Assembly: GCF_000621645.1 (NCBI RefSeq)
Contig: NZ_JHXR01000030.1
Span: forward strand, 1 to 32,000
Direction: 5' to 3'
Origin: Vibrio cholerae ATCC 14035
GTDB lineage: Bacteria > Pseudomonadota > Gammaproteobacteria > Enterobacterales > Vibrionaceae
Length of the DNA stretch: 32,000 nucleotides
Shown: in pieces, positions 1 to 32,000 of the stretch
How positions within the stretch are numbered: position 1 is the first letter of the stretch
How the letters are laid out: each line of letters starts with the position of its first letter
Translations under genes and position numbers: made by a program
The notes under the pieces: generated by a model
Told to the model about the DNA's origin: nothing
The model's database searches: none
What the model saw: the letters and a program-made list of their open reading frames with translations, nothing else

Positions 1-27
1 TTTAAATGATTTTTATAGTTTTGTTCT

Positions 28-279
28 ATGTTCTACGGCATGTCATCGAAGAGCGCGATGGACAAGCATTCTGGCGGTGTAGCAGGTTACCGTGCAGCCG
101 AAGGAAAAACCGTACTATTGCCATACCGTGGCAGCGTTCACGGCACCATTCAAGACATCCTCGGCGGCGTGCGCTCAACCTGTACATACGTAGGCGCGGC
201 TGAGCTTCGCGAGCTAACTAAGCGTACAACATTTATCCGAGTTCAAGAGCAAGAGAACAACGTCTACGGGCGTGAGTAA
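28..279 (+). pseudogene. guaC: GMP reductase C-terminal fragment (last ~83 codons only)
   Basis: [28 protein letters not shown]...[34 protein letters not shown] matches, from memory, the C-terminus of E. coli GuaC ([28 protein letters not shown]...[18 protein letters not shown]). In-frame stops at nt 7-9 (TGA) and 16-18 (TAG) mean the homology starts abruptly near nt 28. Confidence 0.8.
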
Positions 280-311
280 GCCTTAAATTAATCGGAAAAA
301 TCGAATGATTA

Positions 312-339
312 AGAGCCGTTTTTAACGGCTCTTTTTTTT
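312..339 (+). terminator. Rho-independent terminator of the guaC fragment
   Basis: Stem AGAGCCGTT (312-320), loop TTT, stem AACGGCTCT (324-332), followed by a T run 333-339. Confidence 0.85.
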
Positions 340-354
340 CGCTGAAATATGATA

Positions 355-398
355 GTGGCGACAAAGTGGCGGCGGTGGCGCTGAAAATTTTTGTGGCG
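355..398. repeat. Four direct GTGGCG copies between the guaC terminator and the int stop (candidate Int/Cox arm-type sites in the att region)
   Basis: GTGGCG at 355-360, 366-371, 375-380 and 393-398, read directly. The function is inferred from position next to int. Confidence 0.5.
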
Positions 399-411
399 GC
401 AGACTGAGAAT

Positions 412-1443
412 TTACAAATTGGAAAGCGGGTTTCGTGTGATCGCGTCTGACAAATGGTCGGGGGCAAAGTGCGAATAACGCATCGTCATCGAGATATCCG
501 CATGGCCGAGAACGTCTCTTAGCACCAGAATATTGCCGCCATTCATCATAAAGTGGCTGGCGAAGGTGTGACGCAATACGTGAGAAGCTTGCCCAGATGG
601 AAGAGTGATCCCGAGCTTATTTTTTAGAATGTAGCAAAACGGTGTATAGCACTCTTCAAACAAACGGCCAGAAGTGGGCTTATATATCTCCTCGTAGAGT
701 TCACGAGAAATGGGTACTGTCCTGTTCTTCTTGGTTTTAGTGTTCGTGTAGGTAATTTTATACTCGGATAGCTGGCTACCCCGCAGTTTTGCCGCCTCAT
801 TCCAGCGTGCGCCAGTTGAAAGGCAAATCTTAACAATCTTGAGCATGTCAGCAATTTCGTGTTGAGCAACTAACTCAAGCAGCAGTTTGATTTGCTCGGT
901 GGTGAGGAAAGACATCTCCCTTTCAGATTCCCTAAATGGCTTTACGTCATCAAGTGGGTTCGGTGCATTCCATTCACCCAGTTCTTTCAGTTTATTGAAT
1001 ACCGCTTTAAAACGTGCCAGCTCAGAATTCATGGTTGAAATGCTGGGTTTGCCTCGATTCCAACGGCCATCAACAAAAATAAGCTCGCCGGACATACGTC
1101 TGCTTCGGAAGTCTGAATAAGTTTTTGCTGAAAAGGTGGCTGCGATAGGGTTGCCCATCGCATTCACCATGTGGTGAAACTTTTGAATGATCACATCACC
1201 ATTCACTAATGTACGACCGTAATGCGAGTACCATAATTCAACAATGTCACTCAGCCGCCTATTATCAGGCTTACTCCCCATCCACGGTTTATCATCCACC
1301 TCACGCATGATGAAGTTTTCATAAGCGGTGGCCTCACCTTTGGTGGCGAATCTTTTACGCACGCGCTTACCTTCGCGGCCTTGCGGGTAACACTCGCAAA
1401 GCCACGGTTTTTTGCTGCCATCTTTAAGATTGCGAACGGACAT
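412..1443 (-). CDS. int: Tyrosine recombinase / phage integrase
   Basis: 343 aa. C-terminal catalytic motifs TGARWNEAAKL, HVLRHTFASHF and LGHADISMTMRYSHF. The start overlaps the upstream stop (TAATG, 1445-1441). Confidence 0.95.
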   Translation of the reverse strand: MSVRNLKDGSKKPWLCECYPQGREGKRVRKRFATKGEATAYENFIMREVDDKPWMGSKPDNRRLSDIVELWYSHYGRTLVNGDVIIQKFHHMVNAMGNPIAATFSAKTYSDFRSRRMSGELIFVDGRWNRGKPSISTMNSELARFKAVFNKLKELGEWNAPNPLDDVKPFRESEREMSFLTTEQIKLLLELVAQHEIADMLKIVKICLSTGARWNEAAKLRGSQLSEYKITYTNTKTKKNRTVPISRELYEEIYKPTSGRLFEECYTPFCYILKNKLGITLPSGQASHVLRHTFASHFMMNGGNILVLRDVLGHADISMTMRYSHFAPDHLSDAITRNPLSNL

Positions 1444-1856
1444 TACTGGGAAACACAGATTGATTTGAACTTCTGAACAACAGCGTTAATAGCTTTGCGT
1501 TGCTCTTCTACTGCATCCTCGTTAATTGTGCCTTTTGAGTATGAATAGACGTGGCCGACGTATATTTTAGAGCGCATCATAACGTCATTATAAACTTCAC
1601 GGGTAAGTGACAAATCAGGGCTCATTAATTCTTTTGGTGATAGTTCATTAGCTGTGATGATTTTCTCAATTTCAGGATTGAAGGTGTTAACACGCCATTG
1701 AGCTATGGTTTTGTGATCAGCGTTTTGCTTATGCAAGCGTAAAGCTTGAACCACAAGATGAACGGATGGAGACAGCATAGATTCAGCTTTTTCACAGTCC
1801 GTTGAAGCAAATGCCGATGTCGAAAATAAAAGTAATAGAGGTAGTAATCGCATCAT
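1443..1856 (-). CDS. Secreted/periplasmic small protein (137 aa), unknown function; occupies the slot of K139 glo
   Basis: Start chosen at ATG 1856-1854, which overlaps the upstream stop (TGATG). N-terminus MMRLLPLLLLFSTSAFA/STDC is a classic Sec signal peptide with an AxA site. The mature part has one Cys near each end. The gene is AT-rich. Confidence 0.7.
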   Translation of the reverse strand: MMRLLPLLLLFSTSAFASTDCEKAESMLSPSVHLVVQALRLHKQNADHKTIAQWRVNTFNPEIEKIITANELSPKELMSPDLSLTREVYNDVMMRSKIYVGHVYSYSKGTINEDAVEEQRKAINAVVQKFKSICVSQ

Positions 1857-2761
1857 CAGCCACCAATCAGAGCAAGCCATGCTTGTTCGGTAAGGATTTT
1901 TGTAGATGAGCCACTTTTGCGATTATTGATAACTGATTCAATTTTTCTACCATGGCTAGTATGAATCCAATCACGGCTGGCCATAGAACCAATAACAAGT
2001 AGGTCTAGTTGTTTATTCACATCAGAACGAACATCTGCACCAAGTTCTTTAGCTTTATTTTCAATAGACTTACGATTACCAGCGAAAAACTTTCCAGTAA
2101 AACAAACTTGTAGTCCAGAAATAGAATTAACTACGACATCATCAGAAAAGTAATCAGTTGCAAAACATTCAGCGCAGCCAGTGTCCGTGAACTGTTGTCC
2201 ACAGATAGACTTCAACATTGATAGAAGCTCATGACGTTCTTCATCATCCACGATGCCATCAGAAAGAATTTTGTTTAAACGTTGATGAATAACATCGCCC
2301 GGCCAATTTGCGATAACTTCTCTGTTAGAATTAAGCATCTTATTAAGAGCATGAATTTCTTTATCGTTGATGGAGTCGTCCGCAGTAATACCTTGCAAAA
2401 AACCAAGGAGTTGATTAATCAAACCATCAGATTCCCAACCATCTCTGAAGCCATAATTCAAAATATCTTTAATCAAGTTTCTAATTTCTGTTAACTCATG
2501 TTCTTCAACAACGCCATCTTCAAGAACATCCTCGATAAGATCTCTCAAATCAAGAAAGTCTCCATCCTTCTTAAAAGCCGTGTCGGTTTTTAACCAAGTA
2601 TCAAGAAATAGGACTTCCGTTGGATTAAGGCGTCTATCAGCCTGAATGCCGGATAGAATGCCTTGTAGTGACTTCAATGCTTTTTCTTTATTACGCTTAT
2701 AGTTAATGCCCCATGAAGTGGGTTGTCCATGTTCATCAATATCAACAATTCTATCTGTCAT
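1856..2761 (-). CDS. Tandem helical-repeat (TerB-like?) protein with C-terminal BRCT-like domain
   Basis: 301 aa with an internal duplication: aa 30-104 (..LQGILSGIQADRRLNPTEV..LEDGVVEEHELTEIRNLIKDIL) and aa 117-187 (..LLGFLQGITADDSINDKEI..LSDGIVDDEERHELLSMLKSIC). The C-terminus VCFTGKFFAGNRKSIENKAKELGADVRSDVNKQLDLLVIGSMAS...KILTEQAWL resembles the LigA-type BRCT pattern. It lies 25 nt downstream of cI on the same strand. Confidence 0.6.
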   Translation of the reverse strand: MTDRIVDIDEHGQPTSWGINYKRNKEKALKSLQGILSGIQADRRLNPTEVLFLDTWLKTDTAFKKDGDFLDLRDLIEDVLEDGVVEEHELTEIRNLIKDILNYGFRDGWESDGLINQLLGFLQGITADDSINDKEIHALNKMLNSNREVIANWPGDVIHQRLNKILSDGIVDDEERHELLSMLKSICGQQFTDTGCAECFATDYFSDDVVVNSISGLQVCFTGKFFAGNRKSIENKAKELGADVRSDVNKQLDLLVIGSMASRDWIHTSHGRKIESVINNRKSGSSTKILTEQAWLALIGG

Positions 2762-2786
2762 CTTTCATTCCCTAGCCAATTAAAAA

Positions 2787-3434
2787 TCAATCTTTTCTTA
2801 GAGTCACCGCGACACGGCCAAGCACTTTAATGTCGTGTTCTGATACTTCAATCGTGCTTTCACCAAACGCAATCGCCAGCTTTTTGCCGGGTAAACGCTG
2901 AATATGGTTAACCGACAAACGGCCATCAATATCAATCAAGTAGTTACCGGAAACCGCATCCCGCGAATCGTTATCCACCAGATAAAGCGCCTCATTGGTT
3001 TCAACTTCAATCGTGCTGCCAGATTTCAGGTTAAAGCTATTCATCCGGCGAACGGGGTAAGGGATCTCGCCAGTTTCAAGAAGCTGACCGTTTGTCAGGC
3101 AGAATGATTTGAGAATGACGGTTTCATGCTGGGGATTAATCAACTTCTTCTGAAGGTGGGTGTAATCCTGAGGAGCCTCGGCAACTTGATGCGTTGCTGG
3201 TTCATCAATGCCTAGCGCCATCTTTGCAATAGGGATGCCCTTCGCCAGATGAAGTCTCACCATCAATTCGTGAGATGTACGATTGTGAAGGTTCCAAGTG
3301 CTGAAAGTCGCTTTAGGTACATCAAAAAGTTCAGCCATATCGCCAAACGTTGAACATCCTGTAACTTCCTTTAAAACCTCTGTGAATTCATGACCTTTTA
3401 TATAGTCAAAAGGTGGAATCTTTGTGTTTTTCAT
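2787..3434 (-). CDS. cI: CI-type prophage repressor (N-terminal HTH, C-terminal S24-like fold that appears non-catalytic)
   Basis: 215 aa, divergent from the cox-like gene. The C-terminal segment ALYLVDNDSRDAVSGNYLIDIDGRLSVNHIQRL..VLGRV follows the LexA/S24 beta-barrel pattern. I cannot find a GDSM Ser motif, and the Lys position reads Q (NHIQRL versus TVKRL). Confidence 0.7.
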   Translation of the reverse strand: MKNTKIPPFDYIKGHEFTEVLKEVTGCSTFGDMAELFDVPKATFSTWNLHNRTSHELMVRLHLAKGIPIAKMALGIDEPATHQVAEAPQDYTHLQKKLINPQHETVILKSFCLTNGQLLETGEIPYPVRRMNSFNLKSGSTIEVETNEALYLVDNDSRDAVSGNYLIDIDGRLSVNHIQRLPGKKLAIAFGESTIEVSEHDIKVLGRVAVTLRKD

Positions 3435-3582
3435 ATCGCCACGAGTTTATTTTTTGACATTGATCGCTATTTGTTTACTTGCGTGATTGTTTTTGGCGAT
3501 CTAATATCTGTTTGTGTTCCGGTTCCAACGCCGACCAAGACCGAATAGAACCGATGATTTAACAACGTTTAAGGATATCACC
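3435..3582. promoter_or_regulatory. Divergent lysis/lysogeny switch region with repeated ATCGCYA half-sites
   Basis: ATCGCCA at 3435-3441, ATCGCTA at 3463-3469 and inverted TGGCGAT at 3494-3500. TTGACA at 3454-3459. Candidate rightward promoter TTGCGT (3479-3484) -17- TAATAT (3502-3507). Confidence 0.5.
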
Positions 3583-3795
3583 ATGCTGACATATGAGGTA
3601 GCACCCGAAAGCCCATACGTGACCTGTGAAAAGTATTCCGTCATTTCCGGTTTACCGATGGGCACCATTCGCCAGTACATCGCAGAAGGGCGAATCATCA
3701 TCAAACCCAAAACCAAAACGAAAGAAAAACCCTTAGTCAACATGGTTGCGATGCACGAAATCGCAGCGCGTGAAGCTATGCAGGTGCTGGGGTAA
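3583..3795 (+). CDS. cox: Cox/Apl-like small HTH protein (lytic repressor/excisionase type)
   Basis: 70 aa from ATG 3583, preceded by AAGGA. YVTCEKYSVISGLPMGTIRQYIAEGRII parallels the P2 Cox segment YQEFAKLIGKSTGAVRRMIDKGKLPVI. It is the first gene of the rightward operon opposite cI. Confidence 0.65.
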   Translation: MLTYEVAPESPYVTCEKYSVISGLPMGTIRQYIAEGRIIIKPKTKTKEKPLVNMVAMHEIAAREAMQVLG

Positions 3796-3905
3796 TCATG
3801 CGTTTCTCCTCCCTGATTCCAACTAAAAACTATTGCCCGTTGTGGCTACATCTGTTTGCAGCGTCAGTCATTTGCATACCGCCTTTTATATAAGGATTGT
3901 TAATT

Positions 3906-4445
3906 ATGGTTTCTGACATCGCCATGTATGAATTACGTGAACGCAAACAGCAAGCTTACAACGCCGTTTGCAGTGATTTCGTTGTCAATCACAACATTGA
4001 ACAGCTCGCCAAACGCATTTCGTTAGACGGGCAATCGCTGCGCAACATGCTCAACCCTGCACAGCCGCACAAACTGAGCCCAGTTGATTTAGTGCTGCTG
4101 TGCAAGGCATCAGGGGATTACACCATCATCAATACCCTTTTCAGTGATTGCGGCGTAGTTGCCGTGGCGCTGCCAGAGCAAGGGGAAGAAAAGAACATCA
4201 TTGAGCGCGTACTGCTCAACACCTCGCTTTGTGGGGAACTCTCTAGTGATGCAATGCAAATGTGCACCGCAGAGCGTTTACCGCGCAGCCGTAAGCGCAA
4301 AACCCTCGCGAAGTGCCAAGCCGCCTTGGGCAACTTGGCATTACTGATCGCCGATTTAGAAAAACGCACAACAGGCCTGCAACCCTTGATACAAATGGGT
4401 TCGGATTTCATGGCTCAAGGTGCGCCAATCCCCGGATTCGCATAA
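3906..4445 (+). CDS. cII: Phage regulatory protein CII (186 CP76 family)
   Basis: 179 aa from ATG 3906 (SD AAGGA). Position after cox and sequence character (..LAKRISLDGQSLRNMLNPAQPHKLSPVDLVLLCKASGDYTIINTL..) fit the CP76/CII family as I recall it. Confidence 0.6.
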   Translation: MVSDIAMYELRERKQQAYNAVCSDFVVNHNIEQLAKRISLDGQSLRNMLNPAQPHKLSPVDLVLLCKASGDYTIINTLFSDCGVVAVALPEQGEEKNIIERVLLNTSLCGELSSDAMQMCTAERLPRSRKRKTLAKCQAALGNLALLIADLEKRTTGLQPLIQMGSDFMAQGAPIPGFA

Positions 4446-4457
4446 GGAGAAAACACC

Positions 4458-4892
4458 ATGTCAGCCATCGCAGAAACGCGCCAGCAAGTGCAGCGCAATA
4501 AACAACAAATGCAAACGGCAGAACACAGTGAAGCCGTGAACCTGCCGCAGTACCACGCACCACGCAGCCGCGCAGAGGTAGATGCCTACCTCGCCACGCT
4601 GCCGCATGTGCCCGCCGCGCACAGCATTGCGATGGCGCACGCCCTGTTTGAAAGCAGCTACAAGCGCAACAAAGTGCGCAAAGCCTATAACGCGCTAACC
4701 CTAAAGCAACGCGCCATGTGCTGCATTGCGGGTGATCTTGACCCGCGAATCGCAAACGTCACCTTTGACCAACTCAACGACATCGAGCGCCAAAAGGTGC
4801 GCCGTGGTTTGGAAGAGATGAACAAAGTGACCAAACGCTTTGAGTGTGAAGTAGGCAACGTGAGCCAACTGAAAGCGCCCGATTTCCTTTAA
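4458..4892 (+). CDS. Hypothetical early protein (144 aa)
   Basis: ORF with a strong SD (AAGGAG) 7 nt upstream. No domain recognised. Confidence 0.6.
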   Translation: MSAIAETRQQVQRNKQQMQTAEHSEAVNLPQYHAPRSRAEVDAYLATLPHVPAAHSIAMAHALFESSYKRNKVRKAYNALTLKQRAMCCIAGDLDPRIANVTFDQLNDIERQKVRRGLEEMNKVTKRFECEVGNVSQLKAPDFL

Positions 4893-4909
4893 ACCTAGCC
4901 AACCCCGTT

Positions 4910-4949
4910 GCCCCCGCAGTGTTCCACAAGGAAAGGGGGGCTTTTTTTT
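4910..4949 (+). terminator. Putative intrinsic terminator inside the early operon
   Basis: GCCCCC (4910-4915) pairs with GGGGGC (4936-4941), followed by 8 T (4942-4949). The loop is long (20 nt). Confidence 0.55.
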
Positions 4950-4973
4950 CGTCTTAGCGTAGGAGCAATGAAG

Positions 4974-5507
4974 ATGAATAAAGAACTGGAACAAGCCATG
5001 GCACTTCGTGAAGAAGCGCGAGAAATGCTGGCTCAATCTCGTGTTATGCACGAAGTCACACTCAGTAACCAACGCCAAGTGACATTGGCCGTAAGCACTC
5101 TTTTACCACGTCCGCTGATTGTGGATATGACGGTAGACATTTCAGAAGCTGAAGCAGAAAAGCTCGCAACCTTCGCGGAAGATATGGCGGCAAGCATGAG
5201 AAGCCGCGATGTTTACGACATCGTTCACGCCATCAACGTACTGGCTATGGCGAATACGGATGTGTTGTTCATATTCACTAACTTTTCCGCTCACGTTAAC
5301 GCTTTTGAGGTTTATGCGGTTTCGCCTCAGTCATTTTTATCGGGTGAAACTCCATACAAACGTTTGATTGATAAGACGGTTTATCTTCACTGGGATAACG
5401 CCCTCGAAAGACTCCTCGCCATTGAAAGCCAACTCACAGAGCTGATCATCGAAGCCCGTGAAGCCGCAGTAAACCCAGCCACTGAACAGGCCGAGGTGAA
5501 AGCATGA
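4974..5507 (+). CDS. Hypothetical early protein (177 aa)
   Basis: AGGAG at 4961-4965 is optimally spaced for ATG 4974. The longer ORF-track start at 4908 would run through the terminator. Confidence 0.6.
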   Translation: MNKELEQAMALREEAREMLAQSRVMHEVTLSNQRQVTLAVSTLLPRPLIVDMTVDISEAEAEKLATFAEDMAASMRSRDVYDIVHAINVLAMANTDVLFIFTNFSAHVNAFEVYAVSPQSFLSGETPYKRLIDKTVYLHWDNALERLLAIESQLTELIIEAREAAVNPATEQAEVKA

Positions 5508-5914
5508 ACGATTTCGCTATCACGGTATATCGCGACTCTTTGGTTGAAATGCTCAAAGATGAAGGCTTTCCCGTAGACCAAATCCCTAACTTTCTTGCCG
5601 CATTTTCTGAGTTCAAGATTGAGGGAGAAGACGTTGTTCAAATCCACTTCGAACGGGCAATGCTCGCAAACCACAACTACACATGCACTGTTCCAAAGCT
5701 GACAAGTCACCTGTTCCTGCTTGGGTGGTGGTGCTTCTGGGTTGTCGTGTTTAACCAAACCACTGTTGGCTCTAGCCACTTTCAAGCAGCAGGGGCGATT
5801 CGCTCTCTCACCTTCCTAGCCAGTTGCACCAGTAACAAAAAACTCGCCAAACGCATGGCGGAATGGTGGGAAGAGTGCCAGCCAGTTATCGGCACATCAT
5901 TGGAGGTGTTTTGA
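5504..5914 (+). CDS. Hypothetical protein with one strongly hydrophobic segment (HLFLLGWWCFWVVVF)
   Basis: ATGA overlap with the upstream gene. 136 aa. Confidence 0.55.
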   Translation: MNDFAITVYRDSLVEMLKDEGFPVDQIPNFLAAFSEFKIEGEDVVQIHFERAMLANHNYTCTVPKLTSHLFLLGWWCFWVVVFNQTTVGSSHFQAAGAIRSLTFLASCTSNKKLAKRMAEWWEECQPVIGTSLEVF

Positions 5915-5915
5915 T

Positions 5916-6161
5916 ATGTCTAACCAACACGAAAGCAACATCACTAACTGTTCAGAATGCCATACATGCGATTGCTGTTACTGGTTGCCACATGCCGATG
6001 GCGAAGGCCGCTGGGTATGTGAGCTCTGCATAAGTGAGCTCTATGCCCATATATGCGCTTCTTGTTGCCGTGAAGCAGACATCGACCAGTGCGAAAGCGA
6101 AGAGCAAATGATGCCTATTTGCTACGAGTGTGCAGAAAAAAAATACGAAGGTGGAGAGTAG
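5916..6161 (+). CDS. Cysteine-rich small protein (81 aa, multiple CxxC pairs; probable zinc binding)
   Basis: CSECHTCDCC, CELC, CASCC and CYEC motifs give 14 Cys in 81 aa. Confidence 0.6.
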   Translation: MSNQHESNITNCSECHTCDCCYWLPHADGEGRWVCELCISELYAHICASCCREADIDQCESEEQMMPICYECAEKKYEGGE

Positions 6162-6163
6162 CC

Positions 6164-6391
6164 ATGCAGTACGCCGCAATCCTCGTCACGCCTGATGGTG
6201 GATTCATCCGCCATCAGCAAACCCAAGAAGTCGCCAACATCCTGATTGGCGATTTTGATTCCTTTGATGATGCCATCAACCAAGCGTGCCAAGACCTCAA
6301 TTGCCAACACCTGAACAAAGGTGTGCTGACCAAAGGCGAAGGCAAGGGCGGTTTTATGGTCGTTACCACCCAAGATTTGGAGGCAGTATGA
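6164..6391 (+). CDS. Hypothetical early protein (75 aa)
   Basis: ATG 6164 with GGAG 7 nt upstream. The stop overlaps the next start (ATGA). Confidence 0.5.
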   Translation: MQYAAILVTPDGGFIRHQQTQEVANILIGDFDSFDDAINQACQDLNCQHLNKGVLTKGEGKGGFMVVTTQDLEAV

Positions 6392-7005
6392 GCTCAACCA
6401 ACGGCGAAGTATTAGAAAACGAACTTTACCCAACTCCAGCAGAAGTGGTTGACGCCCTGCTGGCAAAACTCACTTTGCGCAGTAGCGATACATTTCTAGA
6501 ACCCTGCTACGGAACAGGTGCGATCTACGAAAAAATTGCCTTACCTGCCAGCCAAAAATCATTCGCTGAAATTCAAAAAGGCATTGATTACCTGACCACG
6601 GATTTTGGTCAGCAAGACGTGATCATCACTAACCCGCCTTTTTCACTCACCGAAGAGTTCATGCGCAAAAGCCTGAAAGAGTTAGCACCAGACGGAACCA
6701 TGGTTTATTTGCAGCGCTTGAACTATTTGGGCGCAACCAAGCGCTTGCCATTCTGGTTTGAAATCGGCTTTCCGCAGAAAACACCAGTGATCGTGCCGCG
6801 TCCACGCTTTGTGAAAGGCGGGAATGATTCGTGCGAATACGCATGGTTTATTTGGGATAAAGGCAACCGCCTAGCCATTCCTCAAGGTTTAAGCCACATC
6901 GTTTCTATCGGTTTGGTGCAGTGTGATAACTGCAAAAACGAACTGAGAAAAAAAGACACCCACTGCAAGCGCTGCGGAGCAGCAACCAAAAGGGAGGCCG
7001 CATGA
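6388..7005 (+). CDS. DNA N6-adenine methyltransferase with C-terminal zinc ribbon
   Basis: SAM motif EPCYGTGAIY and catalytic motif ITNPPF. C-terminal CDNC-x10-CKRC. Confidence 0.8.
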   Translation: MSSTNGEVLENELYPTPAEVVDALLAKLTLRSSDTFLEPCYGTGAIYEKIALPASQKSFAEIQKGIDYLTTDFGQQDVIITNPPFSLTEEFMRKSLKELAPDGTMVYLQRLNYLGATKRLPFWFEIGFPQKTPVIVPRPRFVKGGNDSCEYAWFIWDKGNRLAIPQGLSHIVSIGLVQCDNCKNELRKKDTHCKRCGAATKREAA

Positions 7006-7112
7006 TCACCCTTTGCCCTTACTGCCCAAACCAAGTGAAAGAGAGTGACACCACTTGCCCGCATTGCGGAATGCCAATCGCCAAGCAAGAAAACCAGAAG
7101 GAGGCCGCATGA
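7002..7112 (+). CDS. 36-aa zinc-ribbon mini-protein (not in the ORF track)
   Basis: MITLCPYCPNQVKESDTTCPHCGMPIAKQENQKEAA. ATGA overlaps at both ends. It copies the CxxC-x10-CxxC...EAA tail of the methyltransferase. Confidence 0.5.
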   Translation: MITLCPYCPNQVKESDTTCPHCGMPIAKQENQKEAA

Positions 7113-7693
7113 TTCCACGCATCAAGAACCCTGTTAAGCAGGGGCAGGTAATTATGATTGATGGACGTTATTTCTCTAATTTCGGTAAGAAAGGCCAAGT
7201 GCTGACCGCTTGGTCTTTGGCTGGTGCTGAGGTCTTTTTAGGTGATCTGGCTCCGGTACTTAAAAAGCTGGATGAGAAAGGGAAAAAGTACACGGTTCGT
7301 CTTGTTGAAGTGCAAGAGCGCTCAGGGCTGACTTTGAAAGATTTCTACCAACTTTCTTACCAGCTCAGACGCATGGTCATTAAAGCCGAAGTAATTAGCC
7401 CAATTATCGGATGTAGCGAGTTAGCCAGAAAAATCAGCTTATTATCAGCAGCGGTTGTTATGTTGGAAAGAGAGTTTTCAGACGAGTGTTTGAAAAAAGT
7501 AGGTATCAACATTAGTAGCAACTTGTTCAAGTATTCTTACCCGTTGGAATACACACTCGATTGCATTGAGGTAGGGCTGAAAGACCGACTACTAGTATAC
7601 AAAGAACACAAAAAAATAGATGCACTTCGCCGCGAACAGTATCTATTGAAAGGTGGTGATCTATGCGTATTTGATGCGGATGTACCATTTTGA
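7109..7693 (+). CDS. Hypothetical protein (194 aa), AT-rich, immediately upstream of the replicase
   Basis: Start at ATG 7109 by translational coupling. No domain recognised. Confidence 0.55.
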   Translation: MIPRIKNPVKQGQVIMIDGRYFSNFGKKGQVLTAWSLAGAEVFLGDLAPVLKKLDEKGKKYTVRLVEVQERSGLTLKDFYQLSYQLRRMVIKAEVISPIIGCSELARKISLLSAAVVMLEREFSDECLKKVGINISSNLFKYSYPLEYTLDCIEVGLKDRLLVYKEHKKIDALRREQYLLKGGDLCVFDADVPF

Positions 7694-10251
7694 ACACCCT
7701 AGTGGAACCAACCGAAATCGAGCTGTTCGACTTCCCTTGGCAAGCGCCGCTGTCACCGATTAACTATGACGTGACAGCGATTGCCGCTGGCCATAAAGTC
7801 GCGAACGTTGAACCCGACGACATGAGCGTGATCGAGCGCCGACTTTACGAAGTCGATGCGCTTTCTCACGAGTGGCGCAAAGCCTTTTTTCAAGACGTGC
7901 CGCCATACCTCGCGAAATACTTTGCTGAACGCTACATCCGCACTTATGAGCAAAAGGGCTCGCGAGCGGCGAATACCTTCCTGCGTGAAAAAATGCGCCC
8001 AGCCAAAGAGCGCGTGCTCAAAGTGCTGCAACAATACAAACAACTGCCTAACACACAAAAGGTGGCTTTGCTCAGTGAAGAATATGAAGACACTGATCAA
8101 AGCGACTTTTCACCACTGCCTGAAACCAAACCACAAATGAAGTTTGATTTCGAAGCCGCAGAGAAAAACCGCAAACCAGTCAAACAGCGCCTGCTTGCTG
8201 AATTAGAGCAAGACGAACTGCGCGACATGGCATTCCGCATTGCCAAAATCATGGAAGCCTATTTGCAGCTCACTGCTAGCCGCAAACACGCCGACAGCGA
8301 AGAAGATGTAGACCAAGCGGTTGTTGATGCTTACGAAGCGCTCGCCCACTTCTGCACCAAAACTTTTGGCATTAAAGCGCCGCGCAAATACAAAGCGCAA
8401 AACCACCTTTCAGCGTCCAGCGACATCATGCGCATGATCAGTGATTCGTGGTGGCTTGGCCGCTTAGTCAAAGTGCGCAAAATCATGCGTGAACACCTCG
8501 CCATCGCCATGGGTCAGGTATCAAACAACGCCTCACCTTATGCGAGTTGGGATTGTGTGCGCGAGCACCAAGAGCAGCAACAACGCAACTATGAAGCCAT
8601 CAAAAACATGGTGCTGTTCGATGAAGAAACCGAAGAAGAGCACGACCTGTGGGACATGGTCAAAAAGAGCGTTTCTAACCCTGCGATTCGCCGCCATGAA
8701 CTGATGGTGCGCTGCCGTGGCTGTGAAGACATCGGCAACGAGCTGGGTTTGCAAGGCTTGTTCCTCACTCTCACCACGCCGTCGAAGTACCACAACAGCT
8801 ACAAAAAAGGCGGCTTTATCGACCACTGGAACGGAGCCAGCCCGCGCGATGCTCAAGCCTACTTAAACAAAAAGTGGCAGCTGATCCGCGCCAAACTGAA
8901 CCGTGACGAAATCCGTTGGTTTGGTGTGCGAGTTGCCGAGCCGCATCACGATGGCACGCCACACTGGCATTTGCTGATTTGGGTAAGAAAGGAAGACATT
9001 TCCGCCGTGCGTGACACCTTCATCACCTACGCGACAGAAGAAGACCGGGGCGAACTGCACCCAGAATTCGAAAAAGAGAAACAAAAGCCGTTTCGCAAAG
9101 TCGTGTATGTGGGGCCGCTTGATTACCGCCCACGCTGTGATTTTGGCTACATCGACCCAACCAAAGGCACGGCCACTGGTTACATCGCCAAATACATTTC
9201 AAAGAACATCGACGGCTACGCGATGGATGGCGACATATCAGACGAAACCGGAAAGCCAGTCAAAGACATGGCACGCAACGTCAGCGCATGGAAAAGCCGC
9301 TGGAGTATTCGCCAGTTTCAATTCTTCGGTGGTGCGCCTGTGACCACATACCGCGAACTGCGCCGCCTCGCGAACCAGAATAAAAAAGCCTTCATGGAGT
9401 ACATTTTCATGCAGGAAAGAGCCGATCTCATCAGCATGTATGAGTTGCTGCACTATCAACTCGTTGGCGCTTACAAGCCAGCGCGAGTCATGACCAATCA
9501 AGAACTGGTCGAAGTGATCGCCAAAAGCTACGAAGCCCGCGCCAAAACAGAGATTCCCCATGTGGCCGCTGTGCTGCGCTCTGCCGATGAAGGGCGTTGG
9601 CATGGTTACATCATGAATCAAGGTGGCCCCTTCGTGAAACGCAAAGAGCTATTAGTTACCAACGTGTATCAAGAGCTGCCGTTTGCTTCTCCTTACGCCG
9701 AAGCCATCCGCAAGTTGGAAGGAATCGCCACACCCGAGCAAGTCATTAAAACCCGTGAAAAGGTTTGGACAATCAAACGCAAGGGCAAGGAAACCACAGA
9801 AGGTGAAGCGGTGGGTTTTGGGAGCGAAGCGACTGCCTTTGGCGGCTCTGCCGCCTCTCGGAGTTCTGTCAATAACTGTACGGAGCCATTTACCGGACAG
9901 GTCAGCACTCAGCTAACCCGTTTGTTGCAGCCGGACAGGCTAAAAGGATCACAAAACGATCAGATTGTTGATGAAGTCGCCATCAGCGCCCTGTTTAAAG
10001 GCAGCACATTGCGACTCGATGACGAAACAGAACTGAAAATCCGCCCTGCGGAGGTGGATGAACACGGAAAAATCAGGCCAGCGCGTTTGGTTGAAGTAAA
10101 ACGCGAGGTCGATAGCGACATTTGGTGCCGCTTCGAAGGCTGGGAGAAGTTCGAACAGCAAATGGAGAAGCTAAACCAGAAACCACAAGAACATTCACAA
10201 CCAGACCTATCGTTCTTCCAAGAGTTGGAAGGCGACTGGCCATTAGCGTAG
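7690..10251 (+). CDS. A: Rolling-circle replication initiator endonuclease (P2 gpA family)
   Basis: 853 aa. HUH-type motif PHHDGTPHWHLLIW and tyrosine motif GYIAKYISKNIDGY. The TTG start overlaps the upstream stop. Confidence 0.9.
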   Translation: MNTLVEPTEIELFDFPWQAPLSPINYDVTAIAAGHKVANVEPDDMSVIERRLYEVDALSHEWRKAFFQDVPPYLAKYFAERYIRTYEQKGSRAANTFLREKMRPAKERVLKVLQQYKQLPNTQKVALLSEEYEDTDQSDFSPLPETKPQMKFDFEAAEKNRKPVKQRLLAELEQDELRDMAFRIAKIMEAYLQLTASRKHADSEEDVDQAVVDAYEALAHFCTKTFGIKAPRKYKAQNHLSASSDIMRMISDSWWLGRLVKVRKIMREHLAIAMGQVSNNASPYASWDCVREHQEQQQRNYEAIKNMVLFDEETEEEHDLWDMVKKSVSNPAIRRHELMVRCRGCEDIGNELGLQGLFLTLTTPSKYHNSYKKGGFIDHWNGASPRDAQAYLNKKWQLIRAKLNRDEIRWFGVRVAEPHHDGTPHWHLLIWVRKEDISAVRDTFITYATEEDRGELHPEFEKEKQKPFRKVVYVGPLDYRPRCDFGYIDPTKGTATGYIAKYISKNIDGYAMDGDISDETGKPVKDMARNVSAWKSRWSIRQFQFFGGAPVTTYRELRRLANQNKKAFMEYIFMQERADLISMYELLHYQLVGAYKPARVMTNQELVEVIAKSYEARAKTEIPHVAAVLRSADEGRWHGYIMNQGGPFVKRKELLVTNVYQELPFASPYAEAIRKLEGIATPEQVIKTREKVWTIKRKGKETTEGEAVGFGSEATAFGGSAASRSSVNNCTEPFTGQVSTQLTRLLQPDRLKGSQNDQIVDEVAISALFKGSTLRLDDETELKIRPAEVDEHGKIRPARLVEVKREVDSDIWCRFEGWEKFEQQMEKLNQKPQEHSQPDLSFFQELEGDWPLA

Positions 10252-10260
10252 GAGCTAGTT

Positions 10261-10797
10261 ATGAAAAAAGTTAAATCGCCGGAAGATATGCCATATCGAT
10301 TACCTAAACCTGTGATTTTCTTTAATTCCACAAGTACAACGATAAGCAGTTTAGTGTCGAGTTCTGGCTATGGTAAGGAAGCATATCCATGGGCTGAACG
10401 TATGCTAGGACGATTCCCCTTGCCTAAATGGCAACGGCAATTAGTTTGGTCTGATGCACAAAAGCTCAGTTTTATAGAATCTGTCTTTATGGGATATGAC
10501 TTAGGCAGCGTCATGATTAATTCATATGAGGATCTAGGAAATGGTTTAACGCGCCCTATGTCAGACATATTGATCGACGGGCAGCAACGCATATCAGCAC
10601 TATTAGCATTTATAAATAACGAATTTGAATATGAGGGGTACTTCTGGAAAAACCTTAATCGCAGAGAACAAAGGAGATTTTTAGAACGCGAAATGGGTAA
10701 GCGAACGACTGAATGCTATGACGAAAATGAATTAAAAAAAGTCTACAATCACCTTAACTTTTCTGGTGTTCGCCACGAAATTTCAGAAATGGCTTAA
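10261..10797 (+). CDS. Minimal DUF262 (ParB/Srx-like, GmrSD N-terminal type) protein, 178 aa, with no nuclease half
   Basis: PLPKWQRQLVWSDAQKLSFIESVFMGYDLGSV...ILIDGQQRISALLAFINNEF is the DUF262 signature (QR..VW, DGQQR). GGAG SD 6 nt upstream. The gene is visibly AT-rich. Confidence 0.75.
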   Translation: MKKVKSPEDMPYRLPKPVIFFNSTSTTISSLVSSSGYGKEAYPWAERMLGRFPLPKWQRQLVWSDAQKLSFIESVFMGYDLGSVMINSYEDLGNGLTRPMSDILIDGQQRISALLAFINNEFEYEGYFWKNLNRREQRRFLEREMGKRTTECYDENELKKVYNHLNFSGVRHEISEMA

Positions 10798-10841
10798 AGG
10801 CTATTAACAAATTACCTCAACACAAAGAGAGTACCACCACC

Positions 10842-10865
10842 AAGCGCCTGCGGGCGCTTTGTTGT
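10842..10865 (+). terminator. Intrinsic terminator ending the early operon
   Basis: AAGCGCC (10842-10848), loop TGCG, GGCGCTT (10853-10859), then TGTTGT. It lies between convergent genes. Confidence 0.6.
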
Positions 10866-10870
10866 CTCCG

Positions 10871-11209
10871 CTATGCGCTGCGGCTTTGCGCCGCAATTTC
10901 ATCATTAATCGACTTAATCAACTCAATCAAACAATCACGAATCGGCGCGGGGAGAGAATCCACCTGCTTGCCTTCTGGCGAACTCACCGCCCCGTGCATG
11001 ATCATATGCCCAACTGAAATCTCAAGCGCCGTACTTAAACGCCGAATCTGGGCAATATCCACCACTCGTTCACCCTGTTCTAACCGCTGCAACATACGCA
11101 GCGAAACGCCAGCACGCTCGGCAACCTGCTGCTGAGTTAAGCGCTTACGCAAACGCTCCTGCGTGAAAAACTGCATGATGGGATCAATATCGTGAATCGT
11201 TTTTGCCAT
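10871..11209 (-). CDS. XRE-family HTH transcriptional regulator (112 aa)
   Basis: LRKRLTQQQVAERAGVSLRMLQRLEQGERVVDIAQIRRLSTALEISVGHM is a typical Cro/CI-type HTH_3 pattern. Confidence 0.8.
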   Translation of the reverse strand: MAKTIHDIDPIMQFFTQERLRKRLTQQQVAERAGVSLRMLQRLEQGERVVDIAQIRRLSTALEISVGHMIMHGAVSSPEGKQVDSLPAPIRDCLIELIKSINDEIAAQSRSA

Positions 11210-11406
11210 TCAATAACCTCAGTCGCCAAATATGGCGGATAAAACAAGCCGTTATGCCAACTGAGGTTAGGCAACCACAAAAACTGATGTAGGTCGCAAC
11301 ACCGACGAATATTAACTTTTAGAGTACGGCGTCTAATACGCAATAGATTGAGCTATCTATCAGTATAGACAATAAAACCAATAAAAAAATTGAGAGCATA
11401 AAATCA

Positions 11407-11422
11407 CTGTATTAATATACAG
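11407..11422. promoter_or_regulatory. LexA (SOS) box overlapping the promoter of the 81-aa gene
   Basis: cACTGTATTAATATACAGTAa is CTGT-N8(AT-only)-ACAG. It overlaps the candidate promoter TTGAGA (11390-11395) -17- TAATAT (11413-11418). AGGAG lies 8 nt before ATG 11447. Confidence 0.75.
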
Positions 11423-11446
11423 TAAACGTCAGTAGGAGACAGTCAA

Positions 11447-11692
11447 ATGTCTGAATTAAAACACTTAGGCAATATCAATCACTGTGATGTTGCACTATCA
11501 GCACTTGAAATAATTCTGGACGGAGTAGCCAGCAGCGAAAGCACGGAGCGAACGAGACAAGCGGGGGCATACCTCGCACGGCTCGTCATGGCTGATTCAC
11601 ACGGAAGTTTTGATACAGATAAACAAAAGGCCATTCTCAGCATTATTGAGATGGCCTCAGAAGTCGAAAACCCAAGATTTTGCAGCAGTTGA
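11447..11692 (+). CDS. SOS-regulated small protein (81 aa), candidate antirepressor
   Basis: Good SD and a LexA box in its promoter. No domain recognised. The function is inferred from the coliphage 186 tum paradigm and genome position. Confidence 0.6.
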   Translation: MSELKHLGNINHCDVALSALEIILDGVASSESTERTRQAGAYLARLVMADSHGSFDTDKQKAILSIIEMASEVENPRFCSS

Positions 11693-11944
11693 TCACAACA
11701 TAGAAAGCTGATGCTTAAGCCGTTGCCGCGCTTCTGGCGGCAACGCTTTACACAAATCAAACGCCAGTTGGCTAGTTGTTTTTGCAGATGGGCTCAACGT
11801 ATGGCTGTAAGAAAGGTTCATCACAAACGTGTGGCCGCATTCGGGGTCACAGCACGCACAATACAAATCCGCAACACCAGCGGTAAAGCGGTTCGTCTTC
11901 TGAATTCGGGCTTTACCTTCGCACTCAGGGCAGAACACTCTCAT
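11693..11944 (-). CDS. ogr: Ogr/Delta-family zinc-finger late transcription activator
   Basis: MRVFCPECEGKARIQKTNRF...LYCACCDPECGHTFVMNLSYSHTLSP has the CxxC...CxxxxC pattern and length of P2 Ogr. Start at ATG 11944 with AGGTG upstream. Confidence 0.8.
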   Translation of the reverse strand: MRVFCPECEGKARIQKTNRFTAGVADLYCACCDPECGHTFVMNLSYSHTLSPSAKTTSQLAFDLCKALPPEARQRLKHQLSML

Positions 11945-11994
11945 AATAACACCTAGCTTTTTTTTGACTGACGCGATAATCATACGTCAATAAG

Positions 11995-12010
11995 CTGTGT
12001 TTTTGTACAG
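11995..12010. promoter_or_regulatory. Second LexA-box-like palindrome upstream of the ogr-like gene
   Basis: aGCTGTGTTTTTGTACAGTt (CTGT-N8-ACAG). On the minus strand it overlaps a weak -35 (TACAAA) placed 17 nt before TATGAT. Confidence 0.45.
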
Positions 12011-12014
12011 TTTA

Positions 12015-12500
12015 TCAGCTTTCTAGCTGTAGAGGATTCGCGGCTTTACAGAGTTCTTCCCAAGAGTTTGGCACCTTGCCGCTGTTTAGCATCTTTTCAA
12101 ACACTGCATAAACGTCAGTCTTTGCTCCTGCTTTACGCTGGGTAGATTCATCATTCATCCATGCATAAATGATGGTTTTAGGAGCTTGGCTATTAAATTG
12201 AAAAAACAACCGATATCTTGGAGGTAAACTCTTTTTCTTTACTCTGCGCCATGATGTGTGCTTTTTGCCAAGTGTAAGCCCTTGACGAAAATCAGCATGG
12301 TCAGGATTGGAAGGAACGGTTTGAGTAATATTACAAAGAACCGCAAGCAATAACTTAGTACTAGGGTGGTCGTAAAAATAGATTGGGTCTTTGGCTTGAA
12401 GTGTTTCAACTTCTTTTGTTAGATCATCCAGAAGATTTTGGAAGATGGATAGAGCGTGAAGCTCATAACCAGAAAAAACGGGAATTTGCTTCGTTTCCAA
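12015..12500 (-). CDS. yhaV: YhaV-family toxin (type II TA ribonuclease)
   Basis: ..LTKEVETLQAKDP..STKLLLAV..WRRVKKKSLPPRYRLFFQFNSQAPKTIIYAWMNDESTQRKAGAKTDVYAVFEKMLNSGKVP aligns by eye with E. coli YhaV (..VAEVETLKGKDP..GRYRLFFRYSEKEKVIILGWMNDENTLRTYGKKTDAYTVFSKMLKRGHPP). TTG start with AAGGA SD. Confidence 0.8.
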   Translation of the reverse strand: METKQIPVFSGYELHALSIFQNLLDDLTKEVETLQAKDPIYFYDHPSTKLLLAVLCNITQTVPSNPDHADFRQGLTLGKKHTSWRRVKKKSLPPRYRLFFQFNSQAPKTIIYAWMNDESTQRKAGAKTDVYAVFEKMLNSGKVPNSWEELCKAANPLQLES

Positions 12501-12503
12501 TCT

Positions 12504-12698
12504 CTATCCTTCCCAACACTCTGCGCGAGCCTTAGCCGCTTCTGCCGCCGCTTTTATGGCGAACATACGATCAAGAAGAGAAGTAGATAGCGGCTGAACG
12601 TTTCCCTCTACTTTTACTTCACGATCAAGTAAGTCGATGAATTTATCTTCAACTTCTCGTTCACGTTTTTTGTCGTGTAGTGGTATAACTTTGCCCAT
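12504..12698 (-). CDS. Short antitoxin candidate (64 aa) resembling only the C-terminal part of PrlF
   Basis: First ATG at 12698 (the ORF-track start at 12725 is TTG). DKFIDLLDREVKVEGNVQP resembles PrlF NAFLRFLDADIQNNPQK. No AbrB/SpoVT-like N-terminal domain is evident. The stop lies 3 nt before the toxin start. Confidence 0.55.
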   Translation of the reverse strand: MGKVIPLHDKKREREVEDKFIDLLDREVKVEGNVQPLSTSLLDRMFAIKAAAEAAKARAECWEG

Positions 12699-12810
12699 TT
12701 TATGAACCTTAACTCTTTGCAGCAACGGCTGCGTGATGGGAATTTGTACGGTCTGTACATGCTGTAAAATATATCATAAAAATTTTTATAAACAAGTTTG
12801 AGGCTGCTCC

Positions 12811-13145
12811 ATCGGCAGCTATCGGCGCTCATCGGTTTGACTAAAGGGTTATAGATGGTATAGCCTATAAGCGTGTTGGCAAAATCCAACACCGGGATTA
12901 GTACCCCGCATTATTTTTCTATCGGTACACAAGTACCAGCTTTTTGCTGGTTTTTTTGTGTATGGCTTCAGCACATTTAAACATAGTCGTTTCGTATAGA
13001 AACCGTACTATCTGCATTATGGTGGGCTGGGCAGGGGCGCTTCGGCGCGCCGTGTTCCGATAGAGCGGTAGTACTAACCTTGTCCAGTTCACCACCCATA
13101 GATTAGTACCTTTGAGTGGTGAGTAACTAAAATTTACTCTATCGG
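12811..13145. repeat. Repeat-dense non-coding tract (ATCGG/TCTATCGG, GATTAGTACC, GC-rich block); candidate cos/packaging or operator region
   Basis: ATCGG at 12811, 12821 and 12831 (exact 10-bp phasing). TCTATCGG at 12918-12925 and 13138-13145, and inverted at 13057-13064. GATTAGTACC at 12896-12905 and 13101-13110. GC-rich block at 13021-13055. Confidence 0.6.
12935..12957 (+). terminator. Plus-strand intrinsic terminator in the non-coding tract
   Basis: ACCAGC (12935-12940), loop TTTTT, GCTGGT (12946-12951), then a T run to 12957. The U-tail exists only on the plus strand. Confidence 0.6.
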
Positions 13146-13153
13146 AGGTCACT

Positions 13154-13831
13154 ATGACTTCAGTACTGACTTTTCAGGACACCCATTTTGATGTAGTTGA
13201 ACGTAACAATCAGTTGTATCTCGATGCGTACCAAATTGGTACGGCACTAGGTTATAGCGATCCAAGAACTGCTGTACGTAAAATTTTTAATCGTAACAAA
13301 GATGAGTTTTCCAGTGGAATGTCTGAGGTCATCAATTTGATGACCTCAGGAAACTACCAAAAATCCGTACGTATTTTCTCACTGCGCGGCGCTCACCTCA
13401 TCGCCATGTTCGCCAGAACGGCCATCGCAAAACAGTTCAGAAAGTGGGTGCTCGATATCCTCGATCAAGAAACCAAAACCCAAACCATCATCCCCATTAC
13501 CACCCCAACGCAAATTCCCAAAGCCAACTGGCCGATCACCTACCAAACCGATTGGAAACCCGCCACCATCACGTTGTTTGGTAAAACCGCCCACTATGTG
13601 CGTTTCGAGCTAAGACCCAAACCATTCAGTTGCGAGTTCAGTGCAAAACACACTCCGCAGGTTTATCAGGCGGTATTCCATTTCGCTGACCAATACAAAA
13701 GACCAAGTATCAGGAATGAAGCCCCAATGATTGGGGATATTGGCTATTTTGAATCAACAAGGCTTGATGACTTATGGGTACAAGTTATTAACTTTGCGGC
13801 AAGGTGCAATAGCCAATGTGCCTTGCTTTAA
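13154..13831 (+). CDS. Bro-N (BRO family N-terminal) domain protein, antirepressor-like, with an unrecognised C-terminal half
   Basis: FQDTHFDVVERNNQLYLDAYQIGTALGYSDPRTAVRKIFNRNKDEF...RIFSLRGAHLIAMFARTAIAKQFRKWVLDIL is the Bro-N/Ant pattern. GGAGG lies 5 nt before the ATG. Confidence 0.75.
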   Translation: MTSVLTFQDTHFDVVERNNQLYLDAYQIGTALGYSDPRTAVRKIFNRNKDEFSSGMSEVINLMTSGNYQKSVRIFSLRGAHLIAMFARTAIAKQFRKWVLDILDQETKTQTIIPITTPTQIPKANWPITYQTDWKPATITLFGKTAHYVRFELRPKPFSCEFSAKHTPQVYQAVFHFADQYKRPSIRNEAPMIGDIGYFESTRLDDLWVQVINFAARCNSQCALL

Positions 13832-14865
13832 ACCTCGATGCTCAAATCAAAATTGAAAGACAGTGATTCCGGTATCTCTGGGTCACTGTTGATTGCATCA
13901 GAAAAACGCTTACACACCGGAACCACTTCATACTTGTCATAAACTTGGCTGACTTTGAGTGGGTCTGGTGCTGTTGCGTCTGTCTGCGGGATCATGCCGC
14001 CCATCCCTGCTGGGAAACGATGCCCCACAAAAATATCTTGCGCCGTGATGTTCTTGATCCGCTCAAACTCATCTTTCGTGGCAATATCGCCCACTGGAAT
14101 CAGTTGAATGCCTTTCTCTGTCCCGTTCGGGATGTTCACAAACATACTGCGGAAATTACCGATCCCTTTAGAACTGGCAATCTTCTCTTTGAGTGCCTTT
14201 TCATCGTCATCGCTCAAGTTCGGGTCGGTCGCATAGAAAATAAAGCCCATGTGCGCACCGTTCAGGTAATAGCGGCGGCGAAACAGGGTGGCGTCACGGT
14301 TCAATAAACTGCTTTGAATGCTGCCCAAGTAATCAGGCAAGCCGTATATCTGCTGCTGCGGGTCATACTGGGGAATAAAAATCACATCCTTCGCTTTAAA
14401 TACCTTTTGCTCGTTGTTACGCAGCAACTGAACAAAGTCCCCGTTCTTACGCTTGCGCATGTGAACCATGGGCAAAGGTTCAAGAGCGATCACATTCTTC
14501 ATATAACTGCGTATCTTCACAAATGCTGCCATACCAAGGCCAAAATAATCCCAGCAAGCATTATTCATTTTGTACATAGGCATGTTGCCACCACTCAGGA
14601 AGCGACCAGCCACATAATTGGCCCGCGCTTTCAGCAGTGAACCGTGATACCCGTTCGCGTTGGCAATTTCAGCTAACCCTTTTAACGAAATAGGCGGCTC
14701 CCAGTAATCATCAAACTCGTTGTAAAACAGCTCACAATAACGAGTCATCCAACTGTTTGTATCAACGGGCTCCGGGTTTGGGTCAAAGCTGTACACAGAT
14801 TTGCTCTCTGTGCCATCGGTAGTGTGTGAGTGAATAAGTTGCTCTGTCATGCTGCCATCTGCCAT
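13828..14865 (-). CDS. Q: Portal protein (P2 gpQ family)
   Basis: [38 protein letters not shown] matches P2 Q YGLPEYLSALNSAWLNESATLFRRKYYENGAHAGYIMY. 345 aa. Confidence 0.92.
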
Positions 14866-16664
14866 GTTGATTTGCGTTGAGTGGAGTGATCGAGGGGTTC
14901 ATTAATCAGCGCGTGAGAAAGAGCCCAAAAGTCGTCAGCGTGGCCAGCTTGCTCGCTACGTTCGGCCTTAAAGGTCATCATGTTGCCGCTGTTCGTGGCG
15001 ACACGCTTAATCGCCATAAACGCCATTGCCGTTTCTTTCATGCCCGCATCAAACTGCAGGCGGTTGCCGTCAATGATGTCGATCATCTTCATCACCAAGC
15101 GGTTTTTATTTTCGTTCGAATAGTGAATTGCCACCGTTTCGCGAGGGTGCTTATTAACCAGCAAGTCATGAACACCCGCGCCAATGCCGGTGATATCAAT
15201 GCCAAGGTAAGTCACATTGAAGCGCTCAAACACTTTGCTGATCTCAGAAGCCTGATGTTGGAAAGAAAGCCCGCGCCAAGTGTGTTTCTCAAGCACACGG
15301 AATTTCTCAACCGCCACAATCGGTGGCGCGACCACCATCAGCACCGCATTATCACGGGTTCGTGATGGGTCATAGCCTAACCACACCTCACGGCTACCAA
15401 ATGGGCGAGCAGCGTTTGGCTTGAAGTCCTGCCAAATCTCGCTATCCACCATGCAGCGTTCAATCTTATTAAATTCAAATATCGAGCTGGCACCATCAAC
15501 AAACACGCACATAAACAAGTTGTTGAAGTCCGTCTCGCTGTACTCTTCGCGCAGTTCCTCAATATCAAAGAGGTCACAGCCACCCTTAGCGGCATCCTCA
15601 ATCGTAACCACATAACGCCACTGGCGATCAGGGCACAAGCGACCGCCATCGCGCAGTTCATCAAAGGTCGGGAACTCAATATTTTTCCGAGTGGTTTTAT
15701 CGCCGCGCCATTTTTCACCCGTCCAGAACGGGTAAGCAGGGTGCATCTTAGAAGAAGGGGTGGAAAAGTAAGTCTTACGCCACTTTTTATGCGTAGCCAT
15801 CGCCGAGGCGACTTTGTTCAGCTCGTCAAACTTGCCGATCCAGAAATACTCATCAATATAAACGTGGCCGTGGTAACTCTGTGCAGTTTTGCCGTTGGTA
15901 GAGAGATAGTGCAACTCTGCACCATTCGACAAAGTAGAAGGGTTACCCGTGATCTCAATGCCTAAAAACTCTTTTGCAATCGCCACAATATAGCGACGGA
16001 AAACATCAGCTTGAGCGCGAGAGGCTGAGAGAAATATCTGGTTATCGCCCGTGAGAATCGCCTGTTCTAACGCTTCACCTGCAAAGTAATAGGTTGCGCC
16101 AATTTGGCGAGACTTGAGAATGTTACGTGTCCGCTGGTGCAGGTTGTTACGCATCGTGTGCTGATAGGCAAACAGCGAGTCATGCCACAGCTTAAAATCG
16201 GCCTCGGTGATCTCACTAACATCATTCTTAACTTTCTTACGTTTACCACTGGGCGCAGATTGTTTACCAGAATCGCCCGTTTGTGTGCCAGATTCGGCCT
16301 TAGGTGAACCACTTTTGCTACTATGTGCACCACTTTGCGCCGAAACTGTACCAGCTTCATTGGGCTGAGTCGGTTGCTCAGTAGCGCGCAGCTTCTTAAG
16401 TTTGACGTGATGATTAATCAGCCGATCGAGCATATCCAACTGCGGTTTACTTGGGTTCTCTACCTCAAGCAGCGTTTGAATACGATTCGCGATAGCTTCA
16501 TCAATCGTTTGTTCACGCAACATATCGCGCCAACCAAACTTATCCGCCCAGTAGTAAATAATTCGGTCACTGTTCAGATTCAATTCGTCGGCGATTTCGC
16601 GTGGCGTCCATGCCTTCAAATAGAGGGCTCGGGCGGCTTGTCGGATTTCGGGAGAGTATGCCAT
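14847..16664 (-). CDS. P: Terminase large (ATPase) subunit (P2 gpP family)
   Basis: 605 aa. [20 protein letters not shown]...[10 protein letters not shown] and the Q-P arrangement match P2. A Ser/Gly/Lys-rich linker spans aa 96-146. Confidence 0.92.
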
Positions 16665-16719
16665 GAGTGCATCATACGCCGCGAAAACACCCTGATTCGC
16701 CTACAAAAATTCCGACAAT

Positions 16720-16743
16720 TTCGGATATAACGCCATATCCGAA
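16720..16743. promoter_or_regulatory. Perfect 9-bp dyad in the divergent late promoter region (candidate Ogr-type activator site)
   Basis: TTCGGATAT-N6-ATATCCGAA. An extra TCCGA (16711-16715) lies just upstream. The element sits between the P and O starts. Confidence 0.45.
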
Positions 16744-16837
16744 TTCACCCGAACACTGCTTGCTGAAAGCCAACTTTTTACGGCGTATGGTGGCGACACA
16801 TTAACGAGATTCAGCAATAACCAAGAGTGTTCACCCC

Positions 16838-17737
16838 ATGCCAAAAACCAGTGATTGGGTAATAGTCGCCACAGCAGGAACAACAGTTTCTGATGGAAGA
16901 GTCATCAGCGAAAGCTGGATTAATGACATGGCAGAACTGTATGACCCAGAAGAGTACAAAGCTCTAATCTGGCCTGAGCATTATCGAAGTGCTTGGGCGG
17001 TATTTGAGGGTAAAAACTGGGGTGAAGTTGAAGAGCTAAAAGCAGGAAAGTTCAAAGACAAACTGCGACTTTTTGCCAAGTTAACGCCAAATCATTATCT
17101 GCTTGAAGCCAATAAAGACGGTCAAAAGCTCTTCTCATCAATCGAACCAGAACCGGATTACAAAAAAGAAGGACGTTGTTACTTGCTTGGCCTAGCTGTG
17201 ACTGACTCCCCAGCATCATCGGGTACAACTCGCCTTCGCTTTTCTCGCGTTCAAGGTCAATACACGGAATTGGAGTGTAGCGCGTTGGAAGAATGGGACT
17301 TGACGCCGTTCTACAGCCAAAACGCTGAATTCTCGAAATTCTTTGCCATGTGCAGAAGCTTCTTTAATCGTGAACAGCCAAACGAAACCAACCAACCTCA
17401 ATCAGAGGACGAAGAACCCATGAAGCAAGAACAGTTCGACCAAATGATGGGCGCTATTAACGGTATTGCGACTAAGCAAAACGAGCTTGAAAGCAAGTTC
17501 AATACCTTCTCCGCCCAAAAGCCAGAAACCAAAGGTGAAGAACCCGAAGGTGATGGCAAGGACAAGGAAACGAACGGCATGACTCCTGAGCAGTTCAGCA
17601 AGCTCACAGAAACGCTTGATAGCATCGCTCAAAAGCAAGCCGATCTCGAAACCAAATTCACGCAACTGAGCCAAACGGGTCCCGAAGGCCAAGGCGCAGA
17701 TAAATCAGGTGGCGGCGAAGGCTACATGCCTGTTTAA
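16838..17737 (+). CDS. O: Capsid scaffolding protein (P2 gpO family)
   Basis: SDGRVISESWINDMAELYDPEEY..WGEVEELKA..CYLLGLAVTDSPASSGT parallels P2 O CDGRVISAQDIQEMAETFDPRVY..YGDVAELKA..CYLVGLAVTDDPASLGT. Confidence 0.9.
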   Translation: MPKTSDWVIVATAGTTVSDGRVISESWINDMAELYDPEEYKALIWPEHYRSAWAVFEGKNWGEVEELKAGKFKDKLRLFAKLTPNHYLLEANKDGQKLFSSIEPEPDYKKEGRCYLLGLAVTDSPASSGTTRLRFSRVQGQYTELECSALEEWDLTPFYSQNAEFSKFFAMCRSFFNREQPNETNQPQSEDEEPMKQEQFDQMMGAINGIATKQNELESKFNTFSAQKPETKGEEPEGDGKDKETNGMTPEQFSKLTETLDSIAQKQADLETKFTQLSQTGPEGQGADKSGGGEGYMPV

Positions 17738-17773
17738 CCGCGAACCCATCACAGTAACTAGGAGCATCGCGTA

Positions 17774-18796
17774 ATGTCGCAGATTCTTACTCAATCCGCC
17801 CGTGAATACATGGATAACTTCGCTCAGCAATTGGCGAAAAGCTACGGCGTATCGAACGTAGCAGAACTATTCAATGTATCACCGCAGTTGGAAACCAAAC
17901 TTCGCGCAGCCATTACCGAGTCTGCCGAGTTTCTGAAAATTATCACCGTGACCACCGTTGACCAAATCGAAGGTCAAGTGGTCGATGTGGGTGTGTCCGG
18001 TCTTTACACTGGCCGTAAAGCGGGTGGCCGTTTCACCAAGCAAGTGGGCGTAGGTGGTCACAAATACAAACTCGCGGAAACCGATTCTTGTGCCGCCATC
18101 ACTTGGGCAATGCTATGCCAGTGGGCGAACCAAGGTGGCCGCGATCAGTTCATGAAGCACCTGACTGAATTCTCTAACCAAATGTTCGCACTCGACATCA
18201 TGCGTGTGGGCTGGAATGGCGTTACCGCAGCAGAAACGACCAATCCAGCAGAGTATCCGCTCGGCCAAGATGTCAACGAAGGCTGGATTGCGTATGTGAA
18301 AAACCGCAAAGCCTCACAAGTGGTGGATGTCGATGTCTACTTCGATGAAACCAACGGCGACTACCGCACGCTAGACGCGATGGCCTCAGACATCATCAAC
18401 AACCAAATTCACCCCATGTTCCGCAACGACCCACGCTTAACCGTGTTCGTCGGTTCAGGGCTGATAGGTGCCGCTCAAGCCAAACTGTACGACAAAGCGG
18501 ACAAACCTAGCGAACAAATCGCCGCTCAAAAGCTCGATAAAACCATCGCAGGCCGTCCCGCTTACGTGCCGCCATTCCTGCCAGACAACGCCATGGTCGT
18601 GACCATTCCGGCAAACCTGCAGGTATTGACTCAGCACGGCACAGTGCAACGTAAAGCGAAACACGAATCTGATCGCAAGCAGTTCGAAAACGCATACTGG
18701 CGCATGGAAGGTTACGCAGTGGGTGTGTTGGAAGCGTTCGCCGCTTACAACCCAGAAAAAGTCCACATCGGCCCTAAACCAGAGGCTGGAGCGTAA
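17774..18796 (+). CDS. N: Major capsid protein (P2 gpN family)
   Basis: 340 aa. The order O-N-M-L and segments such as FALDIMRVGWNGVTAAETTNP..GWIAYVKN resemble P2 N (LDFIMAGFNGVKRAETSD..GWLQKYRN). Confidence 0.9.
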   Translation: MSQILTQSAREYMDNFAQQLAKSYGVSNVAELFNVSPQLETKLRAAITESAEFLKIITVTTVDQIEGQVVDVGVSGLYTGRKAGGRFTKQVGVGGHKYKLAETDSCAAITWAMLCQWANQGGRDQFMKHLTEFSNQMFALDIMRVGWNGVTAAETTNPAEYPLGQDVNEGWIAYVKNRKASQVVDVDVYFDETNGDYRTLDAMASDIINNQIHPMFRNDPRLTVFVGSGLIGAAQAKLYDKADKPSEQIAAQKLDKTIAGRPAYVPPFLPDNAMVVTIPANLQVLTQHGTVQRKAKHESDRKQFENAYWRMEGYAVGVLEAFAAYNPEKVHIGPKPEAGA

Positions 18797-18799
18797 CTG

Positions 18800-19516
18800 A
18801 TGAGCTTATCCCCAGCAGCACGCCATAAATTGGCAGTATTAGCCACCCCAGCAGCGGCAGCTCATGCCGCTGCAGCGGAAAGCCTCGACAGCTTGCACCT
18901 TCGCTTAGTTGAGTTTGAGCAAGATAAACAAGTGCTGAAAGGCTTTGTGCAAATTTCGGAAAAGGTCAACCACAAACGTGATGTGCTGATCCCGAAATAC
19001 AAACCACTGGCTGAAAAATACCTCGCTGCTGGGGAAAGCTATCAAAACCCCATTTTTACAGATCTCATCGTTTGGTTATTCGACATCGGTGATCTGGAAA
19101 CCGCCGTGGAATGGCTATTCAAAGCCATCGAGCTAAACCTACCCACGCCGGAAAACTTTAAACGCTCAAGCTGGGCAATTGTCTGCGCGGATTTCGTCCT
19201 CGAATGGGCAGAACGCCAGCTACCGAACGGCCACTCAATCGAGCCTTACTTCTCCCGTGTATTCGAGAAAATCGACAAAGAGTGGGTATTACCCGAAGTC
19301 GTTGAAGCCAAGTGGTACAAGTTCGCGGGTTACGGCCTGCTGATGAACGAAAAAGGCGAACCACAACCCAGTTTAATTGGTGATCTGGAGCGGTTGCAAA
19401 AGGCCAAAGCCTTACTCATCACCGCCCATGAAAAGCACGACAAAATCGGGGTGAAAACCAAGATTAACCAGATTGATATGCGTATCAACGCGATCAACGA
19501 AGGCAAGAATTTGTAA
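18800..19516 (+). CDS. M: Terminase small/endonuclease subunit (P2 gpM family)
   Basis: 238 aa, in the position directly after the capsid gene as in P2. Confidence 0.75.
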   Translation: MSLSPAARHKLAVLATPAAAAHAAAAESLDSLHLRLVEFEQDKQVLKGFVQISEKVNHKRDVLIPKYKPLAEKYLAAGESYQNPIFTDLIVWLFDIGDLETAVEWLFKAIELNLPTPENFKRSSWAIVCADFVLEWAERQLPNGHSIEPYFSRVFEKIDKEWVLPEVVEAKWYKFAGYGLLMNEKGEPQPSLIGDLERLQKAKALLITAHEKHDKIGVKTKINQIDMRINAINEGKNL

Positions 19517-19622
19517 AGCTCCTACGCCGCCGCGCTCGGCTGGCGAGGTTGCAATAACCTGCGTGGTTCATTGCTATACCGTCGACCCAGTGGCTAGAGC
19601 GCACCTATTTAGAGAGAAACGC

Positions 19623-20084
19623 ATGTTCACAGGCAGCAACACCAGCTTTCAGGATACCACCATCGAGAACGATGGATTCTGGCCAAACATCAACGCAGGA
19701 GATTTCGAACGCCTGCGTGGAACGCCAGCCGCGCAAGACGATGAGCGCATCGCTCACGCTGTGGTTAACGCCATCGCATCGGTAAACCTGCAACTGAGTG
19801 ATCTGAAAGCCAAGTACATCGCCGCAGGTCATGCCAGCGCAGCAGACGTGCCAGCGTTTCCAAAAGTGAATGATAAAAACCTCATCGTCATTCAGTACCA
19901 AAGCGCCGTGTTTGCTCGGGCAAAAGCCGATTTACTGCCCGATTTCGCCACCGTCAGCCAGAAAAAAGAAGGTGATCACCTCGCTGAGCGATCACAAGAA
20001 ACCAAAAACGAACTGCTGGCCGAAAGTGAACGCATCATCCGCAATATGCTCGGCAAAAATCGCGCAAGCGTGGAGCTGATATGA
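19623..20084 (+). CDS. L: Head completion/stabilisation protein (P2 gpL family)
   Basis: Start at ATG 19623. FWPNINAGDFERLRGTPAAQDDERIAHAV parallels P2 L FFPDIDPKRVRERMRLEQTVAPARLREAI. Confidence 0.75.
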   Translation: MFTGSNTSFQDTTIENDGFWPNINAGDFERLRGTPAAQDDERIAHAVVNAIASVNLQLSDLKAKYIAAGHASAADVPAFPKVNDKNLIVIQYQSAVFARAKADLLPDFATVSQKKEGDHLAERSQETKNELLAESERIIRNMLGKNRASVELI

Positions 20085-20563
20085 GTACGCAATATCAAGC
20101 GGGTTACAAGATGAGAGCTTTGAGAAAACACATTGAAGAGTGTGTAGGTGATCAAATCGCTCAAAGGCTTGAGGCTGAAATGACGGATATCTCGTTGAAG
20201 TTATTACCCAAACACATGGGCAATGGCTTCAACTTAATGCAGCAAAAATACAGAGCAGAGTTTTATTTCGACAGATTCCCGTTCAAGAAATACGACCCTG
20301 CGGTGCTATTTGCCAATGTTGGCGCATGGATTCTTGACCATGATCTTGACCGAGCGGAAAGCAATGGGCTGCGTGACCCAGATATTGATGTAGTTCTTGA
20401 AGATGAAAACAGTGCTGAAGTGCTAGTCATCATTGAATTTGAAGAAGATATCAAAATCATCGAATGCGAAAACGGTGGCATCAAATGGCGTGGGAAAAAA
20501 TGGAAAATCGCTGAATACGAAATTTGGGTAGCTGAAAACCTGATCGATGTGGTGAACAGATGA
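20081..20563 (+). CDS. R: Tail completion protein (P2 gpR-like)
   Basis: 160 aa. The pattern YRAEFYFDRF..VLFANVGAWILDH..DIDVVLEDENSAEVLVIIEF resembles gpR (YTLNVIVTDF..LIVPVLAWLREN..FYADINNDSSFDISISL). Confidence 0.6.
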   Translation: MSTQYQAGYKMRALRKHIEECVGDQIAQRLEAEMTDISLKLLPKHMGNGFNLMQQKYRAEFYFDRFPFKKYDPAVLFANVGAWILDHDLDRAESNGLRDPDIDVVLEDENSAEVLVIIEFEEDIKIIECENGGIKWRGKKWKIAEYEIWVAENLIDVVNR

Positions 20564-21216
20564 TAACGATTAGAGCAGACAGAGATAGCCAATTAATGCT
20601 TATGGAGTCGTTAAAACTCTTAACGTTGCCAGCAAAAAAGAAGAAAGGCTTGCTAGAACAGGCTGCGCTGATTTCACGCGAAAAATCACGTTCAAATGCT
20701 GCTAAGCAGGAAAGCCAAGAGGGAACTGCTTGGAAAGAGAGGAAGCGGCTAAGCGGAAAAAAAAGCCGAAAGAAAATGCTTCAAGGAATAGCTCGCTTAA
20801 TGGGGGTTATTAGTGTTGATGAAAAGCGTGCGGTAGTCGGCTGGAAAGTCGGTATGACGTCCAAAATAGCGGCTTATCACCACTCTGGTGGCAGCTACAA
20901 AATGAGCGCTTCAAAAATCAGGGCGATAAGAGGAAAGCCAGATTACCAAGCTCAAGCAACAAAAGAGCAAGCTAGAGCTTTAAGAAAAGAAGGGTTTAAG
21001 GCTCGGATTAACGGAAGAAAACGTAGGCCAACGAATACATGGGTAATGGAAAACCTGAAACAAGGTCAAGCGGGGTTAATTATCCGATTACTAAGAAACT
21101 CCAAGCAAGTTAGAAGTTGGGACATAAAGGCAGAAACACGTCAATTTGTACAAGTGGATAGCCCTGAAATTCTTCGACTTTACCGTAAAGCAATATCACC
21201 AAGCAGGAGCAAATAA
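20560..21216 (+). CDS. S: Virion morphogenesis / tail completion protein (P2 gpS-like)
   Basis: Basic Lys/Arg-rich N-terminal half and ..SKIAAYHHSGG.. (compare gpS RIARVHQYG). Position after the R-like gene. Confidence 0.55.
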   Translation: MITIRADRDSQLMLMESLKLLTLPAKKKKGLLEQAALISREKSRSNAAKQESQEGTAWKERKRLSGKKSRKKMLQGIARLMGVISVDEKRAVVGWKVGMTSKIAAYHHSGGSYKMSASKIRAIRGKPDYQAQATKEQARALRKEGFKARINGRKRRPTNTWVMENLKQGQAGLIIRLLRNSKQVRSWDIKAETRQFVQVDSPEILRLYRKAISPSRSK

Positions 21217-21217
21217 C

Positions 21218-22327
21218 ATGGCATGGCCTACCGTTATTATCAAAATCTTAAACCTGATGAATGGCCCGATTGCCGATATCGAGTGCCACTTCCTATTCGT
21301 CATTCGCGGCACCGTTTCCGGTGACGTTCGCAACCTAATCATGGTCGATTCAACCTCAGACCTTGACGACGTGTTAGCCGAAGCCAGCGCCGAAGGGCTT
21401 GCCATTGTCAAAGCCGCCCAGCTTAACGGCAAACAGGCATGGACAGCGGGCGTGATGATCCTCAGCGAAGAAGACAACTGGCAAGACGCTGTCAAAAAAG
21501 CCAATGAAGTCTCTAGCTTCGAATTCGTTGTGCTTGGCTTTGATGCCGAAACCAAAGCCATGATCGAAGATGCCATCACCCTGCGCACCGAGCTGAAAAA
21601 CAGCTTAGGCCGTGAAGTCGGCGTGCTGTGCCAACTGCCCGCCATCAACAACGACCCAGCAAACGGCAAAACATGGGCAGAGTGGTTAGCCGCCACGGTC
21701 GCCATCCCAAAAGATGTGGCGAGTGAATACATTTCCGTTGTGCCGAATGTACATGCAGCAGGTGACACACTCGGCAAGTACGCTGGCCGTCTCGCGAATA
21801 AAGAAGTTTCCATCGCAGATTCACCGGCACGAGTGCAAACCGGAAGCGTGTTGGGTAACACCGAGCTGATGAAAGACAAAGCCGGAAAAGCCCTAGACCT
21901 CGCCACCCTAAAAGCGCTTGAGTCTAACCGCATCGCCGTGCCGATGTGGTACCCAGATTACCCCGGTCAATACTGGACAACTGGCCGCACCCTCGATGTG
22001 CCAGGTGGTGATTACCAAGATATCCGCCACATTCGTGTCGCGATGAAAGCCGCCCGCAAAGTGCGTATTCGTGCCATTGCCCGCATTGCCGACCGCACAC
22101 TCAACTCAACGCCGCAAAGCATCGCCGCTGCAAAGCTCTATTTCACCCAAGATTTGCGCACCATGGCACTCACGGGCGTGCCGGGGGAAATCTACCCACC
22201 AGAGGATGAAGACATCCAAATCAAATGGGTAAACAGCACCGATGTAGAAATCTACATGAGCGTTCAGCCCTACGAATGCCCGGTGAAAATCACCATCGCT
22301 ATTTCCGTTAAACAAGGGGATTACTAA
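21218..22327 (+). CDS. Tail sheath protein (HP1/K139-type)
   Basis: 369 aa from ATG 21218 (AGGAG 8 nt upstream). Directly followed by the tube-sized gene. The call rests on position and size. Confidence 0.6.
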   Translation: MAWPTVIIKILNLMNGPIADIECHFLFVIRGTVSGDVRNLIMVDSTSDLDDVLAEASAEGLAIVKAAQLNGKQAWTAGVMILSEEDNWQDAVKKANEVSSFEFVVLGFDAETKAMIEDAITLRTELKNSLGREVGVLCQLPAINNDPANGKTWAEWLAATVAIPKDVASEYISVVPNVHAAGDTLGKYAGRLANKEVSIADSPARVQTGSVLGNTELMKDKAGKALDLATLKALESNRIAVPMWYPDYPGQYWTTGRTLDVPGGDYQDIRHIRVAMKAARKVRIRAIARIADRTLNSTPQSIAAAKLYFTQDLRTMALTGVPGEIYPPEDEDIQIKWVNSTDVEIYMSVQPYECPVKITIAISVKQGDY

Positions 22328-22785
22328 TGAGCAACGCACGTTTCTCAGGCCGCAACTTTGACACCACGCTATTTGGCGAATTCGTCCACGTAAAAAGCGC
22401 CACCGCAACCATCAACGATGAAAGCGAAGCGGCATATACCCGCGGCGTCACCGATGGCTATACCGACGGCAAAGTGAGCTGTGATGTTGAAGTAGAACTC
22501 GACCTCAACCAGTTCAAAAAAATACACAAAGCCGCCCGTCGAGCGGGCAGCTATCGCGGGATCAAACCTGACGACATGATGTTTTACGCCAACAACGGCC
22601 AAGACGAAGACAAGGTGGAACTCTTCGGCGTCAAGTTCGTGCTGGCAGACATCCTCAGCATTGACCCAGAAAGCAGCGATAAATCCACCCGCAAGCTAAA
22701 AGGCTTTGTCACAAGCCCGCTGTTTGTTCGCATTAACGGTGTGCCGTATCTATCGAAAGATGATACTCGCGGCCTGATCAACTAG
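22327..22785 (+). CDS. Tail tube protein
   Basis: 152 aa, ATGA-coupled to the sheath gene. The call rests on position and size. Confidence 0.6.
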   Translation: MSNARFSGRNFDTTLFGEFVHVKSATATINDESEAAYTRGVTDGYTDGKVSCDVEVELDLNQFKKIHKAARRAGSYRGIKPDDMMFYANNGQDEDKVELFGVKFVLADILSIDPESSDKSTRKLKGFVTSPLFVRINGVPYLSKDDTRGLIN

Positions 22786-22799
22786 CGGTAAGGGCGGTT

Positions 22800-23009
22800 A
22801 TGGATGTCATCGACGATGCCGCAAAAACGGAAGCCAAATTCCAACAAATGGCGCTGGCTAACCACAGAGCAAGGGCAATGCAAACAGCCTACTTGCCTAG
22901 CCGCACCCACTGTTTGGAATGTGACGACCCAATCCCAAAAGAGCGGCAAGAAAAAGTAAAGGGGTGTCAGTATTGCACCCCCTGTCAGGCCGCAAAGGAG
23001 CAACGATGA
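22800..23009 (+). CDS. TraR/DksA-family C4 zinc-finger protein
   Basis: CLECDDPIPKERQEKVKGCQYCTPCQ is the phage TraR-type CxxC-x17-CxxC pattern. Confidence 0.8.
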   Translation: MDVIDDAAKTEAKFQQMALANHRARAMQTAYLPSRTHCLECDDPIPKERQEKVKGCQYCTPCQAAKEQR

Positions 23010-23233
23010 ATCAATGGTTACAGAACCAATGGTTTCAAGAGTGGTTTGAAAAGCTCACCTCCTATATCGCTTATCTGATGTCAGGGCTCGGTGTGTTCCT
23101 CGGCTTACTCAGTATTGAACAGTGGATATCCATCTTTGTGGGTGTCACTGCCCTAGTCGCCAATATTTGGCATAAACGCGCGATGCAGAAAATCGCCAAA
23201 GAACGAGGAATCTACCTCAATGAAAATAACTAA
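23006..23233 (+). CDS. Holin (two transmembrane segments)
   Basis: 75 aa from ATG 23006 (AAGGAG upstream). TMDs YIAYLMSGLGVFLGLL and WISIFVGVTALVANIW, with a charged C-terminus. Immediately upstream of the endolysin. Confidence 0.7.
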   Translation: MNQWLQNQWFQEWFEKLTSYIAYLMSGLGVFLGLLSIEQWISIFVGVTALVANIWHKRAMQKIAKERGIYLNENN

Positions 23234-23807
23234 AAAAATTTGGTGCTCAGTCGCCGCCGTGATCAGCCTTATCACGGGCGGGGCGATAGTCGGCCAAGAA
23301 TACGTACAGCCAGTTGGTCAAGTGGTGATCGAAGGCCAAGCCCTTGGTGAACTACGCATCAGCCCAAAAGGGCTAGAAATTATTGGAAACGCAGAAGGTT
23401 GCCGACAAGACCCTTATAAATGTCCGGCAGGTCTAATGACTAATGGAATTGGTAACACCCATGGTGTGCCGAATCACGTAGTGACACTTGAGCAAATTGC
23501 CAAAGATTGGGTGAAAAACATCAAAGAGGCAGAGCAATGTGTAACGGACGCTGAACGTCTGTCTGGGCGAAGGTTGAATCAAGGGCAGTTCGATGGTTTT
23601 ACATCATTTGTTTTCAATTTTGGATGTACCAAATTTCGAAAAAATAAAGATGGGACAGACACACGAATCTATCGAGCAATTAAACAAGGACGATTTATTC
23701 AAGGCTGCGGCCATATTCAAGAATGGGTGAAATTCGATGGAATAGTCCTGCCGGGGCTAGTCACTCGAAGAGGCTTGGAATATGCCAGATGTATGGAAGT
23801 GGATTAA
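23220..23807 (+). CDS. Endolysin, GH24 lysozyme with N-terminal signal-anchor-release-like segment
   Basis: EGCRQDPYKCPAGLMTNGIGNTHG and GLVTRRGLEYARC parallel P21 R ([23 protein letters not shown] ... GLMTRREIEREVC). N-terminus KIWCSVAAVISLITGGAIVG. Confidence 0.88.
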   Translation: MKITKKIWCSVAAVISLITGGAIVGQEYVQPVGQVVIEGQALGELRISPKGLEIIGNAEGCRQDPYKCPAGLMTNGIGNTHGVPNHVVTLEQIAKDWVKNIKEAEQCVTDAERLSGRRLNQGQFDGFTSFVFNFGCTKFRKNKDGTDTRIYRAIKQGRFIQGCGHIQEWVKFDGIVLPGLVTRRGLEYARCMEVD

Positions 23808-24123
23808 AGCCATCGGCTTAGCGGCATTGCTGATCACCATCCTAGTTTTAGGGTTACAGCTCAAAGCCAGCCAAGCCGAACAAATCACGCTGAGTGAAAA
23901 ACTCAGCCAAGCGCAGGCAGATAACCAAAGCAATTTAACCACCATCGCCACCCTGAAAGGGGAAGCCGCAGAACACAATGCACTGATGGTGAAAAGGCAG
24001 CAGGAACGAAACCAAAGCGAGGCGAAATTAAATGACGACATCGCAAAGCTTAAAGCGCAAATGGCAGGTATTGAATGCCACATTCCTGATGCTGTTACTC
24101 AGCGGCTGCGCGAACCGTACTGA
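23782..24123 (+). CDS. i-spanin (Rz-like)
   Basis: N-terminal TMD WIKAIGLAALLITILVLGL followed by a Gln/Ala/Lys-rich coiled-coil-like sequence. Follows the endolysin. Confidence 0.75.
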   Translation: MPDVWKWIKAIGLAALLITILVLGLQLKASQAEQITLSEKLSQAQADNQSNLTTIATLKGEAAEHNALMVKRQQERNQSEAKLNDDIAKLKAQMAGIECHIPDAVTQRLREPY

Positions 24124-24334
24124 AACCGTTTCAACACAGGTGATCTTTCGATTACCTCCCCCGGGTATGCTCGTGCCATGCAACAAACCGAGCGTGCAAG
24201 GCACATGGCCAGAAGTCGTCAGCGAAGACATTCCACGCCTAAAGCAAGCACTCAAAGAGTGCAATCAACAAATTGAAGACTATTTGAACTGGCGCACACA
24301 GCGCGAACAACCAACAGAGAGAGAAACACCATGA
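24032..24334 (+). CDS. o-spanin (Rz1-like lipoprotein), overlapped architecture
   Basis: The lipobox LLLSG/C follows the basic N-terminus MTTSQSLKRKWQVL. It starts inside the i-spanin gene in another frame and extends past it. The mature part is Pro-rich. Confidence 0.75.
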   Translation: MTTSQSLKRKWQVLNATFLMLLLSGCANRTETVSTQVIFRLPPPGMLVPCNKPSVQGTWPEVVSEDIPRLKQALKECNQQIEDYLNWRTQREQPTERETP

Positions 24335-24612
24335 CTAAACCTGTTTTCACAACCAAGCCTGTAACCGTTGATATTAATGGCATTGAATTTAACTTCGCAC
24401 CTGGTGTGGCTGATGCCAACAACTACGCGAACAGTGTTGCGCAAGATAGCAAAGTGGAACCTGCGCGTACCTACTTAGAGCGCACCGTGGATAAAGAACA
24501 AAAAGAAGCACTGATGGAGCTGATGAATACCGTTCCGGGGCTAGTCATGGATTTATTCGGTACGGTATTTAACGCGTCTAAGGGTGGCGTAAAAATCACC
24601 CTAAAAAACTAA
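24331..24612 (+). CDS. E: Tail assembly chaperone (P2 gpE-like)
   Basis: 93 aa, directly upstream of the tape measure gene. It ends at a slippery site. Confidence 0.75.
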   Translation: MTKPVFTTKPVTVDINGIEFNFAPGVADANNYANSVAQDSKVEPARTYLERTVDKEQKEALMELMNTVPGLVMDLFGTVFNASKGGVKITLKN

Positions 24613-24797
24613 AAGAGCGGGTAGAGCGCATCGAAGAGAACGGCATCGAACAAGCGTTCATTTTGCGGCGTCATTACCTACCCAATGAAGATGATGACCC
24701 GCAAAACCTCGCCCGCGCACTGTGGCTGGATAAGTTAGAAAAAGAGCGCACCGAATATGCGGTGATGTCCGCAATATCAAAGCTGTTTAAACGTTAA
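24331..24797 (+). CDS. Frameshift-extended tail chaperone (gpE+E-prime), -1 shift at A_AAA_AAC 24603-24609
   Basis: The heptamer is in the correct zero-frame phase (cta aaa aac taa). The -1 frame stays open for 62 codons (KKLKERVERIEENGIEQAF...AISKLFKR), to TAA 24795-24797, just before the tape measure start. Confidence 0.75.
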
Positions 24798-24808
24798 ATG
24801 GTAACCGA

Positions 24809-26626
24809 ATGGATGAAAAGCTGATGATGGTGATTGGTCTAGTTGACCAAATCACCAAGCCACTGCAAGGCATCACCACCGAAATTAATGGAGCCATGAG
24901 TGCCGCTGAAAAAGGCATGGAACAGGCTGCAAAGGGTGGTGCTGGCTTGTGGGCGACAGGCGTTGCCATTCAAAATGCGTTGATGCCCGCCATTGAAATT
25001 AACCGCAAGATTGGTGAAGTAAAATCACTCAATGTCGCGGCGGATACCCTAGAACACCTGAAAAATACAGCGCTGGATTTTTCAGGCGAATACGGTAAGT
25101 CAGCCACTGAATTTATCGGGGCGGCTTACGATATTCAATCTGCTATCGCAGGGTTAAAAGGCACTGAGCTTTCAGATTTTACCAAAAGCTCGGGCATTCT
25201 TGCGGCGGCGACCAAAGCAGACACCGCAACCATTACCAACTACATGGGCACCATGTATGGCATTTTTGAAAAAGATGCCGCAGCACTCGGAAACTCAAAC
25301 TGGGTAGAACGTGTGACAGGCATGACCGCACAAGCGGTGCAGATGTTTAAAACCGATGGTAATAAAATGTCTCAGGCGTTCAGTTCGCTTGGTTCATCAG
25401 CAACCGCCATGGGTGTGGATATGGCCGAGCAAATGGCCGTGCTTGGTATGCTCTCCGCCACCATGGGTGGAGGCGAAGCCGCCACGAAATACACCGCCTT
25501 CCTTGGCGGCGCAGTAAAAGCACAAGAAAAACTCGGGCTATCTTTCTTCGACTCATACGGAAAAATGCTACCGATGGCCGATATGTTGGAGTCAATTCAA
25601 CAGCGTATTGGGCATTTCTCGACAGATGAACAATTTGCCATTCTCTCTGATGCATTCGGTTCGGGTGAGGCGGTAAAACTTATTCAAAACCTGCAAAGCA
25701 AAACTGATGAGCTCGCTCAGAAAGTGGTTGAGCTAGATAAAAACTCAACCATGGAAACCGCCATCACTATGGCGAAAGCGATGACAGATCAATCGCAGCG
25801 TTTAGAAAACTCATGGTTCGCTATTCGAACCGCAGCATTTGGAATGGTTTTACCAGCCTTCAATGCCGTAACAGGCAGCATCGCCGATGGCCTAATGTGG
25901 CTCACATCCATGACTAAAGAGTATCCCACATTAACCACTGCACTGAGTACTGTTTCGATCATCGCTTTATCTTTTGGCGGTGTGGTTGCCTCTCTCTCGC
26001 TCGTGATGGGAATAGCCAAAATGATGGCAGGAGGTTGGAAAGTGACCATGCTTGGGCTAACCGGAATATTAAAGCTGTTTAGAATATTAACTTTGGATGC
26101 TGCAACGGGAACGTGGGTATTCAACTCAGCATTGTGGGCAAACCCGATAACATGGGTGGTTGCTGGCATTTTGGCGTTAATCGCTGCAGTCGGCGCAATG
26201 ATTTACTGGTGGGACGAAATCAAAGCCTCTTTTGCGGATACCACTTGGTTCAAAATCATCGCAGCCGCCATAGATGGCGTGATTGAAATGCTCAACATGA
26301 TCCCCGGCATCAACATCGAGTGGCGTGCCGGAGAACTGCCCGATGTGCCAGTACCAGAAACCCAACCCGCCATCGCAAAAGCCGTTCCTGTACTGCCAGA
26401 TGTCGCGGCGCTTGAAGCCTCGCGCCCAAGCATGGATAGCACACTCATTGACTACAAACGGCCAGAGAACACCCCGCAGCTATCCAAAAACATGGTGAAC
26501 AACCTCAACAGCAGCGAAAGCCGCACAACCCATAACGTGCGCCAGTACGGTGATGTTTACATCACGCCACAAGGCGGCATGACGCCAGAACAGCTTGCAG
26601 AATGGGATGAACTCAATGCCGGATAA
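24809..26626 (+). CDS. T: Tail tape measure protein
   Basis: 605 aa, Ala/Gly/Met-rich with hydrophobic segments near aa 380-470. Position after E/E-prime. Confidence 0.88.
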   Translation: MDEKLMMVIGLVDQITKPLQGITTEINGAMSAAEKGMEQAAKGGAGLWATGVAIQNALMPAIEINRKIGEVKSLNVAADTLEHLKNTALDFSGEYGKSATEFIGAAYDIQSAIAGLKGTELSDFTKSSGILAAATKADTATITNYMGTMYGIFEKDAAALGNSNWVERVTGMTAQAVQMFKTDGNKMSQAFSSLGSSATAMGVDMAEQMAVLGMLSATMGGGEAATKYTAFLGGAVKAQEKLGLSFFDSYGKMLPMADMLESIQQRIGHFSTDEQFAILSDAFGSGEAVKLIQNLQSKTDELAQKVVELDKNSTMETAITMAKAMTDQSQRLENSWFAIRTAAFGMVLPAFNAVTGSIADGLMWLTSMTKEYPTLTTALSTVSIIALSFGGVVASLSLVMGIAKMMAGGWKVTMLGLTGILKLFRILTLDAATGTWVFNSALWANPITWVVAGILALIAAVGAMIYWWDEIKASFADTTWFKIIAAAIDGVIEMLNMIPGINIEWRAGELPDVPVPETQPAIAKAVPVLPDVAALEASRPSMDSTLIDYKRPENTPQLSKNMVNNLNSSESRTTHNVRQYGDVYITPQGGMTPEQLAEWDELNAG

Positions 26627-26948
26627 ACGCTATATCGATATCAAAGTCATCGACGGCGGCTGGAAGATAGACGCAGGAGCGCAGCCAACCCAATGCAGCG
26701 ACCTTTACAGCATCGCTCAGGACATCAAACACGCGATCATGGAAAGCGGGCTGGCACGCAAATTAGTGGCAGAACGTAACCCCATTTTACGTGCAGACGT
26801 ACTGCTGCAAATCGAACAAAAAGCCGAGTTGGATAACCGCATTATTCCCGGCACGGCGAAAGCCACAGAAAGCGAAGCAGGAAACATCCTACTCACTGCC
26901 AACGCATACGACTACGAGCAACCCATCAGCACCGAGGTGATCGCATGA
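26616..26948 (+). CDS. Baseplate wedge protein (gpW/gp25-like)
   Basis: 110 aa from ATG 26616, overlapping the tape measure stop. Precedes the J-like gene. Confidence 0.5.
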   Translation: MPDKRYIDIKVIDGGWKIDAGAQPTQCSDLYSIAQDIKHAIMESGLARKLVAERNPILRADVLLQIEQKAELDNRIIPGTAKATESEAGNILLTANAYDYEQPISTEVIA

Positions 26949-28144
26949 GCAAAAGACCGCAGGCCGACTTTGTCGAAATACTCTCAGAATCGGGCGTGCC
27001 AGTTACTGAGGATGCCTTCGAGGCCGCGCTCAAAGCAGACGTGACAGAGTCAGGAAGCCTCTTGTCCAACGATTCGCAAATGTCACCCTTCTGGCGTTGG
27101 GTTCGTGCTGCTGTTGTGACACCTGCCGTGTGGCTGATCCGCACACTGCTCGCAGGGCATGTCATGCCCAATATCTTTGTGGGTACGGCGGAACGTTGGG
27201 CGCTAGAGCTAAAAGCATGGGAATACAACGTCACGCCCAAAGGCGCAGTGAGCACCCAAGGCTTAATCACCTTCACCAAAGCCAACGCCGCAGATGAAAC
27301 CAGTATCGAAGCAGGAACCATCATTCAAACGCCAGAGATTGAAGGCAAGGTGTACAAACTTACCGCAATAAAAACCACGGTGATCAAAGCGGGGCAAGCC
27401 TCCGGCAAAGTCTTGTGTGAAGCCAGTGAAGCGGGAGCCGCTTACAACCTGCCCGCCGGCTATTTCAGCATTCTGCCGCAGGGCGTATCGGGCATTGTCT
27501 CTGTCACCAATGAAGCGAATTGGATAACCCAACTCGGCGCAGACCAAGAAAGCGACGAAGAATTAGCCCTACGCCTACAAAACGCCTTTACCAGTGCGGG
27601 CGAATGGCACATTGACGATGTTTACCGCGCCATGATTGCCAGCGTGGCGGGGATCCGTAGTGATAACATCTTCTTTGAAAACACAGGCCACATCACACCG
27701 GGTAGCGCGAATGCTTACATTCTGATGGAAGTGGGCGCAACGCCACAGCATGTGCTTGACCAACTCAATAAACATATCATGCAAGACGGCCACCACGGCC
27801 ACGGTGACGTGCTGACTTGTTTAGCCATCCCAGAGACTCAGCACAGCATCAGTGCGCAGGTGGTCTTTGTCGCGAATCTCGATGAGATGCAGAAAATCAA
27901 TGAACTGCTGGAAGTAGAAAACCGCATTCGTGCCGCATTCCGTGAAACAGCGGCTTATCCAGAAATGACCAGAGCGAAACCAGAAAGCCGATTCAGCATT
28001 TCACAGCTCGCCCATGAAATTCACAGCAAGATGGAGAACGTCGAATCCGTACTCATCAAAGTAGACGGTGAACCAACCGACATCATCAGCTTGCTCACTC
28101 AACCCCGCTTACAAACCCTCACCGTCACGGAGCTGGAACAATGA
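26945..28144 (+). CDS. J: Baseplate protein J family
   Basis: 399 aa. ..QESDEELALRLQNAFTSAG.. is typical of Baseplate_J proteins. W-J-I order. Confidence 0.8.
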   Translation: MSKRPQADFVEILSESGVPVTEDAFEAALKADVTESGSLLSNDSQMSPFWRWVRAAVVTPAVWLIRTLLAGHVMPNIFVGTAERWALELKAWEYNVTPKGAVSTQGLITFTKANAADETSIEAGTIIQTPEIEGKVYKLTAIKTTVIKAGQASGKVLCEASEAGAAYNLPAGYFSILPQGVSGIVSVTNEANWITQLGADQESDEELALRLQNAFTSAGEWHIDDVYRAMIASVAGIRSDNIFFENTGHITPGSANAYILMEVGATPQHVLDQLNKHIMQDGHHGHGDVLTCLAIPETQHSISAQVVFVANLDEMQKINELLEVENRIRAAFRETAAYPEMTRAKPESRFSISQLAHEIHSKMENVESVLIKVDGEPTDIISLLTQPRLQTLTVTELEQ

Positions 28145-28800
28145 GCGAATGGGATAAACAAGCACCAGAGCTAGAACAAACGCCAACGCCGTGGTGGCAG
28201 GATGGCGAAACCACCTCAGAAGAGAAGATAGAACCCTATTTTCTGAGCAATGGTGTGTTTGCATTCATGCGCAAAGTGCGCGGCTGGTTGCTGTTCCCGC
28301 TTCAACAGTTTGACGCGCTCACCTGCAGTGAAAAAATTCTGCGCCTGATGGCGTGGGATAGAGACATCAAACAATTCAACGGTGAGCCGTTGTGGCTGTT
28401 TCGCAAGCGGGTGAAGTTTGCCACCGTTAACGCAAAAGACGCAGGCAGCGTAGCAGGGTTTAAACGCATCTTTGAACGCTTGGGCATTGCCATTGTGTCA
28501 TTCAAAGAACGCGAAAGCGCCGTAGAGTGGGATGTTTGCACGATTGAACTGACGGACAGTTCACTCTCACAAAACAGCCGTTTAGTACAAACGCTGATCG
28601 AACAATACGGCAGAACCTGCCGCCGCTATCGCTTTCAAGTGACCTATCCAAGCGAAATGAACATTTATCACGGCGAGTTCAGCCATAGCTTTGCACTCTA
28701 TCACGCCAAATCGGAAGAAGTGACCCACATCGAATTCAAGCCTCAGCCGATTGAGCACCATCAACAAATCTTTATCGCCACCTTAGGGGGTAACTCATGA
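28141..28800 (+). CDS. I: Tail/baseplate protein (P2 gpI-like)
   Basis: 219 aa. ..LRLMAWDRDIKQFNGEPLWLFRKRVKFATVNAKDAGSVAGFKRIFERLG.. parallels P2 I LPWLAWAFSVDRWDEKWPEATKRAVIRDAYFIHCHKGTIGAIRRVVEPLG. Confidence 0.7.
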   Translation: MSEWDKQAPELEQTPTPWWQDGETTSEEKIEPYFLSNGVFAFMRKVRGWLLFPLQQFDALTCSEKILRLMAWDRDIKQFNGEPLWLFRKRVKFATVNAKDAGSVAGFKRIFERLGIAIVSFKERESAVEWDVCTIELTDSSLSQNSRLVQTLIEQYGRTCRRYRFQVTYPSEMNIYHGEFSHSFALYHAKSEEVTHIEFKPQPIEHHQQIFIATLGGNS

Positions 28801-30635
28801 GCCAGACGGCCATTCCACTGCAGTTTGAAAAGTACCTGCAAAATCAAATCAGTGTCGGCAAAGCGCCAGACATGAACGAGATGATTTTTGCCTACATCCC
28901 AAACCTTGACCCAAGCCAGCCGATTGACCGTAACCAAGGGCTACCAGCCGTATCAACATGGGTGTATCAGCAGGATATCGATCAAGAGGGTAAGCTAGGC
29001 GACAACGCGCTAGTGTATTCCGTAGTGATCCCAGGTTCAGTGGCCGCGTTTACTTTTAACGCCATCTATCTGCGTGATAAAAACGTGCCCAACTCCTGCG
29101 GCATAGTCGTACACAAAGCCACTGAAACCAAAGAAGCGGGCATGGCAAGCACCAAAAGCCTAATGCAGCAATACACAGGGGCCGCGCAAATTGCAGGCAT
29201 TACGGTAGATGCGCAAACGTGGCAAATCGACTACCAAGCGCGTTTGTTGGGTATTGAAGATGATATGCGCCTCGTGAACTTGGATAACTACGGGCACACC
29301 GCATTCATTCAAGGCTTTGATGTCACCCAGCAAGCAGACCCAGCCAAATACAAAGTAGCACCGGGTGTGGTGTACGTTGGCGGCTTACGCGCCGAACTAA
29401 AAAACGAAGTCATTCAAACCATCAGCGACAAGCCTACGGGGTTATATATTGATGTTGCTCGCACGGGTACCGTGTTATCAAAGTGGCAGAACATCGTCAC
29501 CATTCGAGCTTCCGAGACACAGCTCACCGACTACATTGACCAAAACCAGCAGCAACACTACGTTGCAAGGCTGGCGGGGATTAATGCGAATGGGAGTATC
29601 ACAGATTGGCGTGTAAAAACAGACAACGCCGATCAAGAGTGGTCGCCATTTATTAACTACGGCATCGGCCACGAAGTCGTTCGCAATGGCTTGCGCTATA
29701 TCGCCAGATTGGCGTCAGGGCCGGATAATGGTGGGGCGATTACTCCTTCTGCATCGATCACAAACATTGAAATATGGGATATGGTCATCCCTCAATCATT
29801 TGCTATAAATCTCGTTGCATGGGTGAAAATTGCTAGCATATCAAAAACTTTAAGGGAGCCTGTTTATTTGACGATTTCTGGTGGTTCACCAGATAATAGC
29901 GCATTACTTTTTGTTGCAGACATCGTTTTCGGTGTAAATAGTATTGGTATTCCTTCGGCATCAATCGGAGCTAAATATCAGACTCTAACCGATCCAAAAT
30001 TTTACATTAGAGATGATGATGATGAAGACTCCTTTTCTCTGTGGGTAAACCGTCAAACCCCTGGACAAACGCAGTATACTATCACGATGCGTAGCCGCCC
30101 TCGTTTTTCCCAGACGTTAGTTGGTGTGCTAGAAAAGGCGGCTACGCAACCAAGTTTTACGACCTTAGTACCCTACGACACAGGCTACCAATTCGCCTCT
30201 ATTCCAATCGGCATGGAAGTGGCGTTTGACACGCCGCCGCCAACCAATGACCCGCGATTTCGCTTTGTTAAACTGACGTATAACGATGCTTACAACACGG
30301 GTTTGCTAACATCACAAACGCTTTCTGGTAGTGCGCCAGAGTTGGTTTCAACGGCGGTAATTTCAGCAGCGAAAAGCCCTATCAATGGGCAGACTATTTA
30401 TCTTAAGAACACAATGGGGGTATATGCAGTGCCAGCCACAACGGAAGGAATAATTGCACAAAACATACCTCAACCAGCAAGGTACAGAATAGACAGTATA
30501 AGTCATGGGGTTAGCTTGCAAACTGGCCCAAGTATCTCTGGATTCATCATAACTAGTGCAGCTTCCGAATCTCAGATTACTGGTGGTTTAAAACCCCGCA
30601 GTTTTGGTGAAGTCTTATACAAGAGGATTTACTAA
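28797..30635 (+). CDS. Tail fibre protein (conserved N-terminus, AT-richer variable C-terminus)
   Basis: 612 aa. The N-terminal segment IPLQFEKYLQNQISVGKAPDMNEMIFAYIPNLDP...ALVYSVVIP is the HP1/K139-type fibre N-domain as I recall it. Followed by an assembly chaperone. Confidence 0.8.
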   Translation: MSQTAIPLQFEKYLQNQISVGKAPDMNEMIFAYIPNLDPSQPIDRNQGLPAVSTWVYQQDIDQEGKLGDNALVYSVVIPGSVAAFTFNAIYLRDKNVPNSCGIVVHKATETKEAGMASTKSLMQQYTGAAQIAGITVDAQTWQIDYQARLLGIEDDMRLVNLDNYGHTAFIQGFDVTQQADPAKYKVAPGVVYVGGLRAELKNEVIQTISDKPTGLYIDVARTGTVLSKWQNIVTIRASETQLTDYIDQNQQQHYVARLAGINANGSITDWRVKTDNADQEWSPFINYGIGHEVVRNGLRYIARLASGPDNGGAITPSASITNIEIWDMVIPQSFAINLVAWVKIASISKTLREPVYLTISGGSPDNSALLFVADIVFGVNSIGIPSASIGAKYQTLTDPKFYIRDDDDEDSFSLWVNRQTPGQTQYTITMRSRPRFSQTLVGVLEKAATQPSFTTLVPYDTGYQFASIPIGMEVAFDTPPPTNDPRFRFVKLTYNDAYNTGLLTSQTLSGSAPELVSTAVISAAKSPINGQTIYLKNTMGVYAVPATTEGIIAQNIPQPARYRIDSISHGVSLQTGPSISGFIITSAASESQITGGLKPRSFGEVLYKRIY

Positions 30636-31159
30636 TGGACAATCCAGAAACTTTACTACCGAAGTTTTTCGCCTTTGAAGATGCGTTAATGCTAGAGCAT
30701 GTAGAAGGTGCAATCGAAATCACCGAGCAACAGTATAACGAAGCTTTAGCCGCCAAGATTGCAGGCCGCAAAGCGTTTGTGCGGGATGGTGAGTTAGTCA
30801 TTTTCTCTGGCATTATGCGCCCAATCTGGAACTGCGAAGACGGTTCAACCAAAGAAATTGACGAACAAGAGTTAATTCCAGAGGGTTGGACAGACAAAGA
30901 GCGAAAAACCGCTTTTGATCGCTGGATGGATGGCGAGTGGGTAACGGACATCAGCGCAAAATACATCGACGAATTCAACCAAGTCGATAACCTGCGCCGT
31001 AGTTTGTATTTCGCAATGGTTGACCAGTTGGCCTCAGAAGCTAACATCAAACGCCTGCAGGGAAAAGAAGCGGAAGCCATTGAACTGGAACGCCAAGCCA
31101 TTGCAGCCCGAGAGAAAATCCAGCTTGATCACCCTTGGCCTGTTAACCCTGAGGCGTAA
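30635..31159 (+). CDS. Tail fibre assembly protein
   Basis: 174 aa, ATGA-coupled to the fibre gene. The C-terminal ..LDHPWPVNPE motif is typical of the Tfa family. Confidence 0.75.
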   Translation: MDNPETLLPKFFAFEDALMLEHVEGAIEITEQQYNEALAAKIAGRKAFVRDGELVIFSGIMRPIWNCEDGSTKEIDEQELIPEGWTDKERKTAFDRWMDGEWVTDISAKYIDEFNQVDNLRRSLYFAMVDQLASEANIKRLQGKEAEAIELERQAIAAREKIQLDHPWPVNPEA

Positions 31160-31161
31160 CC

Positions 31162-32000
31162 ATGTGGCAAAACAACGCACTCACATGGCCAGCGTCAGCA
31201 GGCTCAATCCAGACCACGGCGGAATCAGTCACTCAACAAGTCGGCAGCACCATGAGTGCTGCCACTGGCCGACTAACCAACCTGCAAAGTGACGCCAATT
31301 TAGGGCGTCACCCTTTAAGCGCAGAAGCAGAGGCGTTACTCAACCTGCGCGGTGAGTTAAATACATTTCTCAATCAAGGCACTGTGCTCAGTGCAACGCC
31401 CTATCAGTTCCAAGTCGGGGAGAGGTTAGAGTCCGGCTGTTACCTAAGCCCAGCCAACGCCACCAAAACACTCGCTGCTAAACTGCGTGACCTTTCGGAT
31501 ACCCATAGGCCAAAAGGTCAGTTGTATGCTGTGGCAATCATGGTCAGCACACAAAGCCTTGGCGAGTTTGTCAGTACCTTGTCGGTAGTCACTCGCGCAT
31601 TTCCGCTGCCAGAGTGGTGCCAGTGTTACCGCCAAGCCGAAGCCATGAGCAAGCAAGAGGCTGAAAAGCTGCACCAGCCTGCGGGTATAATTCAGCCACG
31701 CTTTAAACCTTATGCGCATTTAAATGCTAACCCGTTAAATGACTACTTCGCCGCGCAAGGGGCGCAAATCGCCACGCTTGAATCACTGGCCAGTGATGCA
31801 AGTCATGTGATCGGCAAGTTGTCAGCGTTGGCACAAAAGCGCGCTAATCAGTTGAGTGAAATCACCGCAACCATCAACGCGCTTAAATCACTGAGCGGCA
31901 GCGTGTACAGCATAAAACTCAGCGGAACGCCGGAGAGCATCGCCACCCAATTGGAACAAGCCGCCGCGCCAAGCACCTGCCCGCACACCATCGCCAGTGT
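31162..32000 (+). CDS. Unassigned late-region protein, partial (open to the window end; absent from the ORF track)
   Basis: I translated from ATG 31162 (MWQNNALTWPASAGSIQTT...) and found no stop through nt 32000 (279 codons). The start lies 3 nt after the Tfa stop. Confidence 0.7.
   Translation, partial: MWQNNALTWPASAGSIQTTAESVTQQVGSTMSAATGRLTNLQSDANLGRHPLSAEAEALLNLRGELNTFLNQGTVLSATPYQFQVGERLESGCYLSPANATKTLAAKLRDLSDTHRPKGQLYAVAIMVSTQSLGEFVSTLSVVTRAFPLPEWCQCYRQAEAMSKQEAEKLHQPAGIIQPRFKPYAHLNANPLNDYFAAQGAQIATLESLASDASHVIGKLSALAQKRANQLSEITATINALKSLSGSVYSIKLSGTPESIATQLEQAAAPSTCPHTIAS

Follow-up and report, generated by a model that had tools for sequence, protein, structure and literature searches.

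Within the window (the whole 32,000-nucleotide stretch of Vibrio cholerae ATCC 14035 DNA that was analysed), positions 1443-2786 hold orf2 and glo, two genes of a lysogenic operon (PL, cI, orf2, glo, int) that belongs to a K139-type Vibrio prophage. Both genes are already known, being published K139 genes rather than new ones. The features of the locus are as follows.

412-1443, minus strand: int, tyrosine integrase of 343 aa, last gene of the operon (Pfam Int_N, E 4e-29; Phage_integrase, E 7e-19)
1443-1856, minus strand: glo, exported periplasmic protein of 137 aa, identical with K139 Glo over residues 11-137
1856-2761, minus strand: orf2, cytoplasmic protein of 301 aa, 100% identical with K139 Orf2
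1862-2125, minus strand: BRCT domain of orf2, residues 213-300 (Pfam and Foldseek)
2201-2431, minus strand: helical repeat 2 of orf2, residues 111-187 (helices 111-125, 133-151, 155-166 and 173-187)
2450-2701, minus strand: helical repeat 1 of orf2, residues 21-104 (motifs G-I-x-A-D..L..E and L-E-D-G-V-V..E; helices 21-38, 47-57, 67-82 and 87-104)
2762-2786, minus strand: cI-orf2 spacer of 25 nt with a Shine-Dalgarno-like AGGGAA (direct reading of the sequence)
2787-3434, minus strand: cI repressor of 186/K139 type, 215 aa, first gene of the operon (Pfam Phage_CI_repr, E 2e-16; Phage_CI_C, E 9e-13)
3536-3573, minus strand: PL lysogenic promoter and transcription start, transferred from the K139 annotation

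The ORF coordinates bear out the first-pass annotation of this DNA, which had placed cI, orf2, glo and int on the minus strand in that order, with orf2 and glo inside the cI-int lysogenic operon. The junctions also read as it described them, namely a 25-nt gap followed by two stop/start overlaps, TGATG (1858-1854) between orf2 and glo and TAATG (1445-1441) between the glo stop and the int start. No terminator-like site was found on the minus strand between the cI stop and the end of int, the cI-orf2 spacer included; the sole minus-strand match of this kind (3348-3329) is weak and lies within cI. From position 3497 on, the window equals the K139 sequence exactly (offset 335), the PL region included, for which the K139 record gives a -10 element at 3879-3884, a -35 element at 3903-3908 and a lysogenic start site at 3871; a promoter consensus scan of the window missed PL. 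The layout, the lack of a terminator and the conserved PL and start site are consistent with cotranscription of orf2 and glo with cI in the lysogen. The AT-richness attributed to the two genes is real, with a GC content of 37.9% for orf2 and 39.4% for glo (window, 48.2%), and 1443-2761 has the lowest GC among 614 sliding 1.3-kb windows.

The identity of the two genes with K139 orf2 and glo, which the first pass had already suggested, proved correct. Orf2 is 100% identical to K139 Orf2 over 301 aa (tblastn), and likewise to Kappa kp3; Glo is 100% identical over residues 11-137, and DNA identity to K139 amounts to 99.4% (megablast). K139 Orf2 already bears the RefSeq name "BRCT domain-containing protein". 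K139/Kappa (Reidl and Mekalanos 1995; Nesper et al. 1999; GenBank AF125163, NC_003313) has the same gene order, cI-orf2-glo-int, with the same gaps and PL region. Nevertheless, the prophage differs from K139 in three respects: its Int shares only 51% identity with K139 Int, the DNA match to K139 starting at position 1237; CI residues 1-105 have diverged together with the operator region, while residues 106-215 differ by one substitution; and the host gene adjoining the prophage is another one.

The periplasmic Glo of K139 is said to confer partial superinfection exclusion and, reportedly, to affect virulence. The signal peptide of Glo in the window comprises residues 1-17 (nt 1806-1856; MMRLLPLLLLFSTSAFA, followed by ST) and reads as an n-h-c arrangement with an A-x-A site (MMR, LLPLLLLFSTS and AFA, cleaved before ST). 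All 14 homologues have a signal-peptide region, with a predicted cleavage site of AxA, IA or YS, and the two cysteines (C21 and C134) are invariant among them, which confirms the earlier description of a Sec signal peptide and two Cys. An alternative glo start at 1880 would yield 145 aa; the homologue alignment favours the start at 1856, and thus 137 aa. The AF2 model of the mature protein is a four-helix bundle (pLDDT 90.4), which may be closed by a C21-C134 disulfide. Comparison of this model with PDB folds gave no significant match (best E 0.41); talin and chemoreceptor sensor domains were rejected as generic four-helix bundles (E of at least 0.4), as was the Pfam ORF126-like family, whose match is not significant (E 0.052). 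Homologues of Glo form only 15 clusters. The description of Glo as a periplasmic exclusion protein agrees with the K139 record, which notes "periplasmic protein; involved in phage exclusion", and with later papers reporting superinfection exclusion (PMC3952083, PMC8537503) by a protein soluble in the periplasm and not anchored in the membrane (PMC3952083). Envelope export and production from the lysogeny module are shared with other prophage superinfection-exclusion proteins (P22 Sie, lambdoid, HK97-type and Streptococcus Ltp; PMC3952083), from which Glo differs in its reported solubility and in a predicted four-helix bundle that matches no solved structure.

Orf2 belongs to PHROG 3989 (E 6e-135), which is annotated as function unknown, and neither an enzymatic domain nor a recognisable effector domain was detected in it. 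Its AF2 model (pLDDT 84) contains two four-helix units (residues 21-104 and 111-187), and the tandem nature of the helical repeat is borne out by hhalign, which aligns residues 15-108 with 109-200 at 99% (E 3e-18, 69 columns). The repeats proposed earlier are thus real, while the consensus then written for their motif was approximate, the conserved core being D-G-x-h-x-x-x-E (D82..E89 and D168..E175). Similarly, the suggested likeness to TerB survives as weak matches in 7 of 40 homologues (best E 0.0016), below the Pfam threshold, and the TerB model PF05099 does not match the Orf2 of the window at E up to 1. Membership in TerB was rejected, since no family member is significant and the GA_3 and EF-hand models match about equally well; the repeated acidic helix-loop-helix D-G-x-h-x-x-x-E motifs are what Orf2 has in common with TerB/DjlA-N (PF05099, clan TerB-like).

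The BRCT domain that had been proposed for Orf2 is well supported: residues 215-259 reach 26.8 bits with PF00533 (E 6e-6), whose gathering cut-off is 21.3, and this model matches 40 of 40 aligned homologues. In the AF2 model, the domain has strands at 218-222, 243-245, 254-257 and 288-291 with helices between them, and Foldseek assigns a probability of 1.00 to the BRCT domains of RFC1, LigA and Rad4, the BRCT of the PR1 phage ligase being matched as well. Conserved positions comprise C220, F221, T222, G223, R230, A261-S-R-D-W265, G271, K273 and E275; within these, T222 of the T-G...R...K pocket is nearly invariant, and G223, R230 and K273 are invariant. The FTG..R of Orf2 aligns with LTG..R of E. 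coli LigA, and the lysine is probably equivalent too. In RFC1, the 5' phosphate at a DNA end is bound by the corresponding residues (T415, G416, R423 and K458); phosphoproteins are also BRCT ligands. Despite the fold match to LigA and RFC1 (p140) and the aligned T-G and R positions, Orf2 has no ligase or clamp-loader domains, and its family carries an invariant insertion (A-S-R-D-W...G-R-K-I-E).

The architecture of Orf2, regarded in the first pass as unusual, turned out to be common, as the family comprises about 900 or more representative clusters (899 at E<1e-30). Short members retain repeat 2 and the BRCT domain alone, while some others are fused to HhH2 or additional BRCT domains. In 94% of 118 loci, the GC content of the orf2-family gene is lower than that of the flanking sequence. 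A cI gene directly adjoins it in 76 of the 118 (23 of 56 clusters at 90% identity), with cI called by BLAST against only four reference repressors and with many near-duplicates among the viral loci. The repressor-linked loci show two unrelated prophage layouts: a P2/K139-like one (cI, orf2, X, int) and a lambdoid one in which orf2 and an S24-type cI converge, with cro and cII next in order. Defence-type neighbours of Orf2 homologues include bSEFIR, HerA, LmuB-like, PDC-S37/Hhe and RhuM. Furthermore, residues 120-257 of Orf2 match positions 233-375 of the 411-position profile of PADLOC PDC-S48, a single-gene defence candidate (E 3e-8). PDC-S48 differs in having a DEDDh exonuclease domain, which Orf2 lacks, whereas Orf2 has two helical repeats. 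At one locus (L017), a neighbouring DEDDh exonuclease gene provides this N-terminal part; it overlaps the start of orf2 by 7 nt and matches PDC-S48 positions 7-173 (E 9e-35). Literature searches found no paper mentioning PDC-S48, nothing on BRCT-based phage defence and, in the papers covered, no experiment on Orf2.

The cI-int slot had been suggested as a place for exclusion or defence cargo, and its contents in relatives support this, as they include PD-Lambda-2 and a KAP NTPase matching PADLOC PDC-S20. Other slot cargo (L049, L050, L053, L056, L060 and L204) gave no match when scanned with PADLOC. A V. fluvialis protein of 271 aa encoded between cI and glo, which has no Pfam or PADLOC match, was considered as a relative of Orf2 and rejected (hhalign probability 0.06%). 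By analogy of position and logic, orf2 resembles lambda RexA/RexB and BstA of Salmonella BTP1, which are likewise lysogen-made genes beside cI; BstA is described as acting at phage DNA replication sites (PMC8585504). However, Orf2 has no sequence or fold kinship with these proteins, has no channel partner here and lacks a KilA-N domain.

The gene content of relatives also bears on whether orf2 and glo work together. The first-pass annotation had presented them as a coupled BRCT and periplasmic pair and had staked this on their co-occurrence in relatives, where they are found apart. All six Glo-bearing relatives with readable context have glo without orf2, in the order cI-glo-int (L203 and L205), as glo-int (L206) or with other cargo (L204, L042 and L043); they include a V. 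cholerae Glo with 88% identity in a plain cI-glo-int arrangement. Conversely, glo is absent from 116 of 118 Orf2-family loci, the remaining two being K139 itself; it does not occur within 6 kb of an Orf2 homologue in any of 38 species-dereplicated genome loci, and both genes are present together in one of 56 clusters (90% identity), that of K139. The pairing was rejected because the genes do not co-occur outside K139. On this comparative evidence, orf2 and glo are unrelated, independent passengers sharing an operon and not a two-part system.

The explanation that we favour, with a probability of roughly 0.55, is one of two separate cargo genes, of which glo would serve exclusion and orf2 would be a later-inserted, lysogen-made gene for a protein binding DNA ends or nicks. 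Glo would belong to the K139-type cI...int module, and orf2 would have been inserted subsequently between cI and glo. The latter may be viewed as a mobile, AT-rich single-gene module, combining two TerB/EF-hand-like acidic helical repeats with a BRCT domain of the LigA/RFC1 class and its T-G...R...K pocket. Orf2 would be produced constitutively with CI in the lysogen and would bind DNA ends or nicks that carry a 5' phosphate, for instance cos ends or the replication or recombination intermediates of an incoming phage. We infer this DNA binding from the match to the LigA/RFC1 BRCT fold, the TG..R alignment and the fusions to HhH2 or extra BRCT domains. By blocking the processing of the bound ends or nicks, Orf2 could add an intracellular layer of protection behind the envelope-level exclusion of Glo. 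On this reading, Orf2 is probably a defensive cargo protein that binds DNA ends or nicks, although such a protein could be harmful to host DNA metabolism in a healthy lysogen.

The position of orf2 beside cI suits a regulatory role equally well. Orf2 might accordingly be an accessory of the lysogeny switch, which senses DNA damage (nicks or ends) and modulates repressor activity, induction or excision. We regard this as unlikely, though it accounts for several observations: orf2-family genes lie directly beside cI in both prophage layouts, BRCT domains are classic DNA-damage-response modules, the K139 CI is of the 186 type and has no S24 self-cleavage domain, and models of YmfL and a CII-like regulator give weak local matches at residues 68-100. 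The latter matches, however, span only the acidic repeat motif of about 30 residues, and the lambdoid partners carry their own S24 cleavage domain. Further, K139-type relatives with cI-glo-int manage without Orf2, and no repressor is recognisable beside the gene in 27 of 38 species-level genome loci, several of those examined lying among defence or island genes.

An improbable alternative is that Orf2 shields the phage's own DNA or counters a host defence, either through Gam-like end capping or as an anti-DdmABC factor. The predicted end- or nick-binding class of its BRCT domain would suit such a role, as would the short homologues that lytic-capable Pseudomonas and Sulfurimonas phages carry in their early or moron regions. 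A statistical association of K139 prevalence with the ddmABC state, left unexplained in the 2026 study that reported it (PMC13171446), could also be read in its favour. Nevertheless, orf2 lies in the repressor operon and would therefore be expressed in the lysogen and not in the lytic programme; Orf2 homologues are also carried by defence islands outside prophages, and the nuclease of the fused relative PDC-S48 suits attack better than protection.

It is very unlikely that Orf2 serves as the sensor in a Rex-like abortive-infection pair with an ion-channel effector, the channel having gone missing in K139 so that Orf2 would be an orphan or use a host channel. The idea arises from a Kv-type channel of about 240 aa (TTVGYGD filter, RxxR S4 helix) which adjoins Orf2 homologues at L002/L047 (order cI, orf2, channel, int), L018, L016 and L020, both gene orders occurring among the channel-bearing loci. 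Such a channel is adjacent in 5 of 118 Orf2 relatives, the channels share only 26-31% identity with one another, and no ion-channel gene lies beside orf2 in the window. The pair was downgraded after a survey from the channel side, in which 74 of 76 viral channel loci have no Orf2, among them one (L127) with a 95%-identical channel directly after cI; the channels therefore look like cargo in their own right, which also settles beside cI. Least probable, and by the comparative data largely refuted already, is a single system spanning the inner membrane, with Orf2 as cytoplasmic BRCT sensor and Glo as its coupled periplasmic partner, for which the TGATG overlap, the common operon, the AT-richness of both genes and the short BRCT homologue set beside a small BamE-like exported protein in Pseudomonas phage Lodos could be cited, but against which stand the separate occurrence of the two genes in relatives, the disparity in homologue clusters (15 for Glo against at least 463 for Orf2) and the fact that stop/start overlaps are routine in phage operons, glo and int being joined in the same way.

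The separability of orf2 and glo means that experiments need not be built around a non-existent pair. Across Vibrio, Aliivibrio, Providencia, Proteus, Serratia and further genera, genes of the Orf2 family recur beside prophage repressors. A tentative extension, which we consider possible but doubtful, is that the family constitutes a widespread single-gene immunity module beside repressors, which would sense ends or nicks bearing a 5' phosphate in invading DNA and would stop infection with no need of a nuclease, for example by competing with the host ligase for the sealing of cos ends. If Orf2 is indeed a defence protein or a guard of lysogeny, a BRCT-based sensor of DNA ends would join the bacterial repertoire. 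Pandemic Vibrio cholerae commonly carries K139-type prophages, which are routinely deleted in laboratories to obtain phage-sensitive hosts, and orf2 is probably one of the few genes that the lysogen expresses; if the proposed role is true, Orf2 would help to account for the phage-resistance patterns of cholera strains.

The prophage lysogeny operon of the window comprises four tightly packed minus-strand genes, which were placed by ORF calling as follows.

2787-3434, minus strand: cI
1856-2761, minus strand: orf2, 301 aa
1443-1856, minus strand: glo, 137 aa
412-1443, minus strand: int

The spacer 3' of cI is 25 nt long and contains a Shine-Dalgarno-like AGGGAA, and the sequence reads as stop-start overlaps at orf2/glo (TGATG, 1858-1854) and glo/int (TAATG, 1445-1441). 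No terminator-like site was found on the minus strand from the cI stop to the int end, the single weak minus-strand match lying inside cI. The GC content of orf2 (37.9%) and glo (39.4%) is well below that of the window (48.2%), and no other of the 614 sliding 1.3-kb windows is as low in GC as the stretch spanning both genes, so that the layout, spacer, overlaps and AT-richness described in the first-pass annotation are confirmed. A further GC dip (39.7%) outside orf2-glo, at 7351-7650, may be another cargo gene.

Positions 1237-3900 match the Vibrio phages K139, Kappa, 919TP, VcP032 and VPUSM8 at 99.4% (megablast). The 301-aa protein shares 100% identity with K139 Orf2/Kappa kp3, labelled in RefSeq as a ‘BRCT domain-containing protein’, and the 137-aa protein is Glo, annotated in the K139 record as ‘periplasmic protein; involved in phage exclusion’. 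The primary work, as summarised later, describes Glo as a soluble periplasmic superinfection-exclusion protein (PMC3952083), and it is also described as a virulence-linked factor (PMC3986222; PMC8537503; PMC13171446). The two K139 genes named in the first-pass annotation are indeed these published ones; genes, gene order, Glo phenotype and BRCT label are all on record.

Sequence comparison shows a mosaic prophage related to K139. Near-identity to K139 extends over the orf2-glo cassette, the C-terminal half of CI and the whole region from 3497 onward, and the window is identical where the K139 record annotates, upstream of cI, the PL promoter and a mapped start of lysogenic transcription. Most of int (412-1236; Int identity 51%) has diverged, as have CI residues 1-105 together with the PR/operator region (3120-3496), which suggests an immunity specificity and an attachment site other than those of K139. 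In the left flank (28-333), the 3' end of a gene from the host, presumably guaC as judged from the resemblance of its translated C-terminus to GMP reductase, precedes a strong terminator-like hairpin (311-333); unlike this prophage, the K139-type relatives L042 and L203 adjoin flagellin genes.

The AlphaFold model of Orf2, built from the homologue alignment (pLDDT 84), comprises four-helix units at residues 21-104 and 111-187 and a BRCT fold at 218-300. The helical units are true repeats in profile-profile comparison (probability 99%, E 3e-18, 69 columns), and Orf2 as well as 40 of 40 aligned homologues pass the curated Pfam BRCT cut-off. The proposed architecture of tandem repeats plus BRCT is therefore upheld, while its suggested likeness to TerB is limited to weak matches in 7 of 40 homologues, so that TerB membership is not established. 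Two acidic motifs, G-I-x-A-D...E and D-G-x-h-x-x-x-E, occur in each unit and resemble those of TerB and EF-hands. Foldseek groups the BRCT domain with its counterparts in LigA, RFC1 and the PR1 phage ligase subunit. Its F-T-G...R motif, invariant across the family, lines up exactly with L-T-G...R in E. coli LigA, and the invariant ASRDW, G271, K273 and E275 lie downstream. The equivalent positions in RFC1 make up the pocket for the 5' phosphate.

Orf2 residues 120-257 match positions 233-375 of PDC-S48, a candidate defence model of PADLOC. In locus L017 (5336-6879), a DEDDh exonuclease gene, which matches PDC-S48 positions 7-173 (E 9e-35), runs 7 nt into the start of an Orf2 homologue; judged by domain order, this gene pair is a split version of PDC-S48. 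PDC-S48 is thus an exonuclease fused to a repeat-plus-BRCT module, and Orf2 corresponds to that module lacking the nuclease. Among other family members there are fusions to extra BRCT domains or to a LigA-type HhH2 module, and after the short homologue in Sulfurimonas phage SNW-1 comes a thermonuclease. Literature searches found no published work on PDC-S48 and no experiments on Orf2.

Word-indexed searches gave at least 463 Orf2 homologues, and profile search 899 representative clusters (E<1e-30). Across 118 loci (38 one-genome-per-species contigs, 79 from IMG/VR, and K139), Orf2-family genes fall below flank GC in 94% (median difference 7.9 points). Of the 118 loci, 76 (23 of 56 clusters) have a recognisable repressor gene as the immediate neighbour, a lower bound since cI was detected by BLAST against four references only. 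Two unrelated repressor-adjacent layouts recur: a co-directional P2/K139-like one (cI, orf2, variable genes, int), and a lambdoid one (Providencia, Proteus, Serratia, Citrobacter and others) in which orf2 is convergent with an HTH_3 + S24 repressor and overlaps its 3' end, with a YdaS-type Cro and a CP76-type CII next after the repressor. In some lambdoid loci (L029, L079, L081, L088 and similar) but not in others, crude ORF calling gives 59-79-aa co-directional ORFs with one or two hydrophobic segments directly upstream of the orf2 homologue. A role of Orf2 in lysogeny or induction control is considered unlikely, and a part in anti-defence or in shielding phage DNA slightly less likely still. 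Non-prophage neighbours include HerA, an LmuB-like SMC protein, the PDC-S37/Hhe helicase-nuclease, RhuM, PIN-PhoH and integrases, and a bSEFIR gene lies 3' of orf2 in L063.

Five loci place a ~240-aa ion channel of the Kv type (TTVGYGD filter; S4 helix with arginine repeat, RxxR) beside an Orf2 homologue. Both gene orders are seen, one example being an Aliivibrio prophage with cI-orf2-channel-int, and the arrangement recalls RexA/RexB of lambda. However, Orf2 was absent from 74 of 76 viral loci surveyed from the channel side, and in L127 a 95% identical channel directly follows cI without orf2; a Rex-like pair was therefore downgraded, and Orf2 as an orphan Rex-like sensor is improbable. The channels look like another independent cargo type sitting beside cI. 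They recur as prophage cargo near the repressor (L127, L129-L131, L143, L149, L168, L184, L188, L193), directly adjacent in L127 and L129; to our knowledge, no role has been described for these channels.

As anticipated, Glo starts with a classical signal peptide (MMR-LLPLLLLFSTS-AFA|ST), and it contains two cysteines that are invariant across 14 homologues; its model is a four-helix bundle (pLDDT 90) with no significant PDB match. Its homologues (15 clusters) lie in K139-type lysogeny modules wherever context is visible.

Gene order in Glo-encoding relatives, with glo-int interval cargo (coordinates within each locus)
L203 (V. cholerae strain, Glo 88% identical): cI-glo-int
L205: cI-glo-int
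L206: glo-int
L204: cI-glo-151aa-61aa-DUF6414-int; cargo 5602-7147, DUF6414 protein
L042 (V. fluvialis): cI-271aa-glo-KAP NTPase-int; cargo 6431-7873, KAP NTPase matching PDC-S20
L043 (Nitrincola): cI-glo-GNAT-M78-Beta_protein-(opposite-strand P4 cII-like gene)-int; cargo 6516-9113, PD-Lambda-2-like genes

An Orf2 homologue is absent from all six (the 271-aa protein of L042 was rejected as unrelated to Orf2), and among the 118 Orf2-family loci none but K139 and its copy in IMG/VR has Glo (1 of 56 clusters at 90% identity). The two genes are not a pair and are separable cargo of the repressor operon; the coupled Orf2-Glo pair first proposed is the least probable reading, since a lack of co-occurrence in relatives had been set as a refuting result and is essentially what was observed. 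In Pseudomonas phage Lodos (L125 1212-2344), int and a small exported protein resembling BamE flank or adjoin a short BRCT homologue with a single repeat; this second instance of BRCT and secreted proteins as neighbours is probably a coincidence inside a cargo region. The simplest history would be an ancestral cI-glo-int module that took up cargo on either side of glo, towards cI (orf2 in K139) or towards int.

The glo-int cargo differs from relative to relative; that of Nitrincola hits PD-Lambda-2 component B at E 1e-53 and component C at E 2e-34, and the V. fluvialis KAP NTPase matches, besides PADLOC PDC-S20, the QatA and PifA models. In K139-type phages, the interval from cI to int thus behaves as a hotspot for defence cargo, in keeping with the original expectation for this slot.

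The favoured reading, held at a probability of roughly 0.55, combines separable cargo with two modes of action. Glo, as published, works in the periplasm, where it lowers superinfection. Orf2 would be made along with CI in the lysogen, may bind 5'-phosphorylated DNA ends or nicks via its LigA/RFC1-type BRCT domain and could thereby hinder foreign-DNA processing, with the acidic repeats possibly supplying regulation, metal binding or partner recruitment. A defence function of Orf2 specifically is put forward only tentatively. Orf2 remains of interest as the member of a large repressor-gene-linked family that can be easily tested in V. cholerae.
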